Both the position numbers and the translations under genes were made by a program. From contig JBDRZU010000002.1 in assembly GCA_039804105.1 (NCBI GenBank), positions 128,001-192,000 on the forward strand: 64,000 nt of DNA. Reading direction: 5' to 3'. The notes under the pieces were generated by a model, which was given only the letters and a program-made list of their open reading frames with translations, searched no databases and had not been told where the DNA came from. Source of the stretch: a candidate division WOR-3 bacterium. Its GTDB lineage: Bacteria > Hydrothermota > 32-111. The first letter of the stretch is position 1, and each line of letters opens with the position of its first letter. Shown in pieces: positions 1 through 64,000 of this stretch.

Positions 1-1202
1 TCAACTCCTAAAATTTTATCATCTTTTGAAAGATAAACTCTTAATTCACCTGTTCTTGATTCATATGTTGCTGCCCGTCCATTTTCAGCATAATTCGATT
101 TTAAAATTTTATATTCTATTCCTTCATTTTTCAATTGATCTTCACTCTTTCCAGAATGTGAGACAGGTGGAATCGTAAAAACGGAGTAAGGGATAAAACA
201 ATAATCGATTCTTTCGCTTTTAATACCACAAATATTTTTTGCTGCAATCAAACCATCATAATAACCTTTATGAGCAAGCATAGGTCCTTCTGTTACATCA
301 CCTGTTGCATAAATGTTTTCAACATTAGTTTTTTTATATCTGTCAGTTATTATAAAACCTTTCGTATCAGTTTTAATATCATAATTTTTAATCTCAACAC
401 CTATAACAGGTTTTCTTCCAATAGCAACAATAAGTTTATCAAAATTCAAACTCTCACCTGAAGAAAGAAAAATTTTTTTGTTCTCTTTATCAACGGAAAC
501 AACTTTACCTGATCCCAAAAATTTTATTCCACTTTTCTGTAAGATTTTTTTTGCACTTTCTTTAATAAAACTATTCTCCGTTGAAGGAAGTGGTGAATCA
601 AACATTTCAACAATTGAAACTTCACTTCCAAAAAAAGAAAAATATGTTGCAAACTCACAACCGATAACACCACCACCTATTATTACAAGTTTTTTCGGAA
701 TCTCTTTTAAAGAGAGTGCATCCTTTGAGTTCAAAATCGTTTCACCATCAAAATCAATAGATTGTAAAGATAGATCTTTACTTCCAGTTGCTATTACCAA
801 ATTATCAAACTCAAATTTTTCACCATTTTCAGTTTCAACAACATTTCCATCCTCCAAATGTGCTGTTGAAAAAACTATATCTATACCAAGATTTAACAAT
901 TTTTTATAAAGACCTGTTTGGAGAATTTTAACAACCCTTTCTTTCCTTTCAAACACTTTTATAAAATCTAATGAAAATGAAGTTTTTATACCAAATTTTT
1001 CTGAAACTCTTAAACTTTCTATCATCTCTGCTGTTGAAATAAAAGTTTTCGTTGGAATGCATCCATAGTTAAGACACACTCCACCAATTCTATCCTTTTC
1101 TATTATCAAAACACTTTTTGAACTATCAAACTCTTTTATCCTTTCAGCAGCATAATATCCCCCAGAACCACCGCCAATAATAATCACATTATATTTCCTC
1201 AT
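1..1202 (-). CDS. lpdA: Dihydrolipoyl dehydrogenase (3' end runs off the window)
   Basis: Manual translation from ATG at 1202: MRKYNVIIIGGGSGGY (FAD GxGxxG), redox disulfide GGVCLNYGCIPTK, NAD-binding IIGGGVIGCEFA; SD AGGAG upstream. Missing from the ORF track because the stop lies outside the window. Confidence 0.9.
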   Translation of the reverse strand, partial: MRKYNVIIIGGGSGGYYAAERIKEFDSSKSVLIIEKDRIGGVCLNYGCIPTKTFISTAEMIESLRVSEKFGIKTSFSLDFIKVFERKERVVKILQTGLYKKLLNLGIDIVFSTAHLEDGNVVETENGEKFEFDNLVIATGSKDLSLQSIDFDGETILNSKDALSLKEIPKKLVIIGGGVIGCEFATYFSFFGSEVSIVEMFDSPLPSTENSFIKESAKKILQKSGIKFLGSGKVVSVDKENKKIFLSSGESLNFDKLIVAIGRKPVIGVEIKNYDIKTDTKGFIITDRYKKTNVENIYATGDVTEGPMLAHKGYYDGLIAAKNICGIKSERIDYCFIPYSVFTIPPVSHSGKSEDQLKNEGIEYKILKSNYAENGRAATYESRTGELRVYLSKDDKILGV

Positions 1203-1222
1203 TCTTTACTCCTTTTTTAAAT

Positions 1223-1250
1223 ATAATAATATTTTCTTTAATTATGTCAA
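1223..1250 (-). promoter_or_regulatory. Putative sigma70-type promoter of lpdA
   Basis: TTGACA-16bp-TATTAT on the minus strand. Confidence 0.6.
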
Positions 1251-1421
1251 CACTAAAAAAGTGAAATTTTTGCACTTTAAATAAAAATGTTTCAATCTTT
1301 TTGTTGAGGTAAACTATAATTAATTAAATATTTATATTTTTCACTTCTTAAATTATGCAACTTTTTGCCTTGATAAACTTCAAATTTTAAATTAAATATT
1401 TAAAAAATAATTACTTAACTA

Positions 1422-1437
1422 TGGTATATTTTTTGCT
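1422..1437 (+). promoter_or_regulatory. Putative sigma54 (-24/-12) promoter of the M6 protease
   Basis: TGGTATATTTTTTGCT, exact GG-N10-GC spacing, about 40 bp upstream of the ATG; SD GGAGG at 1469-1473. Confidence 0.65.
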
Positions 1438-1477
1438 TTTGGATTTCTCAAATTTTGAGAAAATGATAGGAGGTTAA

Positions 1478-4400
1478 ATGAAAAAACTTTTAACATTAAC
1501 TTTGCTTCTTCTTGTTGTAGCTGTAGTAGTTTTTGCTGTTCCAGCAAGACCAGGATTTAGGGTCTTTGAGCAACCAGATGGAACAAAGTTTATTGCTCAA
1601 CTGAAGGGAGATGAGCATTTCCATTTTGCTGAAACTGAGGATAGGTATGCTATCATCAGAAACAGTGAGGGATGGTGGACTTATGCTAACAAAGTTGATG
1701 GGATTTTGGTTCCTTCACTTTTCCTTGTTGGAAAAGATAATCCACCATTTCCAAAAGGTTTAAGACCTGATCCAGATAAAGTTGCTGCTCTTCCAGGAAA
1801 TGAACTTAAACAGATAAACTGGACAAAACTTTTCAATATCAACGATGAAGCAGCAACAAAAGGAGGTTATACTGACAGAAAATTTTTGGTTATACTTGGA
1901 TGCTTTGATGATTCATCATTCCTCGGAACAGTAAAACCAGAAACAAGATGGGATATAAACTCATGGACACTCAGAAGTGGTTTTACTTCTGGAAGTGCTG
2001 GTGGAACTGCTCATGATTCTTTATACTGGGATTCAGTATTTTTCTCAAATTCTCCAGGTTCATTCAGAACATTCTTTAAAGAGATCTCGTTTGGTAGATG
2101 GCTAATCGATACAGCATGTCATGTTCAGGGGCCAGTTTCATCAGGTAAAACTTATGGTCAGTATGGAGATGGTGCTGAACTGACATATATGCAGGATATC
2201 ATTTATAGAAGTTCAGGAAGAATGAAAACAACACCACATAGAGCAGATCAGAATGCATATTCAGACTATGATGGTGATGGTGATGGTTATGTTGACCACT
2301 GGATAGTTGTTCGTGCTGGTGGTGAACAGTCAGCAACAGGATCAATAAAAGACATGTGGGCTTCAAAATATACAACAACAGTTTCTACAACAACAGGTGC
2401 AACTGTAAGAAACCCGACCAACGCTGGAGAGTTAACAGATTCATTATCAAAAACCTGGACTTCGACACAACTTCTTGATACACAGTTTGTCAGATCATAC
2501 ACAATGGGTATAGGTGTTCATGCTCATGAGTCATACCATGCTTTCAGTGCACCTGACCTTTATGATTATGGATATCAGGGTGAACCCGCAGATGTATGGA
2601 GTTTGATGGATGCAGGTTCGTGGACAGGTGATGGAATACAATCAGGTTCAAGACCACCACATCCAGGTGCAATGCTTCAGTACTCATTCAGAGGTTATCC
2701 TGAAAGTGGTGATACAACAGCAGGATTTATGCCTGATGATTGGGATCAATTGATCACAACAAACGGAAGATATTTTGTTGTCGGTCTTGCTGCTGATTCA
2801 TCAAAAGGTGGACCAAGATTCATCATGGCAAGAAACTCTGCAATGACAACAGCAGGAGAATATTTCTTTATTGAAAATAGGTGTAATAAAGGTTTCTTTG
2901 AATCATGCTTACCCGAGCATGGTTTGATAATCGTTCATTATGACCCGTCAGAAAAAGGTACATATTATAACGAAGGTCCAGATTATTATACTTACTGGGT
3001 AGAACAGAGGGGCTTTGATCCACAGATACATGTAACATACCCTAACGATACAATCTATAGAGATGCAGGTCAGGCACCATATTTTGCAGGCGATGACTAT
3101 GAATTTACAAACCTTACATCAGCAGGTGCAAATATAAACGGTTCAACAACAAGTTTTGGTCCTTATATTATTTCAATCTCCGCACCTGGTGATACAATGT
3201 GGTTTACAATCGATAACGCAACGGTTCCTGCAGGTGCATCATTCGCTTATAAATCACATACAGTTTATGATACTTTAACAAACTATTCAAACAGAAACGG
3301 TTCAATTGATCCAGATGAAGTTGTTGACCTTGTGATAGCAGTAAAGAATGTTGGTGGAAATGCATCAAGTGTTACTGCAAAATTAAGACACAAATATGGA
3401 CTTGTAACTGTTCTTGATTCAACAGCAAACTATGGAACGATCAACTCACAAGCAACTGTTTCAAATACAGGTGATATTTTCAGAATCAAAATCAAACCAG
3501 GTTGTCCAACCGATACAATTCTATTCTTTACACTTTATTTCACTTCCTCAAACGGTTCAAACGAAACAGAGTTCGGTATAAAGATCAATTCAACACCAAT
3601 GGTTTATTCAAGAGTTTTAAGAACAATATCTAACTCACTCAGAGACCCAGCAGGTATCGATTTGATGTATTTCCCAGATATAAATGACTGGTTGTTTATG
3701 ACAGCAGGAACAGGCCTTGGAAATGTTTATGGAACTGGTGCTAAGAAGATGTTTATTCTTGACCTTTCAACATGGGGAACAGTCGTAAAAGATTCATTCG
3801 TATACGGTGGTGCAAACTACCTTATGTGTATGGATCATGATAAGCAGGGAAGAATCTGGTATTCTTCAGGTGACTCAGCATACTGCTATGATATTTCATC
3901 AGGTTCACCGGTGCTTGTTGGAAGATTGAGATGGCCTAACTCTGATTACGCTGGAACCGTTATGAAAAGAGTCAGAGGAGTAACTTTTGATAACAACGAT
4001 TCACTTTATGGTTACTGGCAAACATACGGAACATTTGAAGAATCAATATATGGAGTGAGAAAGACACTTGGAACTCTATCAACCATCTGGGACAGAGCTG
4101 CACTTCTTGATGGAACAAGTTATGGTGGAAAGTGGAACAACGGTAGAGGTATCGAGTGGGATGGAACATGCCTCTGGTCTGTTAACATCTTTGAGAACCT
4201 CATATTCAGAAAATATCCAATCAACAATCCATCAGTTCCTTCAAACCTTGAATTCAAAACAATTAACACAATTTCCTGTCCATCAGTCTTTGGAAATTAT
4301 CCGGCTTATGATATAGCGATTCAGGATGTATCTTCTGATGGAGTTACACCGGCTGTTCCTTACGCTTTTGGAAATAGATACTATATGTGGACGATGAACC

Positions 4401-5290
4401 TCGATAATTCAGAGGTTACAAAAATAGATATTACAGCACTCGTTCTCCCAGAGCAGGTTGACCTTGTGACTTCAGCATGTACATTCAACGATGCTAAAGA
4501 TAGTGTAAAACTTGTTTGGAGAAAGAATCCATTAAAGGACTTTGTGACAAAATATATAGTTTACAGATCACAGGATCCTAACTTCTATGCAACATCAAAA
4601 GATTCTGTGTTGGCAACAACAGATACCACTGTAACATTCGCTATACCAAACACAAAAGGTTTGCATTACTTCAAAGTTAGAGCTGTTAACTATCAGGGCT
4701 ATTCATTCAACACATCCGATGAGGTTTATGTTGTCAACAACACAACAACAGCACTCAACACTGTTTCACTTGTTGCAACACAGAAAGGTACTGATGTTTA
4801 CCTTGAATGGGAAAAGGAAGGTATAAACAATGGTTCTGCATGGGAGATTTCAAGGGCAAAGGAAAACGATCAGTTTGAGGTTGTTGGCTCAGTTGATTTC
4901 AAATCAACAAAATTCGTTGATAATAAAATTTCTGAAAATGGAACCTATACATACAAACTTGACCTTGTAAAACTCGGTGGTGAAAAGGTAACATATGGAC
5001 AGGTCTCGATTAAATTCTTCAATCCTTATGTGTTCAAACTCTATCAACTTGATAAAAATCCAGTCAAAGGTAGTTTCAATATTAACTACTCAATCGATAG
5101 AGAGGACTATGTTACTTTGAAAGTATACTCAGTAACAGGTCAGGTTGTCGCAACACTTGCAAACGGAGTCATGACTCCAGGTAGATATACTGCTAAAGTT
5201 GATGAAAAGAAACTTTCAGCAGGTATCTACTATGTTGTTTTGACTCAGGGTTCAAAGAAAGATAACATGAAGGTTACAATTTTAAAGTAA
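1478..5290 (+). CDS. Secreted M6-family (immune inhibitor A-like) metalloprotease with beta-rich domains and a T9SS/FlgD-type C-terminal domain
   Basis: Signal peptide, propeptide QPDGT, DYDGDGDGYVD, zinc motif HESYHAFSAPDLYD, WSLMDAGSW, YFFIENR, C-terminal LSAGIYY...KVTILK. Confidence 0.85.
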   Translation: MKKLLTLTLLLLVVAVVVFAVPARPGFRVFEQPDGTKFIAQLKGDEHFHFAETEDRYAIIRNSEGWWTYANKVDGILVPSLFLVGKDNPPFPKGLRPDPDKVAALPGNELKQINWTKLFNINDEAATKGGYTDRKFLVILGCFDDSSFLGTVKPETRWDINSWTLRSGFTSGSAGGTAHDSLYWDSVFFSNSPGSFRTFFKEISFGRWLIDTACHVQGPVSSGKTYGQYGDGAELTYMQDIIYRSSGRMKTTPHRADQNAYSDYDGDGDGYVDHWIVVRAGGEQSATGSIKDMWASKYTTTVSTTTGATVRNPTNAGELTDSLSKTWTSTQLLDTQFVRSYTMGIGVHAHESYHAFSAPDLYDYGYQGEPADVWSLMDAGSWTGDGIQSGSRPPHPGAMLQYSFRGYPESGDTTAGFMPDDWDQLITTNGRYFVVGLAADSSKGGPRFIMARNSAMTTAGEYFFIENRCNKGFFESCLPEHGLIIVHYDPSEKGTYYNEGPDYYTYWVEQRGFDPQIHVTYPNDTIYRDAGQAPYFAGDDYEFTNLTSAGANINGSTTSFGPYIISISAPGDTMWFTIDNATVPAGASFAYKSHTVYDTLTNYSNRNGSIDPDEVVDLVIAVKNVGGNASSVTAKLRHKYGLVTVLDSTANYGTINSQATVSNTGDIFRIKIKPGCPTDTILFFTLYFTSSNGSNETEFGIKINSTPMVYSRVLRTISNSLRDPAGIDLMYFPDINDWLFMTAGTGLGNVYGTGAKKMFILDLSTWGTVVKDSFVYGGANYLMCMDHDKQGRIWYSSGDSAYCYDISSGSPVLVGRLRWPNSDYAGTVMKRVRGVTFDNNDSLYGYWQTYGTFEESIYGVRKTLGTLSTIWDRAALLDGTSYGGKWNNGRGIEWDGTCLWSVNIFENLIFRKYPINNPSVPSNLEFKTINTISCPSVFGNYPAYDIAIQDVSSDGVTPAVPYAFGNRYYMWTMNLDNSEVTKIDITALVLPEQVDLVTSACTFNDAKDSVKLVWRKNPLKDFVTKYIVYRSQDPNFYATSKDSVLATTDTTVTFAIPNTKGLHYFKVRAVNYQGYSFNTSDEVYVVNNTTTALNTVSLVATQKGTDVYLEWEKEGINNGSAWEISRAKENDQFEVVGSVDFKSTKFVDNKISENGTYTYKLDLVKLGGEKVTYGQVSIKFFNPYVFKLYQLDKNPVKGSFNINYSIDREDYVTLKVYSVTGQVVATLANGVMTPGRYTAKVDEKKLSAGIYYVVLTQGSKKDNMKVTILK

Positions 5291-5302
5291 CCAGATCAAA
5301 AT

Positions 5303-5331
5303 AAAAAGGGGGCTTAAAAAGCCCCCTTTTT
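5303..5331. terminator. Bidirectional intrinsic terminator
   Basis: AAAAAGGGGGC-TTAAAAA-GCCCCCTTTTT between convergent genes. Confidence 0.9.
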
Positions 5332-6470
5332 TATTTATAAACTTTCTCCACAATTTTTTTTGAAATTTTTTCCCATGTGAAATTTGAAGAAAAATTTCTC
5401 AAGTATTCCCTATCCCAGCTGTATTCAACTGCTTCAACAAGTTTTTTTAAAAACTCTTGTTTATCTCTTTTTTCAACGATAAAACCTGTTTTATAATCTT
5501 TAACAACTTCTTTTACACCACCAACATCAAATGAAATAACTGGAACACCAGAAGAGAATGATTCAAAAAGTATTGTCGGAAAACCCTCAGATTTACTTGT
5601 TATCAAGGTTAAAAATGCTTTTCTATATATATCTTTCATTCTAATTCTTTCAACAAAACCTTGAAAATCAACATAATCTTTTATTTTATATTCATCAATT
5701 CTCTTTAAAACCTGTTCCCTCAAAGGTCCATCTCCAACAATTTTGAGCTTAAAATCTTTTCTTATTTTTAAAAACTCGTTAAAAATATCTATCAATATCA
5801 AAGGATCTTTGACATAAGTCAACCGTCCAACAAAAAGAAGATTTTTTGACTGATCTGTTATTTCGAATATCTCTTTTATTCCATTTCTGATAACTATTGA
5901 GTTTTCGATTTTAAAATCATTTTTAAGAATCTTTCGCATCTTTTCACTAACAACTATAACTTTTTTTGACTTTTTAAGATAATAGTTTACTAAAATCTTA
6001 TCAAGAGGTCTTCTGTTTATAAACATAAGATCAGATCCATGTATTGTAACAACGAACGGGATTTTTTTTAACCTCGAAAGGATATACCCAGTAAATCCAT
6101 CTGGGAAAAGTGTATGAGAGTGAATAACATCGAATCGATCATTTTTTGTTTTTAAATGAAGAATAAAAGAAATTAAAAAGGAATCAAAATGTTTAGAAAA
6201 AACTTTTGGATATTTTAAAAGTTTAAAATCATTTTTCTGCTCTTTTATTTTGAATTTTTCTAATATTTTTTCCCTTTTTTTGGAAAAAAAAATCAAAAAA
6301 ATTTCTTTTATCGAAGGATTTATTCTAACTGGAACAAAAATTTTTACATCACACAGTTTTTTTAACTCTTCTACCTGTTCATAAACATATATTCCTGTTG
6401 AAGGCGTTAACCTTTGTGGTGACTCTGGCCAGAGGTGGGAGATCAAAAGGACTTTTTTATCCTTTTTCAT
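5331..6470 (-). CDS. Glycosyltransferase family 4
   Basis: DVIHSH, TIHGSD, FVGRL, EGFPTILFES (Ex7E), DVGGVKEVV. Confidence 0.9.
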   Translation of the reverse strand: MKKDKKVLLISHLWPESPQRLTPSTGIYVYEQVEELKKLCDVKIFVPVRINPSIKEIFLIFFSKKREKILEKFKIKEQKNDFKLLKYPKVFSKHFDSFLISFILHLKTKNDRFDVIHSHTLFPDGFTGYILSRLKKIPFVVTIHGSDLMFINRRPLDKILVNYYLKKSKKVIVVSEKMRKILKNDFKIENSIVIRNGIKEIFEITDQSKNLLFVGRLTYVKDPLILIDIFNEFLKIRKDFKLKIVGDGPLREQVLKRIDEYKIKDYVDFQGFVERIRMKDIYRKAFLTLITSKSEGFPTILFESFSSGVPVISFDVGGVKEVVKDYKTGFIVEKRDKQEFLKKLVEAVEYSWDREYLRNFSSNFTWEKISKKIVEKVYK

Positions 6471-7551
6471 ACTCTATAAGTTTTATTTTTAGATCTTTAT
6501 CTATCTTCTTTTGTTCAATATCCTTTTCATCTCTAACTATGAATTGCTGGTATCTATCTGTGGTTTTTATATGTACCAATTTTCTTTCACCATCAAAAAC
6601 ACCAAAAATGTTATGTTTCTCAGGTGAAGGGAATGGGCCATCAACTCCACCTGTTTCAAAATAGATTTCATTAACTTTTTTCTTATCTTTAAAAAAACCT
6701 TTTTCAATAAACTCTCTTTTCAATTTCCCATCAATATTTTCTGGAATTTTAATTCCAACGGAAACAAGAAGTAATGGAAGAAAATCTACACTTGAATGTA
6801 GATCGTTTATATCTTCCCTTTTTCCCTCTCCATATTTTATCACGAAATTATGTAGAGTGTAGTTATAAAGAAAAACTCCATAAGCCCTTTCTCCAAAAAC
6901 CTCACCTGTTGATGCACCATGATCTGAAAGAACCCAGATATCACTATTTTCATCCATTTTTTTTTCTTTTAATAGAGAAAGAATTTTTTTTAAGTACTCT
7001 CCAGAAATTCTTATATCATTTTTGTATCTTTCTCTGTTTTTTTCCATATTGTTAAAATACTCTTCAGATCTATCATTATAAACATTTAAAACATTGTTAA
7101 CAAGTGATGTATGTATTTTCGAATAGTGAAGATATAGAAAAAACGGCTTACCTGTTTTCATTTTTTCAGCGTTTTCTTGAACAAACTCTATATGTTTTTT
7201 TTCAACATCCTGATTGTATTCATCATGTAAAGTGTAAACATCAAACCCCCTGTTAGCCATAACAACAGGACTTGGAATATTTGCAAAAGTTGAATAACCA
7301 TTTTCTTTTAAATACTGTGGAATTATTTTAACATCCTTTTTTAAATCGTTAGGTCTGAAATATCCATTCACACCATTGTTTTTTGGATAAACTCCTGTAA
7401 AGATTGTATGCATTGAACCTATAGTATAAGGTGATGCTGTATAAAATCTATTATACCAAACAGATTTTGAAAACAGTTCCTGATATACAAGATCTTCTTT
7501 TACAAAATCGTATCTTGCTCCATCTATTATTATCAAAATTATGTTTTTCAT
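6457..7551 (-). CDS. Sulfatase-like / alkaline phosphatase superfamily hydrolase or transferase
   Basis: NIILIIIDGAR, ASPYTIGS (Thr at the nucleophile position, no CxPxR), PFFLYLHY, LSDHG. Confidence 0.75.
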   Translation of the reverse strand: MKNIILIIIDGARYDFVKEDLVYQELFSKSVWYNRFYTASPYTIGSMHTIFTGVYPKNNGVNGYFRPNDLKKDVKIIPQYLKENGYSTFANIPSPVVMANRGFDVYTLHDEYNQDVEKKHIEFVQENAEKMKTGKPFFLYLHYSKIHTSLVNNVLNVYNDRSEEYFNNMEKNRERYKNDIRISGEYLKKILSLLKEKKMDENSDIWVLSDHGASTGEVFGERAYGVFLYNYTLHNFVIKYGEGKREDINDLHSSVDFLPLLLVSVGIKIPENIDGKLKREFIEKGFFKDKKKVNEIYFETGGVDGPFPSPEKHNIFGVFDGERKLVHIKTTDRYQQFIVRDEKDIEQKKIDKDLKIKLIEYEKG

Positions 7552-8300
7552 TTTTTATTTCTTTTTTTCAAATTTTTATAAATAACTTCTCTTGCGTATG
7601 AAAGGTCCTCAAAAGTGTCAACCTCTGTCCATAAAAGTCCATCAGTGTAAACAGGTCTGAAAAAAACTCCATCTTTTGAGATATCAACAATAAGATCCTC
7701 ATAATATTTACCTTTCGCTAAAAAATCAAAAGTATCATAATGTTTCATCATTGCTTTTATTGAGTCAAATTTTACCATCGTTATACCTATATACTCACCA
7801 ACAGAGTCCTCTATCCTATTTTTTTTGGACAAAGATGAAACATATCCATCTTTTAAAAGAACCTTCATCTCCTCTTCTCCAAGTGTTTTCACATTATCAA
7901 CAACGATGCAATTTTCATCATGCATTAAAACTTTTTTTAAAATATCACTGTCAAAAATTATATCACTGTTAAAAATTATAAAATCTTTTTTTATATGTGG
8001 TAATGCTGTAAAAAGTGTATAACAGTTGTTATATTCTTTATATTTTTTATTTTCAACAAAGGTAAAATTTATATCTTTAAACTTTTTTTTCAAACTTAAA
8101 ACATACCTTTTTAAAACTGAAAACTGATGACCTCCAACGATCAAAATATCTTTTAATTCATTTTTGTAAATATTTTCTATGATAAGTCCTATAAAAGTTG
8201 TTCTTCCAACCCTTAACATTGTTTTTGGTTTTGTTTCTGTATCTGGTTTTAACCTTTCACCTGTTCCTGCAGCAAGAATAACTGCTTGAAAATTTTTCAT
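7548..8300 (-). CDS. LicC-like phosphocholine/phosphonate cytidylyltransferase family NTP transferase
   Basis: ILAAGTGERL, PKTML, NN.YTL, NSDIIF, EEMKV, GEYIGI, WTEVDTFEDL. Confidence 0.8.
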   Translation of the reverse strand: MKNFQAVILAAGTGERLKPDTETKPKTMLRVGRTTFIGLIIENIYKNELKDILIVGGHQFSVLKRYVLSLKKKFKDINFTFVENKKYKEYNNCYTLFTALPHIKKDFIIFNSDIIFDSDILKKVLMHDENCIVVDNVKTLGEEEMKVLLKDGYVSSLSKKNRIEDSVGEYIGITMVKFDSIKAMMKHYDTFDFLAKGKYYEDLIVDISKDGVFFRPVYTDGLLWTEVDTFEDLSYAREVIYKNLKKRNKK

Positions 8301-8302
8301 TT

Positions 8303-9802
8303 TTACTCCCTATCTTTCAGATAACCTAATCTTCTCAATTCTTCTTTCACAAATTCATCATCAACTTTTATTTCTTCTTTTTTTCTTTTCACAAGAAAAT
8401 CATAAGTATCTATGAAAGTTGGTTCAAAGAATTTATATAAAGTTTTACCATCAAAATCTTTCGCTATAGGTAGATTCAAAAAAGAAAGAAGTGTTGGAAG
8501 AAAATCGTATATCGTCGAGTTCCCAGCATTCCCTTTAAATTGCAGATCCTTGTCATAGATCATAAAAATTCCTGTTTTATCATGGTCAGCAGATCTTTCA
8601 ATATCGTTCAAATCAACAAGGGAAAGAAAATCAAAATAATCTGTTCCAATAAGAACCTTTAAATTTGATAAATCTTCTTCTTTGAATTTACTTTTATCAA
8701 GTTGTGTTATTTTCAAAAAAATTCTTCCACTTTCATCCTTTTCAACAACTTCAAAAAATTTTACTCCTGAGGGCTTAATGATGATGTTTTTAAAGAAACG
8801 GATAAGGTTCTCTGCATCCAATCCACTATTCTCTTTTACAACTATAACAGAATTTAACCCGACAAAATAGATTTCTACTTTTCCAAGAATATTTGTTTTT
8901 TCAAGAAAACTTTTCTGCTTTAGAGACAGTGTTTTAAAACTTCCCTCTCTTATAGGTTTCATTCCATGATCCGATATTATAAATAGAGATGAATCTTTGT
9001 TATTTTCATATATTTTTCTTAAACTGTTGTCTATCTCTATGTACGCTTTTAAAAGAAAATCTCCATATTTTTTTCTTTCTTCATCAGAAACTTCGGGGAA
9101 ATTTTCTTTGTCTGAATATTTCCAGAAATAGTGTGCTGCCGAATCTGACAAAGGAATGAAGAAAAATGATACATCGGTTTTAAATCTTTTCACAAGATTC
9201 AAAAAAAGTGACAGGTTTATTCTGTTCAAAAAAATCAACCTTTTAAAAAGCTTTTCTTTTTTATCATAAAACCTTTCAAAAAATATATTGAATGACAGTT
9301 GAGATAATGTTAAAAAGTCCACTCCAATTCTTTTCAACTTAAAGAATAAAAGAATATTTTTAAAAAGATTTCCCTTTTTCTTTCCTCTAAGTTCCATTAT
9401 CGGATAAAGATATGAAGGAAAAGTCCTATTATCCCTTGCCATAGAACAGGGAATCGTAAATCCACCATAATTTTCAGGTGGCCAAGTTAACTCCCACCCA
9501 AAAGTTCCAACAGAGTATCCATAATGGTTCAAAATTTCAAACCATCTTGCTGAAAATATATCCTGTTGAAGATTAAAAAATGATAAAATTTTATGTTTTT
9601 CAGCTTTTTTACCTGTTGCAAGTGACGTCCATATTGTTGGAGAGATTGGAACCCTTGTGTCCTGCTCAACAGAATCCATAAAAGAGTATATTGAATTTTC
9701 TTTTAAAAATTTAAAAAATGGTAATTTCCCTTCTTCAACAAACCTATCTATCAGAGTGAATGTCCCACCATCTATTCCAATTATAATAACTTTTTTCTTC
9801 AT
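8303..9802 (-). CDS. Alkaline phosphatase superfamily / type I phosphodiesterase-nucleotide pyrophosphatase
   Basis: IIGIDG, PISPTIWTSLATGK, ISDHG, DFLPTLL, C-terminal LRRLGY. Confidence 0.8.
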   Translation of the reverse strand: MKKKVIIIGIDGGTFTLIDRFVEEGKLPFFKFLKENSIYSFMDSVEQDTRVPISPTIWTSLATGKKAEKHKILSFFNLQQDIFSARWFEILNHYGYSVGTFGWELTWPPENYGGFTIPCSMARDNRTFPSYLYPIMELRGKKKGNLFKNILLFFKLKRIGVDFLTLSQLSFNIFFERFYDKKEKLFKRLIFLNRINLSLFLNLVKRFKTDVSFFFIPLSDSAAHYFWKYSDKENFPEVSDEERKKYGDFLLKAYIEIDNSLRKIYENNKDSSLFIISDHGMKPIREGSFKTLSLKQKSFLEKTNILGKVEIYFVGLNSVIVVKENSGLDAENLIRFFKNIIIKPSGVKFFEVVEKDESGRIFLKITQLDKSKFKEEDLSNLKVLIGTDYFDFLSLVDLNDIERSADHDKTGIFMIYDKDLQFKGNAGNSTIYDFLPTLLSFLNLPIAKDFDGKTLYKFFEPTFIDTYDFLVKRKKEEIKVDDEFVKEELRRLGYLKDRE

Positions 9803-9810
9803 AATTTTAA

Positions 9811-9838
9811 ATTATACTAACATAAAAATTTAATTCAA
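9811..9838 (-). promoter_or_regulatory. Putative promoter, leaderless (8 nt to ATG)
   Basis: TTGAAT-16-TATAAT, no SD. Confidence 0.55.
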
Positions 9839-9998
9839 GTTAAATTTAAAAATCTATTAACACATTAACTTAAAAAGAATTGGGTTCTATTCAAAATTCT
9901 TAAAGCTTCTAAATCTTTCTTATATTTGCTTATTTAGAATTTATAAAAAAAGTAATAAAAAAATTAAGAGCCTTACATTTTTAATATATAAATAATCC

Positions 9999-10027
9999 TT
10001 GACACAATTTGAATATTAAAATATTAT
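9999..10027 (+). promoter_or_regulatory. Putative promoter of the hsdS/hsdM-like pair
   Basis: TTGACA-17-TATTAT; implies the real start is ATG 10048, not TTG 10009. Confidence 0.6.
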
Positions 10028-10047
10028 TAAATAATAAAAAAAGAATT

Positions 10048-10668
10048 ATGATCTACAGGAAGTTAAAAGAGGTTGCAAAAGAAATATATGTTGGAATAAA
10101 TGTAAAAAATTATCTCGACAAAGCCGAAATTTCACAAAATGATTCAGAAAAAAAGATTATACTTCATATCCCCATAATAAATATCTCCAACCTGACAGAG
10201 GATGGATTCTTTGTAGGTGATTTTAAAAGATTAAAAATTTTTTCCCAAAGAGAGATATTAAAGTATACTGTAAAAGAAAAAGATGTGATTTTTAACTCCC
10301 GTGGTACAACTTTAAAAATTGCAATAGTAGATGAAGAAAGAGCAGGTTACCTTATAACATCAAATATGATCGCTGTCAGTTTAATAGATGAATTTATCAC
10401 TCCTGAAATTTTCGAATTTTATTTAAGAAGTGAAAAGGGTTTCTATGAATTGATGAAATTATCCTTTTCTTCAAAAAATTCTATCAGATTAACTAAGGAA
10501 AGTGTTGAAGAACTCAAAGTACCAATTTTAAAACCTCAGGAGTTAGCCAGTTTATCAGGGTTGTTGAATGATTATAAAATAATAAAAAACATAGCAAAAA
10601 ATATATCTACTGATCTTGATAAAATGGCATATTTTATTATGAAAATATTAAATAAAGATGAAAAATAA
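10048..10668 (+). CDS. Type I RM specificity subunit-like protein, single TRD (half-size HsdS)
   Basis: KLKEVA..IYVG, IPIINISNL, KDVIFNSRGT..KIAIV, PEIFEFYLRS, EELKVPI..QE pattern of the Methylase_S domain. Confidence 0.75.
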   Translation: MIYRKLKEVAKEIYVGINVKNYLDKAEISQNDSEKKIILHIPIINISNLTEDGFFVGDFKRLKIFSQREILKYTVKEKDVIFNSRGTTLKIAIVDEERAGYLITSNMIAVSLIDEFITPEIFEFYLRSEKGFYELMKLSFSSKNSIRLTKESVEELKVPILKPQELASLSGLLNDYKIIKNIAKNISTDLDKMAYFIMKILNKDEK

Positions 10669-12124
10669 AAATTTCGATACTCAAAAATTAAAAATAGAAT
10701 GTCTTAAAAAATATAAAAGAATCCTTAGAAAGGTTAGCAAATCAAGATTTTCACTTTTGTGGAATCTCAATTCAGATTTTTTAAAACTTTTGTTCATAAA
10801 ATATATTTACATGAATGAAGAAAATATCAAAAAATTTATCATTTTAGATGAGGGACTTTCATGGAAAAACCTTTCAGCGATAAAGGAAGATGTGGGAGTA
10901 TTTGTTGATAAAATTTTTGAAAATTTAGTTAAAAATAATGAAAATTTATCAGTTTTTTCCTTGCTTGAAAATTATTCTGAGCAGAAACATCGAAGAATTC
11001 CTATTGATAAAAAGTTTGCATTAAAATCAAGAGAAAAAATTCTAATTTATTTCATTGAAGAGTTAAACAAAGATTCATTTTTAAATCAAAAAAATACATT
11101 TAATATATTTGTTAAGGAGATAATTAACCATCAACAGCATTTTTACTATAAAATAAATGGATTAAAATATAGAGAAAATACTAATGAAGTAGTAAATTAT
11201 TTAAGTAGATATATAGAACAAAAGGTAAAAAATAGAGAAGATTTGTCTTTTTACATTCCCTATTTTAAAAGAGGTGAATTATATTTTGATATAATATTAA
11301 AAGTTGCTAACAAAAAAAGTAGTGTAAAAATTTATTGTAACGATTTTTGGGGTGAAATACCTGCTTTGATAATGCTAAAACTTTTTTTGAATGGTATTTA
11401 CAATGTTGATATCAGGACAAAAAAAGAACCATGGTTTATTGACTTTTTCAAAGATGAAAAGGAAGATTTAAAAAAATATGATATTGTTTTTGCTGATATT
11501 ATTGATGAAAAATATGATATAGATGAAGAACAATATCAAAAATTAAAAGAAAAAATTGAAACAGATTTAAGGTTTTACTTAGATTCAAAAAATATAATAT
11601 ATTCGTTTCTTCTTGACAGTTTAAATGAAAAAGGGGTTCTTATTTTGCTAACAAACTATAACTTTTTAACCGTTTCTGGTAGTAAAAAGGAAGTAAGAAA
11701 ATTTTTAGTTGAAAACAATTTTCTTGATGAGGTTATATCAATATATGGTTTTTTAAAATCACCTGTTGGGTATGATCCGGTTATAGTTCTTGTTGATAAA
11801 AACAGAGAAAAAAACAAAAAAGTGACTTTTGTTGACCTTGAAAGGGTAGTTGCTAAATTGTTACAGAAAAATAAAAATGAAGATAAAAATATTTTGAATG
11901 GAAATATTGATATATTAAAAGATATAGAATATGCAATGGTTCAAAAAAAGAATGAAGATATAAAAGAGAATGATTACAATTTTAATGTATTTAAATATCT
12001 TTCCTATCTACCTCAAGATTACAATGAAGCATTAGAAGAAATTGCCAAAAGGTTAAATGGAACTACAGAGGAATTTCAAAAGAGATTAAATGAATTTTTG
12101 ATCAAAATAAAAAAATTGAGATAA
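10658..12124 (+). CDS. HsdM (N6-adenine methylase)-like protein with degenerate motifs I and IV, predicted catalytically dead
   Basis: HsdM-like segments LLFIKYI, LKLFLNGI, LNEKG.LILL..NFL..SG..KEVRKFLVENNFLDEVISI, IKENDYNFN; motif I reads FYIPYFKRGEL (cf. IYDPACGSGGF) and motif IV reads YDIVFADIID (cf. FD.V.ANPPF). Confidence 0.75.
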   Translation: MKNKNFDTQKLKIECLKKYKRILRKVSKSRFSLLWNLNSDFLKLLFIKYIYMNEENIKKFIILDEGLSWKNLSAIKEDVGVFVDKIFENLVKNNENLSVFSLLENYSEQKHRRIPIDKKFALKSREKILIYFIEELNKDSFLNQKNTFNIFVKEIINHQQHFYYKINGLKYRENTNEVVNYLSRYIEQKVKNREDLSFYIPYFKRGELYFDIILKVANKKSSVKIYCNDFWGEIPALIMLKLFLNGIYNVDIRTKKEPWFIDFFKDEKEDLKKYDIVFADIIDEKYDIDEEQYQKLKEKIETDLRFYLDSKNIIYSFLLDSLNEKGVLILLTNYNFLTVSGSKKEVRKFLVENNFLDEVISIYGFLKSPVGYDPVIVLVDKNREKNKKVTFVDLERVVAKLLQKNKNEDKNILNGNIDILKDIEYAMVQKKNEDIKENDYNFNVFKYLSYLPQDYNEALEEIAKRLNGTTEEFQKRLNEFLIKIKKLR

Positions 12125-12282
12125 ATAAAGGTCCAGTTCATCCACCATATTTTAAAAAAGGTAAAAGATAAACAGTTGAGTGAATGTATTAATATTAATT
12201 TTTAAAGATTATTTTTTATTCCATAGATAGTTAGTTATTTTTTAAATATAAAAAATTCTTTTAGAATATTTTAATATTCATA

Positions 12283-12310
12283 TTGACTTATTTGTATTTT
12301 ATGATATAAT
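12283..12310 (+). promoter_or_regulatory. Putative promoter of the MoxR operon
   Basis: TTGACT-16-TATAAT with TGn extension; SD GGAGG at 12353. Confidence 0.7.
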
Positions 12311-12362
12311 ATTATTGTTTGAAAATTACACTGCATCAGTTATAAACAAAAGGGAGGTTATA

Positions 12363-13763
12363 GTGGAAATGGGAACACATATGACCGTCAAATTTTCGGG
12401 TTTTCTTGAAGAACTTGGAATTTTTGGTTATTCAAGCCTGGAACTACCAATAATAATAACTTTAGCAACTCAAGATCCAATACTTTTCGTAGGAACACAT
12501 GGAACCGCAAAAACGATCCTCTGTAAAAGAATTGCTGAAATGCTTTCCTTAAAATATCATTGCTATGATGCTTCAAAAGCTTTATTCGAAGATATTTTGG
12601 GATTTCCTAATCCAAATACTCTCAAAAAAGGAAAAATTGAGTATATTAGTACCCCGATTTCAATCTGGGATAAAGAATTTATACTTATTGATGAAATATC
12701 TAGAGCAAATTTTCAAACTCAAAGTAAATGGCTCGAGATTATAAGATCAAGGAAGATTATGGGATTGGAAATAAAAAACTTGAAATATATTTTTGCTGCA
12801 ATGAATCCTCAAAACTATATAGGTACATTCGAAATCGACAAAGCACTTTTAGGGAGATTCTCAATGATAATAGAAATACCCGATTTAAAAAATATGGATG
12901 ATAACACAATAAAAAATATTATAACGACAACACATTCGGATGATGCGAGAGGATTTTTGAAAAACAACCCCAAATTTAATAACTTCAATTTTAAAAAGAA
13001 AATAGAAAATACAATAAACAAAATAAAAAATGATTTTTATATCAAAAAATATGATGATATATCAATTAATTTTGTTCAAATCTTAATCAAATTGTTATTG
13101 GAAGAAAACATTGAAATAGATGGTAGACGAGCAGGAATGCTTTTTAGAAATATTCACAGTGCTCTATCTGCATATGATTATGATCGTAAAGATAAAAATG
13201 TTAAGAAAATTTTAAACCAAACAGCCTTAGATACAATATCTTCATTTGATAAAAATGAAAAAGAAAAAATAAAACTCTGTATTAAAAAAAGTTCAGATAT
13301 ATTAATTGATGGAAAAAATAAATATTATTTTTTCAATAAAAAAAATATCTCATCTACATTAAATGAATTTGCTTCAAATTACAACATCCTTCAAAATGAG
13401 GAAAAAGAAGAGTTCTTTTTAAAACTTCTTGAATATTATCAAGAATTGAAAAACGAAAAAGAGTTTGAAAAAATTCTTGAAATTTATGAATTTTCTTTTT
13501 TTCTTGAAAATCTCATGGAAAATGAAGCAACCAACAAAAATGAAAAAATAGTTGAACTTTTAAAAATGGTTCAAAAACCTTTTCTATTTCCGAATCAGAA
13601 AAATTTTATAAGAATTCTTACATTAATTAACCAAAAAGATAATAAGAGAATAAACTACTTCATCATTAATGTTTTAAGTAATTTTGAGTTCCAAAATGAT
13701 AACGATATTATAGAACATTATCATATTGCACAAAAATCTATGGAGGTAAATTATGTTTGTTAA
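12363..13763 (+). CDS. MoxR/RavA-family AAA+ ATPase with a long helical C-terminal extension
   Basis: Walker A GTHGTAKT, Walker B ILIDEISR, AAMNP, Arg finger ALLGRF, DGRR; start GTG 12363 or ATG 12369 after the SD. Confidence 0.85.
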   Translation: MEMGTHMTVKFSGFLEELGIFGYSSLELPIIITLATQDPILFVGTHGTAKTILCKRIAEMLSLKYHCYDASKALFEDILGFPNPNTLKKGKIEYISTPISIWDKEFILIDEISRANFQTQSKWLEIIRSRKIMGLEIKNLKYIFAAMNPQNYIGTFEIDKALLGRFSMIIEIPDLKNMDDNTIKNIITTTHSDDARGFLKNNPKFNNFNFKKKIENTINKIKNDFYIKKYDDISINFVQILIKLLLEENIEIDGRRAGMLFRNIHSALSAYDYDRKDKNVKKILNQTALDTISSFDKNEKEKIKLCIKKSSDILIDGKNKYYFFNKKNISSTLNEFASNYNILQNEEKEEFFLKLLEYYQELKNEKEFEKILEIYEFSFFLENLMENEATNKNEKIVELLKMVQKPFLFPNQKNFIRILTLINQKDNKRINYFIINVLSNFEFQNDNDIIEHYHIAQKSMEVNYVC

Positions 13764-14787
13764 TGCATTTAAACTTTTATATGATTTTAAAGAAAATAAA
13801 ACAAGATTTTTTGAGAAAATAAAAGTTCAATATCCTTTTGTTGAATGTTTCAACAACCTTGAAATGTTTCTTTTTGAAGAAAAAAACAAAATCTTTAAAC
13901 CTTTTATATTGAATCTAACAGATGGTTCAACAAAACACGGGATTTTATCATATTCTTCCATATCTGGTTTAAAAAATTTTTTAAAATCAAAAAATAGCAT
14001 TCACTTCATAGAAAACAAACCTGTAATTTTAAATCAGATTGAAAATGAATCACATTACATGAAAAAATCTTATTTCTTCACAAGAAACAAATTCAAATTA
14101 GAAAAATATGGAATTTTACATAATAAATTTTTTACTAACTACAAAGATGATATCTTTTTTTTAAAAAAAGAATTAATAGATTCTTATAATTATTATAACG
14201 ATTCAGATTATGGTGAATCATTTTCATATAGTTTATTTGAAAAAGATTACAAAGACCAGAAATTAAGATTGTTCAGGACTCTGTTTTTAATTCTTGAACA
14301 AAAAAATGAAAAACCAAAAAAAACTTTCTGTTATAACTTTAAAGATTACTTTTCTGTTTATAATGCTACCGAACTTCCTGAGGAAATACAGGAAGAATTT
14401 GACAATTATGGCTTTTTTGGAAAACCAAACTTTATTGATAATTATTTTAACATGATAAATATTAAAATTAAATATATCGTCAGAATCCCTGAAAAAGAAG
14501 AAATAAACAGATTCCATGAGAATAAAAAAATAATAAAACCTAAACTTGAAAAAAAATTTTATTTTGTATTTTTTGATCCATTTCCACAATATGTTGAAGA
14601 TAAACTCGATGACATAATACCAATAACAGACATTGAACATGCATATTCGATTCTTATACATTCAGGTTCAGGATATTATTTTAACTCAGAGAAAGATCCT
14701 TCTTCTGAACATATTTATGAAAAATTAAGAAAAAATAGCAAATATATATGTCTGGGAGAAGCTATACAATTTCCAAAAAAGATTTAA
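13753..14787 (+). CDS. Hypothetical protein (MoxR operon)
   Basis: 344-aa ORF, SD GGAGG, overlaps the ATPase stop; no confidently recognised motif. Confidence 0.65.
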   Translation: MFVNAFKLLYDFKENKTRFFEKIKVQYPFVECFNNLEMFLFEEKNKIFKPFILNLTDGSTKHGILSYSSISGLKNFLKSKNSIHFIENKPVILNQIENESHYMKKSYFFTRNKFKLEKYGILHNKFFTNYKDDIFFLKKELIDSYNYYNDSDYGESFSYSLFEKDYKDQKLRLFRTLFLILEQKNEKPKKTFCYNFKDYFSVYNATELPEEIQEEFDNYGFFGKPNFIDNYFNMINIKIKYIVRIPEKEEINRFHENKKIIKPKLEKKFYFVFFDPFPQYVEDKLDDIIPITDIEHAYSILIHSGSGYYFNSEKDPSSEHIYEKLRKNSKYICLGEAIQFPKKI

Positions 14788-14796
14788 AGAGGTTTT

Positions 14797-16083
14797 ATGT
14801 CGAATAAAGATATCAAAAAAATATTCTCTGATATTTTAAATGAAAACTTTGAGCAATTTTCTGGTAAAATTACCTTCTTGTTTTCAGATGAAATTTCAAC
14901 AGCATGTGTAAAAAGAAATGAAAATGGTTTTTTGTTATTATTTAATAAGAATTTTATTGAAAAATATGATTTAAGTTTATTTGATATCGAATTTGTATTA
15001 TACCATGAACTTTCACACTTAAAATATGGTGATCTCAATAAAATTTTTTCTACAAATATTACAGAAAAAGAAAAAATTACCATAAATATTGTTCTTGATA
15101 TAATGATAAATTCATTATTAATAAAAAATTTTCATTTTACAAAATATCTTACAATTTTTGAAAAATTATATAACTTATCAAGTTTCCCTACATTTCTACT
15201 TTATCCACCATCTCTATACGATTTTCAAAAAGAAAGAGAAAATTTAAAAAAAGTTTTATTAAAAAATGGTATAGATGAATTTGATTGTGAATTAATTTTT
15301 GATCTATATATAAAAATGTGGGATTTAAAAATTTCAGAAACTGAAGCATTTTACAGTTTAAAAGAATTTATTGAATTTTTTGAGGATCATAATCCGATCT
15401 TTTTGGGTTCCCATGAAAAAAAAGGTTATTCAAACAAACCTATAAATGAAATCATAAATTTTAGATTACAAAAATCAGGTCAAAAAGACAACATTAAAAA
15501 CTTTTATGAATTTTTAAAATTTATAAACACCATGTTATCAGAAGGTCAGAATTTTGCCTCAAAAACAATTGAACAAAATATTTTTTACAATGTAATAGAT
15601 TTTATCACAAGAAAAGATATACTTTTCAATTTCTACAATGTTGAAAGATTACTCTATGAAAATAAAATATACAAAGAAGATTTTACAAAAAAGGATCTTT
15701 CAGTTTATATTGATGTTTCTGGTTCATTTTTAAAAACTTATCCATACATCGTTAAACTGGTTTCACAACTAAAAGGTTTTTATTTTTTAGAACTTTTTCA
15801 GTTCAGTTCAACAATTAAAAAAATTAAATTTAATGACTTTTTAAAAGGCATTGTTACAACAAATAATATGACCAATATCGATGCTGTTTTGAAACATATA
15901 ATCGATAACAACTATAAAAATGCACTTATTATAAGTGATGGTTTAATACATCATCCTTCTAATGATCTTATTTTTAAAATAAAAGAAAAAAATATTCAAA
16001 TATTTTCTATCATTACAAGAAAACAGTCAGAAAATAAAGTTAAACAATTTTCTTATAAATACCTTTTTCTTAAAATAAACTAA
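14797..16083 (+). CDS. DUF2201-type metallopeptidase (HExxH) plus vWA domain protein
   Basis: STAC, HELSHL, NIVLDIMIN; MIDAS YIDVSGS ... T ... IISDG. Confidence 0.8.
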   Translation: MSNKDIKKIFSDILNENFEQFSGKITFLFSDEISTACVKRNENGFLLLFNKNFIEKYDLSLFDIEFVLYHELSHLKYGDLNKIFSTNITEKEKITINIVLDIMINSLLIKNFHFTKYLTIFEKLYNLSSFPTFLLYPPSLYDFQKERENLKKVLLKNGIDEFDCELIFDLYIKMWDLKISETEAFYSLKEFIEFFEDHNPIFLGSHEKKGYSNKPINEIINFRLQKSGQKDNIKNFYEFLKFINTMLSEGQNFASKTIEQNIFYNVIDFITRKDILFNFYNVERLLYENKIYKEDFTKKDLSVYIDVSGSFLKTYPYIVKLVSQLKGFYFLELFQFSSTIKKIKFNDFLKGIVTTNNMTNIDAVLKHIIDNNYKNALIISDGLIHHPSNDLIFKIKEKNIQIFSIITRKQSENKVKQFSYKYLFLKIN

Positions 16084-16094
16084 AAGGAGGAAAA

Positions 16095-16544
16095 ATGAAA
16101 AAAAGTGTATCAAAATTGTCCGATGATAAAAATTTTTCAATTATAATCGACTTAAAAAATATTTTCAAAGAACAAAAAATAAAAATTAAGAAAGAAAAAA
16201 TAAACCATGGAGGAAATATAAAATTTGGATTGAATTCCTGTCAATATACTTTTTACAGTGATACATTTGAAGAAAAAATTTTAAGAGCGATCGAAGGAAT
16301 TTTAATACATGAACCAGTTGATGATAAAATTAAATTTTTGCAGGGAATACCTAAGAAACTTGAAATAAAAGTGGAATATAGCAATTTTCATGACTCATCT
16401 GAGATAAGAATCGAAAAAATTTCACATTTTGCTTTGGTTACACTTGCATATTACCTTTTAAGGGTAATAAAAGTTTTTGAATGTGAGGTTAAAAGTGACA
16501 TGGACCAAGGATACGGCCTTGTTGCTATAGATGAAGCAATTTAA
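16095..16544 (+). CDS. Hypothetical protein
   Basis: 149-aa ORF with strong SD AAGGAGG. Confidence 0.65.
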   Translation: MKKSVSKLSDDKNFSIIIDLKNIFKEQKIKIKKEKINHGGNIKFGLNSCQYTFYSDTFEEKILRAIEGILIHEPVDDKIKFLQGIPKKLEIKVEYSNFHDSSEIRIEKISHFALVTLAYYLLRVIKVFECEVKSDMDQGYGLVAIDEAI

Positions 16545-16556
16545 AAATAAAAAAAA

Positions 16557-16630
16557 CGGGAGCGACGAGACTCGAACTCGCGACCTCTTGCGTGACAGGC
16601 AAGCGTTCTAACCAACTGAACTACGCCCCC
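16557..16630 (-). tRNA. tRNA-Asp(GUC), CCA not encoded
   Basis: Reverse complement GGGGGCGTAGTTCAGTTGGTTAGAACGCTTGCCTGTCACGCAAGAGGTCGCGAGTTCGAGTCTCGTCGCTCCCG forms a cloverleaf; anticodon GTC, discriminator G. Confidence 0.97.
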
Positions 16631-16644
16631 GTTTAAGGGATGTT

Positions 16645-16673
16645 ATAATACCATAGAAATAAAATTTTGTCAA
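16645..16673 (-). promoter_or_regulatory. Putative tRNA promoter
   Basis: TTGACA-17-TATTAT. Confidence 0.7.
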
Positions 16674-16676
16674 TAT

Positions 16677-18931
<2,255 letters not shown>

Positions 18932-18939
18932 AAGATTAA

Positions 18940-18967
18940 ATTATATCACAAATTCAGAGATTATCAA
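18940..18967 (-). promoter_or_regulatory. Putative promoter, leaderless (8 nt to ATG)
   Basis: TTGATA-16-TATAAT with TGn. Confidence 0.6.
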
Positions 18968-18971
18968 CTAT

Positions 18972-19613
18972 TTAAACACCGATTTTTTCACAGTGTTTAT
19001 TTAATACACAAATATCACATTTTGGTCTTACAGGTCTGCACACATTCTGTCCCCATATAACAAGCAATTCGTTGTAAATTATCCAGTATTTTTCAGGCAA
19101 AACTTTCATCAGTTCGATTTCCGTTTCATAAGGATTTTTTGTTTTTATTACTCCAAATCTGTTTGAAATTCTATGAACATGAGTATCAACACATATACTT
19201 TTTTTCCCATAACCTAAAGATAGCACAAGGTTTGCTGTTTTCCTTCCAACACCTTTCAAATTCAAAAGTTGTTCCATATCATCTGGCACTTTTCCACCAT
19301 ATTTATCGATTATTGTTTGAGAAACATTTTTGATCACTTTCGCTTTATTTCTATAGAACCCTGCTTTTTTTATCAGGTTTTCTATCTCACTGTTTTCAAG
19401 TTTCACCATTTTATAAGGTGTATCTGCTACTTTGAAAAGTTTTAAAGATACCTCTTCTGTTATCTTATCTTTGGTTCTCAAAGAGATCAAAGTTGATATC
19501 AGAATTTTATAGGGAGTGCTTTTTTCAAAAAGTTTACCTACAACAGGTTTTTTATACTTTTTTGTTTCCTTTAAAAGAATTTTTAGAATCTTTATAAAAA
19601 CTTTTTTATCCAT
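18972..19613 (-). CDS. nth: Endonuclease III
   Basis: HhH LKGVGRKTAN, VDTHVHRI, 4Fe-4S motif CRPVRPKCDICVLNKHC. Confidence 0.95.
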   Translation of the reverse strand: MDKKVFIKILKILLKETKKYKKPVVGKLFEKSTPYKILISTLISLRTKDKITEEVSLKLFKVADTPYKMVKLENSEIENLIKKAGFYRNKAKVIKNVSQTIIDKYGGKVPDDMEQLLNLKGVGRKTANLVLSLGYGKKSICVDTHVHRISNRFGVIKTKNPYETEIELMKVLPEKYWIIYNELLVIWGQNVCRPVRPKCDICVLNKHCEKIGV

Positions 19614-20494
19614 CAAAACAACAATAAAGTTAAAGCAACATAAACCGATTCAAGAAAATATAAAATTCGATAAAATCTTCTAAAATTTCTCGGGAAATTA
19701 AAATCGATATTTGACTTTAAAATTTTTATAAAGTGATAGAGTTGTAAAAACATTCCAGGTAAAAATGCGATTCCAGTGTAAATTGGGATCACTTTAAAAA
19801 ACGAAATCGTTAAAAAATATAAACAGGATGTAAAAAATATTATAGAGGAAAGTATGAACGATCCTTTAAGACCCAACTTGTGTGCGATTGTGATGACATT
19901 GTTTTCCTTATCCGTTTGATAATCAACATTGTAATGGTTGATATGCCCCGCTATTTCTATAAGTCCAAAAAACAAGGAAAAGAAGATAAGATCAAAAGAA
20001 AAGTAACCTACAATATAGGAACCAAATATTGCAAGAAAAGGCATTGTTAGAAGATCAAGGATAAAAGGGAAAACAATTCCCTTTTTAAACATAACGAGTG
20101 GATGCGTATAGAGAATCCAGCCAAGCATAAGAAAAATGAAATAGATTGTGAAATATGGATTTATAAAGAGAGAAAAGAAGATGTTTGATAAAAAGAAGAA
20201 CGATGAAATATAAAAAAGAAACTTTTTATCAACTCCTTTAAACCTTTCTTCAAATTTCTTTTTTTTGTCTTTCAAATCAAGTTCAAATGTTGCATAGTTG
20301 TTATATGAAAGAACCTGCGATAAAAATGAGAATACAGCGAGAATTCCAAAAAGTGTTTTGAAACTTAACTCAGGAAATCCCAACCTATATGTTGCATAGA
20401 TGAAACCTGCGACAGTTATAAAAAAATGCTGAATGTTTTCGTAAGGTCTTATAGCAAAAAATAAAGACCTTATATGATTTTTAAGAGTTTTCAT
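19613..20494 (-). CDS. UbiA-family prenyltransferase
   Basis: Multi-TM, IRP N-terminus, YT.P..FK, second acidic motif DYQTD....TIA; first acidic motif degenerate. Confidence 0.7.
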   Translation of the reverse strand: MKTLKNHIRSLFFAIRPYENIQHFFITVAGFIYATYRLGFPELSFKTLFGILAVFSFLSQVLSYNNYATFELDLKDKKKKFEERFKGVDKKFLFYISSFFFLSNIFFSLFINPYFTIYFIFLMLGWILYTHPLVMFKKGIVFPFILDLLTMPFLAIFGSYIVGYFSFDLIFFSLFFGLIEIAGHINHYNVDYQTDKENNVITIAHKLGLKGSFILSSIIFFTSCLYFLTISFFKVIPIYTGIAFLPGMFLQLYHFIKILKSNIDFNFPRNFRRFYRILYFLESVYVALTLLLF

Positions 20495-21806
20495 TTTTGA
20501 GTATTCCTTCAGATGCTATTATACCAGATATGGCTGCACCAACTATACCTCTTGATTTGCCAGCACCATCACCTGCAACAAAAATATTTTTTACATTCGT
20601 TTCAAGTGTTTCCGTTGTGTTATAAACAAGTGAATAGAATTTCACCTCAGGTGCATATATTATGTTTTCCTCTTTCAAAATCGTGTTTCCAAAAATTTTA
20701 TTAAGTTTTATCAGTGCTTCTTTCAACTCTTTAATTATCTTGTAAGGATAAGACATCCTTATGTCTCCTGGTGTTACAAGTTTTCCAACATTGAGTGTTG
20801 GTTTAACCCGATCGAACCATCTTGTTTTATCAAAAAATGTTTCCTCTTTGCTTCTTTTCTCATCAAGAAAATCACCAACCCTTTGTATTATTGGCCTACC
20901 ATTTCCAAGAATGTTTGTTGAAATTGCTATCAACCTTCCATAAACAAAAGGATCTGTTAACGGTTCAGTCAAAATTATCGTATCAAGAAGTGCAAAATTT
21001 GTGTTTTCAGTTTTGCTACTTTTTAAAGCATCCCCATTTACAAGAGTGAAATCATCATACCTTTCAAGTGTAACTCTTCCCCCCGGATTTGTACAGAATG
21101 TTCTTAATATGTTTCCATACTTCGACTTTATCTTGAACTTTGGATCATAGATAACATCAGTTATCGGATACGACTCTTTTCTCATTTCAACTCTAATACC
21201 GACATCGATCTTTTTGCCGTTCGAATATGAGATGTTCAGCCTATTCGAGATCTCTCTGAGCCACTTTGAACCACTTCTTCCTGGAGCTAAGATTACATAT
21301 TTCCCTTCAAAACTTTCACTCTTAGATGTTTCAAGGATATAAAGTTTATCTTTAATTTTTACATCAACTATTTCAGTTGAAAGTTTAAACTTTACTCCAT
21401 TTTTTTCAAGAAAATTTCTGAAGTTTTTTATAACATTTTTTGAAAGATCGGTTCCTATATGCTTTTGTACAGCAGGTATAAACTCAACATCGTTTCTTTT
21501 TGCCCTTTCATCCCATTCTTTATAGAGTGTCTCATCATCACCAAAAATCTGGTCTGGTGCCCCAAATTTCAAAAATGTCTTATCGATAAACTCTATATAC
21601 TCTTTCGCTTTATCTTTTGTGATTTTTAACTCATCAAGATCCATTCCGATTTCAGTTGACAGGTTCAATTTACAATCGTTCAACATCCCACCTGAAGGGA
21701 ATGGATTTTTATCTATAACGAGAATCGAATTTTTACCATGATTTACAAGATTTAAGGCAGCAAAAAGACCAGCGGGTCCTGAACCAACAATAATTATCTC
21801 ATACAT
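20481..21806 (-). CDS. FAD-dependent oxidoreductase (uncharacterised FAD-dependent dehydrogenase family)
   Basis: IVGSGPAGLFAA, HIGTD, LAPGRSG, RTFCTNPGG, APEVKFY, AGDGAG.SRGI. Confidence 0.85.
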   Translation of the reverse strand: MYEIIIVGSGPAGLFAALNLVNHGKNSILVIDKNPFPSGGMLNDCKLNLSTEIGMDLDELKITKDKAKEYIEFIDKTFLKFGAPDQIFGDDETLYKEWDERAKRNDVEFIPAVQKHIGTDLSKNVIKNFRNFLEKNGVKFKLSTEIVDVKIKDKLYILETSKSESFEGKYVILAPGRSGSKWLREISNRLNISYSNGKKIDVGIRVEMRKESYPITDVIYDPKFKIKSKYGNILRTFCTNPGGRVTLERYDDFTLVNGDALKSSKTENTNFALLDTIILTEPLTDPFVYGRLIAISTNILGNGRPIIQRVGDFLDEKRSKEETFFDKTRWFDRVKPTLNVGKLVTPGDIRMSYPYKIIKELKEALIKLNKIFGNTILKEENIIYAPEVKFYSLVYNTTETLETNVKNIFVAGDGAGKSRGIVGAAISGIIASEGILKNENS

Positions 21807-21814
21807 AAACAAGG

Positions 21815-21842
21815 ATTATATCAAAAAAAAATAGGATGTAAA
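21815..21842 (-). promoter_or_regulatory. Putative promoter, leaderless (8 nt to ATG 21806)
   Basis: TTTACA-16-TATAAT with TGn. Confidence 0.55.
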
Positions 21843-21846
21843 TATT

Positions 21847-22872
21847 TTATAAATCAAAAGGTAGATCCGTTATAAATTTTTCTCTTCTGTCACCTCTTTC
21901 TTTAATGAGTATTTTACCTGCTCTTTGAACTGTTTCTTCTGTTATCTTCAAAGTTGACCTTTCATCCTCTTTAAGACAGATTTTGTTATCGTACAGTTGA
22001 TATTTTTCTCTATATTCCTGAGGGGTATAATTTGGCATTATAACGTTTGCTCCACTGTTTAACGCTTTTTCTCTTCCTTCTTTATCAAGTGTTGCCATAG
22101 AGGTTGTTGCTGGAATATTTGTGTTGATCGTGACCAATCTTAACAGTGCGATAAAGTTTAACACAAGTTCAAAATCAGGTGGTCTTTGATCTTTCAAAGG
22201 TGTTTGGTGATGTGGAATAAAAGGCCCAACTCCAAGCATATCAAAATCATACATCTTAAAAAAAAGAATATCCTTTGCAAGATCATCGTATGTTTGCCCA
22301 GGAAGACCTATCATAACTCCGGTTCCCGTTTCATAACCAAGTTCCTTTAAAGTTAAAAGTGCTTTTAACCTTACATCAAAATCATCATCTGGATGCAATT
22401 TCTTAAAAAGTTCTCTATTTGTAGTTTCTATCCTTAAAAGGAATCTATCAGCACCTGCTCTTTTCCATTCATAATATTTTTCCCTTTTTCTTTCTCCAAC
22501 AGAGAGAGTTATTGCCATATCAAAATTTTTCTTTGTGTATTCGATTATCTCAGTTATATCCTTGTCATATATATCAACTTCTCCACTCTGTAAAACAATT
22601 GTTCGAAAACCATCATCATAACTTTTTTTTATCAATTCTTTTATCAGTTCTTTTTCGATAGTATACCTTGCAATTTTATTGTTGCTTTTTCTTATTCCAC
22701 AATATAAACAATCTTTTTTACATAGATTTGAAAACTCTATGATTCCTCTTAAATAAACATTTTTTCCATAAATCCTTTCAGTTAAAATGTTTGCCTTTTC
22801 TTGAAGTAACAACGAATCTTCCCCCTTACTTTTTAAAAGGAGTGAGAGTTGCTCTAAGGTGTAATTTTTCAT
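21847..22872 (-). CDS. hydE: [FeFe]-hydrogenase maturase HydE (radical SAM)
   Basis: RGIIEFSNLCKKDCLYCG, LLRIET, GPFIPH, GANVIMPN, YQLYDNKIC; cluster context. Confidence 0.93.
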   Translation of the reverse strand: MKNYTLEQLSLLLKSKGEDSLLLQEKANILTERIYGKNVYLRGIIEFSNLCKKDCLYCGIRKSNNKIARYTIEKELIKELIKKSYDDGFRTIVLQSGEVDIYDKDITEIIEYTKKNFDMAITLSVGERKREKYYEWKRAGADRFLLRIETTNRELFKKLHPDDDFDVRLKALLTLKELGYETGTGVMIGLPGQTYDDLAKDILFFKMYDFDMLGVGPFIPHHQTPLKDQRPPDFELVLNFIALLRLVTINTNIPATTSMATLDKEGREKALNSGANVIMPNYTPQEYREKYQLYDNKICLKEDERSTLKITEETVQRAGKILIKERGDRREKFITDLPFDL

Positions 22873-24104
22873 CTATTCTCCGGGAAAATATTTATATACT
22901 CTCTATAAACATCATCAAAAACTCTAATCGTTCTTTTTAAAGCGTTATGTATATGAGAGATTATAACACCATAATTTGTAACAGGTATGTTATGCTCTTT
23001 CGCTTTTGCGATTCTTGAAAGAACCTCTTTTCTGTTAACCATACAACTTCCACATAGAATCACAAGTTTTGAATCTTCAAGATTTTGGTGTATCATTATT
23101 CCTGGATTCATAACAAAATTCAACTTTTTTCCAGTATAACTTTCGATCCATTTAGGGAGTTTGTATCTGCCTATATCATCAGGCTGTGGATGATGTGTAC
23201 ATGCTTCAGCAATAAAAATTTTATCACCATCGTTCAATTCTTTTAAAACTTTAAGACCTCTTACATATTCGATAAGATCACCTTTCAACCTTGAAAAAAC
23301 TATTGAATATGTAGTTATATATATATCTTCAGGAACAACTTTTGCGACATAATCAACAACCTGAGAGTCAGTTATCACAAGTTTTGGTTTTTTATTCAAA
23401 ATTTTCAAACTCTGCTCAAGTTCAGTATGTTGAACAACAACTGATATTGAGTTCGCATCAAGTGCATCCCTTAACACCTGCTCCTGTGGAAGTATAACTC
23501 TACCTTTCGGAGCAGCGGAATCTATCGGTATGACCTGAACAATTATATCATCCTTGCCAACGATATCTCTGATTATTATATCTGATGTGATCACTTCTTT
23601 TAAAAGAGATGCGATCTTTTCTCTCAATTTTAAAATATTTTCTCCAGTTGAGGAAGAAACTTCCATATATTCAAGTTTTTCACTGGTTATCCAGTCCAAA
23701 ACTTTTTTATCAGTTTTTTCGATATCCATTTTTGAAAAAACAACAAGTATCTTTTCACCTTTGTCTTTCATTTTCTTTATGAAATCTTTATCAAACTGAT
23801 TGAAAGTCGAATATGTTGAAACAAGGATTATAAGATCAGTTTTCCCTAAAACCTCAAGAGATTTTTTGACCCTCTCTTTTCCAAGTTCACCTTCATCATC
23901 TATCCCAGCAGTATCAACTATATAAACAGGGCCAAGAGGTAAAATTTCCATTCTTTTTCCAACAGGGTCGGTAGTTGTTCCAGGGATATCTGAAACTATA
24001 GCAATCTTCTGGCCAGTTAAACTGTTTATCAGAGAAGATTTTCCAACATTTCTTTTACCAAAAATCCCTATGTGGGGAGCCATCGAAAGTAGTTCTTTTT
24101 TCAT
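22869..24104 (-). CDS. hydF: [FeFe]-hydrogenase maturase GTPase HydF
   Basis: GKRNVGKS, GTTTDPV, DTAG, APKGR.ILPQ, EACTHH, CGSC, TNYG. Confidence 0.95.
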   Translation of the reverse strand: MKKELLSMAPHIGIFGKRNVGKSSLINSLTGQKIAIVSDIPGTTTDPVGKRMEILPLGPVYIVDTAGIDDEGELGKERVKKSLEVLGKTDLIILVSTYSTFNQFDKDFIKKMKDKGEKILVVFSKMDIEKTDKKVLDWITSEKLEYMEVSSSTGENILKLREKIASLLKEVITSDIIIRDIVGKDDIIVQVIPIDSAAPKGRVILPQEQVLRDALDANSISVVVQHTELEQSLKILNKKPKLVITDSQVVDYVAKVVPEDIYITTYSIVFSRLKGDLIEYVRGLKVLKELNDGDKIFIAEACTHHPQPDDIGRYKLPKWIESYTGKKLNFVMNPGIMIHQNLEDSKLVILCGSCMVNRKEVLSRIAKAKEHNIPVTNYGVIISHIHNALKRTIRVFDDVYREYINIFPENR

Positions 24105-24113
24105 AACAACCTC

Positions 24114-25511
24114 TTAAAAATAAAGATCTCTTTTTCCGTCTTTTGTTTTTTTAACCTTTTCTAAAAATTTTTTCTTCAAAGGAGAATCTTCCATCTTTGA
24201 TATCTCGTTTTCAACAAGTTTGTACCCAATTTCTTTTGTCTTTTCAGATGCATAATCTTCAAGGTATTCGATGAAGGTTAAAAGTGCGTTTGGCTGACAG
24301 AATGTATGTATATGCCCACCTTTTGCCTCACTCATAAAATGAGCACCTGTTCTTCCACTTCTATAACATGAAGTACAGAATGAGGGAATATAACCATGTG
24401 ATGCTATATCCTGAATGACCTCATCAAGTGAACGCGTATCTCCGATTGTAAACTGTTGCATATCAGGTTTATTACATAAAGCATCATGGTAAGCACCAGG
24501 ATATGTTCTTGATCCAGCACTGATCTGTGAGACCCCAAGTTGGAAAAGTTCTCTCCTGAAATCAGCTGTTTCTCTTGTTGAAAGAATAAGTCCTGTATAA
24601 GGAACAGCAATTCTGAGTATTGCAACAATCTTTTTAAAATCATCGTTTGTTATTTCAACTGGAGGATGTTCTGAAAGTGGTGCACCAAGTGCGGGTTCAA
24701 TTCGTGGAAAGGATATAGTGTGCGGGCCTACACCAAAAACTTTTTCAAGATGTTCAGCATGTTGAATTAAAGCCATCACCTCAAACCTGTAATCATAAAG
24801 TCCAAACAACACTCCCATAGCAACATCATCTATTCCCGCTTCCTGTGCCCTGTCAAGAGCATATAATCTGTAAAGATAATCTCTCTTTTTTCCACCTAAA
24901 TGAACCTTTTCATATGTTTTACGATGATATGTTTCCTGAAAACATTGATATGTTCCAATACCTGAACTCTTCAAAATTTTAAAATCCTCAACATCCATAG
25001 GAGCAACATTAACATTTATTCTTCTGATCTCTCCATTTTTTGATTTAACGGAGTAAGCTGCAAGGATTGTATCTTTTATCCAATCAGCTTTAAATTGTGG
25101 ATGTTCACCATAAACCATCAAAATCCTTTTATGACCTTCATCTTCAAGTATTTTTACCTCTTCTTTAATTTCATCTATCGTTAATGTTCTTCTGTTCAAA
25201 TCTTTATTATCTGCCCTAAAACCACAATATGCACAGATGTTACCACAAACATTTGTCACATAGAGAGGAGCGAAAATCACAAGACGGTTTCCATAAATAT
25301 CCTCTTTTATTTTTAAAGCGAGAGAAAACATCTTTTCTTTCAACTCTTCATCATCGTTCTGTAAGAGAACATAAACATCTTCAACTGAAAGTCCTTTTTT
25401 CTCTTCACCTTTTTTTAAAACTTCAAGAACCTCATTTCTTGAAGGTTTTCTATTTTCTTTTATCAAACGATCAAGATATTCCTGATCTATAAAATCTTTT
25501 AGCTGTTCCAT
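24114..25511 (-). CDS. hydG: [FeFe]-hydrogenase maturase HydG (radical SAM)
   Basis: FAPLY..N.CGNICAYCG, FQETYH, GPHTISFPRI, C-terminal CX2CX22C. Confidence 0.96.
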   Translation of the reverse strand: MEQLKDFIDQEYLDRLIKENRKPSRNEVLEVLKKGEEKKGLSVEDVYVLLQNDDEELKEKMFSLALKIKEDIYGNRLVIFAPLYVTNVCGNICAYCGFRADNKDLNRRTLTIDEIKEEVKILEDEGHKRILMVYGEHPQFKADWIKDTILAAYSVKSKNGEIRRINVNVAPMDVEDFKILKSSGIGTYQCFQETYHRKTYEKVHLGGKKRDYLYRLYALDRAQEAGIDDVAMGVLFGLYDYRFEVMALIQHAEHLEKVFGVGPHTISFPRIEPALGAPLSEHPPVEITNDDFKKIVAILRIAVPYTGLILSTRETADFRRELFQLGVSQISAGSRTYPGAYHDALCNKPDMQQFTIGDTRSLDEVIQDIASHGYIPSFCTSCYRSGRTGAHFMSEAKGGHIHTFCQPNALLTFIEYLEDYASEKTKEIGYKLVENEISKMEDSPLKKKFLEKVKKTKDGKRDLYF

Positions 25512-25783
25512 TTTTTCTCCTTTTTTATCAAAGTTGATGAAACTTTTACACCTTTCAACCTTCCAAGTTTACCGGTCATTGCTCCAATATCATCATTTGT
25601 TCCTTCAACTATAAGCGATATCGCACAAAAATTTTCTCCAATGTTTGGGATACCCATCCTTCCTCTGATTATATAACCATAATCGGTTAATATCTGGTTT
25701 ACATTATGGGATTGTTCCAACCGGTTTTCAATAATAATACCTATTACCCCAATCCTCAAATCATCTTTTTTGTTTTCTTCCAT
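25499..25783 (-). CDS. TM1266-family iron-only hydrogenase system putative regulator
   Basis: RIGVIGIIIE, VNQILTDY..IIRGRMGIP, GAMTGKLGRL.GVKV; first gene of the hyd operon. Confidence 0.88.
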   Translation of the reverse strand: MEENKKDDLRIGVIGIIIENRLEQSHNVNQILTDYGYIIRGRMGIPNIGENFCAISLIVEGTNDDIGAMTGKLGRLKGVKVSSTLIKKEKKWNS

Positions 25784-25870
25784 TTTTTCTCCTCGGACTC
25801 AATTTTTCTCGTCCTCAGTATTTTTTAGATTCCTCGGTTTTTGGAATTATCCATCACCTCAGATATTATT

Positions 25871-25898
25871 ATTTTAACTAAAAAAATCTATCTGTCAA
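25871..25898 (-). promoter_or_regulatory. Putative promoter of the hyd maturase operon
   Basis: TTGACA-16-TAAAAT. Confidence 0.65.
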
Positions 25899-25900
25899 TT

Positions 25901-26569
25901 CTAAAATGTATTATCACTTTCATCAATACTTTTTTTTGCAATCTCTATAAGAACTCCTAAATATATTATTAGAAAAACAAACACTATTTCACCAAAAATC
26001 AAATTCAAAGATACAATAAAGTTGTAAATAAAATGCAAAAATATTGGTATAATCAAAGCTAACAATATATATAATCTATAAATTATTTCTTTACCGTGAA
26101 AAAATTTTGCTTTCATAAAAAAATAACCCATAACTGTTCCAAACAAAGTATGGGCTGGAATCGCAGTAAAAGGCCTTGTGACTGCTACGACCATTCCATA
26201 ACTGATTACATAAAAAATATTTTCCAAAAAAGCAAAGCCGAGAGAAATTAGAACAGAATAAAATATGGCATCAAAAGGTTCATCAAAGTTTTTATTTCTG
26301 TATATAAAAAAGAGAAAAGTTAAAAACTTTAAACTTTCCTCAACAATACCGCCATTCAAACCTGCCCGATAGACCTGTTTGATCTGAAAAACTTCAAAAA
26401 CCTCAGAAAACATTGATTCTATAATAATAGCAGGAAAAACAAGAAAAATTCCAAAAACAAAAGAAAAAATGATCATACTCAACGGTTCTTTATTTTTTCT
26501 GTCTCTTAAATAGAAATATCTTACCAAAACAATAAAAGGAAGAACAGAAAGAATAATTTTAAGAACCAT
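25901..26569 (-). CDS. prsW: PrsW-family intramembrane protease
   Basis: D...KEP, VEESLK, FDEPFD, LGFAFLEN, PAH..FG..MG, H..YN. Confidence 0.88.
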   Translation of the reverse strand: MVLKIILSVLPFIVLVRYFYLRDRKNKEPLSMIIFSFVFGIFLVFPAIIIESMFSEVFEVFQIKQVYRAGLNGGIVEESLKFLTFLFFIYRNKNFDEPFDAIFYSVLISLGFAFLENIFYVISYGMVVAVTRPFTAIPAHTLFGTVMGYFFMKAKFFHGKEIIYRLYILLALIIPIFLHFIYNFIVSLNLIFGEIVFVFLIIYLGVLIEIAKKSIDESDNTF

Positions 26570-28011
26570 TATTTGGGACCTTCATAGTTTGGTGCTTCTT
26601 TTGAAATTATTACGTTATGTGGATGGTTTTCCTTAACAGAGGAGTAAGATATTTTTATGAATTCGGCATTTTTTTGTAGGTCTTTTATAGTTTTTGTACC
26701 ACAGTATCCCATTCCAGATCTTATACCACCAACAAGTTGAAATAAAACTTCTGAAACTTTCCCTTTATATGGTACCCTTGCAACTATTCCTTCAGGCACA
26801 AGTTTTTGTGCCTCTTCCTGAAAATATCTATCCTTTGAGCCAGCCATCATCGCATCTATTGAACCCATTCCTCTATAAACTTTAAACTTTCTGCCATCCA
26901 TTATAACTGTTTCTCCTGGTGCTTCATCGGTTCCAGCAAGTAATCCTCCTATCATTACAACATCAGCACCTGCTGCAAGTGCTTTTACAATATCTCCAGA
27001 ATAAACGATTCCACCATCAGCAATAAGTGGTATATTATTTGTCAAAGTTATATTTTTAACTTCCATAATTGCGGTTAACTGTGGCACACCAACACCTGCG
27101 ATAACCCTTGTGGTACATATAGAACCAGGGCCTATTCCAACCTTCACTCCATCAACCCCAGCATCGATAAGGTGTTTTGCTCCCTCTTTTGTCGCTACAT
27201 TTCCTGCAATAACATCTATTTTGAATCTTTTCTTGATCTCTTTAACTTTTAAAATCACATTTTTTGAATCACCATGAGCAGAATCTACAACGATAAGATC
27301 AACTCCAGCCTCTATAAGTTTTTCGGCTCTCTCAACGGAATCTGAAGAAACACCAATAGCAGCACCTACCCTTAACCTCCCAAATTTATCTTTGCAGGCA
27401 AGCGGATGTTCAACAAGATTTAATATATCTTTTATTGTTATCAATCCAATAAGATGGTTGCTATCGTCAACAACAGGTAATTTTTCAATTCTCTTCTCTC
27501 TGAAGATTTCTTTTGCTTTTTTTAGAGTTATTCCCTTTTTTGCTACAATAAGATCTTTAGATGTCATTCGGTCTTTTACAAGCACATTCATATTCTCTTC
27601 AAATAGAATGTCTCTTTTTGTTAATATTCCAACAAGTCGTTTTTTTTCATCAACAACTGGAAGTCCAGAGAGGTTATACTCTTTCATATATTTCTTTGCA
27701 TCACCGATTGTATTATCTGGGGAAAGTGTCAAAGGATCCTGTATCATACCCGATTCATACCTTTTTACCCTTCTTACCTCTTCGGACTGTTCTTTTACAC
27801 TCATATTTTTATGGATTATTCCCAATCCACCTTCCTTTGCCATCTCAATAGCCATTGCACTTTCTGTAACAGTATCCATTGCAGCAGAAATTATCGGTAT
27901 GTTCAGGGAAATATTTTTTGTAAGGTTCGTTTTTAAAACTACATCTTTTGGTAAAATTTCAGAATATTTGGGAACAAGTAAAACATCATCAAAAGTTAAT
28001 CCTTCTTTCAT
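26569..28011 (-). CDS. guaB: IMP dehydrogenase
   Basis: [22 protein letters not shown] pair, [17 protein letters not shown]. Confidence 0.98.
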
Positions 28012-28021
28012 CTTTCCTCCA

Positions 28022-30139
28022 TCACTTATTTTTTCTCTTTATAACTTTTTCTATCTTTAAATCAAGTATCATCCTTTCTGGTACTATGTTTAAAATCTTA
28101 ACTAAAACCTTATCACCTATAGTTATTATTTTTTTTGTATTGACTCCATAGATTGAAATCTCATCATCACAGACATGGTAAAAATCATCCTCTATGTCTC
28201 TATATCTTACAAGTCCGTCGATAAAGAGATCTTTTATCTGAATAAACATACCGAAAGGTGTAACAGAAGTTATCACACCCTCATATTTCTTTTTCTGATG
28301 TTCTTTCAGGTAATATAGTTTTGCAACATCGTAAGCGTTTCTTTCGGCTTTTTCTGCTGCAATTTCCCTTTCTGTCGAATGTTTTGCAATAACTTCAAGA
28401 TCTGCAGAGTCAAAGAGTTTTCCTTCGATAATTTTTCTTAACTGTCGATGTACTATAAGATCAGGATACCTTCGTATCGGAGAAGTGAAATGGGTGTAAT
28501 ATTTTAAACCGAGTCCATAGTGTCCATAGTTTTTCGTAGTATATTTTGCTTTCATCATAGATCTTAAAATAAGTTCCCTTACGATGAAACCAAAATCACT
28601 GTTTTTACTCTTTTCCAGAATACTTTGTAATTCTTTTCCATCGAACTTTTTTATCTTTATTCCATACTCTTTCAAAATATCCTTTAATTGATAAAGTTTT
28701 TCTATATCGGGTTCTTCATGAATTCTATAGATAGTTATTCTTGTATTGTTTGTGAGAAAGGTTGATATAAGATTGTTGGCTGTTATCATGAAATTTTCGA
28801 TAATTTTATGGGAAGTCAACCTTTTTTTCTCTTTTATATTTTTGATATTTCCTGTATCATCGATTGATATTTCAACTTCTGGAATGTCAAAATCCATTCT
28901 TCCTTCAGAAAAGGCTTTTTTTGATATCTCGTTTGAAAGTTTTTCCATCATCGCAAGATCTGTATAAAATTGATCATCCTTTTTTGTTTTTAAAATTTCT
29001 TCAACCTCTTCATATGTAAACCTTCTTTTACTCTTTATAACAGATGGAAAAATGTTATAAGTTTCTATATCATAGTTACTGTTGAATGTTACTTCACAGG
29101 TTATGGTATACCTTTCCTCATAAGGTCTAAGAGAACAGATATCGTTTGATAACTTTTCAGGTAACATCGGTACAGTTTTTGAGACAAGGTATACACTTGT
29201 TCCCCTTTTGAACGCTTCTTTATCTATCGGATTGTTCTCCTTTACAAAATAAGAAACATCCGCAATATGAACTCCTAATACCAGTTTGTTATCTTTCTGC
29301 TCAATTGAAACGGCATCATCAAAATCTTTTGCATTGTAAGGATCTATAGTAAAGATATTCTTTTCAGTTAAATCAACCCTGTTTTTAAAGTCCTCTTCAG
29401 GATTAAATCTAATCTTTTTAACCTCGATTAAAACATCTTCAGGAAAATTCTCTGAAAATCCATTCTCGATAAGGATCATCTTCTCTATAAGATCAAGTTT
29501 GTTTTCATATTTTAATTCTTTTTCTATAACACCTGTTGGGTTCAATTTAGGTGATAACCAATCGTTTAATTTCACTACAACCCTTTTTTCAAGATATTTT
29601 TCTAGATCTATTCCAAAACCATCTATAAAAATATTTTTCAAAATCTTTTTGTCATCTGGAACCACATAGTAAAATTTCCCACTCTTTTTTAAAACTCCAG
29701 TTATCCTGTCAGATCTTCTTTCAACAACAGAAACTACTTTTCCTTCCTTTCTTTTTCCACCTTTACCGCCCAAGATTTTTACCAACACTCTGTCTTTATC
29801 AAGTGCTGTTCCCATCAGATGTAAAGGTATAAAAATATCATCCTGAAGGTCATCACGTATCAAAAAACCAAAACCTTTTGGATTAACATCGAGAACACCT
29901 GAAACAATGTTCATCTGGGAGGATACACCAAACTTGTTGTTTTTCAACACAACGAGAAAACCTTTCTTTAAAAGGTTCTCAACGACCTTGTTCAATTTTT
30001 GTTCATCTTTGATTTTTAACGCTTTTGAAAGTTCTTTTTTTGAAAACGGTTTTTTGAACCTGTTCAAAATAAATTTTTCAACATTAGTTGGTGTTAAAGA
30101 ATTATTCTGTTCTATTATTTTTCTAGTCTTCTTTTTCAT
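28022..30139 (-). CDS. rnr: Ribonuclease R
   Basis: GFGF cold-shock domain, FTIDP..AKDFDDA, HIADVS, HFTSPIRRYPDL, S1 domain. Confidence 0.95.
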   Translation of the reverse strand: MKKKTRKIIEQNNSLTPTNVEKFILNRFKKPFSKKELSKALKIKDEQKLNKVVENLLKKGFLVVLKNNKFGVSSQMNIVSGVLDVNPKGFGFLIRDDLQDDIFIPLHLMGTALDKDRVLVKILGGKGGKRKEGKVVSVVERRSDRITGVLKKSGKFYYVVPDDKKILKNIFIDGFGIDLEKYLEKRVVVKLNDWLSPKLNPTGVIEKELKYENKLDLIEKMILIENGFSENFPEDVLIEVKKIRFNPEEDFKNRVDLTEKNIFTIDPYNAKDFDDAVSIEQKDNKLVLGVHIADVSYFVKENNPIDKEAFKRGTSVYLVSKTVPMLPEKLSNDICSLRPYEERYTITCEVTFNSNYDIETYNIFPSVIKSKRRFTYEEVEEILKTKKDDQFYTDLAMMEKLSNEISKKAFSEGRMDFDIPEVEISIDDTGNIKNIKEKKRLTSHKIIENFMITANNLISTFLTNNTRITIYRIHEEPDIEKLYQLKDILKEYGIKIKKFDGKELQSILEKSKNSDFGFIVRELILRSMMKAKYTTKNYGHYGLGLKYYTHFTSPIRRYPDLIVHRQLRKIIEGKLFDSADLEVIAKHSTEREIAAEKAERNAYDVAKLYYLKEHQKKKYEGVITSVTPFGMFIQIKDLFIDGLVRYRDIEDDFYHVCDDEISIYGVNTKKIITIGDKVLVKILNIVPERMILDLKIEKVIKRKNK

Positions 30140-30145
30140 AAATTG

Positions 30146-30173
30146 AGTTTAAAGAAATATTTCTTTCTGTCAA
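30146..30173 (-). promoter_or_regulatory. Putative rnr promoter, leaderless (6 nt to ATG)
   Basis: TTGACA-16-TAAACT. Confidence 0.55.
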
Positions 30174-30182
30174 TACAACTCT

Positions 30183-31922
30183 TTATTTTATTATCATAAT
30201 TTTATCTTTTTCACCTTTCCCATAATCAACAAAGTATATTCCATTCTTCAAAAATGAAAGATCAACAATTTTAAGATTTTTTATATTTTTTTCAAAAATC
30301 TTTTTTCCTATTCTGTTGTAAATATCGATATGGTCAACAGAATTATTAAAAAAGAATAATTTGTTTCTCAAAAAGATAGGTCTTCTTTCTTCGCATTTTA
30401 AGTTAAACTCTTTAACAACAATTTTATCAACAAAAGTAAAACCGATTATTCTATAGTTATAGTTTCCATAAATATCAAGTTTATCTTTAAACCTTCCTGT
30501 TGGATTTCCAGATTCAAAAATTATTTTATCATTTCGTACTATCTGGACACCAATAAAATTTGATGGTAAAACATAATCGAAAGAAACTTCTCTTGTTTCA
30601 ATGTCAAAATCATAATTTATTTCAAATTCTTCTTTTTGCGTTGTAGTGGCACCGTATATGAAATTTGTCCATGTATAACAGGCACCATTAACTGAACCGT
30701 TGTAAAGTGAAGATGCCCCCCATCTGTGTGCTGATGAATAGTACTGTTGCTCAAAATAGTAAATATTTTTATCATCAGGCATATATATTCCAAGCCCATG
30801 AGAGTTTGAAAAACCGTTTTGCCAGTCCTCTGGATTCATTTTATCTATAATATTCATTATGTTTACAGCATAAGTTTTTACTCTTGTTCCTATAGTTCCA
30901 TTAGTATTTAAAAGATAGCAAAAATGGTAGAGATCTTTAAAATCCTGATAAAATGTTCCTGAAGACATCGGTTGTGTTCCATCAATACATGCTTGAACAT
31001 CGGATGCATCTCTCCCACCTTCATCGATTATAAGATATTTGGCAAGATTGAATATCTGGCTTCTTAAATATAAAAATTCATTTTCAGTGATTCCATTGAA
31101 ATATTCTGTATTGTTGATCACATTGTAAGTTAAAGTATTTTCCGTAGAACTACCATAATATGTTTTATAATCGTTCACAATAAGATGTCCAAGCCACGCA
31201 TGTGAGGTTGGAGCACTTGTCGCAAGTGAAGTTATAAAAGAGTTATAATACCAACCAGCAAATGGTATGTTTGCTTCAGAATAAACAACCATATCAGCAA
31301 GATCATACATATCCCATAAAACTTCCATATATGCCATAACACACATATCACAACCGATAAAATAAAAATCTTTTCCTATTTGGTTTCTCGCACCTTCAAG
31401 TGCCTCTCTCCATTCTCCAGAAGCGCCACTCATAAAATCTCCATCAGTATCATCCGACACACCCCCTTTCAAAGGCATATCCTGATCTTTAGCCCAACCA
31501 GCACCGTGATTCCAGATTATAAGTCCATAGTTTGATGCACTATAATTTTTCTCTGCCCAATCAACAAAATCTATAAGGGTTTGAGGATCGGACATATTTT
31601 TTTCACCCAAAACAACACTTGCAAGATCGTTTATCTTTCCATCAGTCCCATTCCCTCCTCCTGAAAGATGGTAATATCGAGTATCAGTTCTTGTTCCACC
31701 CTCATCAACATATCCGCCATAAGAAGGATGTCCATCAACACATATAACTATGTCAAGGTTGGATGTTAGATTTCCGTATGCTGCCTCAATTTCATCTATA
31801 TCATCATTTATAGCGGAAGAAAGATTGTTGTCTCCGCAAATATAAATCATAAGTGTAAACGCTTTACCATAGATTGATACCATAAAGATAACCGAAAAAA
31901 ATAGAAAGAACAACTTTTTCAT
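30183..31922 (-). CDS. Secreted clostripain-family (C11) cysteine peptidase with a T9SS-like C-terminal domain
   Basis: Signal peptide from ATG 31922, Y..GDNNL, WNHGAGW, DMCVM, SE, GLGIY.P, C-terminal LKNGIYFV...KIMIIK. Confidence 0.85.
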   Translation of the reverse strand: MKKLFFLFFSVIFMVSIYGKAFTLMIYICGDNNLSSAINDDIDEIEAAYGNLTSNLDIVICVDGHPSYGGYVDEGGTRTDTRYYHLSGGGNGTDGKINDLASVVLGEKNMSDPQTLIDFVDWAEKNYSASNYGLIIWNHGAGWAKDQDMPLKGGVSDDTDGDFMSGASGEWREALEGARNQIGKDFYFIGCDMCVMAYMEVLWDMYDLADMVVYSEANIPFAGWYYNSFITSLATSAPTSHAWLGHLIVNDYKTYYGSSTENTLTYNVINNTEYFNGITENEFLYLRSQIFNLAKYLIIDEGGRDASDVQACIDGTQPMSSGTFYQDFKDLYHFCYLLNTNGTIGTRVKTYAVNIMNIIDKMNPEDWQNGFSNSHGLGIYMPDDKNIYYFEQQYYSSAHRWGASSLYNGSVNGACYTWTNFIYGATTTQKEEFEINYDFDIETREVSFDYVLPSNFIGVQIVRNDKIIFESGNPTGRFKDKLDIYGNYNYRIIGFTFVDKIVVKEFNLKCEERRPIFLRNKLFFFNNSVDHIDIYNRIGKKIFEKNIKNLKIVDLSFLKNGIYFVDYGKGEKDKIMIIK

Positions 31923-31973
31923 AAAACCCCCCAATTTTATTTAAAAATAAAATAAATTCTCAAAATAAACATT

Positions 31974-32594
31974 TTAAAAATACTCCTGAGGATTATTTTT
32001 CAAATAGTGGTTAATGTTTAGATTCTTTAACATAAAATTTCCATTTTTATATTCAAAAATCGTTGTTGACGCTGGATCGAAATGTATTTTCCAGAAATAG
32101 GGTTTTGGTATTCCTAAAATACCAGCAACAAGAGGTTTTAAAACTGCTCTATGTGTAACTATCAAAATATTACCTTTTGAGTTTTCAACAATTTCTTTTG
32201 TCCTTTTCAAACTTCTTTCCATAACATCATCAAGTTTCTCCATCCCATCAACATCAAGATATTCTGGAGTTTTTTTCCATATTTCCCATTCTTTTGGGAA
32301 ATTCTTTTCAACATACTCTTTTGTCAAACCCTCCCACGGACCTAAGTTTATATTGTTGAAACTTTCATCCTTTTCAATTTGAATCTTTTTAAAATCAGCG
32401 ATCGGCTGTGCTGTTTGAAGTGATCTTTTGAGTGGACTTGAAATTATTCTTTCAAACTCAAAATCTTTTAAAAATTCTCTAAGTTCTGTTGCCTGTCTTT
32501 CACCTATTTCAGTTAAAGGGAAATCTACTCTTCCTCTGAATTTGTTATCCCTATTACCTTCGCTTTCACCATGTCTCACAAGATAGATAAACAT
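31974..32594 (-). CDS. Histidine phosphatase (phosphoglycerate mutase) family protein
   Basis: LVRHGES, SSPLKR..QTA, G.WEG, IVTH. Confidence 0.9.
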   Translation of the reverse strand: MFIYLVRHGESEGNRDNKFRGRVDFPLTEIGERQATELREFLKDFEFERIISSPLKRSLQTAQPIADFKKIQIEKDESFNNINLGPWEGLTKEYVEKNFPKEWEIWKKTPEYLDVDGMEKLDDVMERSLKRTKEIVENSKGNILIVTHRAVLKPLVAGILGIPKPYFWKIHFDPASTTIFEYKNGNFMLKNLNINHYLKNNPQEYF

Positions 32595-32595
32595 G

Positions 32596-34779
32596 TCAAA
32601 CTCCCATAAATTCGTTAAAATCTAAAATTTTGGGTTGAACAAAAAATTCAGAAACAACCCTTTTACCATATCTTTTTGTTAAAATTCTTTCATCTAAAAT
32701 GTAAATTTCTCCACTATCTTCCTTACTTCTTATCAACCTACCCATTCCCTGTTTCAACTTCAAAATAGCGTAAGGCAAAGAATAATCAAAAAACGGATCA
32801 AGACCTCTATTTTTCAAATTTTCACTTTTTTTTATAAAAACAGGATCATCCGGAACAAGAAATGGAAGTTTTACTATAACAAGTATTTCAAGAAGATCAC
32901 CTGGAAGATCAACTCCTTCCCAGAAGGTATTCGTTCCAACAAGTATTGAGTTCTTCTTACTTTTGTATTCAAGAAGTACCTTTTCATTGTTTCCTTCTTT
33001 AATCTGAAAGATAAATTTCGGGTCTTTTAAATTTTCTTTCAAATAATCGATCTGTTGATAAGATGTTGTCAGAACAAGTGTCCTTTTTCTTTTCTCTTCC
33101 AGTTTTTTTATAACAGTTACAACATTCTCCATAAACTGTTCAGAATTTGGATCTCCAATGTTTTTAAAGCAAAAAATTTCCATCTGTTTTTCATAATCAA
33201 AAGATGAGACAAAAACTTCCTCTTTATACTTTCTTTTGGATAGTCCAACACCCACTCTCTCTTTAAAAAATTCAAAATCGTTGGATGTTTTAAGTGTTGC
33301 TGATGTAAAAACTATCGAAGTTTTATCTTTTTTTCTTAAAAAGTTCGAAAACTGTTCTCCAGTATTGACAAGCATCGCATAAAGCACAAGATTTTTTGTA
33401 TTTGTGTTCAGTTCATAAAAAAATGCATAATCTGAGTTGTTCGCTTCAGTTATAACTATAAAAGATTCATAGATTTTTTTAGATTCTTCAACTAAATATT
33501 TTATATTCTGTTTGATTTCAAGATTTTTGAATTTAGAGTCTTTTAAAATCTTTGTTGTTCTTTCTCCATTTTCCTTAATCGAATAAAGTAACTGTTTAGT
33601 TTTAAGAACATACATTTTAATATTCTCAAAAATTTTTGAATCGTATATATCTTTTTCTTTTTCTTTTTCTTCCATAAGAACTTTTTCTAAAATATTTTCA
33701 TACATTATCTCAAAATTTTCATAGAGTGTGTTCAAATAGGAAAGTATCTCCGTAAAAAAATTGTAGCAGTCAAAAGATAAAGATGACTCCTCTATCGTTT
33801 TTAAATGGTCTTTTATTTTTTTCATAAAATACTTCAGAATTTTGAAAATTTCAAAGAAATCTAAAGAATAAGAATAAACATCGGAAATAACATTTTCAAG
33901 ATTGTGTGCTTCATCAAAAATTATCATATCAAAATCCCCAAGAATGCTCTTAGGCAAAGTTTCATCTATTAAGCATAGATAATGGTTCGTTATAACTATT
34001 TGACTTGATAAAACTTTTTCCTTTAATTTAAGATAGAAACAAATATTTGAAAATGGACATTCAAGATCCTGACAGTATCCACTATCACATGTTATATCTT
34101 CATATGTTATACCTTTTATGAATTTTAATGTACTCACATCCCCTGTGTTAGATATCTGAATGAATCCTTCAGTTGCCAATTTCATCAAAGGATGAAAGTT
34201 TTCCATATTTTCATAATATTTTGAAAAGCAGAAATAATTAGATATACCTTTAATGTTTATTGTTGAAAAACTCTTTTTAGCATTATAGGATGCAAGTTTA
34301 ATATCCTTTACAAAAATCTGTTCCTGTAAACTTTTTGTGTTCGTTGATATCAGAAACCTTTTTTGATCAAGATTTTCCATCATTGGTAAAAGGTAAGCCA
34401 GAGTTTTTCCGATTCCAGGTGGAGCTTCAGCTACGAGTATTGTTTTTTCTTTTAAAACATTTTCAACATTCTCTCTGAAAAGTTTTTGTCCATCCCGTTC
34501 TTCAAGTTCTGGTTTTTTCTTTGAAGGATGAACAACCTTAAATGATTCCTCTTTTAATCTGAATTTTTTTTCTTCAACATTCTCTTCTTTTAAAAGTAAA
34601 AGTAACTCTAAAAACGGCCCTGAATTGTAAGAAAGTATGAATGAGTTTATCAAAGAATTACTGTATGAAAAAACTCTCTCTCTAAATTCTTTGAAACTAA
34701 AATTCCCTACTTTATCAAAAAGTATAGAATTTTTTTCCTCATCGGAAATCAGTGAAAAAAGTTTTTCTATTCTATCCAA
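32596..34779 (-). CDS. dinG: DinG/YoaA-family ATP-dependent helicase
   Basis: EAPPGIGKTLAYL, Fe-S cysteines, FDEAHNL, TSATL, FWEGVD.PG, KQGMGRLIR. Confidence 0.9.
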   Translation of the reverse strand: MDRIEKLFSLISDEEKNSILFDKVGNFSFKEFRERVFSYSNSLINSFILSYNSGPFLELLLLLKEENVEEKKFRLKEESFKVVHPSKKKPELEERDGQKLFRENVENVLKEKTILVAEAPPGIGKTLAYLLPMMENLDQKRFLISTNTKSLQEQIFVKDIKLASYNAKKSFSTINIKGISNYFCFSKYYENMENFHPLMKLATEGFIQISNTGDVSTLKFIKGITYEDITCDSGYCQDLECPFSNICFYLKLKEKVLSSQIVITNHYLCLIDETLPKSILGDFDMIIFDEAHNLENVISDVYSYSLDFFEIFKILKYFMKKIKDHLKTIEESSLSFDCYNFFTEILSYLNTLYENFEIMYENILEKVLMEEKEKEKDIYDSKIFENIKMYVLKTKQLLYSIKENGERTTKILKDSKFKNLEIKQNIKYLVEESKKIYESFIVITEANNSDYAFFYELNTNTKNLVLYAMLVNTGEQFSNFLRKKDKTSIVFTSATLKTSNDFEFFKERVGVGLSKRKYKEEVFVSSFDYEKQMEIFCFKNIGDPNSEQFMENVVTVIKKLEEKRKRTLVLTTSYQQIDYLKENLKDPKFIFQIKEGNNEKVLLEYKSKKNSILVGTNTFWEGVDLPGDLLEILVIVKLPFLVPDDPVFIKKSENLKNRGLDPFFDYSLPYAILKLKQGMGRLIRSKEDSGEIYILDERILTKRYGKRVVSEFFVQPKILDFNEFMGV

Positions 34780-36457
34780 CTGTTGCTTGTATCACCTCTT
34801 CAAGAGTGGTTATTCCGGCTTTCACTTTTATCAAACCATCCTCTCTTAACATTATAACACCCTCTTTTCTTGCCTGCATCCTGATCTGATCAACAGGAGC
34901 CTCTTTTACTATCATTTCTGAAATCGTTGGAGTGATTGGAAGAACTTCAAAAATTCCAACTCTTCCTTTATATCCCGTAAATCCACAGATCGGGCATCCC
35001 TTGCCCATCATAAACTTTCCACCTCTCATATACTCGGGATTTATACCATATCTAATAAACTCTTCATCAGGTATATCTATCTGAACAGCACAATTCTTAC
35101 ATACTCTTCTGATCAACCTTTGTGCCTCTATAAGAACTACAGCAGAAGCAACTTTATAAGGTTCTATTCCCATATCCTCCATTCTTGCGATAGTTGCAAC
35201 AGTATCGTTTGTATGTAATGTTGAAAGAACAAGATGTCCTGTTAAAGCTGCCTTTATTGCAATATCTCCAGTCTCAAGATCTCTTATCTCTCCAACCATT
35301 ATTATATCTGGATCCTGTCTTAAAAATGCTTTTAGTGCCGTTGCAAAAGTGTATCCAATATTTTCTCTTACATTAACCTGATTTATTCCCACAAAATCAT
35401 ACTCTATGGGATCCTCAGCTGTTGTTATATTCACATTTGGAGTATTCAACCTTGCAAGGATCGAATAAAGTGTTACAGTTTTTCCTGAACCTGTTGGTCC
35501 TGTTACAAGTATTATTCCGTTTGGTCTTGATATTGCCTCAATAAAATCGTTATACGCTTTTTTAGAAAGTCCAATATCTTCAAGTTTCATCAAAGATGAT
35601 TTTTCAGCAATTCTCATACAAATCTTTTCTCCATGTGCAGTTGGAAGTGTTGATACTCTTAGATCTATCGATTTATCTCCAACCTTCATTCCAATTCTTC
35701 CATCCTGAGGAATCCTTCTTTCGGAAATGTTAAGCCCAGCCATTATTTTTAACCTTGAAACAATTGCAGGTCCAAGGGTATATTGAGGACTCATAACCTC
35801 TTTCAATTCACCATCAACTCTGTAACGAACCCTTAATATCTTATCAAAAGGTTCAATATGTATATCTGAAGCACCCTGTTTCACAGCTTCAATAATGATT
35901 CCATTAACAAGTTTTACAACTGGAGCAGCATCAACATCAATCAAAAGTTGTTGCGCATCAGGTTGTTTTTCCTCTTCAAGAATCTCTATCTCCTCTTCCA
36001 TTCCGATTTCCGAAAGAACTTCAGCCATCGAGCCTGCAACTCCATAATATTTTTCAATCGCTTTTGATATCATATTTTCACTTGCTACAAGTGGGATAAC
36101 ATTGTATCCAGTTGCAAATTTTATATCCTCTATAGTATAAACATCAACAGGATTAGCCATCGCAAGAAAAAGATTTTTACCTTCCCTTTTTACTGGAATC
36201 ACTTGAAACTTTTGTGCTATCTGCGGAGAAACTATTTTTAAAACTATAGGATCTATCTCCTCTTTGAACTCAAACACACCAACATTGTATTGTTTCCCCA
36301 ATGCTTTTGAAATCTGTTCATCTGTAACAAAACCCATCTGGACAAGAATACTCCCCAATCTTCCGCCATTCTCTTTCTGTTGGGAAAGCGCTTGATTCAA
36401 CTGTTCTTTTGTAATCAGCCCTTCATCTATAAGAAGATCTCCTAACCTTTTCCACAT
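34772..36457 (-). CDS. pilB: Type IV pilus assembly ATPase PilB (GspE family) with an N-terminal MshEN domain
   Basis: Tandem RLG..L...G motifs, ASDIHIEP, GPTGSGKT, RQDPDIIMVGEIRD, Zn cysteines. Confidence 0.9.
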   Translation of the reverse strand: MWKRLGDLLIDEGLITKEQLNQALSQQKENGGRLGSILVQMGFVTDEQISKALGKQYNVGVFEFKEEIDPIVLKIVSPQIAQKFQVIPVKREGKNLFLAMANPVDVYTIEDIKFATGYNVIPLVASENMISKAIEKYYGVAGSMAEVLSEIGMEEEIEILEEEKQPDAQQLLIDVDAAPVVKLVNGIIIEAVKQGASDIHIEPFDKILRVRYRVDGELKEVMSPQYTLGPAIVSRLKIMAGLNISERRIPQDGRIGMKVGDKSIDLRVSTLPTAHGEKICMRIAEKSSLMKLEDIGLSKKAYNDFIEAISRPNGIILVTGPTGSGKTVTLYSILARLNTPNVNITTAEDPIEYDFVGINQVNVRENIGYTFATALKAFLRQDPDIIMVGEIRDLETGDIAIKAALTGHLVLSTLHTNDTVATIARMEDMGIEPYKVASAVVLIEAQRLIRRVCKNCAVQIDIPDEEFIRYGINPEYMRGGKFMMGKGCPICGFTGYKGRVGIFEVLPITPTISEMIVKEAPVDQIRMQARKEGVIMLREDGLIKVKAGITTLEEVIQATVG

Positions 36458-36481
36458 AGAATTTCCCCCTTTAAAAGATAT

Positions 36482-36509
36482 ATTTTACAAAAAAAAATAA
36501 GAAGGTCAA
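36482..36509 (-). promoter_or_regulatory. Putative pilB promoter
   Basis: TTGACC-16-TAAAAT; SD AAGGGGG. Confidence 0.55.
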
Positions 36510-36518
36510 CAAAAAGTT

Positions 36519-37079
36519 TCAATCTTTTGAAAATTTACCAACAAGTTCACCATAAGAAATGATGTGATTTGTAACAATTTTTAGTATTTTTGTCTCCGTT
36601 AAAGTCGAATCCTGTGGAAGGAATGTATCAAGTGCAAAAACTTTAAAAAAATATCTGTGAGTTCCAAAAGGAGGATGGGGGCCAAAGTATGAATATTGGT
36701 TCAAAGAGTTTAACCCCTGTAAAATACCGTTTCCAAGTCGGAACGAATTTTTCGAAAATCCTTCAGGAATAAAAGAATCGGATGGTAAAATATTAAAAAC
36801 TATCCAGTGTATAAATTTCCCTGCTGGTGCATCGGGATCTTCCATAATTAAAAGTAAAGATTTCGTTTTTTCAGGAATATTTCTGATTTCTATCTTTGGA
36901 GAAATGTTTTCTCCTTTATATGAAAACTTTTTGGGTATAAAAGAATAGTTTTCAAAACTTGAAATGATCTTTAAACTATCTGCTCCACTTTCTTTTACCT
37001 TGAGTTCAGTTTTCGATTCACAACTGATTATTGATAGAAAAAATATAAATAAAAAAGAAAAAAAGAATTTTTTATACAT
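36519..37079 (-). CDS. YbhB/YbcL (PEBP/RKIP-like) family lipoprotein
   Basis: Lipobox IISC, NISP, DPDAP..F.HW, GP.PP..HRYFF. Confidence 0.9.
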   Translation of the reverse strand: MYKKFFFSFLFIFFLSIISCESKTELKVKESGADSLKIISSFENYSFIPKKFSYKGENISPKIEIRNIPEKTKSLLLIMEDPDAPAGKFIHWIVFNILPSDSFIPEGFSKNSFRLGNGILQGLNSLNQYSYFGPHPPFGTHRYFFKVFALDTFLPQDSTLTETKILKIVTNHIISYGELVGKFSKD

Positions 37080-37086
37080 ATTTTAG

Positions 37087-37114
37087 ATTTTAGAACTTTT
37101 TAAAAATTTTTCAA
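37087..37114 (-). promoter_or_regulatory. Putative promoter, leaderless (7 nt to ATG)
   Basis: TTGAAA-16-TAAAAT. Confidence 0.45.
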
Positions 37115-37124
37115 CTCTTATTTA

Positions 37125-37152
37125 TTGACTGTAAATATTTTGACTATATAAT
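37125..37152 (+). promoter_or_regulatory. Putative promoter of the polysaccharide operon
   Basis: TTGACT-16-TATAAT; SD AAGGAG. Confidence 0.65.
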
Positions 37153-37176
37153 AATTTTTTTATATAAGGAGAATCT

Positions 37177-38061
37177 ATGAGGAGAATGGTGTTGCTTTCT
37201 TTTATATTTATCTCAACGATTATGCTCTTTCCTTCTGTACCTTCGACAGAAAATTATCTTTTTGGTATCGGTGATTCTGTTGAAGTTTATGTTGTTGACA
37301 AAAAAGGAGTAAACTCTTTTACATTTACATCGACAACACTTGACGATGGATCTTTCATTCTTATGGTTCCATCAACGACAAAAAGCGGACTTTTCGATTT
37401 AAAAACACAAACTTATTTTACAAACTGGAAAGTGGTAAGTTATAAAAATTTAACAAGAAGAGAGTTTGAGGACTCAATATTTAGAACCTACAAAAGAGAA
37501 TTCCTTGTTGATACAGTTATATTGAATGTTAAATATTATGGTTCCCATACTTATATCAACATATCGACAACACTTGACTCCACAAGATTTGTCAATTTTG
37601 AATGGGGCAAAAATTTTCTATATTATATTTCTCATGTTCAAACACATTTTTTAACAACTCTCGATTCAAATTTAACGATCTATACTATAAGAAAAGGTAA
37701 AAATAATCTTGAAAAGGTTTCCCCATTTGATACCGTATATCCAGGTGATAGGATCTATTTAAAACCACAAACAGTGTCTGTTGTTGGGCAGGTTGTAAAG
37801 GGTGGTTTATATCAATACTCTCCTGACTTTTCAATTAATGACTATATATCACTTGCAGGAGGACCATCTATAGAGGGTGATCTAAAAAATGTCAAACATT
37901 TTGATAAAAATGGAAAAAAGAAAAATGGGAAAGTTGAACCTGAGGATATGATTGTAGTTGGTAAATCTTTGGCGACAAAGATAAAAGATATGACATATTT
38001 TGTTTCTGTCATAATGAATTCAATAATGATCTATGTTTATATCTCGAACATTCTTAAGTGA
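37177..38061 (+). CDS. Wza-like / SLBB-domain polysaccharide export protein
   Basis: Signal peptide, Y..G.GD, PGDRIY, V.VVGQV..GGLY, YI.LAGG, C-terminal amphipathic helix. Confidence 0.7.
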   Translation: MRRMVLLSFIFISTIMLFPSVPSTENYLFGIGDSVEVYVVDKKGVNSFTFTSTTLDDGSFILMVPSTTKSGLFDLKTQTYFTNWKVVSYKNLTRREFEDSIFRTYKREFLVDTVILNVKYYGSHTYINISTTLDSTRFVNFEWGKNFLYYISHVQTHFLTTLDSNLTIYTIRKGKNNLEKVSPFDTVYPGDRIYLKPQTVSVVGQVVKGGLYQYSPDFSINDYISLAGGPSIEGDLKNVKHFDKNGKKKNGKVEPEDMIVVGKSLATKIKDMTYFVSVIMNSIMIYVYISNILK

Positions 38062-38071
38062 TGGAGGAGTA

Positions 38072-39220
38072 ATGAAGGATACGATCAAATTCATTATATA
38101 TATCATTAACCACAGAAAATTTATACTTATTTCTCTTTCTATAACGATCATTCTTTCTTCTATAATAGCATTTCTTATTCCACAACAGTTCACATCATCA
38201 GTTTCTTTAACACCACCAACTGGTAGTAGTCAATCGTTACTTTCTTCCTTAACATCAATATCTAAGATGGCTGGAAGTTTTTTTGATATCGGAGGATTCT
38301 CAGCGCAAACTGTTGACCTTTACATAGATATATTAAGAAGTAATTCGGTTGTTGACTCTCTTATTTTAAAATATGATCTCCAAAAAAGATATCATTTAAA
38401 AACTATTGAACATACAAGATTAAAAATAAAAAGGATCACAAAATTTGATATCGGTGCTTCGGAGATGCTTACTATCTCTTTCACAGACAGAGATCCCCAA
38501 TTTGCTAAAGATATATGTAACGATTATATATACTACTTAAAAAAACAGATCAATTTAATTAACATTCAAAAACAGCAGGAAAATTTAAAACTTTATGAGG
38601 ATCTTTATAAAAAACAGATTCTAATTGTAGAAGAACTTTCGGATAGATTGAATGAATGGCTTAAAAGGAACAGATCTCTTGGAGTCGAATTTTCAGTCCA
38701 ACAGAAAACCCCATCTATGGTTTCCCTATACGATGAACTGATAAAAGAAAAATCTGAATTTTACAAGATGAAATATTCTCTACCAGATACATCTATGGCA
38801 TTAAAAAACAAGATGTTAAAAATCAAAGAACTTGAAAAATCTGTTGATTCGATATCATATTCCCTATACGAAAAACCGGAAGAGGTTGTAAAATATACTG
38901 AGTTGAAGATAGATATGGAAGTCGCATTGAGAATAAAAAATGAACTTTTAGGACAACTAAATCTTATAAAAAGCAATCTTGAAAAACCAACAGACAATGT
39001 TTTTTTTGTGGATACGGCAACCGTTCCAACGTTGAAAAGTTTCCCTCCAAGAAAGGAGATAGTTATTATATCTTTTCTTCTTATTTTTGTGCTCGAAATA
39101 TTAGTTTTGGGAATAAAATATTATCTTGAGAACAATCTCGAAGATAACGAAAGAAAAGAGTTTTATAAATACTTAAAACTGGTTTTTTATGATCCATTCC
39201 AGAAAAGAAAAGATATTTGA
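38072..39220 (+). CDS. Wzz/GumC-type chain-length determinant (polysaccharide co-polymerase)
   Basis: Two TM helices flanking a coiled coil, ILRS.SV, D.A..P..KS.P.R; ATG 38072 after GGAGG. Confidence 0.8.
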   Translation: MKDTIKFIIYIINHRKFILISLSITIILSSIIAFLIPQQFTSSVSLTPPTGSSQSLLSSLTSISKMAGSFFDIGGFSAQTVDLYIDILRSNSVVDSLILKYDLQKRYHLKTIEHTRLKIKRITKFDIGASEMLTISFTDRDPQFAKDICNDYIYYLKKQINLINIQKQQENLKLYEDLYKKQILIVEELSDRLNEWLKRNRSLGVEFSVQQKTPSMVSLYDELIKEKSEFYKMKYSLPDTSMALKNKMLKIKELEKSVDSISYSLYEKPEEVVKYTELKIDMEVALRIKNELLGQLNLIKSNLEKPTDNVFFVDTATVPTLKSFPPRKEIVIISFLLIFVLEILVLGIKYYLENNLEDNERKEFYKYLKLVFYDPFQKRKDI

Positions 39221-40667
39221 AAATCTCTTTTTGCTTTTACTTATCTCATTTTTTATTATATGTATAATCCTTTTTCTCATTTTTGGTTATAATATATTTG
39301 GAAGTAAAAGAGGATTACTCTTTTCAGCATCTTTTATAGTAATTCTGCTTGCAACCATGTTATCTTTACTTTTATCGTTAAAAGATTTTTCAATACTCTA
39401 CATATTAACTTTACCATTCTTTTTGAGGTTAAATGTAACAAGATTTTATTTTGAACTTTTTCAATTAAAATTCCATTTGATAACAGTATCCATAATCTTT
39501 TTTATAACCGTCGGAACACTTAAAATTTTTATCGAAGGAAAATTTCCGAAAACAAGTGATATCAAGGATTTTTTATTGAACTATTCTTTTGTTCTTATGA
39601 TCACAAGTGGTATAGTGTCTTCTTTAATAACTGAGACAGCTGTTGGAGGAGATAAATTTGTTTCATTTTTTTCTACGATCTTCGCATTTTTAATTCCATT
39701 TTTTATCTTTTTTATCTTTTCAAACGCATTCAACACTATTAACGATATAAAAACTGTTCTTCTATTTTTCATATTCTCATTCTTTCTTAACACTATTTCC
39801 GGTTTTTTAAACATCGTAACAAAATTTGATTTAGTGGAACTATTCCTTAACAGAGCATCATTCAATTTTATAGGTCCAAATGTTTATGCAGCCACCGCCT
39901 TAATTTTTGTTCCAGTAACCTTTTATTTTCTTAGTGAAGGAAAAGGAATCAAAAAATTTTTATTTTTCATATTCTTCATATTCATTAATCTCTCAATACT
40001 GATGACTATCAGCAGAGGTGGTCTTCTATCTTTAGTTTTAATTTATTTTTTATTCTTTTTCATGGTAAAAGATTTCAGAAAAAACGTTGCAATACTTTTT
40101 TATATATCTTCTGGGATTGGTGCCTTGACTTTTGGACTTCTATTCAATGTGATTTCAAGGTTTTTCAATATCTTTACAAGAGCAAAAGTCACTGAATTCA
40201 GTACCCTCATAAGAGTCAACGCATGGCAACTCTCTTTACATCAGATACCCCATCATCCTTTTGGTATAGGTGGCAACCAGTTTCCAAAACTCTGGAGAAA
40301 CCTGGGGGCTTTTCCTGAACAGTTGGTTTTGCATTCCCATAACCTGATTTTGGGTTTAACTCTCGAGTATGGAATAATAGCAACAGTTGGATTCGTGTTT
40401 TTAAACGGTTATCTGTTATACAATCTTTATAAAATCTCAAAAAAGTTTTCTGGAACAATAAAAAATATCTCGATCTCATTTTTTATATCAATCCTTTCCT
40501 TCTTTTTTATGGGAACAATTTCTGAAGGACCAAGAGCACATTTGAACAATGAAAGATTTTTGACAAACGATCCTTTGATAATCTACTATATGTTTCTTGG
40601 AATAGTTTATTCTTTTTTAAAAGTGGTTTCAAATGAAAAAAAAGATACTATTGATAGCACCTCCTGA
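39189..40667 (+). CDS. O-antigen ligase / Wzy polymerase family membrane protein
   Basis: Multi-TM, PN, T.SRGG, R..AW, P.GIG, HSHN. Confidence 0.85.
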   Translation: MIHSRKEKIFENLFLLLLISFFIICIILFLIFGYNIFGSKRGLLFSASFIVILLATMLSLLLSLKDFSILYILTLPFFLRLNVTRFYFELFQLKFHLITVSIIFFITVGTLKIFIEGKFPKTSDIKDFLLNYSFVLMITSGIVSSLITETAVGGDKFVSFFSTIFAFLIPFFIFFIFSNAFNTINDIKTVLLFFIFSFFLNTISGFLNIVTKFDLVELFLNRASFNFIGPNVYAATALIFVPVTFYFLSEGKGIKKFLFFIFFIFINLSILMTISRGGLLSLVLIYFLFFFMVKDFRKNVAILFYISSGIGALTFGLLFNVISRFFNIFTRAKVTEFSTLIRVNAWQLSLHQIPHHPFGIGGNQFPKLWRNLGAFPEQLVLHSHNLILGLTLEYGIIATVGFVFLNGYLLYNLYKISKKFSGTIKNISISFFISILSFFFMGTISEGPRAHLNNERFLTNDPLIIYYMFLGIVYSFLKVVSNEKKDTIDSTS

Positions 40668-41709
40668 ATCTGCACATACTTTGGAATGGATAAATTTTTT
40701 AAAAAAACAAGATATATTTAAAATATTCTATATTTCACTCAAAAAAGATTTTAAACCAATAGAGAACAGTTTTGTTATAAATTTTAATTTTCCTTTCTAT
40801 AAACTCAATCTTTTGAAAAGTTATATTAAAGTTCAAAAAATTATAAGAACAGTAAAACCGGATCTTGTTCATGCTCACTATCTTTTTCCCTATGGAATAC
40901 TAACACTCAACGATCAAAAAAAAACTATAATCTCCTTCTGGGGAAGTGATATAACAAACGACTACAAAAATGCTAATTTCTTTTTCAAATATCTTGCTGA
41001 TCTATCCATAAAACAGGCAGATTACATTACCTTTGCCGGAAATCATTTAAAAAAATTTTTTAATTATCAAATCAATGAATCAGACCAATTGATCTGGGGT
41101 GTTGATAAAAATTTTATTGACAGTATAACCCCTTTTGAAAGAGAAAAAATAGGTTTTTCGAAAGATGATTTTATCATCTTAAACTTGCGCTTTATAAGGG
41201 AAATCTTTCAAATTGAGAGAGTTATAAAAACCTTAGAAGAACTGAACAAAAATTATGATAACATTAAACTTATTCTGATAAAAGGAGATGATTCTTCTTA
41301 CTATAGAATGATAAAGGAAAAATGTAAGAACTTAACTTTTATAAAAATCTTAGAAAATCTTTCAAAAGAAAATTTCATATCTCTGATCAAGGGTTGTGAT
41401 TTAACACTTTCACTCTCTTTAAGAGACGGTAGTCCAGTATCTGTTAAAGAAGCGATGATGTGCGAAAAGATCGTTTTATATCAGGATATAGAACCAATGA
41501 AGGAATTCTTTGGACAAAAAGATTTTTTTACTTCTCTGAAAACATTGGACATAAAAGAATTGTACGAAAAGATTTTGTTTTATTATAAAAATAAAGATAT
41601 TTTAAATGAAACAGGGAAAAATATGAAAAAGTTTGCAGAAGAAAACTTTGAAAGTGAAAAATGCTTTAAAAATGGTTTAGAAATTTACAACAAACTTCTT
41701 GGAGAGTGA
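40633..41709 (+). CDS. Glycosyltransferase family 4
   Basis: PDLVHAHY, WGSDI, DGSPVSVKEAM. Confidence 0.85.
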   Translation: MKKKILLIAPPESAHTLEWINFLKKQDIFKIFYISLKKDFKPIENSFVINFNFPFYKLNLLKSYIKVQKIIRTVKPDLVHAHYLFPYGILTLNDQKKTIISFWGSDITNDYKNANFFFKYLADLSIKQADYITFAGNHLKKFFNYQINESDQLIWGVDKNFIDSITPFEREKIGFSKDDFIILNLRFIREIFQIERVIKTLEELNKNYDNIKLILIKGDDSSYYRMIKEKCKNLTFIKILENLSKENFISLIKGCDLTLSLSLRDGSPVSVKEAMMCEKIVLYQDIEPMKEFFGQKDFFTSLKTLDIKELYEKILFYYKNKDILNETGKNMKKFAEENFESEKCFKNGLEIYNKLLGE

Positions 41710-42898
41710 TTTGAACAGAATTTTACATCTTTCAACAATACCAGTATGGGTCATGGGGAAAAGGTCAGGAATGCCTTCAGTAATGAAAACATTAAAATAT
41801 TATGATGAAAAAGGGTTTTATCAACTCTATATATACCCATCAAATAAAAATTCTATAGAAACTTTGTTTAAAAATTGTAGAATAGTATCATTAAAAGTCC
41901 CTGAAATATTTTTAAACCAAAAACATTTAAAATCATACCACCTTTTTAACAAATTAAGATTTATATATTTTTCAACCATTTACCCCATTAAATTAAAAAA
42001 TCTAATAAAAAATTTTAATCCCGACTTTGTTTATGCACATCTACAGTATATGCCTTTGACTTCTTACATACTATTTCGAAGAAGCAAACCGATCTTTGTA
42101 AGGTACTATGGCCTCGTTGATGCTTACAAATATGTTTTAAATAACAGGTTTTACAAATTTGAAGAAAATCTTCTATCTTTCAGATTGAACCTTACAGGAT
42201 ACATTCTTGTGAACGATGGAACAGGCGGTGATGATGTTGCTATAAAACGTGGGGTTGATAGGGAAAAAATTTTATACCTTATTAATGGAATCGATAACTT
42301 TCCCTCACTGACAGAAGAAGAAAGATCTGAGTTGAAAAAAAATCTCAAAATAAATGAAAAACCTGTTTTTCTTTTTCTTAACAGATTATCAAAACTCAAG
42401 GGTATTGATCTTTTTTTGAATTTTTTAGAAAATTTTTATGAAAGAACAAGCGTAACCTTTTTAATAATAGGAGATGGAGATGAAAGAGATAAAATGTTAA
42501 AATTTTTGGATTCAAAAAAAGTTGATTACAGATATATAAGAAGTATAGAACAAAATGAAACTTATAAATATTTTCAAATATCTGATCTGTTTTTATCTTT
42601 CAATATTCTTTCCTCTCTCAACAATCCTGTTCTTGAAAGTATTAAAAATGAAACTCCTGTTTTAAGTTTAAAAAGAGGTTTTAAAACTGAATTCATGAAT
42701 GATTTTATTTTTTCCTTTGATACTGTTAAAGAAATGTCAGAATTCGCAGCACTTTTTCTTTCTATTAGAAAAGATCAAAATGAGATGAATAAGATAAAGG
42801 AAAAACTGAAAAATTTTGAAAAACATTATATTTGGTCGTGGGAAGAAAGGATGAACACTGAATTTGTTTTTGTTAAAGAAAGGTTGAAAAATGTTTAA
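41699..42898 (+). CDS. Glycosyltransferase family 4
   Basis: PDFVYAH, NGID, RL...KG, IIGDG, NPVLES. Confidence 0.75.
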   Translation: MESDLNRILHLSTIPVWVMGKRSGMPSVMKTLKYYDEKGFYQLYIYPSNKNSIETLFKNCRIVSLKVPEIFLNQKHLKSYHLFNKLRFIYFSTIYPIKLKNLIKNFNPDFVYAHLQYMPLTSYILFRRSKPIFVRYYGLVDAYKYVLNNRFYKFEENLLSFRLNLTGYILVNDGTGGDDVAIKRGVDREKILYLINGIDNFPSLTEEERSELKKNLKINEKPVFLFLNRLSKLKGIDLFLNFLENFYERTSVTFLIIGDGDERDKMLKFLDSKKVDYRYIRSIEQNETYKYFQISDLFLSFNILSSLNNPVLESIKNETPVLSLKRGFKTEFMNDFIFSFDTVKEMSEFAALFLSIRKDQNEMNKIKEKLKNFEKHYIWSWEERMNTEFVFVKERLKNV

Positions 42899-44144
42899 AA
42901 AATCACTTTTAACCTTTGTAAGTGAGCTGATCATTGTTTTTATAGGGATAGGTACAACAATTATAATCAATAGAGGTTTAGGTCCTGTGAACAAGGGTTA
43001 CTATGCTTATATAATTCTCGTGTCGTCAACTCTTTCTATGGTTCTCGAATTTGGATTTTCTACAGGTCTTTCTTACTATTCGGGGAAAAAGATATCATTA
43101 TCTCAGGACAAATGGAAAACACTTTCCATTATTTTAATGTTTGTTTTTTTTCTAATATCGATTGTAGCGACTTTCCTTTTAATATTATTTTATGATGATC
43201 AGAGAGGGTATTTTATCATTCCATTGTTATTTTTTGTCCAGATATCATCAAAATTCACTCTTGGACTTTATCTCGGATCACTAAAAATAAAACTTTTCAA
43301 CATAATCAGAACACTCCCTATATTCATCGAGATAACATTATTAATAACTCTAATAATTTTAAAAATTCAACTCACACCTGTGAACATATCCCTTGTATAC
43401 TTTTTCTCACTTTTTATTCCACTTGCAATGTCAATATATTTTTTGTTTCCGTTCAAGTTTCAAATTCCTAACATTAAAGAACTTGTATCCATAACCAGAT
43501 ACAGTTTTTTTATCTATCTTGCGAATCTAATGTCTTTTTTAAATTACAGAATCGATATGTTTTTGATATCTTTTTTTCTAAAACCTGAATACCTTGGATG
43601 GTATTCGGTTGCAGTTTTTATAATTGAAAAAACACGATTGTTATCCCAGTCAACCTCACTTGTGAATTTCGCATTAAAAGTAAATCAGGATGTAAAAGAT
43701 TCTTTTGAAATATCAATGAGGATTGTAAACAGCATCAACATTCTTGTTGCAACTTTTATAGTTATAACAGCGTATCCTCTCATAACCATTCTCTACTCTC
43801 CCGCATATAAAGAATCGATAATTCCAATGATCATTCTTGCACCAGCCATACTCTCAAATGGGTATGCAAAAATGTTGTCTTCTGAACTTTCAGGTGATGG
43901 TATTATAAAAGTTCAATTACTCGCTTCGATAATAAGTGTTCTAATAAACATCATTTTAAATCTTGTACTTATACCAAAATTTAAAATCATCGGAGCATCG
44001 ATTGCATCTTTATTTTCATATACTTTAAACACTTTAATAATTTTAACATTCTTTTTGAAACATTACAAAAAGAATTTTAAAAATATGATGATAATAAACA
44101 GAACCGATTTAATTAAAATTATTAACTATTTTAAATCTCTTTGA
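42891..44144 (+). CDS. wzx: Wzx-type flippase
   Basis: R.LGP..KG.Y, RID, G.YSVA, LN..LIP...IIGASIAS. Confidence 0.85.
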   Translation: MFKKSLLTFVSELIIVFIGIGTTIIINRGLGPVNKGYYAYIILVSSTLSMVLEFGFSTGLSYYSGKKISLSQDKWKTLSIILMFVFFLISIVATFLLILFYDDQRGYFIIPLLFFVQISSKFTLGLYLGSLKIKLFNIIRTLPIFIEITLLITLIILKIQLTPVNISLVYFFSLFIPLAMSIYFLFPFKFQIPNIKELVSITRYSFFIYLANLMSFLNYRIDMFLISFFLKPEYLGWYSVAVFIIEKTRLLSQSTSLVNFALKVNQDVKDSFEISMRIVNSINILVATFIVITAYPLITILYSPAYKESIIPMIILAPAILSNGYAKMLSSELSGDGIIKVQLLASIISVLINIILNLVLIPKFKIIGASIASLFSYTLNTLIILTFFLKHYKKNFKNMMIINRTDLIKIINYFKSL

Positions 44145-44145
44145 T

Positions 44146-46143
44146 ATGATTATTTTTCTTATTTTTATTTTAGGTTTTTTTTGTCTAAATCTTAATGGTT
44201 CAATAGAAAAAGAATATCTTGTTGGATGGTATTTAAACAATGATGAGAAAATTTCAAAATCTTTTCTTGGCATCGATGGTGGATATTACAAAGATGACTT
44301 TACTACCTATTATGATATTTTCATACAGTATACCCTTTATAACCGAGAAAAAGATTTAACAAAAATCGATCCTTTAAAATTTCAACCTTTGTTAAATTTA
44401 CCTCATACAAAATATGTAATCATAACTCTCCCTTCATACTCAACATTTTCGAGAAACCTTTTTTCCTTTTTTAACTCTGATTCAAACAATATTTCAATTC
44501 TTAAGTATGGAAAAGTTTTTCTTATAAACAAAAATAGTAGAAAAATATTGGATGAAGAAAATATTAAAAATTACATTTCCACATTCTGGGACAAAGAAAT
44601 TCCAACATATGGAGTTCTTAAAGTTAAAGATTTGAAAAAAGATGAAAAAATTTTGATCGAGATCTATAAAGATAAAATCTTCAATTTAAAGTCGAATGCA
44701 GCTGTTAACATCTATTTTGATATATTCGGTTTATCATACAAATTACTTAATAAAAACTCTTATATCAATATAATTTTTGATCTATCGTTTGAAGATTCTT
44801 TTTTCCATTTTATAATTGGAAATAGAACAAACACTTTTATCGATCAAAAATACAAAAATTTTATCAGAACAGATTTTAATATAAGCAAGATTTCAGGTAG
44901 CAAAAAAATAAATATATCAAAACAAGATCGAGAAAAATATATTTTGAACCTACCTTCAGATCAAACCCTTGATACAATCTGGCAAACTTTTCAATTCAAC
45001 ATAAAAGATTTTCTTGATGAAAAATTCGGATTAAAGAATTATAGGATAGTTGGACTAAGGATCATATTAAAAGACACATATCTTGGTAATTTCAATTTTT
45101 CTTACAAAAATCAAAAGAAGGTTCAGCAGGCAAAATTTATAGTTGACTCATTGTGCTCTCTTGGTGATAAAAGAATAATTGGATTTTATCTGGAAGATGA
45201 AATAGAACCAAAAACCATAATAAACCTTGATAGATGGTTTTTTGAGTACCGTAACGATATTTACAAAAATAATCTTCTAAAAAGAAACGATGAAACAACC
45301 ATTTACTATATAAACGAAATTATCGATTATATCAAAAGCAAAAACCATATTCCCTTTGTTTTACATTCAGCACAGTTTTATGATTATAAAAATGATGATA
45401 AACTGAAACTGATGATGTTTGAAGATACATCTTTTCTTATCACAAGCGATTATATAATGTTTGATGATTATCTATACGATGAGTACTTTTTAAAAAGGTT
45501 TAAAAAAATATACGATTTTGCAAAACAAAATTCGAAAAAGATTCTTTACATAGGAGATGCTTATAAAGATATAAAAAATGATAAATTAAAGTTTGATAAA
45601 ATAAAATGGAGATTCTTTTCTCCATATATTTTAGGTTCAAATGGAATAATTTTTTATGCATATTATTATAACAATACTGACAGTAGAGAAAAATTTCAAA
45701 ATGATTTTTATAAACAAAAAATAGGACTTTTTTCAAAATTTTTAAGTGAAACATCCCTAAAAAGGATCGAAAATTCCAAAGAATTTTTTGTTCAAAAAGG
45801 ATCATATGAAAGATACTCAAAAATAGTTTTAACAAATGATGAGAAAATATTTTTTCTATATCTAACGAATACAAAAGATGAGAATTACCCCCTTAATTGT
45901 CAATTTGATCTCGAAGACGAAGATATGATCCATTTAAAAACTTTTCTCCATGAAAAAAAATTTAAAATATATCAGGTCAATTTCAAATATTTTGAAAATC
46001 CTGAAAAGATAAAAGAATATCTCCTCCCCATATCAATAAAAAATGAAACAGGTCTAATTGAAATTTTTAAAAATTATGAACTATCAAAATTCAACAATAG
46101 ATTTGATATAAAAATAACAGTATTTAACAATATCAAAGAATAG
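44146..46143 (+). CDS. Exported hypothetical protein, possible glycoside hydrolase TIM barrel
   Basis: N-terminal hydrophobic signal, IIGFYLEDEIE, DYIMFDDY, G.NGIIFYAY. Confidence 0.5.
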   Translation: MIIFLIFILGFFCLNLNGSIEKEYLVGWYLNNDEKISKSFLGIDGGYYKDDFTTYYDIFIQYTLYNREKDLTKIDPLKFQPLLNLPHTKYVIITLPSYSTFSRNLFSFFNSDSNNISILKYGKVFLINKNSRKILDEENIKNYISTFWDKEIPTYGVLKVKDLKKDEKILIEIYKDKIFNLKSNAAVNIYFDIFGLSYKLLNKNSYINIIFDLSFEDSFFHFIIGNRTNTFIDQKYKNFIRTDFNISKISGSKKINISKQDREKYILNLPSDQTLDTIWQTFQFNIKDFLDEKFGLKNYRIVGLRIILKDTYLGNFNFSYKNQKKVQQAKFIVDSLCSLGDKRIIGFYLEDEIEPKTIINLDRWFFEYRNDIYKNNLLKRNDETTIYYINEIIDYIKSKNHIPFVLHSAQFYDYKNDDKLKLMMFEDTSFLITSDYIMFDDYLYDEYFLKRFKKIYDFAKQNSKKILYIGDAYKDIKNDKLKFDKIKWRFFSPYILGSNGIIFYAYYYNNTDSREKFQNDFYKQKIGLFSKFLSETSLKRIENSKEFFVQKGSYERYSKIVLTNDEKIFFLYLTNTKDENYPLNCQFDLEDEDMIHLKTFLHEKKFKIYQVNFKYFENPEKIKEYLLPISIKNETGLIEIFKNYELSKFNNRFDIKITVFNNIKE

Positions 46144-46180
46144 ATTTTATTTCACAAATTTAAAGTTTGACCATTTAAAC

Positions 46181-46208
46181 TTGACAGAGATATTTATAGA
46201 GTTATTAT
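46181..46208 (+). promoter_or_regulatory. Putative promoter, leaderless (6 nt to ATG)
   Basis: TTGACA-16-TATTAT. Confidence 0.6.
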
Positions 46209-46214
46209 TAAATT

Positions 46215-47366
46215 ATGAAAATAGATCAAAAAGAGATTTTGAATGAACTTATAGAAATTTCAATAATGATTAGTTCCATCCCCAATCTTAACCAACTTCT
46301 TGAAATAGTGTTAAAAAAAGCAAGAGAGATAACAAACTCTGATGCTGGTTCCCTTTATTTAAAAGATAAAAACAGATTGGTGTTTTTGATAACTCAAAAC
46401 GATACATTAAAGGACATACATAAAAAATTCAAGGCATTTCCTATAAACATTGATAAAACATCTATAGCAGGTTATGCTGCTTTTACAAAAAATATTATCA
46501 ACATTCCAGATGTTTATATGCTTTCCAATGAATATCCTTTCTCTTTCAATGACGAATTTGATAAGAAAAATAATTACAGAACAAAATCTATGCTCACAAT
46601 ACCAATGAAGGATAACGAAAATGAGGTTATAGGTGTTTTACAACTTATAAATTCAAAAGATGAAAAAGGTAATATCACCTCATATTCAAAGGAGATCGAA
46701 AAGATAATAGAATCTTTTGCATCAATAGCCGCTGTTTCGATAAAGAATGTTCAACTTAAAGAAAACATCAAAAGAGCGTATCTTGAAACGATATATAGAT
46801 TATCAGTCGCTGCAGAATACAAGGACACCGATACAGGTACACACATAAAAAGAATGAGTAAATATTCTGAACTTATAGCAAAAAAACTTGGATTTTCAGA
46901 TGAGTTCTGTGAATTGATCCTTTATGCTTCACCATTACACGATATTGGAAAACTCGGTATACCAGATGCCATTCTTACAAAACCAGCAAAACTTACACCT
47001 GAAGAATGGGAAATAATGAAAAGACATACAATAATGGGATATGAGATTCTTGCTGGGTCAACAGAAAAATTAATAAATTTTGCCTCTTCAATCGCGTTAA
47101 ACCATCATGAAAGATTTGATGGAACAGGTTATCCAAGTGGAAAAAAAGGTGAAGAGATTCCTATAGAAGGAAGGATTGTAGCACTTGCCGATGTTTTCGA
47201 TGCTCTTGCTACTAAAAGACCCTATAAGGATGCATGGCCATTGGATAAGATATTAACGGAAATAGAAAATCAGAGAGACAAACAGTTTGACGGAAAGATC
47301 GTCGATGTTTTTCTATCAAATCTTGATGAGTTTTTAAAAATACAAAACGAGTTTAAAGAGGATTAA
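46215..47366 (+). CDS. GAF + HD-GYP cyclic-di-GMP phosphodiesterase
   Basis: GAF (SIAGY, FD...NYRTKSML.IP, GVLQLIN), LHDIGK, HHERFDGTGYP, ADVFDAL..RPYK. Confidence 0.93.
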   Translation: MKIDQKEILNELIEISIMISSIPNLNQLLEIVLKKAREITNSDAGSLYLKDKNRLVFLITQNDTLKDIHKKFKAFPINIDKTSIAGYAAFTKNIINIPDVYMLSNEYPFSFNDEFDKKNNYRTKSMLTIPMKDNENEVIGVLQLINSKDEKGNITSYSKEIEKIIESFASIAAVSIKNVQLKENIKRAYLETIYRLSVAAEYKDTDTGTHIKRMSKYSELIAKKLGFSDEFCELILYASPLHDIGKLGIPDAILTKPAKLTPEEWEIMKRHTIMGYEILAGSTEKLINFASSIALNHHERFDGTGYPSGKKGEEIPIEGRIVALADVFDALATKRPYKDAWPLDKILTEIENQRDKQFDGKIVDVFLSNLDEFLKIQNEFKED

Positions 47367-47623
47367 ACCTTTAATTTTAAACTCACCATTTTTGCCGTAA
47401 CTCCAGTGATTTTTTGTAAATTCTCAAACAATTCTTTTCCCTGTTTGTCGGTTCCAGCAAGTTCAACGATCAAAAGTCCACATTCTGAACATTTATTTTC
47501 AACACCATCATGTACACCAAGTCTTGTTTTTATTATGCAACCATATTTTGTGAGTGTCTCCTGAACTTTAACAGCAGATTTACTTCTGTTTGAAACAAGA
47601 ATGAGGATAACATTTTTTTTCAT
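47363..47623 (-). CDS. TM1266-like small ACT/NikR-C-fold protein (second paralog)
   Basis: R...AVKVQE.LTKYGCIIKTRLG.H; resembles 25499-25783. Confidence 0.7.
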   Translation of the reverse strand: MKKNVILILVSNRSKSAVKVQETLTKYGCIIKTRLGVHDGVENKCSECGLLIVELAGTDKQGKELFENLQKITGVTAKMVSLKLKV

Positions 47624-49077
47624 ATAACCTCCTTAAAATTGAATTTTAATTCCTTTTCCACAAAAACTTTATCCTTCATGTAAAATTTTAAATCATAATC
47701 GGTTAAATTGTCAACAAAAAAACTTTTACCTTCTATTTTCACACTCTCTTCCCTTTGTTTTAAAATCTTTTTGAGTTCATCTATTGATACACTTTTAAAT
47801 TCTTTTTCTCTTGTTAACTTTATAATTTCAAAAAGATATTTTGAATATCCCTCATAGGTAAACCTATCCAAACTGGAAGGATGAAATATAAAGTTGAATA
47901 CGCCTTTTAAATTTTTAATCTCAATTAAGACCTGTTCTATACTTTCTGTAAATTTTATTCCTCTCATCTCTTCTAAATTTAGAGCACTGTCCATAGATAT
48001 AACGGGGAACTCCACAAGATCCTTATCAAGAAAAACTGGGTTTGCAAAACCTGTAAAAAAAGAGGAACTTTTTCTGTCACCGATTGAAGAATCGGTTTTA
48101 ATATTCAACTTTTTAAAAATTTCCACATGCTTTTCTGTCAACCTGTTAAGGAAATGGAATCTCACATCGATAGATTCTTTGTCGGTTATACTCTTAAATT
48201 TTTCGACCTCATCCATTATCATGTTTTCACTCAAGAAAGATTCATAGGAAAGATGTAAACCAACAACATATTTTTTTATAAGTTTTTTAAAAAGTTTTTC
48301 CGATTCTTTGTAACTATACCTTGTTGTGAAAATATCTTTTTTTTTGGCGAAAATATAAAAAGTCGCTTTTAAACAATTTTCTTCAAGTATCTTTTGAATC
48401 TCACCTATTCTATTCCACGGATCTTTAGTTTTACAATTTTTTTTGATTTTAAAATATTGAGAAGAGAATTCGTCTTTAAAAAAATTTTTCTTTATTCCAT
48501 AATAGATATCTTTTTTCCAGTCAAAATATCTGATTCTGTCTACATCAAAAGTCAAAAGTAAAAAAGGTTCTCTTCTTTGAATTTCAAGATAATAACCATT
48601 TTTCTTTAAAAAAAATTCTCTAACAGTTTTTCCAATCTCTAAGAGAATCCTTTCAAGATAAGGTTTTTTTCTCAAAAGTTTTACTTTCTCAAAATCATCT
48701 CTTTTTGTGAATTGAAACTCTTTGAGTATAGAAGAATATATTAAAGCAAAAATATCAAATTTAAGGATCAACGAATTTGAATGTATATAAAAAAAATCTG
48801 ACTCATATTCTTTAAAAACAAGATGATGTCTGTTAAAAATTGGATGATCACCTGAAAAATCTATTCTTTCAACCTTTCCCTGATATAGAAGTGGATCTTC
48901 CAAAACATAAACAACATTCTCTTCTATTTTCTCAAGAGAGTCAGTATAAATTATTCTATTATTCGAAACAGGTATTTCAATTGTCAATGTACCAAGAACA
49001 AAATTCTTTTTTAAAGTTTCAAAATCTACTTTTTTTAATTTTCTTCTATCTTCAAAAGTTAACATATTTTTTTTCAA
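47620..49077 (-). CDS. Polysaccharide deacetylase family protein
   Basis: LTFDVD, ATFY, VGLH.SY, R.HFL, DSS.G, FHP. Confidence 0.7.
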   Translation of the reverse strand: MKKNMLTFEDRRKLKKVDFETLKKNFVLGTLTIEIPVSNNRIIYTDSLEKIEENVVYVLEDPLLYQGKVERIDFSGDHPIFNRHHLVFKEYESDFFYIHSNSLILKFDIFALIYSSILKEFQFTKRDDFEKVKLLRKKPYLERILLEIGKTVREFFLKKNGYYLEIQRREPFLLLTFDVDRIRYFDWKKDIYYGIKKNFFKDEFSSQYFKIKKNCKTKDPWNRIGEIQKILEENCLKATFYIFAKKKDIFTTRYSYKESEKLFKKLIKKYVVGLHLSYESFLSENMIMDEVEKFKSITDKESIDVRFHFLNRLTEKHVEIFKKLNIKTDSSIGDRKSSSFFTGFANPVFLDKDLVEFPVISMDSALNLEEMRGIKFTESIEQVLIEIKNLKGVFNFIFHPSSLDRFTYEGYSKYLFEIIKLTREKEFKSVSIDELKKILKQREESVKIEGKSFFVDNLTDYDLKFYMKDKVFVEKELKFNFKEVI

Positions 49078-49897
49078 GTTTAAAGTACAATTTTAAGGAA
49101 GGATCAATTTTGCTTTTATATTTAGCGATCCTTTCCGTATTAGCTCCAACAAGATCAACCTTATAACCCTTAAAATATCCTCCTTTATAGATCTGGTTCA
49201 AAAGTTCTATGGTATCTTTACCGGTTATCACATAAAGGTATGCCACTTTACTTCTATTATCAAAAAGAACAGCAACACTCGCTTTCGAATTTGAAAAAAT
49301 TTTCAACAAATCTTTTTCCCTTAACGAATCTATTATGTATATAAAATCTTTTTTATCTATATGGCTCTTCCCTTTATAAGAAATTAAATAATCCTGATAG
49401 AGTTTTTGAGAATCGGTTATCAATTTTAACCCATCAAGGGAAATCGAATCGTTTTCTTTAAATTCATCCACCATATAAGAATAACAGGGAACCACATTTA
49501 TTCCATTCCATTTAAAAATCCTAATATCATAAAAATCATAATGTAATGGTAATGAAAAATAAGCAAAATTCTTTTTAAGAAAAATAGAATATGTTGATAA
49601 TATTTCTCTAAATCTAAAAAATTTCTTTTTCTCATGCTCTGGATTATTTTTCAATATAATATTAAAGAACTGGGTGAACTGTGGAGTTAAAAATATTTTA
49701 CTGAAAAATAATTTTTTCTCGTTGACAGGAAAAAATGCTTCAATTCCATTTTCAGAAGATATAGAGTAAATTTTAATATTTTTTATCCCTCCAAAGGTTT
49801 CAAGATATTTTCTTGAAACAAAAACATTGAATCCAAAAAAATTTTCAGAATTTTTTTCATAAAAATCAAAATCGATTCTATCTATTTTCATCAACAT
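49052..49897 (-). CDS. GNAT/FemAB-like acyltransferase
   Basis: P.FT, D.R.F.W.G, DL.GAN...IAKYK. Confidence 0.55.
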   Translation of the reverse strand: MLMKIDRIDFDFYEKNSENFFGFNVFVSRKYLETFGGIKNIKIYSISSENGIEAFFPVNEKKLFFSKIFLTPQFTQFFNIILKNNPEHEKKKFFRFREILSTYSIFLKKNFAYFSLPLHYDFYDIRIFKWNGINVVPCYSYMVDEFKENDSISLDGLKLITDSQKLYQDYLISYKGKSHIDKKDFIYIIDSLREKDLLKIFSNSKASVAVLFDNRSKVAYLYVITGKDTIELLNQIYKGGYFKGYKVDLVGANTERIAKYKSKIDPSLKLYFKLEKKYVNF

Positions 49898-50231
49898 AAA
49901 GATATTCTTTTAGTTTTTCCAACCTTTTGGTTTTTATACCATCAACATATAGAAGTTCTTCTATCTTTTTGAACCCGTTCAAACTATCTCTCATCTTAAT
50001 AATTTTTTGAGCAGTTTTTTCACCTATTCCCGGGACTCTAATAAGATCATTCAATGTTACACTGTTGAGTTCATATTTTTCAGTATTGGTTTTAAGATCA
50101 CCTGTTTGAAATTCTTGAAACTCAATTTTTTTATTTTGAATTTTCTGGTTGAATAAATACAGAAATATTGAAAAAAATAGTATGACCAAAGATAGTATAA
50201 AGAAAACTCTATCTGTCATATATTGTTTCAA
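49878..50231 (-). CDS. comEA: ComEA-family helix-hairpin-helix DNA-binding protein
   Basis: N-terminal TM, LN......L..VPGIG...A..II..R...GF....EL..V.GI. Confidence 0.85.
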   Translation of the reverse strand: MKQYMTDRVFFILSLVILFFSIFLYLFNQKIQNKKIEFQEFQTGDLKTNTEKYELNSVTLNDLIRVPGIGEKTAQKIIKMRDSLNGFKKIEELLYVDGIKTKRLEKLKEYLYVDENR

Positions 50232-51090
50232 TTAAAACCTCCCCAACATCTTTTAAACTCTTTTCACTACATTTATTGGGAGTATCATATATCGTATGCC
50301 AGTATCTATATTCAATATCTATTATATTAACACATTTAAATCCTTTTTTGTTTAAAGGTATATGATCATCTTCAACAAAAAAACCTATTCTATTTATAAA
50401 ACTTTTTTTATTTAACTTTTTTGCTTTTTCAAATATTTTGTCATAAAGTTTAGAATTTGTAAATTCAGAGTTGATTTCCCTTTTTATCGTTAGATCACTA
50501 TCTCCCACCATATCAACAAGTATTGCAATTTTGGGAATCTTTCCTACATAGTTTTCTGCAAAAAACTTTGAACCCAAGAACCATTCCTCGGGGTGTGCGA
50601 CAGTTCCCCCATCTTCTCCATCAAAAAAAATAAAATCTATCCTCTCACTGTATTGGTTTTCTTTAAAAAATTTAGCAAGTGTTAAAAGAAGAGCAGTTGA
50701 AGAAGCACCATCATTTGCGCCAGGAGTTGCTTTCCCTTTTACATTGGAAAAGGGTCTCGAATCAAAGTGTGAAAATAACATAACATTTTCTTCTTTTTCT
50801 TTATTTAAAATTCCTATTATATTACAGAACTCGATCTCTTTTTTTGAATATGAAACTTTTTGTTTAAATTTTTGAACATAGACAGTATCAACATAATTTT
50901 TCAAAAAATTAATGATAAAATCAACTGTTTTTCTGTGTGCTTCACTACCTGGAACTCTTGGGCCAAAAGAACATTGCTTTTCGAGAAGTAAAAAGGAGAG
51001 TTTTGCATCAAAATCAAGGCAAAAAAAATCAACTTTTAAAAAAAGAAAAAAACTAAGAAGTAAAAATTTTTTTAAAAATTTCATCAGCAC
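50209..51090 (-). CDS. M28-family peptidase / glutaminyl cyclase-like protein
   Basis: GPRVPGS.AH, HFDSR, GANDGASS, FFDGED, DMVG, DDH.P, YWHT..D. Confidence 0.85.
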   Translation of the reverse strand: MLMKFLKKFLLLSFFLFLKVDFFCLDFDAKLSFLLLEKQCSFGPRVPGSEAHRKTVDFIINFLKNYVDTVYVQKFKQKVSYSKKEIEFCNIIGILNKEKEENVMLFSHFDSRPFSNVKGKATPGANDGASSTALLLTLAKFFKENQYSERIDFIFFDGEDGGTVAHPEEWFLGSKFFAENYVGKIPKIAILVDMVGDSDLTIKREINSEFTNSKLYDKIFEKAKKLNKKSFINRIGFFVEDDHIPLNKKGFKCVNIIDIEYRYWHTIYDTPNKCSEKSLKDVGEVLIETIYDR

Positions 51091-51616
51091 TCTTCTTTAA
51101 CTGTTCTATAGAACCAGTATTTTCAACAATAAAATCACTGAAAAGTATTTTTTTATCATCAGACCATTGGTATCTATCAAGCAACTTATATAGTTCTCTG
51201 TCAGCACCTCCCCTTTTTTCAAAAATTCTTCGAAATCTTTCGTCAAAATCACCGTCCTTTATGAGTATTATTGTATCAAAATAATAATCTATCTGCCATT
51301 CAAAAATGAGGGCTGCATCTAAAATTACATCATCATACTTTTCACAATTTTCTATTATATAATCGGGAAGATGAGTGTACATCCAGTTGTTATATTTGAC
51401 GAAAAGATTTTCATCTTTAATAATACTTTCCTTTAACCTTTCTACATAGTTTTGATCATGTTTTAAACCAAGGAAAGCAAAAATTTCTCGTTGATTTTCT
51501 CTCAAAAGTTCTTTTCCAAGTTCATCACCAAAAATTATTTTGATCTTTCCCTTTGAAAGGAATTGTGCGAATGTAGTTTTTCCAGACCCGAATTTACCGG
51601 TTATTCCTATTTTCAT
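51053..51616 (-). CDS. coaE: Dephospho-CoA kinase
   Basis: IGITGKFGSGKT, DAALIFE, DF.VEN.G. Confidence 0.8.
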   Translation of the reverse strand: MKIGITGKFGSGKTTFAQFLSKGKIKIIFGDELGKELLRENQREIFAFLGLKHDQNYVERLKESIIKDENLFVKYNNWMYTHLPDYIIENCEKYDDVILDAALIFEWQIDYYFDTIILIKDGDFDERFRRIFEKRGGADRELYKLLDRYQWSDDKKILFSDFIVENTGSIEQLKKSADEIFKKIFTS

Positions 51617-52443
51617 TTTTTATAGCAGAATGTTATAAAACTTAACCATTTCCTTCTTGGATCATCGGTTATTATAACTCTTCTTGACAGATATCTTTCA
51701 TTGAAAACAGGTTTTCTTTTCTTTCTAGATACAATTTTAAGGATATCCTTTCCTCTAAAAATATCCCATAAAAACTGAAGAATTTTCAACTTCAATCTGT
51801 TTGGAACAAAAACATTTGTGAAGGGATAAAGAAAAATTTTAAGTTTTGTGATCCTTCCGATTTCATTTTTTAAAGGGATTCCGGTGAATGTTATCCCGAA
51901 TATCTTATAAAAATCAAAATACTTTGCAAGAATAGAATCAAGTTCGTAGTAGTTAAACTCTATTATATGGTGATGGTTCCAGGGAGTTTGGAAAGGTAGT
52001 AACCTTAAGTTTGAGTTTGGAGTTGTCAGTATCAAAATACCATCATCTTTTAAAATTCTCTTCATTTCAAAAAAGAATAGATCTATGTTTTCAATATGTT
52101 CAAGAACCTGAAACGCAACAACAACATCAAAATTTTTATCCTGAAACATCAGTCCTTTTTTTTCAAGTTTATCTATAAGTAAAAATTCAAGATTTTCCTG
52201 TCCATATTTTTCCCTCGCGATTTTGATCACATCCGGAGAAAGGTCTACACCAACAACTTTTTTTGCATATTTTTTTAATATTTGACTTCCGTATCCATAA
52301 CCACATCCAAAATCAAGCACAATTTTATCTTTCACATAATCTTGTATAAGTTCATAGGACATTTTATGAAAAATCAAAAGAGGAAACGATTCGTTATTCT
52401 GAGTTAATATCTCAGGATCCAACCTTTCACTTGTTTTTTCCAT
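51613..52443 (-). CDS. Class I SAM-dependent methyltransferase
   Basis: VLDFGCGYG, GVDLS, FDVV..FQVLEH, LTTPN. Confidence 0.9.
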   Translation of the reverse strand: MEKTSERLDPEILTQNNESFPLLIFHKMSYELIQDYVKDKIVLDFGCGYGYGSQILKKYAKKVVGVDLSPDVIKIAREKYGQENLEFLLIDKLEKKGLMFQDKNFDVVVAFQVLEHIENIDLFFFEMKRILKDDGILILTTPNSNLRLLPFQTPWNHHHIIEFNYYELDSILAKYFDFYKIFGITFTGIPLKNEIGRITKLKIFLYPFTNVFVPNRLKLKILQFLWDIFRGKDILKIVSRKKRKPVFNERYLSRRVIITDDPRRKWLSFITFCYKK

Positions 52444-52454
52444 TTTAATCCCCT

Positions 52455-53342
52455 TCAGTTTAAATTTGTTTTACCTTTAACATTGGTTAACAATTTTTCA
52501 AAAAGAGAGAACAAAAAAACAAAATATAACCTTATGATGATTCCACAATAAAGCACGAATTTTAAGATTCCAGTTTTTATAAAATGTTTTCTAAAGAAAT
52601 TAAACATTCCAAGGTTATGGTAAACCTGAGCTCTTGAAAAACCTTCTCTCACACTCGCTCCATGGAAATGGAAAACTACAGCATCGGGTAAAAAAACAAC
52701 CCTTTTTCCAATTTTCTTGATCCTATAACATAGATCTGTATCCTCAACAAAAAGTTTAAAATTCTCATCAAAGAAACCAATCTTTTCTAAAAGATCTCTT
52801 CTTAACATTACGGCTGCTCCCATCATCCAATCAACATCTTGTATTTTATCATAATCAAGATATTCAAGCATAAAATCTTTGCTTATCGGATTATTCGGGA
52901 AAATGTTTCTTAAAAGTGATTTTCTACCAAAGAAAACATTCAGATAGTTTGGAAATCTTCTACATGAGAGTTGTAAACTTCCATCAAAATTTTTTAATTT
53001 CGCTCCAACCATACCAACATCATTGTTTTTTTCAAGAAAATCTGCCATCTTTTCAAGTGCATTTTCGGTAACTATAGTATCAGGATTTAGCAAACATATA
53101 AATTCACCATAACTTCTTTCCATTGCAATGTTGTTTGCATAAGCAAATCCTTTATTTTTTCTCAATCTTATGAACCTAACATTTTTGAACTCATCATAAA
53201 TTATTCTCGTAGTCCTGTCAGAGGAACAGTTATCTACAACTATTATTTCAAAATCCATTTTCTTAAAAGATGAGATAACACTCTTTAAACAACTTTTTAT
53301 AAATTTTTCTGAATTGTAGGTTACGATTATTACACTTATCAT
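52455..53342 (-). CDS. Glycosyltransferase family 2 (rhamnosyltransferase-like)
   Basis: SVIIVTYNS, VVDN.S.D, GFA.ANN, LNPD, FDE.F...EDTD; probable start ATG 53342. Confidence 0.9.
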   Translation of the reverse strand: MISVIIVTYNSEKFIKSCLKSVISSFKKMDFEIIVVDNCSSDRTTRIIYDEFKNVRFIRLRKNKGFAYANNIAMERSYGEFICLLNPDTIVTENALEKMADFLEKNNDVGMVGAKLKNFDGSLQLSCRRFPNYLNVFFGRKSLLRNIFPNNPISKDFMLEYLDYDKIQDVDWMMGAAVMLRRDLLEKIGFFDENFKLFVEDTDLCYRIKKIGKRVVFLPDAVVFHFHGASVREGFSRAQVYHNLGMFNFFRKHFIKTGILKFVLYCGIIIRLYFVFLFSLFEKLLTNVKGKTNLN

Positions 53343-54052
53343 AATTTTTTTAAAATGGTTAGAATCCTCAATCTCCAGACAAGCCAAAAGGCTTCCCATA
53401 TTATCTTTTTGTTCATCTTTGAATAACCATCAATTCTATCTCTGAAAATTATTGGGATCTCTTTAACTCTTCCATTTTTTCTATAAATTTTTACATCTAT
53501 CTCTATCTGAAAAGCGTATCCATCGGACTTTATTTTTGAAAGATCTATATTTTTCAAAAAGGATACTCTATAACATTTGAAACCACCAGTAAGATCATCT
53601 ATTGGAACACCTGTTATCAATTTTGCGTAAATGTTTGCAAAATATGAAAGCAAAAGTCTTTTCATCGGCCAGTTTACAACACTAACTCCATTGCAATACC
53701 TTGATCCAATCACAAGATCATAATTTTGGATTTCCTTCAAAAACCTTTTTATGTCATCAGGATCATGAGAAAAATCAGCATCCATCTCGAAAACATAATC
53801 ATAACCTTTTTCTATCGCATACTTGAATCCAAGAACATATGCGGTTCCAAGACCCATTTTTTTAGATCGTTGAATAAGATTTATCCTTTTATCCTTTTCG
53901 ATCATTCCTTTCACAATATCCGCTGTTTTATCAGGTGAGTTATCATCAATAACAAGTACTTCAATAGATTCATCCTGTTTTAAAACTGAATTGATAATTT
54001 TTTCTATGTTATACTTTTCGTTGTAAGTTGGAATAATTATTAAAGTTCTCAT
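53339..54052 (-). CDS. Polyprenol monophosphomannose synthase (Dpm1-like GT2)
   Basis: IIPTYNE..NI, DDNSPD.T, GLGTAY..GF, EMDADFSHDP, GSRY, D.TGGFKCYR, GYAFQIE; ATG 54052 after GAGG, internal promoter TTGAAC-17-TATAAT. Confidence 0.9.
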   Translation of the reverse strand: MRTLIIIPTYNEKYNIEKIINSVLKQDESIEVLVIDDNSPDKTADIVKGMIEKDKRINLIQRSKKMGLGTAYVLGFKYAIEKGYDYVFEMDADFSHDPDDIKRFLKEIQNYDLVIGSRYCNGVSVVNWPMKRLLLSYFANIYAKLITGVPIDDLTGGFKCYRVSFLKNIDLSKIKSDGYAFQIEIDVKIYRKNGRVKEIPIIFRDRIDGYSKMNKKIIWEAFWLVWRLRILTILKKL

Positions 54053-54083
54053 ATGACAACCTCTCATAAATTATACAAAATTT

Positions 54084-56576
54084 TTATCTTCTGTTCAACA
54101 TAATCCTTTTTTCAAAAAAGAAAACTAAAAAGGCGATGATTATCCCCAAAATTGATATCAGAAGTGAAACAATTTGCAAATTTGGGGAGAAAGAAAATAC
54201 AATCTTATTTTTCCCTTTTTCAATCTTCACTCCTCTGAAAATTCCATCGACCTTCAACAGTTGAGAACAATTAGCGTTAACATTTACCTTCCATCCTTTA
54301 TAGTATTGGTCAAGCATCACAAGTATAGATTCTTTATTCGTTTGAACTGTAAGTGAAACTTTATTTGGTGTATAAATTATAGAATCGATACGATACTCTA
54401 AAACACTATCCATTTTTTGTAAATCCACTTCTGAATTTTCAACAATCGCATATTTTCTTGGATTGAAATATTCTCTATCGATTATATTTAAAGCTTCGTT
54501 TATGTTATCTACTTTTATAAAAGAATCCACAACAAAAAATCTGGGTACAAAATCAGTTGAAATATGTAACATATAATCGTTTCCATAGAAGAATGGTTGA
54601 AATCCCATATTTCTAAAAAGGTTCTGATAAAAAATAATCATATTCTGTGTTGAAAGGGGGTATCCAGTTGTATCCTCTGGAATTTTTGGTGTTATAAGGT
54701 ATTTTACATTCAACAATCTTAACCTGTTCTTCTTATCGAAGAGTGTTTGTGGATTGAACATTACAGAACCTGAATTATTGATAAAAATCTGGTATTCATA
54801 AAAAGGACTTGGATGGATACCGGATATGGTCTGGATTCCATAGAGATTTAAGAAATCGTTTTCACCATATGAAATTGGAAAAACTCTAAAAAGATCCATA
54901 TCTTTTTGGATCTGTGAAACAATTTCATCCTTTTTATAGTATTCACCAGGTGATGGTACCGAAACCACATAATCTTTTGAATAGTAATACATTTCAAAAA
55001 ATTGAAACAAACTCATAGAGAGTAAAAGATAGAATCTGTTGATATTTTTAAATTTTGAAATAACAAAAAAAACCGAAACTATAATAATTATGTTGAAAAC
55101 AATTATTAATTTTAGATTGTTCAAACAATACCTTAGGTTGTTGATTCTCATCTGTTTTATGTTTTCAGGAAAAGTTTGTAAAATATTTTTTGAAAACAGA
55201 TTCTCATAAATAACTGGAAAAAGAATAATCGAAAGACCAAGAAGAGTTATCAGAATCAAAGATATTCTCAAAGATTTCAAATCGATATCCTTTAGCATCA
55301 AAGAGGATAGTGTTACGAGAGAGAAAATGTTTATAAAGATGATAAGTTCAGGTGCCCTGAATTTATCAAAATATGGAAACATTATCCAGAAAAATCTAAA
55401 AAATGGTGTCTTTCCACCAAGTGCTATTAAAAGAGTTATAAAAAAGACAATCGTGAAAAAACTTTGAACTCTATCCTTTTTACTCCTTAAAATTCCTGCT
55501 AATCCAAAAAACATTATCAATATTCCTGGATAAGAGTGGTGAAGCTTGAAAGGATTTTCACCCCAGTATGTGTTAATCTGTCCAACATTGACACCAGCGA
55601 AACCATGGAAGAACATATCTATTATATCAGGGAATCCCATCGACCAACTGATAGAATAATTGTAATCTCTTGATATTCCTCTTGCAGCTTCAGGTAAAAA
55701 TCTCAAAATTGGAACATATTGAACCGATGAAACAAGAAAAGTGATAAAGGTAAAAAAGATTAAAGAAGAATACACCATTAAACTTTTTTTATTAAAATAC
55801 TTATCAAGTATCATGGGTAAAAACACTGTTATCAAAAGAAAAATTAAAAAACCCAAATTTTTGTTTACAAATGAAAAAATCACTCCTAAAATGAATGAAA
55901 CAAGATAAGTCCAGTTTCTATATTTATTTTTGAAATCTCTATCAATATGTAAAAATGATACAAAAAAGAGTGAAGTTAGCAAAACATAGTAAGATGATTG
56001 AATATGACCTGAAAGAAACATGAATCCTGAAGCAATCCCTCCAAAACCATAATAGAACAATTTTTCTTTTTGAAAACCCATATAAACAAAATACAGAACA
56101 AGTGGTAGATAAGACATAACAATAACTCTTCCATCATGTCCACCATAGGTTTCAGTCAAAATTATTCCTGTGAACATATAAGCAATGCTTCCAAAGAATG
56201 AAATATCTTTATTGTCCGTTAATTCCTTCAGAAACATATATGTTCCAAATCCTGCTATAAATGAATGTATTACAAAAGTCAGAGTCCACAGGATAAACAT
56301 AGGAATAAACATTTTTAAAAATAGAGTTATAGGATAGAATATGTCTCCAAGAAAACCTTCACCTGTTGGAATACCCGTAAATTTCATTGGATTCCATAAA
56401 GGAAAATTTCCACTCATTATATTTTCTTGAACAAAATATCTCTGTATATATTCACCCATAACCCAATCTGTACCAAATAACATTTTTCCTGTGAAAAGAA
56501 CTTTACCAAAAATTATCAATGGCAAAATCGCAAGAACAACAATGTAAACAGTGTCTTTTCTAATACTATTTTTCAT
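54084..56576 (-). CDS. YfhO-family (GT-C fold) membrane glycosyltransferase
   Basis: PLWNP...G.P, FYP, many TMs, FRAP, C-terminal GW.V.VN...FRGV....G. Confidence 0.85.
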   Translation of the reverse strand: MKNSIRKDTVYIVVLAILPLIIFGKVLFTGKMLFGTDWVMGEYIQRYFVQENIMSGNFPLWNPMKFTGIPTGEGFLGDIFYPITLFLKMFIPMFILWTLTFVIHSFIAGFGTYMFLKELTDNKDISFFGSIAYMFTGIILTETYGGHDGRVIVMSYLPLVLYFVYMGFQKEKLFYYGFGGIASGFMFLSGHIQSSYYVLLTSLFFVSFLHIDRDFKNKYRNWTYLVSFILGVIFSFVNKNLGFLIFLLITVFLPMILDKYFNKKSLMVYSSLIFFTFITFLVSSVQYVPILRFLPEAARGISRDYNYSISWSMGFPDIIDMFFHGFAGVNVGQINTYWGENPFKLHHSYPGILIMFFGLAGILRSKKDRVQSFFTIVFFITLLIALGGKTPFFRFFWIMFPYFDKFRAPELIIFINIFSLVTLSSLMLKDIDLKSLRISLILITLLGLSIILFPVIYENLFSKNILQTFPENIKQMRINNLRYCLNNLKLIIVFNIIIIVSVFFVISKFKNINRFYLLLSMSLFQFFEMYYYSKDYVVSVPSPGEYYKKDEIVSQIQKDMDLFRVFPISYGENDFLNLYGIQTISGIHPSPFYEYQIFINNSGSVMFNPQTLFDKKNRLRLLNVKYLITPKIPEDTTGYPLSTQNMIIFYQNLFRNMGFQPFFYGNDYMLHISTDFVPRFFVVDSFIKVDNINEALNIIDREYFNPRKYAIVENSEVDLQKMDSVLEYRIDSIIYTPNKVSLTVQTNKESILVMLDQYYKGWKVNVNANCSQLLKVDGIFRGVKIEKGKNKIVFSFSPNLQIVSLLISILGIIIAFLVFFFEKRIMLNRR

Positions 56577-57480
56577 TTTTCCTCCATATTTTTTTATCAC
56601 CTATAAAGAAGAAAAGATAGAATATTTCACCTATGGTAACTTGAATTCTTGAAAGTAAAGATCCGATAGCAGCCATTTCTGTTCCAGTATATCCTTTCAA
56701 AAGAAAGAATATCATACCTTCTCTTACACCTATACCAGCGGGCATTAAAATAGATAAGAAGCCAACAACCCAGCTGGAAGGATAAACGCTCAACAGTCCT
56801 ATAAAATCATAAGTTTTTAATGTGAAAGAGTATATCAAAAGATAAAACTCAATACCTGAAAAGATCCATACCAAAAAATAAAGAAACATTATAAAAATGT
56901 ATTCATCAAAACCAATAACAAATTCAAACTTTTCCTTTTTCAAAAATCTGAACATAAGATTTATAACTTTTGTAAAAACAGCAGGCAGAGAGAACAGTAT
57001 GAAAAATAGAAAAAGTGTTAAAGATAGAATGATATATAAAATGTTTTGATTCGATCTGATTATTGTAACAAGAAAGAAAAACGCACCCGTCAAAAGAAGC
57101 AGATATGTTTCAAGAACAACAGCGGTAAAAGATTTTTTCTTTGGAACACCAACCCGTTCAAGTAGAGCGATTCTGCCAACTGTAAACCAGAGTTTTCCTG
57201 GAATATACTTACCAAACATTGAAATCCCTATTATCCTCATCAAAGTATAAAGATCAACATCATGCCCCAAAGATATTAAAATCCTTTTAAAGGAAAAACA
57301 CATAAAAAAATACCATACAGGTATCATCAAAAAGGAAAGTGTAAGAAAGTAGAAATTGAATTTAATAGATTTGAAATCGACCTGTTTTATATAACCAAAA
57401 AGTTTATAGAATATAAAAAAAACTATCAGAATAACTATTATAACCAAAACAAAATTAAAAATTTTTTCTTTTTTATTCAT
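56566..57480 (-). CDS. Lysylphosphatidylglycerol synthase TM-domain / flippase-like protein
   Basis: GKYIPGK.W, PAGIGVRE, multi-TM. Confidence 0.8.
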   Translation of the reverse strand: MNKKEKIFNFVLVIIVILIVFFIFYKLFGYIKQVDFKSIKFNFYFLTLSFLMIPVWYFFMCFSFKRILISLGHDVDLYTLMRIIGISMFGKYIPGKLWFTVGRIALLERVGVPKKKSFTAVVLETYLLLLTGAFFFLVTIIRSNQNILYIILSLTLFLFFILFSLPAVFTKVINLMFRFLKKEKFEFVIGFDEYIFIMFLYFLVWIFSGIEFYLLIYSFTLKTYDFIGLLSVYPSSWVVGFLSILMPAGIGVREGMIFFLLKGYTGTEMAAIGSLLSRIQVTIGEIFYLFFFIGDKKIWRKNEK

Positions 57481-58639
57481 TGATTAAATCCATATATTTT
57501 CTGTTTACGCTATCGATCGAAAACTTTTCCTTTATCTTTTTGAAACCATTTTCTTGCAACTCTTTATACATTTTTTCATTTTCAATAATATAATTTATTT
57601 TATCTGCGAGTTCTTTTTCATCCTTTTCTCTAACAAGAAGCCCTGTCACTCTATCCTCTATTATATCAACTATTCCTCCAACATTCGTGCCTATTGAAAC
57701 AGTTCCGTTAACGATCGCTTCAACGAGAACCATACCAAGTCCTTCTGTATCACCATTTCTGTCATGGATTGCAGGAAGAACAAATATTTTACTTTTTCGA
57801 TAATATTCGATCAAATCCTTATCACCTACAAAACCAAGGAATTTTACACGCTCTGAAAGTTTTTCTTTTTTTACTAGTTTTTCAAGTTCACTTTTTTTAT
57901 ACCCATCACCAACAATATAAAGTTTATAATCAGTTTTTACAAACTTCATCGCTTTGATAAGATAATCCACCCCTTTTCTCTCAACCAACCTTCCAACAAA
58001 AAGAATTATGTTCTCTTTTTCTGAAAAATTGATTTTTTCTTCAATCCGAACACCATAGGGAATAACCTCTATACTATATTTTTTGTTGCAAGTAATCTCT
58101 TCTATCTGTTTTTTTGTATATGAAGAGATAGCAACTATTTTATAAGAATTCTTCAAAATCAAATTGAGGATAATTTTTTTACCAAAAAAACTTTTTTTGA
58201 AAAGTTTTAATTCAGCCCCGTAGAATACAGAAATTATTTTCTTTTTAAAAAATAGTTTTGCAGGAAAAGAGATAAAAAAAAGTGGAAATGGCCAATGCAC
58301 AAATATAAAATCTATCTTTTCATTTTTTAAAATTTTTAAATTTTCAATTATTCCCGTTAAAAAAAATAATGGTAAAAGAAAGAATGCCTTTTTGTTAAAT
58401 TTTAAATAATCCATTATAGTATAATCATGAGTAATTTTCATGAGGTTGTTTGGCGCATAGTTGAATCTAAAAATTTTAATTTTTTTATATTTCTGTTTTT
58501 TGGATACATTTTTATAACCTGAGGTTAAAACAAAAACCTTATTCGTTTTTGATTGTTCTTCCAGAAGATCAACAAGCCATGGAGTTATTATATCTTCTTT
58601 ATTCCTTTTAAATGCGGTTGTTATATGGAGTAATTTCAT
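57473..58639 (-). CDS. Glycosyltransferase family 4
   Basis: FVGRLVERKG, EGLGMVLVEA, GGIVDII. Confidence 0.9.
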   Translation of the reverse strand: MKLLHITTAFKRNKEDIITPWLVDLLEEQSKTNKVFVLTSGYKNVSKKQKYKKIKIFRFNYAPNNLMKITHDYTIMDYLKFNKKAFFLLPLFFLTGIIENLKILKNEKIDFIFVHWPFPLFFISFPAKLFFKKKIISVFYGAELKLFKKSFFGKKIILNLILKNSYKIVAISSYTKKQIEEITCNKKYSIEVIPYGVRIEEKINFSEKENIILFVGRLVERKGVDYLIKAMKFVKTDYKLYIVGDGYKKSELEKLVKKEKLSERVKFLGFVGDKDLIEYYRKSKIFVLPAIHDRNGDTEGLGMVLVEAIVNGTVSIGTNVGGIVDIIEDRVTGLLVREKDEKELADKINYIIENEKMYKELQENGFKKIKEKFSIDSVNRKYMDLINE

Positions 58640-58640
58640 A

Positions 58641-59321
58641 TCAGTTCAAAAAACCTATTTTTAAAATTGTATAAAAGGTTCTAATCGCATCTTTTATTCT
58701 GATTTTTTTACCCTCTTTGTAACTTCTCGGATAATAGTTGATCGGGATCTCTTTAATCTTTACTCCCATCCTTTTCAATTTCATCGTTATCTCTGGATCT
58801 ATTCCAAATCCTTTTGAAGTAATTTCAATTTTTTTAAAATAATCACTTCTTACCATCTTATAACATGTTTCCATATCCTCTATTCTCTGCCCAAGAAAAA
58901 AAGATGTTGAGAAAGTCATAATCATATTTCCCAGAAATTGTAGGAAAGTTAATTTTTTTATGTTTTGTTTAGTGAACCTGTTACCATAACAAGCAATACT
59001 TTTTCCTTCAACGATCGGTTTAATGAGTTTTAGAAGATCGTTTGGATCATATTCAAGATCAGCATCCTGAATAACAACCACATCTCCTGTAACAAATTTC
59101 TGTCCCGTTTTTATTGCTCCCGCTTTACCAACATTTTTATCATGGAATCTAACTTTGACGACATCATCTTTTAAATCTCTTAAAATCTCTCTTGTGCCAT
59201 CGGTAGACATATCGTCAACAACAATTATCTCTTTATCTAATGGTACACTTTTCACTTTTTCTATTATCTTTAAAATATAATCTTTTTCATTATAAACTGG
59301 AATAATAACGGAGAGTTTCAT
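58641..59321 (-). CDS. Glycosyltransferase family 2 (DPM/DPG synthase-like)
   Basis: IPVYNE, DD.STDGT, QDADLEYDP, DMETCYK, EGKKI. Confidence 0.9.
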   Translation of the reverse strand: MKLSVIIPVYNEKDYILKIIEKVKSVPLDKEIIVVDDMSTDGTREILRDLKDDVVKVRFHDKNVGKAGAIKTGQKFVTGDVVVIQDADLEYDPNDLLKLIKPIVEGKSIACYGNRFTKQNIKKLTFLQFLGNMIMTFSTSFFLGQRIEDMETCYKMVRSDYFKKIEITSKGFGIDPEITMKLKRMGVKIKEIPINYYPRSYKEGKKIRIKDAIRTFYTILKIGFLN

Positions 59322-60226
59322 AACTTTTTTTTCAACTCTTCGATATCCTCAATAACTATCGATAAAAGTTCAGAAACAAAACCAAGAATGAACATCAAAA
59401 GACCTGAAATTATTAAAAGTATCACAAGATATAGAATTGGCCTAAAACCAAAACCAAAAAATAATCTAACGATCAAAGCAATAATACCTATTAAAAAACC
59501 AAGTATAAAAAGAATACCTCCACTTATTCCAAAAAATATCATCGGTTTTTTCAAAAATGTTGTTAAAAATTTAACAGTCAAAAGATCAAAAAATCCTATC
59601 AGGATTCTGAAGGAATTTGAATATTTTGAAACACCGTGTTTTCTTGGGTAAAGGGTCACTTTTTCCTCGGTCACAGAGAACCCTTTTTCAATTGCAAGAG
59701 ATACAATATATCTGTGCCAATCTCTTCTTAAATGTATAGAATCAAGAACCTCTTTCTTGAACGCTTTAAGTCCATTCTGATCATGTATTGGAAGATTAAA
59801 AAATTTTCTTGAAAGATAGTTATAAATCTTTGAGACGAATGCTTTTTTATATTTACCCTGCTTCCAACCAGTACAGATATCAAAATCATCATTTTCTATT
59901 CTCTTCACGAGTTTAAGACAATCATCAAAAGAATATTGCATATCAGCATCATAGATTACAAAAATTTCTCCTGCAGAGATTTCTTTCGCTGTTAAAATAC
60001 CGGCTGTTTTTCCAAGATTTTTTTTATGTTTTAAAACTTTTATGTTCTGGAATTTTTTTGACAATTCAAAAGCTTTTTTGTAAGTCCCATCATTCGAACC
60101 ATCATCCACAAAAACAAGTTCCCATAAATAATTTTGACTTTGATTGAACTTGTCGAAAGTTTCAAAAAGTTCATCAACATTTTCAACTTCATTGTACGCT
60201 GAACATAAAACCGATACCTTTATCAT
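59318..60226 (-). CDS. Glycosyltransferase family 2 (GtrB/ArnC-like, C-terminal TM pair)
   Basis: AYNE.EN, VDDGS.DGT, DAD.Q, HRY, R.HG.SKY, two TMs. Confidence 0.88.
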   Translation of the reverse strand: MIKVSVLCSAYNEVENVDELFETFDKFNQSQNYLWELVFVDDGSNDGTYKKAFELSKKFQNIKVLKHKKNLGKTAGILTAKEISAGEIFVIYDADMQYSFDDCLKLVKRIENDDFDICTGWKQGKYKKAFVSKIYNYLSRKFFNLPIHDQNGLKAFKKEVLDSIHLRRDWHRYIVSLAIEKGFSVTEEKVTLYPRKHGVSKYSNSFRILIGFFDLLTVKFLTTFLKKPMIFFGISGGILFILGFLIGIIALIVRLFFGFGFRPILYLVILLIISGLLMFILGFVSELLSIVIEDIEELKKKL

Positions 60227-62760
60227 TTTATCCTCAACACTTTATCAACTATTTCTTGATATCCGTTTTTAAACTTAATATAGTAAACACCTTGCGGAAG
60301 TTTATCATCGATAACTATTTCAGTTTTTTCATTCAAATTAAATTTTCTGTTGATCACTTTTTGTCCCAAAGCATTGATAACATCCATTTCAACTTTTCCA
60401 GTGCCTTCTAAAAAAACTCTGTATGGATTTTTTTCAGACCAGTAAAAACTGTTCGTATAGAGTATCATTTCATTCCCAAAAGAATCGATATTTACGCTTC
60501 CTACTTTAATCTTTAAACCACTCGTTCTTATCAAAAATAGATTATATGTGCCACCATCAACATTTTTATGAACAAATCTATTGTTATTCTTCTCACTTTT
60601 AAAAATTTCTTTTTCATTAAATTCAATTGAAATTTTAGAAAAATATGGATCCTCGATTTGATACTCGATTATCACATTTTCACCATCCCTTCTTGAAGTT
60701 ATGTCTATATTTTCAAGTTTTGTATCAACTGAAAAAGTGCCTGTTCCACCTGCTTCTTTATACCTTGCAACAAACTCCTGTAAAAACATTTCAGCAAAAT
60801 ATTTTGAATGCAATATAACACAGTTCTCATCGTTACCTGTTTCAGCAGCATCTGTCCAATTGTATGAGCCCGTAATCACTATTGGATTTGAATTCCAAAG
60901 ATCAGCATCGATAAGCATATACTTGTGGTGTAAAAGATTCCCAGAAACATTATCTTTGAAAACATCGGCAGGTGGAGACCACGGGTTATTTGAAAATGAG
61001 CTGTTATAAAGCCCTCTCATATCAAGTGATTTTGAATAATCAGCATTCCAATATGTTGCGTCAAAAACTCCTCTCACAACAACTCCATTATCATATTTTG
61101 ATTTCATTGCATCACATATACCCTGATGAGAAAAAGTAAATATACAAAAGTAAATCGATTTATTTGCAGTGGAAATTGCGTTTATTATTTTTGAGGCAAC
61201 ACCATCCGACGGTGACATATATACTTCAACAGTATCATTTGCAACAATAAATTTATGTGTAATATTATCGGTTTTTTGAGTTGAAAACTTTGATTTTGTA
61301 GAATCAGGTATCATCGTTGTAGAACCCCACATTTCTGAAAATTCTTTAATAAAATTTTCTGCAACCTGTCTATCTTTGATAATTATTGAATTGTTTGCAT
61401 TCAGATCTGTACAGTTGTCAGTTACATTCCAAGACCCTGTAAATGTTATCGAACTATCGATAACACAAAATTTGTTATGCATAATATTTGAACCACCATA
61501 AGTTAAAGGATAATCATCGTCAATAACTTTAATGCCCGCACTTTCGAGTTGTGCAACCTCAGGTAAAGTTCTGTTATCTTTATCCGTTATAAATCTTATT
61601 TTCACTCCTCTATTATGTGCAGCAATAAGTGAATCAGCAACAATTCTTCTATCAAAATCATAGAAACAACAATCAATCGTTTTAGTTGCATTATGTATAT
61701 AAACACAAAGAATGCTATCGAGTGATGAAGTATCCTCTGCAATATTGTATATCCCAAGTGTTTCCTCAACAGTTTTGTTAAAATGAACATCAAAAAAAGT
61801 ATCAAGTGTATCTATAACTATATATCTATAATAATCTGTCGGGGCAAGTGGCGGTAGAAATCTTATTCTGTTTTTATCATCATAACCTTTAATATAATAT
61901 CTTAAATCAGTATGTATAGGATAAGACGGAATGGTTTCAACATAAGTAGTATCATCTATCTTTGCCATTAGAATTGAATCTTTTGTATAAAAATTGTTTG
62001 TTGAATAAAATATTTTTAAATACTGAATCGTAGTATCAGAAAAAGCGTTACATGAGATAACAGTCTTATCGAGAAATGTTGGTGAGGATGGTGTCCTTAT
62101 TTGATTTTTAAGAGAAAAATAAGATGGATTGAGTCCTCCTGTATCAGGACCTGATGTTGATTGTCCTGATGCTCTATTCCAGACATAAGACAATGATTCT
62201 GAAACCTCTCCATAATATTCAACACCTTCAAGATCCTCAGGCCATCTAATGTATGACAGATCGGTAACAGGTGTTACAGGTATAGGATACCAGACACTTT
62301 CAGGATTTGCGGTTGTATATTTTGTTATATAAGCAAAACAATCGATTATCGAATCGGAACTATTTTTTAAATATATCTGATCACCGGTATTGGCGAGTGC
62401 GAAACTACCATTGATTTGGAGCGCTCTTGTTCCACTTGTTCCAGGATATGCAGCGAAATCAGGATAAAAACCATACTGTTTGTAAAAAGAATCAGCATAC
62501 ATTGCAAGAGTTATTTTTCCTTTAGGATAAAGGTAATAGTTATTCGAAGGGATAGTCCAGATTCCCTCTCCATCTGTTATTTTCCATCCATCGATAAGAA
62601 CCGGTGCGTCACTTTTATTAAAAATCTCTATCCATTCAGATCGATCTCCTCCTATACTTGGATCAACAAGAACTTCTGTTATCAAAGGATTATGTGAAAA
62701 CAGAAAAACATAATAAATTAGAGAAATTACAAACAAAAATTTTTTTTTCATAATCAACAT
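60223..62760 (-). CDS. Secreted lamin-tail-domain + phospholipase D/nuclease protein with a T9SS-like C-terminal domain
   Basis: Signal peptide (start possibly 62751), ITEV...EWIEIFN, two HKD motifs MHNKFCVID and LHHKYMLID with TGS.N, C-terminal LPQGVYY...KVLRIK. Confidence 0.85.
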   Translation of the reverse strand: MLIMKKKFLFVISLIYYVFLFSHNPLITEVLVDPSIGGDRSEWIEIFNKSDAPVLIDGWKITDGEGIWTIPSNNYYLYPKGKITLAMYADSFYKQYGFYPDFAAYPGTSGTRALQINGSFALANTGDQIYLKNSSDSIIDCFAYITKYTTANPESVWYPIPVTPVTDLSYIRWPEDLEGVEYYGEVSESLSYVWNRASGQSTSGPDTGGLNPSYFSLKNQIRTPSSPTFLDKTVISCNAFSDTTIQYLKIFYSTNNFYTKDSILMAKIDDTTYVETIPSYPIHTDLRYYIKGYDDKNRIRFLPPLAPTDYYRYIVIDTLDTFFDVHFNKTVEETLGIYNIAEDTSSLDSILCVYIHNATKTIDCCFYDFDRRIVADSLIAAHNRGVKIRFITDKDNRTLPEVAQLESAGIKVIDDDYPLTYGGSNIMHNKFCVIDSSITFTGSWNVTDNCTDLNANNSIIIKDRQVAENFIKEFSEMWGSTTMIPDSTKSKFSTQKTDNITHKFIVANDTVEVYMSPSDGVASKIINAISTANKSIYFCIFTFSHQGICDAMKSKYDNGVVVRGVFDATYWNADYSKSLDMRGLYNSSFSNNPWSPPADVFKDNVSGNLLHHKYMLIDADLWNSNPIVITGSYNWTDAAETGNDENCVILHSKYFAEMFLQEFVARYKEAGGTGTFSVDTKLENIDITSRRDGENVIIEYQIEDPYFSKISIEFNEKEIFKSEKNNNRFVHKNVDGGTYNLFLIRTSGLKIKVGSVNIDSFGNEMILYTNSFYWSEKNPYRVFLEGTGKVEMDVINALGQKVINRKFNLNEKTEIVIDDKLPQGVYYIKFKNGYQEIVDKVLRIK

Positions 62761-63114
62761 TTAAGATTTCGAAAGTTTTCTGTCCATCTCTCTTAACCTT
62801 CTGACAAGGGTTGTTATCAAAGCACCAAGGAGTGGATCCTCTTCAATCTGTTTTAGAAGCGATTTTCTATCAATAATGATAACAGTTGAATCCTCTAAAG
62901 CAGCAGCAGATGCAGATCTTGGCCTTCCGTCTATGATAGCCATTTCACCGAGAAATTCACCTTCGGTTACTATATTTAATCTCTTTTTACTTTCTCCTTC
63001 GTTTACAAAAATTTCAATTTTTCCACTTTTTACAAGGTAAACTTCATCCGGAGGATCCCCCTGTTTGAATAACAGTTCCCCTTTCAGAAAAGTTTTTTCA
63101 AATTTTTCTAAAAT
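62761..63114 (-). CDS. Stand-alone cyclic-nucleotide-binding domain protein, probable ATT start
   Basis: Frame stays open back to the secF stop: ILEKFEKTFLKGELLFKQGDPPDEVYLVKSGKIEI...GEFLGEMAIIDGRPRSASA; no ATG/GTG/TTG before 62943. Confidence 0.8.
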   Translation of the reverse strand: MLEKFEKTFLKGELLFKQGDPPDEVYLVKSGKIEIFVNEGESKKRLNIVTEGEFLGEMAIIDGRPRSASAAALEDSTVIIIDRKSLLKQIEEDPLLGALITTLVRRLREMDRKLSKS

Positions 63115-63117
63115 ATT

Positions 63118-64000
63118 TTACCCCCTTTTTTTCGAAGGTTTCTTTATCTCCCAATCAAGAACAATAGGAGCAACTATAAAATCTGAAGAATATGTTCCAA
63201 CCATTATTCCAATGAGTAAAGTAAAAGCAAAATCATTTAAAACTTTTCCTCCAAAAATAAAAAGCATAAAAACAACAAAAAGTGTAGTCAAAGATGTTAT
63301 CAATGTTCTACCAAGTGTTTGATTCAATGATTTGTTCACTATAGTTAAAAAATTATCTTTTCTCATAAGTTTTAAATTTTCTCTTATTCTGTCCGAAACA
63401 ATTATTGAATCGTTGATCGAGTATCCTATCAATGTTAAAAGTGCAGCTATTATTTGGACTGACATCTCTCTTCCAGTTATCGTTAAAAGACCAAGGGTTA
63501 TTGTAACATCATGGAAAAGTGCTATCACCGATGCGACTCCAAATCTGAAAGTAAATCTAATCCACACATAAACCATTATTCCAAGAAGTCCAAGTAAAAC
63601 AACCCATAATGACTTTAACTGTAACTCTTTTGACATTATCGCTCCAACAACTTCCTCCCTATCAACTCTTGGATTTTCCTGTGCAAATTTTTCTTTCAAC
63701 GAGTTTATTATTTTTTCTGTTGGTGAAAGTTCAACTCCTTTACTGGAAACCTTAAAAAGTGTATCCTGCCAATCTGAAACGACTTGAACATTCTTTAAAT
63801 TTGCATTTTTCGAACAAACAAAAATTTGTATCTCTTTTTCAATTCCTTTATTGTTTGTCCTGTCAACACCAAAAGCATAAAGTGTAACCAAAGAATCCTT
63901 CTTTAAATCATCTACGGAAAAGTTTAGAATACCCACTTCTTCTCTTGAATCGTAAATATCCGATGGAGTAAGTTCTTTTATTTCTTTAAAAATATCAGAT
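63118..64000 (-). CDS. secF: Protein translocase subunit SecF (5' end outside the window)
   Basis: VG..M..EL, Y...RF, ALFHDV, IAALLTLIGYSINDSIIVSDRIRE, RTLITS, GTYSS..I; frame open to the window edge. Confidence 0.92.
   Translation of the reverse strand, partial: SDIFKEIKELTPSDIYDSREEVGILNFSVDDLKKDSLVTLYAFGVDRTNNKGIEKEIQIFVCSKNANLKNVQVVSDWQDTLFKVSSKGVELSPTEKIINSLKEKFAQENPRVDREEVVGAIMSKELQLKSLWVVLLGLLGIMVYVWIRFTFRFGVASVIALFHDVTITLGLLTITGREMSVQIIAALLTLIGYSINDSIIVSDRIRENLKLMRKDNFLTIVNKSLNQTLGRTLITSLTTLFVVFMLFIFGGKVLNDFAFTLLIGIMVGTYSSDFIVAPIVLDWEIKKPSKKRG

Follow-up and report, generated by a model that had tools for sequence, protein, structure and literature searches.

Does a short run of genes that unites a methylation-incompetent HsdS/HsdM pair with a MoxR-type ATPase and a vWA-linked peptidase represent a single conflict system, or two sets of genes that happen to be neighbours? 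The question is raised by a block in a 64,000-nucleotide window (the whole stretch of DNA analysed here) of an uncultured hot-spring bacterium of the candidate division WOR-3, known from a metagenome-assembled genome of 1.81 Mb that is 85% complete. The initial annotation, made from the letters of the DNA, described a defence islet in which the two sets of genes act together; its observation is confirmed, and its interpretation is partly supported, as detailed below.

Gene content and setting of the block

The block consists of six open reading frames on the + strand (10009-10668, 10658-12124, 12315-13763, 13753-14787, 14797-16083 and 16095-16544), flanked by a phosphodiesterase gene (8303-9802), part of a phosphodiesterase operon, and gyrB (16677-18635), both on the - strand. 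In agreement with the initial description, the six genes are co-oriented, opposite to their neighbours and AT-rich: the GC content in 1-kb windows is 0.22-0.28 within 10001-16000, compared to 0.27-0.29 in the left flank and 0.31-0.34 in the right flank. The main features of the locus are as follows.

9839-16555, no strand: accessory block of about 6.7 kb, left edge approximate (empty-site alignment and low GC)
10048-10668, +: ORF1, half-size HsdS carrying a single target-recognition domain (PADLOC Specificity_I, best E 1.3e-13)
10658-12124, +: ORF2, HsdM-like protein, predicted 'dead' Type I methyltransferase (PF02384, E 3.8e-10)
12369-13763, +: ORF3, long MoxR-type AAA+ ATPase (AAA_3, 1.6e-11; AAA_5, 2.1e-8; bpMoxR, 2.1e-5)
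13753-14787, +: ORF4, 'Mid', 344 aa, conserved third component of the MoxR-Mid-zincin/vWA triad (hhalign, protein census)
14797-16083, +: ORF5, selecase-like zincin fused to a vWA domain (HExxH, MIDAS, AF2 model)
16095-16544, +: ORF6, orphan protein, 149 aa (no family match in Pfam, NCBIfam or PADLOC)
16556-16631, -: tRNA-Asp (GTC), right boundary of the block

In the alignments with the empty site of G003 and the G004 site, conservation runs to approximately position 9838 and picks up again at the tRNA. Because the tRNA-Asp gene is on the - strand, its 3' end lies 11 nt past the stop of ORF6; the proximity was noted correctly at the outset, with the distance given as 12 bp. The further suggestion that the tRNA 3' end served as the insertion site is not borne out: both an integrase and a tRNA-derived repeat were looked for at the block and neither was found, so that classical tRNA-site integration is not demonstrated.

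The Pfam search of the block detected no HsdR, nuclease or integrase, as claimed originally, and no kinase, PglZ or helicase. The searches revealed no HTH protein in the block, its intergenic gaps hold no ORF of at least 50 aa, and the PADLOC models, as anticipated, matched no system in it. A complete Type I system for restriction and modification (RM), with HsdR, is present elsewhere in the same genome, in a canonical HsdM-Fic-HsdS-HsdR operon. All six genes of the block evolve under purifying selection, with dN/dS ratios of 0.06 to 0.23.

The HsdS/HsdM pair

ORF1 matched 21 PADLOC Specificity_I models, each across half of the model; its frame is open from a TTG at 10009, and the probable start, judged from the relatives, which are 206-208 aa long, is the ATG at 10048. 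When ORF2 was aligned with the functional HsdM of the same genome, the SAM-binding motif I was found to be degenerate (IPYFKRGE vs DPCCGSGG) and the catalytic motif IV to be missing (ADIID vs NPPF). The protein aligns with PDB 7vru_B and 3lkd_A along the full length of the HsdM-like fold, including the C-terminal region, and shows no HsdM_N Pfam match. Across this family, motif IV reads DIID, NVID, NIID, AIFF, LPIL or MPER, compared to NPPF in the resident HsdM, and the methylase is accordingly predicted from its motifs to be dead in every member; in G009, the gene additionally contains an internal stop. The dN/dS ratio of ORF2 is nevertheless 0.11-0.12, indicative of purifying selection. Thus, the description of the pair as a dead methylase with a half HsdS holds.

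The MoxR-Mid-zincin/vWA triad

The initial assignment of a MoxR ATPase and a vWA-peptidase is likewise supported. ORF3 encodes 464 aa from the likely ATG at 12369 (a start also judged from relatives; the frame is open from 12315) and carries a C-terminal extension of about 180 aa; the Walker A G/G/K and Walker B D/E residues are invariant in 16 relatives, and the bpMoxR model, which has a cut-off of 27 bits, yields 24 bits for ORF3 and reaches at most 37 bits among relatives. In ORF5, the zincin HExxH motif occupies residues 70-74 and the vWA MIDAS consists of D306-S308-S310, T359 and D381; HExxH and the MIDAS motif DVSGS...T...D are invariant or at least 90% conserved among 26 relatives, and the HExxH, MIDAS and Walker motifs are kept across phyla. 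In the AF2 model of ORF5, one domain has the vWA fold (Z up to 12.7) and the N-terminal domain resembles selecase (4qhf_A, Z 10.4, rmsd 3.2 and 102 aligned residues). The vWA domain also matches the MIDAS domain of Rea1 (6qt8, E 8.4e-5) and, from the NorQD complex, NorD (9qhe_G, E 1.4e-3). The protein scores below the Pfam DUF2201 thresholds; DUF2201_N matched weakly in five of the seven relatives tested, and one further relative reached 23.5 bits against the cut-off of 23.2.

Mid had been proposed as an effector; rather than being a lineage-specific effector, it forms the third conserved part of the core of the triad. It has no match in Pfam, NCBIfam or PADLOC, is related to its Endomicrobiia and Myxococcales counterparts with an hhalign probability of 95.7%, and belongs to a family with 96 representatives among 1.84 billion proteins. 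Neither the PDB nor BFVD contains a match to its AF2 model (pLDDT 79.8), and comparison of Mid with VMAP, STAND, FtsH and propeller models gave no match. ORF6 is confined to the genus, where it is 77-93% identical in G001 and G002; its Atlas score is 0.83, under the usable level.

Distribution, exchange and linkage

The block is an accessory, horizontally exchanged element, as the initial annotation had supposed in calling it an islet. Relatives of ORF5 are present in three of the five genomes of the genus, and the other two, G003 and G004, contain empty sites; in G003, about 150 bp separate the phosphodiesterase gene from tRNA-Asp. Between G001 and G002, dS is 0.21-0.59 for the islet genes compared to 0.017-0.023 for the flanking gyrB and phosphodiesterase genes. 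Matches to the zincin-vWA protein were found in 18 of the 271 genomes of the phylum.

MoxR-Mid-zincin/vWA is a rare three-gene unit that occurs in several phyla, mostly found without HsdS/HsdM and often near defence genes. The neighbours of such triads include Macro with a ClpX-like ATPase, PD-(D/E)XK with PIF1/WYL, a PIN toxin-antitoxin pair with a Type ISP enzyme, NERD-STAND, CHAT-TPR, a HEPN/NTase pair, WYL regulators and a McrB-like ATPase; some triad loci adjoin housekeeping genes (glutamate synthase in L054, dnaX in L017). Among the triad loci, 12 in which 3 kb or more of sequence lies upstream of MoxR were examined, and none has HsdS/HsdM; therefore, the triad does not require the pair.

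The linkage of the two units in other genomes, which the initial annotation had put forward as a check, was detected in seven genomes of three genera, all within one clade of one WOR-3 family, with protein identity between the genera of 25-43%. G000 (the source genome), G001, G002, G008, G011 and G009 share the order HsdS, dead HsdM, MoxR, Mid, which in G012 spans a contig break; the zincin-vWA gene comes next wherever the contig extends (in G009 it is cut off, and G011 has a partial gene). No full-length match to the dead HsdM was found in the rest of the 271 genomes. The six linked MoxR proteins form one clade with support of 100/100, and the co-occurrence represents a single evolutionary event; being statistically one event, the linkage could reflect hitch-hiking. 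In genus g5, two extra genes lie between the HsdS/HsdM unit and the MoxR unit, and there is a second dead HsdS/HsdM pair that is linked to TPR and FGE-sulfatase genes rather than to the triad. ORF6 is absent in the other genera that keep the linkage.

Promoters and a shared bipartite palindrome

The block has only two intergenic gaps, and both contain promoter-like sites and copies of a palindrome:

9999-10027, +: P1, TTGACA-17-TATTAT, 5' of the HsdS unit (11/12 positions)
12283-12310, +: P2, TTGACT-16-TATAAT, with an extended -10 TG (11/12 positions)
10011-10026, no strand: palindrome copy 1, GAATATTAAAATATTA, lying between the P1 -35 and -10; differs from GAATA-N6-TATTC by one mismatch
12264-12279, no strand: palindrome copy 2, GAATATTTTAATATTC, ending 3 nt ahead of the P2 -35
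15990-16005, no strand: palindrome copy 3, weaker, within the 3' end of ORF5, about 90 bp 5' of ORF6

P1, which is conserved in G001 and G002, and P2 are two of the five best sigma-70-like matches, consistent with the two promoter-led units originally described; such matches are frequent in this AT-rich DNA (64 observed vs 51 expected). The exact 15-mer GAATATTNNAATATT occurs at four sites in the 1.81-Mb genome, two of them in the promoter gaps of the block. In G001, where copy 3 is exact for the 15-mer, three of the four sites fall within the block; in G008, whose genome measures 2.0 Mb, the sole site is 2 nt ahead of the -35 of the MoxR-unit promoter; and G011 carries GAATATTCAATTATTC at the equivalent position. 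What is new here is that GAATA-N6-TATTC abuts the MoxR-unit -35 in two genera that share 25-39% protein identity: the palindrome, which the initial annotation had not noted, is found at both promoter regions in g1 and at the MoxR-unit promoter in g5. It is absent in G009, which has the linkage, and in the eight triad loci without HsdS/HsdM that were searched, save for one site in L017. Genome-wide, the short motif is not enriched in G000 (six sites, the same as for the reversed control); given that it was defined on the block before this count, the independent counts are those of G008, G011 and G001, the last being a close relative.

A symmetric 5+6+5 site is the expected target of a half-HsdS dimer in Type I systems, and HsdS/HsdM is the only component with predicted sequence-specific DNA binding that is common to both motif-carrying genera. 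It is possible that the palindrome is bound by a host regulator instead.

A possible mechanism and the alternatives

Taken as a whole, the block looks like a new type of anti-virus alarm, as a candidate, and we tentatively favour, at a little short of an even chance, a composite conflict system, probably anti-phage, in which an ATPase-peptidase module is gated by the dead HsdS/HsdM pair, acting as a sensor, repressor or decoy that binds DNA. One part would be the triad, capable of standing alone and comprising a presumably active MoxR-type AAA+ ATPase, the fast-evolving Mid, and a small zincin peptidase with a vWA/MIDAS adaptor. The other part, restricted to the single WOR-3 clade, would be a half-HsdS and an HsdM incapable of SAM binding or methylation that should still form an M2S2-like complex reading a symmetric bipartite DNA site. 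This complex would occupy GAATA-N6-TATTC and, given the position of the palindrome next to or over both promoters, might hold the ATPase-peptidase unit either silent or poised. The complex would then be removed from DNA by a phage product directed against Type I enzymes; the candidate trigger is an Ocr/ArdA-type DNA-mimic anti-restriction protein aimed at the resident canonical Type I system, which offers such a target, or, alternatively, the complex could be disturbed in some other way. Production or release of MoxR, Mid and the zincin-vWA protein would follow, the ATPase would remodel the vWA protein, and the peptidase could cleave host or phage proteins, halting infection.

Among the alternatives, it is conceivable, although we consider it rather improbable, that a stand-alone dead HsdS/HsdM pair, either a passive sponge for anti-restriction proteins, shielding the host's own Type I system, or a relic that evolves slowly, and a separate triad landed side by side once and have been co-inherited since. 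Defence genes cluster in islands without joint action, and the single origin of the linkage, the 12 triad loci without the pair, the separate promoter-like sites, and the intervening genes and second pair in g5 all fit such an account. It is harder to reconcile with the retention of the linkage in three genera at identities down to 25%, with the failure to find a member of the dead-HsdM clade apart from the triad in the 271 genomes, with the palindrome common to the g1 and g5 promoters, and with a dead pair that has no effector of its own. The best-known role of MoxR-vWA pairs is that of maturation chaperones (NorQD, CbbQO, RavA-ViaA), and the ATPase and zincin-vWA protein might similarly mature or process a client, namely Mid or the HsdS/HsdM-like complex, or resemble the jumbo-phage MoxR and N-terminal-metallopeptidase-vWA proteins, described in part of PMC7824862 as a chaperone pair and proposed to act in virion assembly. 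The NorD and Rea1 matches and the housekeeping neighbours of some triads are compatible with this non-defence role; we find it unlikely in view of the patchy distribution, the insertion/deletion polymorphism within one genus, the exchange of islet alleles between otherwise near-identical genomes, the frequent defence-type neighbours, and the lack of an obvious metabolic client gene conserved beside the triad.

The initial annotation had inferred sensing of phage DNA or anti-restriction proteins followed by effector activation. In the specific form where the inactive complex reads unmodified phage DNA and signals to the ATPase/peptidase, with ORF4 or ORF6 as the effector, this draws on the linkage of the units and on HsdS/HsdM as a DNA-recognition module, yet we regard it as doubtful. 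A dead methylase is unable to mark self DNA; the site, if it is GAATA-N6-TATTC, is not avoided in the host genome, where its count equals that of the reversed control; ORF4 is a core part of the triad rather than a variable effector; and ORF6 is dispensed with where the linkage persists in other genera. Finally, a diverged form of a named methylation-based multi-gene defence system, namely MADS or one related to BREX or resembling MANTIS, is highly improbable and close to refuted. The weak PADLOC matches of ORF3 to mad8 (E 4.3e-4) and of the G008 HsdS to mad5 (E 2.4e-7), and the MANTIS precedent of an AAA+ ATPase that loads a methyltransferase on DNA, as given in the portion of that account consulted, speak for it. 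They are outweighed by the missing motifs I and IV, the absence of a kinase, PglZ, nuclease and helicase from the block, the single mad model of eight touched by proteins of the window, and the assignment, in the same portion, of the MANTIS ATPase to the ORC/Cdc6 clade rather than to MoxR.

Comparison with known systems

The closest precedents are Ronin and the MoxR-vWA ternary systems; two other comparisons come first. Methyltransferases of Type I RM systems in their M2S1 or half-HsdS variants share the full-length HsdM-like fold and a one-TRD HsdS, but the block lacks motifs I and IV, an HsdM_N Pfam match and an HsdR in the locus. The pair in group 2.2 jumbo phages (Pfam DUF2201_N/DUF2201 architecture; Iyer et al. 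2021, PMC7824862, the part consulted) is built in the same way from two proteins, a MoxR ATPase and a vWA protein with a fused HExxH peptidase, but the pair in the block is chromosomal, with the Mid gene in between, and ORF5 falls short of the DUF2201 thresholds; there were no plasmid matches and two weak viral ones.

The MoxR-vWA-centric ternary conflict systems, of VMAP, iSTAND, FtsH and beta-propeller types, and their peptidase effectors were predicted by Kaur et al. 2020 (PMC7159879) and restated in PMC12839542. As far as the consulted portions of these accounts go, they resemble the triad in the single operon that combines a MoxR AAA+ ATPase and a vWA/MIDAS protein with a third, fast-evolving component, in the joining of peptidase domains to the vWA protein and in the patchy distribution. 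They differ in that Mid matches none of the VMAP, STAND, FtsH or propeller models and its fold has no PDB match, the peptidase of the block, a zincin, is N-terminal in the vWA protein rather than a C-terminal effector, and the hosts are unicellular with small genomes; the portions consulted do not mention a link to HsdS/HsdM.

Ronin of E. coli ECOR55 (Silas et al., bioRxiv 10.1101/2023.04.06.535777) comprises, according to the part of the preprint consulted, HsdMS without HsdR that functions as an Ocr/ArdA decoy independently of methylation, that is, a sensor or decoy rather than a restriction enzyme; the block likewise encodes hsdS and hsdM without hsdR. In the same part, the Ronin HsdM retains NPPF, which was mutated experimentally, whereas the methylase of the block appears to be naturally dead, and 77% of the Ronin-encoding E. 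coli genomes have no Type I system, whereas the host of the block has a full one. The Ronin effector is RonA, a 61-aa membrane peptide, whereas the linked partner in the block is the MoxR/Mid/zincin-vWA triad.

A six-gene accessory islet

The six co-oriented genes of the block are on the plus strand and are flanked on both sides by minus-strand gene groups:

6457-9802, minus strand, phosphodiesterase/nucleotidyltransferase/sulfatase operon
16556-19616, minus strand, tRNA-Asp/gyrB/dciA/nth group

The source is a candidate-division WOR-3 metagenome-assembled genome (G000; 1.81 Mb in 2 contigs, 85% complete), and the DNA runs containing this stretch are hot-spring metagenomes. The GC content is 0.22-0.28 within the block vs about 0.27-0.34 on the flanks. 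ORF1 (half-size HsdS) and ORF2 (HsdM-like) overlap by 11 nt, as do ORF3 (MoxR) and ORF4 (denoted Mid hereafter), with spacings of 9 nt between ORF4 and ORF5 (zincin-vWA) and 11 nt between ORF5 and ORF6 (an orphan). The only gaps precede ORF1 and separate ORF2 from ORF3, and each contains a promoter-like match that ranks among the top five of the region (P1 and P2, respectively). Judging from the sequences of relatives, ORF1 probably starts at the ATG at 10048, and ORF3 probably starts at the ATG at 12369, which is preceded by AAGGGAGG.

The same six genes occupy the same site in two other genomes of the genus (G001 and G002), with 75-92% identity, and in G003, the block is absent, with the phosphodiesterase start located about 150 bp from tRNA-Asp. 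In G004, the otherwise empty site contains unrelated DNA of about 940 bp with a higher GC content (L051:7215-8136) that encompasses only ORFs of 43-91 aa and for which the Rfam search yielded a tRNA match only. Thus, the islet noticed in the initial annotation is real: given the relatives with the block, the empty site and the unrelated DNA, these six genes comprise an accessory islet. Insertion at the tRNA 3' end, to which the initial annotation alluded, is not supported: Pfam searches of the six genes detected no integrase domain, and among the repeats reported for 9700-16700, there is none derived from the tRNA, so that neither of the features expected of an integrative island at a tRNA site was found, namely, an integrase and, at the far boundary, a direct repeat copying the 3' end of the tRNA. 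Rfam searches over 9000-17500 detected nothing besides the tRNA.

All six genes evolve under purifying selection, with dN/dS ratios of 0.06 to 0.23 (0.11 to 0.12 for the dead methylase). Between G001 and G002, dS is 0.017-0.023 for the flanking gyrB and phosphodiesterase genes vs 0.21-0.59 for the islet genes, and ORF6 of G000 is closer to the G002 copy than the G001 copy is. This contrast, together with the grouping of ORF6, indicates that alleles of the block move between genomes via recombination at a fixed site; the mosaic islet alleles (10048-16544 compared with L008 and L009) further imply recombination inside the block.

A half-size HsdS and a catalytically dead HsdM

ORF1 is a half-size HsdS with a single target recognition domain (TRD): 21 PADLOC Specificity_I models match it, each over about half its length, and its homologs in G008 and G009 each have one Pfam Methylase_S match. 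ORF2 is HsdM-like along its entire length, with both catalytic signatures gone. At motifs I and IV, the Type I methylase encoded elsewhere in the same genome has VFDPCCGSGGMF and FVIANPPFNDSD, and ORF2 has FYIPYFKRGELYF and IVFADIIDEKYD; the aligned positions read IPYFKRGE and ADIID in ORF2, DPCCGSGG and NPPF in the genome's own HsdM, and YDPTCGTGGM and ANPPY in 7vru_B. ORF2 accordingly contains neither the SAM motif I (DPxxGxGG) nor the motif IV (NPPF/Y/W) of a Type I restriction-modification HsdM, and both motifs are absent from all seven members of the dead-HsdM clade that were compared. No HsdR domain was found in the six genes; the sole hsdR match of the genome (G000:C1) belongs to a separate, complete, canonical operon of the composition HsdM-Fic-HsdS-(196 aa)-HsdR.

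This operon (G000:C1:1174000-1187000; L078:1567-9309, minus strand) encodes an HsdM of 514 aa with an intact NPPF, a Fic/DOC protein of 382 aa, a two-TRD HsdS of 385 aa, an uncharacterized protein of 196 aa and an HsdR of 1091 aa. The embedded Fic gene may represent an abortive-infection or toxin module.

Among the 271 genomes of the phylum, full-length matches to the dead-HsdM profile are confined to a single family (f1), namely, G000, G001 and G002 (genus g1) and G008, G011 and G012 (genus g5), each of the latter three with a second, upstream paralog. In G009 (genus g3), the match is weaker and the gene is interrupted by an internal stop; the 41 other genomes with matches contain ordinary HsdMs scoring at most 55 bits. 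The second half-HsdS and dead-HsdM pair of g5 (L011:177-4799 in G008, L047:10903-15025 in G011) is co-oriented with genes for a TPR protein (423-437 aa) and an FGE-sulfatase-domain protein (about 305 aa), joined in G008 by a 'Bact_hydrolase' protein. Dead pairs of this kind may be reusable sensor modules that serve more than one partner.

The MoxR, Mid and zincin-vWA triad

ORF3 is a MoxR-type AAA+ ATPase (AAA_3 and AAA_5 above the cut-offs) with a C-terminal extra region of about 180 aa and intact Walker motifs, G42, G45, K48, D108 and E109 being invariant among 16 sequences. The N-terminal HExxH domain of ORF5 superposes, as an AF2 model, on selecase of M. jannaschii (Z 10.4, rmsd 3.2 Å over 102 of 109 residues, 26% identity), and the modeled C-terminal domain resembles vWA domains (Z up to 12.7), with matches that include Rea1-MIDAS and NorD of NorQD. 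The HExxH motif and the full MIDAS are conserved in 26 relatives across several phyla, and all five MIDAS residues (D306, S308, S310, T359 and D381) are invariant in the 26 sequences. The models thus support the assignment of ORF5 as a selecase-like zincin fused to a vWA domain. The plasmid collection contained no match to ORF5, and the viral contigs yielded two weak matches, both confined to the vWA part.

ORF4 (Mid) and ORF6 have no match in Pfam, NCBIfam or PADLOC (for Mid, not even in Pfam at E up to 5), and their matches in the ESM Atlas are all below threshold (0.83 for ORF6 and 0.75 for Mid). An exhaustive HMMER search of 1.84 billion proteins detected Mid in 96 representative clusters at E <= 0.001, with lengths of about 330-400 aa except for fragments, and Mid of the WOR-3 clade is homologous to that of Endomicrobiia and Myxococcales over the full length (hhalign 95.7%, E 9.8e-9). 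Searches with an AF2 model of Mid built from a 67-sequence alignment (pLDDT 79.8, pTM 0.75) yielded nothing at E <= 0.001 from the PDB (Foldseek) or from BFVD; in a wide VIA comparison of the whole chain with the PDB, where the rows sampled only residues 154-230 well, the best Z was 3.8. The Mid family, as compared over the whole chain, appears to have a fold absent from the PDB.

The order MoxR, Mid, zincin-vWA is retained in WOR-3 families outside f1 (G055, G056, G059 and G232), and the triad is also present in an Endomicrobiia MAG and at two loci of a Myxococcales MAG; MoxR and zincin-vWA matches were also identified in G149 and in Planctomycetota and Uhrbacteria MAGs. The zincin-vWA gene was found on 24 metagenome contigs, most of which, as far as the contig extends, carry MoxR and/or Mid as well, with the gene order retained. 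Within the phylum, 18 of the 271 genomes have a zincin-vWA match (12 of the 180 that are at least 90% complete). Defense-type genes are often located near the triads that lack HsdS/HsdM, and some triads adjoin housekeeping genes instead.

Defense-type genes in the neighborhoods of the triad

Macro and ClpX-like ATPase, adjoining Cas6
PD-(D/E)XK and PIF1-WYL
DUF2281-PIN pair and Type ISP enzyme
NERD-STAND, GIY-YIG
CHAT-TPR, SbcCD-like genes
HEPN/nucleotidyltransferase pair
WYL regulators; McrB-like ATPase

We are inclined to regard the triad as a defense or conflict system.

Several individual neighborhoods deserve mention. In the Uhrbacteria MAG (L020:4003-7691), genes for a 595-aa protein resembling the major vault protein (with MVP shoulder and Vault repeats), a phosphorylase (PNP_UDP_1) and an uncharacterized protein of 344 aa are directly upstream of the triad MoxR. 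On a metagenome contig (L066:11228-17951), the triad is immediately followed by a WYL-WCX-HTH regulator, with a second, classical pair of a MoxR-like ATPase (AAA_5) and VWA_CoxE 4 kb beyond. A pair of SbcD-like (Metallophos) and SbcC-like (AAA_23) genes is found downstream of the triad at two unrelated loci (L017:12026-15747 and L060:8460-11788) and may be a recurrent partner.

Linkage of the dead HsdS/HsdM pair to the triad

The dead pair is located directly upstream of the triad in all seven genomes that carry it; a contig break interrupts the linked genes in G012, and two genes intervene between the dead HsdM and MoxR in g5. This g5 insert, which heads the MoxR unit (L011:7208-8401 in G008, L047:2682-3560 in G011), consists of a 104-aa gene and a gene for a WapI-like immunity-family protein of 292 aa (PF24716, E 3.5e-20). 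The HsdM-MoxR spacer of G009 (L048:3061-3911, about 850 bp) contains two TTCCTGC-N4-GCAGGAA hairpins, possibly a small repeat element.

In the MoxR tree (22 sequences), six linked MoxRs form one clade with 100/100 support, which requires one change; hence the association of the pair with the triad arose once. The linkage is maintained down to 25% identity in HsdM, 19% in Mid, 28% in zincin-vWA and 38-39% in MoxR and HsdS. No HsdS/HsdM genes accompany 12 triads whose loci extend at least 3 kb upstream of MoxR (L017, L019, L020, L021, L043, L045, L046, L055, L062, L066, L069 and L077). The initial annotation, which had joined the two units into one system, is therefore borne out in that the pair accompanies the triad in seven genomes of three genera, but this reflects a single origin, and the triad occurs without the pair at those 12 loci. 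On balance, functional coupling of HsdS/HsdM to the triad appears somewhat favored.

A palindrome shared by both promoters

An inverted-repeat search pairs the two promoter gaps, and the core of the repeat is a palindrome, GAATATTnnAATATT(C), with the following copies:

10011-10025, copy 1, between the -35 and -10 elements of P1
12264-12278, copy 2, ending 3 nt before the -35 element of P2

The palindrome was defined on this locus before counting. Its exact form occurs only at these two sites in the 64-kb window and at 4 sites in the whole genome vs 1 for the reversed control. G001 and G002 retain both copies unchanged amid variable surrounding DNA, and in G001, three of the four genomic sites are within the block, the third being in the 3'-terminal part of ORF5, before ORF6 begins. 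In G008, the sole copy in 2.0 Mb, GCGAATATTCAAATATTCGC, is separated by 2 nt from the downstream TTGACA of the promoter-like site at the head of the MoxR unit, and G011 has GCGAATATTCAATTATTCGC in the equivalent position. When the motif is written as GAATA-N6-TATTC, the g5 loci contain two more copies, one located 47 bp inside the unit's first gene and the other close to the 3' end of zincin-vWA. In this form, G008 has 19 genomic sites vs 5 for the control, 4 of the 19 falling within or next to the locus on a single contig, and G000 contains as many sites of the short form as of the control (6 vs 6). Among eight triad loci lacking HsdS/HsdM, the only site is a single one in L017, and G009 has none.

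HsdS, HsdM, MoxR, Mid and zincin-vWA are common to the two motif-bearing genera, and the domain searches of the block yielded no HTH protein. Of these five, the only predicted sequence-specific DNA binder is HsdS/HsdM. In Type I enzymes, a symmetric 5+6+5 site is the kind expected for a half-HsdS dimer.

Possible mechanism

The dead HsdS/HsdM pair could be a DNA-bound sensor or repressor, or else a bait for DNA-mimicking anti-restriction proteins; the canonical Type I operon of the same genome would be the target of such phage proteins. The recognition of foreign DNA envisaged in the initial annotation is unlikely because a methylase that is unable to methylate cannot mark self, and a role as sensor, repressor or bait fits better than discrimination of unmodified foreign DNA. 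The more general idea of a sensing M/S complex that acts through an ATPase/peptidase effector remains plausible and gains new support from the palindrome at both promoters, but the linkage represents one event, and every mechanistic step in the model is one that we infer. The specific operator/decoy mechanism is, in our estimate, a tentative and rather doubtful proposal. In its complete form, which we consider unlikely, a Type I complex devoid of catalysis would have become an operator-binding repressor that doubles as an anti-restriction decoy, and a DNA mimic would strip it from GAATA-N6-TATTC, unlocking an undescribed AAA+/zincin-vWA immune effector with a third subunit of a new fold. If the repressor/decoy reading is correct, restriction-enzyme parts would here provide a form of transcriptional guard immunity. 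Under rival readings too, the palindrome conserved at the promoters and the exchange of alleles at a fixed chromosomal site are useful markers of defense-locus turnover in uncultured thermophiles.

Comparison with known systems

As the initial annotation anticipated, PADLOC yielded no full match, only Type I parts and a weak match to mad8. Of the eight-gene MADS system (mad1-mad8), which includes an active methylase and a kinase among its components, only mad8 is matched, by ORF3 (E 4.3e-4), with no other mad model matched by the proteins of the window; going by the available parts of the published descriptions, membership in MADS, BREX and MANTIS is ruled out because the methylase is dead and partner genes are missing. 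The McrBC/CoCoNuT literature, in the parts available, contains no MoxR/vWA/zincin branch, and mentions of DUF2201, PF09967 and PF13203, as judged from titles and abstract openings, look incidental. In the literature searched, we found no description of Mid, the triad, the triad combined with dead HsdS/HsdM, or the palindrome; the supplementary tables of two Aravind-type surveys (Kaur 2020, NAR 2026) might list such triads.

Pfam models the metallopeptidase-vWA partners of MoxR as DUF2201_N/DUF2201, whereas the present zincin-vWA family is at or below the thresholds: ORF5 itself matches neither PF13203 nor PF09967 at E up to 5, and its relatives match DUF2201_N at E 0.0017-0.096, under the cut-off, with the relative at L044 scoring 23.5 bits against a cut-off of 23.2. 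A pair of MoxR and metallopeptidase-vWA in jumbo phages has been proposed, in the accessible text, to be an assembly chaperone (PMC7824862). The MoxR-vWA ternary conflict systems, which the portions available to us present as computational predictions, are predicted to contain vWA-fused peptidases that become active only when a fast-evolving third component has sensed an invader (PMC7159879, PMC12839542). The third components named there are VMAP, iSTAND, FtsH and beta-propeller proteins, whereas Mid lacks a Pfam match (E up to 5) and a PDB match, its structure being well sampled by the VIA rows at 154-230 only, which leaves some room for a divergent P-loop domain. Given that there is no PDB or BFVD match, Mid, as modeled and compared over the whole chain, is not detectably an inactive STAND NTPase or a VMAP of the published ternary systems.

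According to the available text of the Ronin preprint, HsdMS without HsdR serves as bait, independently of methylation, and the system requires an upstream non-coding region whose role is unknown (bioRxiv 10.1101/2023.04.06.535777). The block resembles Ronin, as described there, in encoding hsdS and hsdM without hsdR, and the dead motifs imply that its pair would likewise be independent of methylation. Ronin, in the same text, is linked to a small membrane toxin (RonA, 61 aa); the intergenic gaps of the block contain no ORF of at least 50 aa. We regard the locus as a variation on known kinds, namely, MoxR-vWA conflict systems and a Ronin-like use of HsdMS. Should the coupling prove real, the locus would be a compact and tractable MoxR-vWA example, with the Walker B, HExxH and MIDAS motifs and the operator as mutational handles, and the second case after Ronin, mechanistically different from it, of restriction parts used as bait for phage counter-defense, as well as the first naturally dead bait, possibly acting as a transcription factor.
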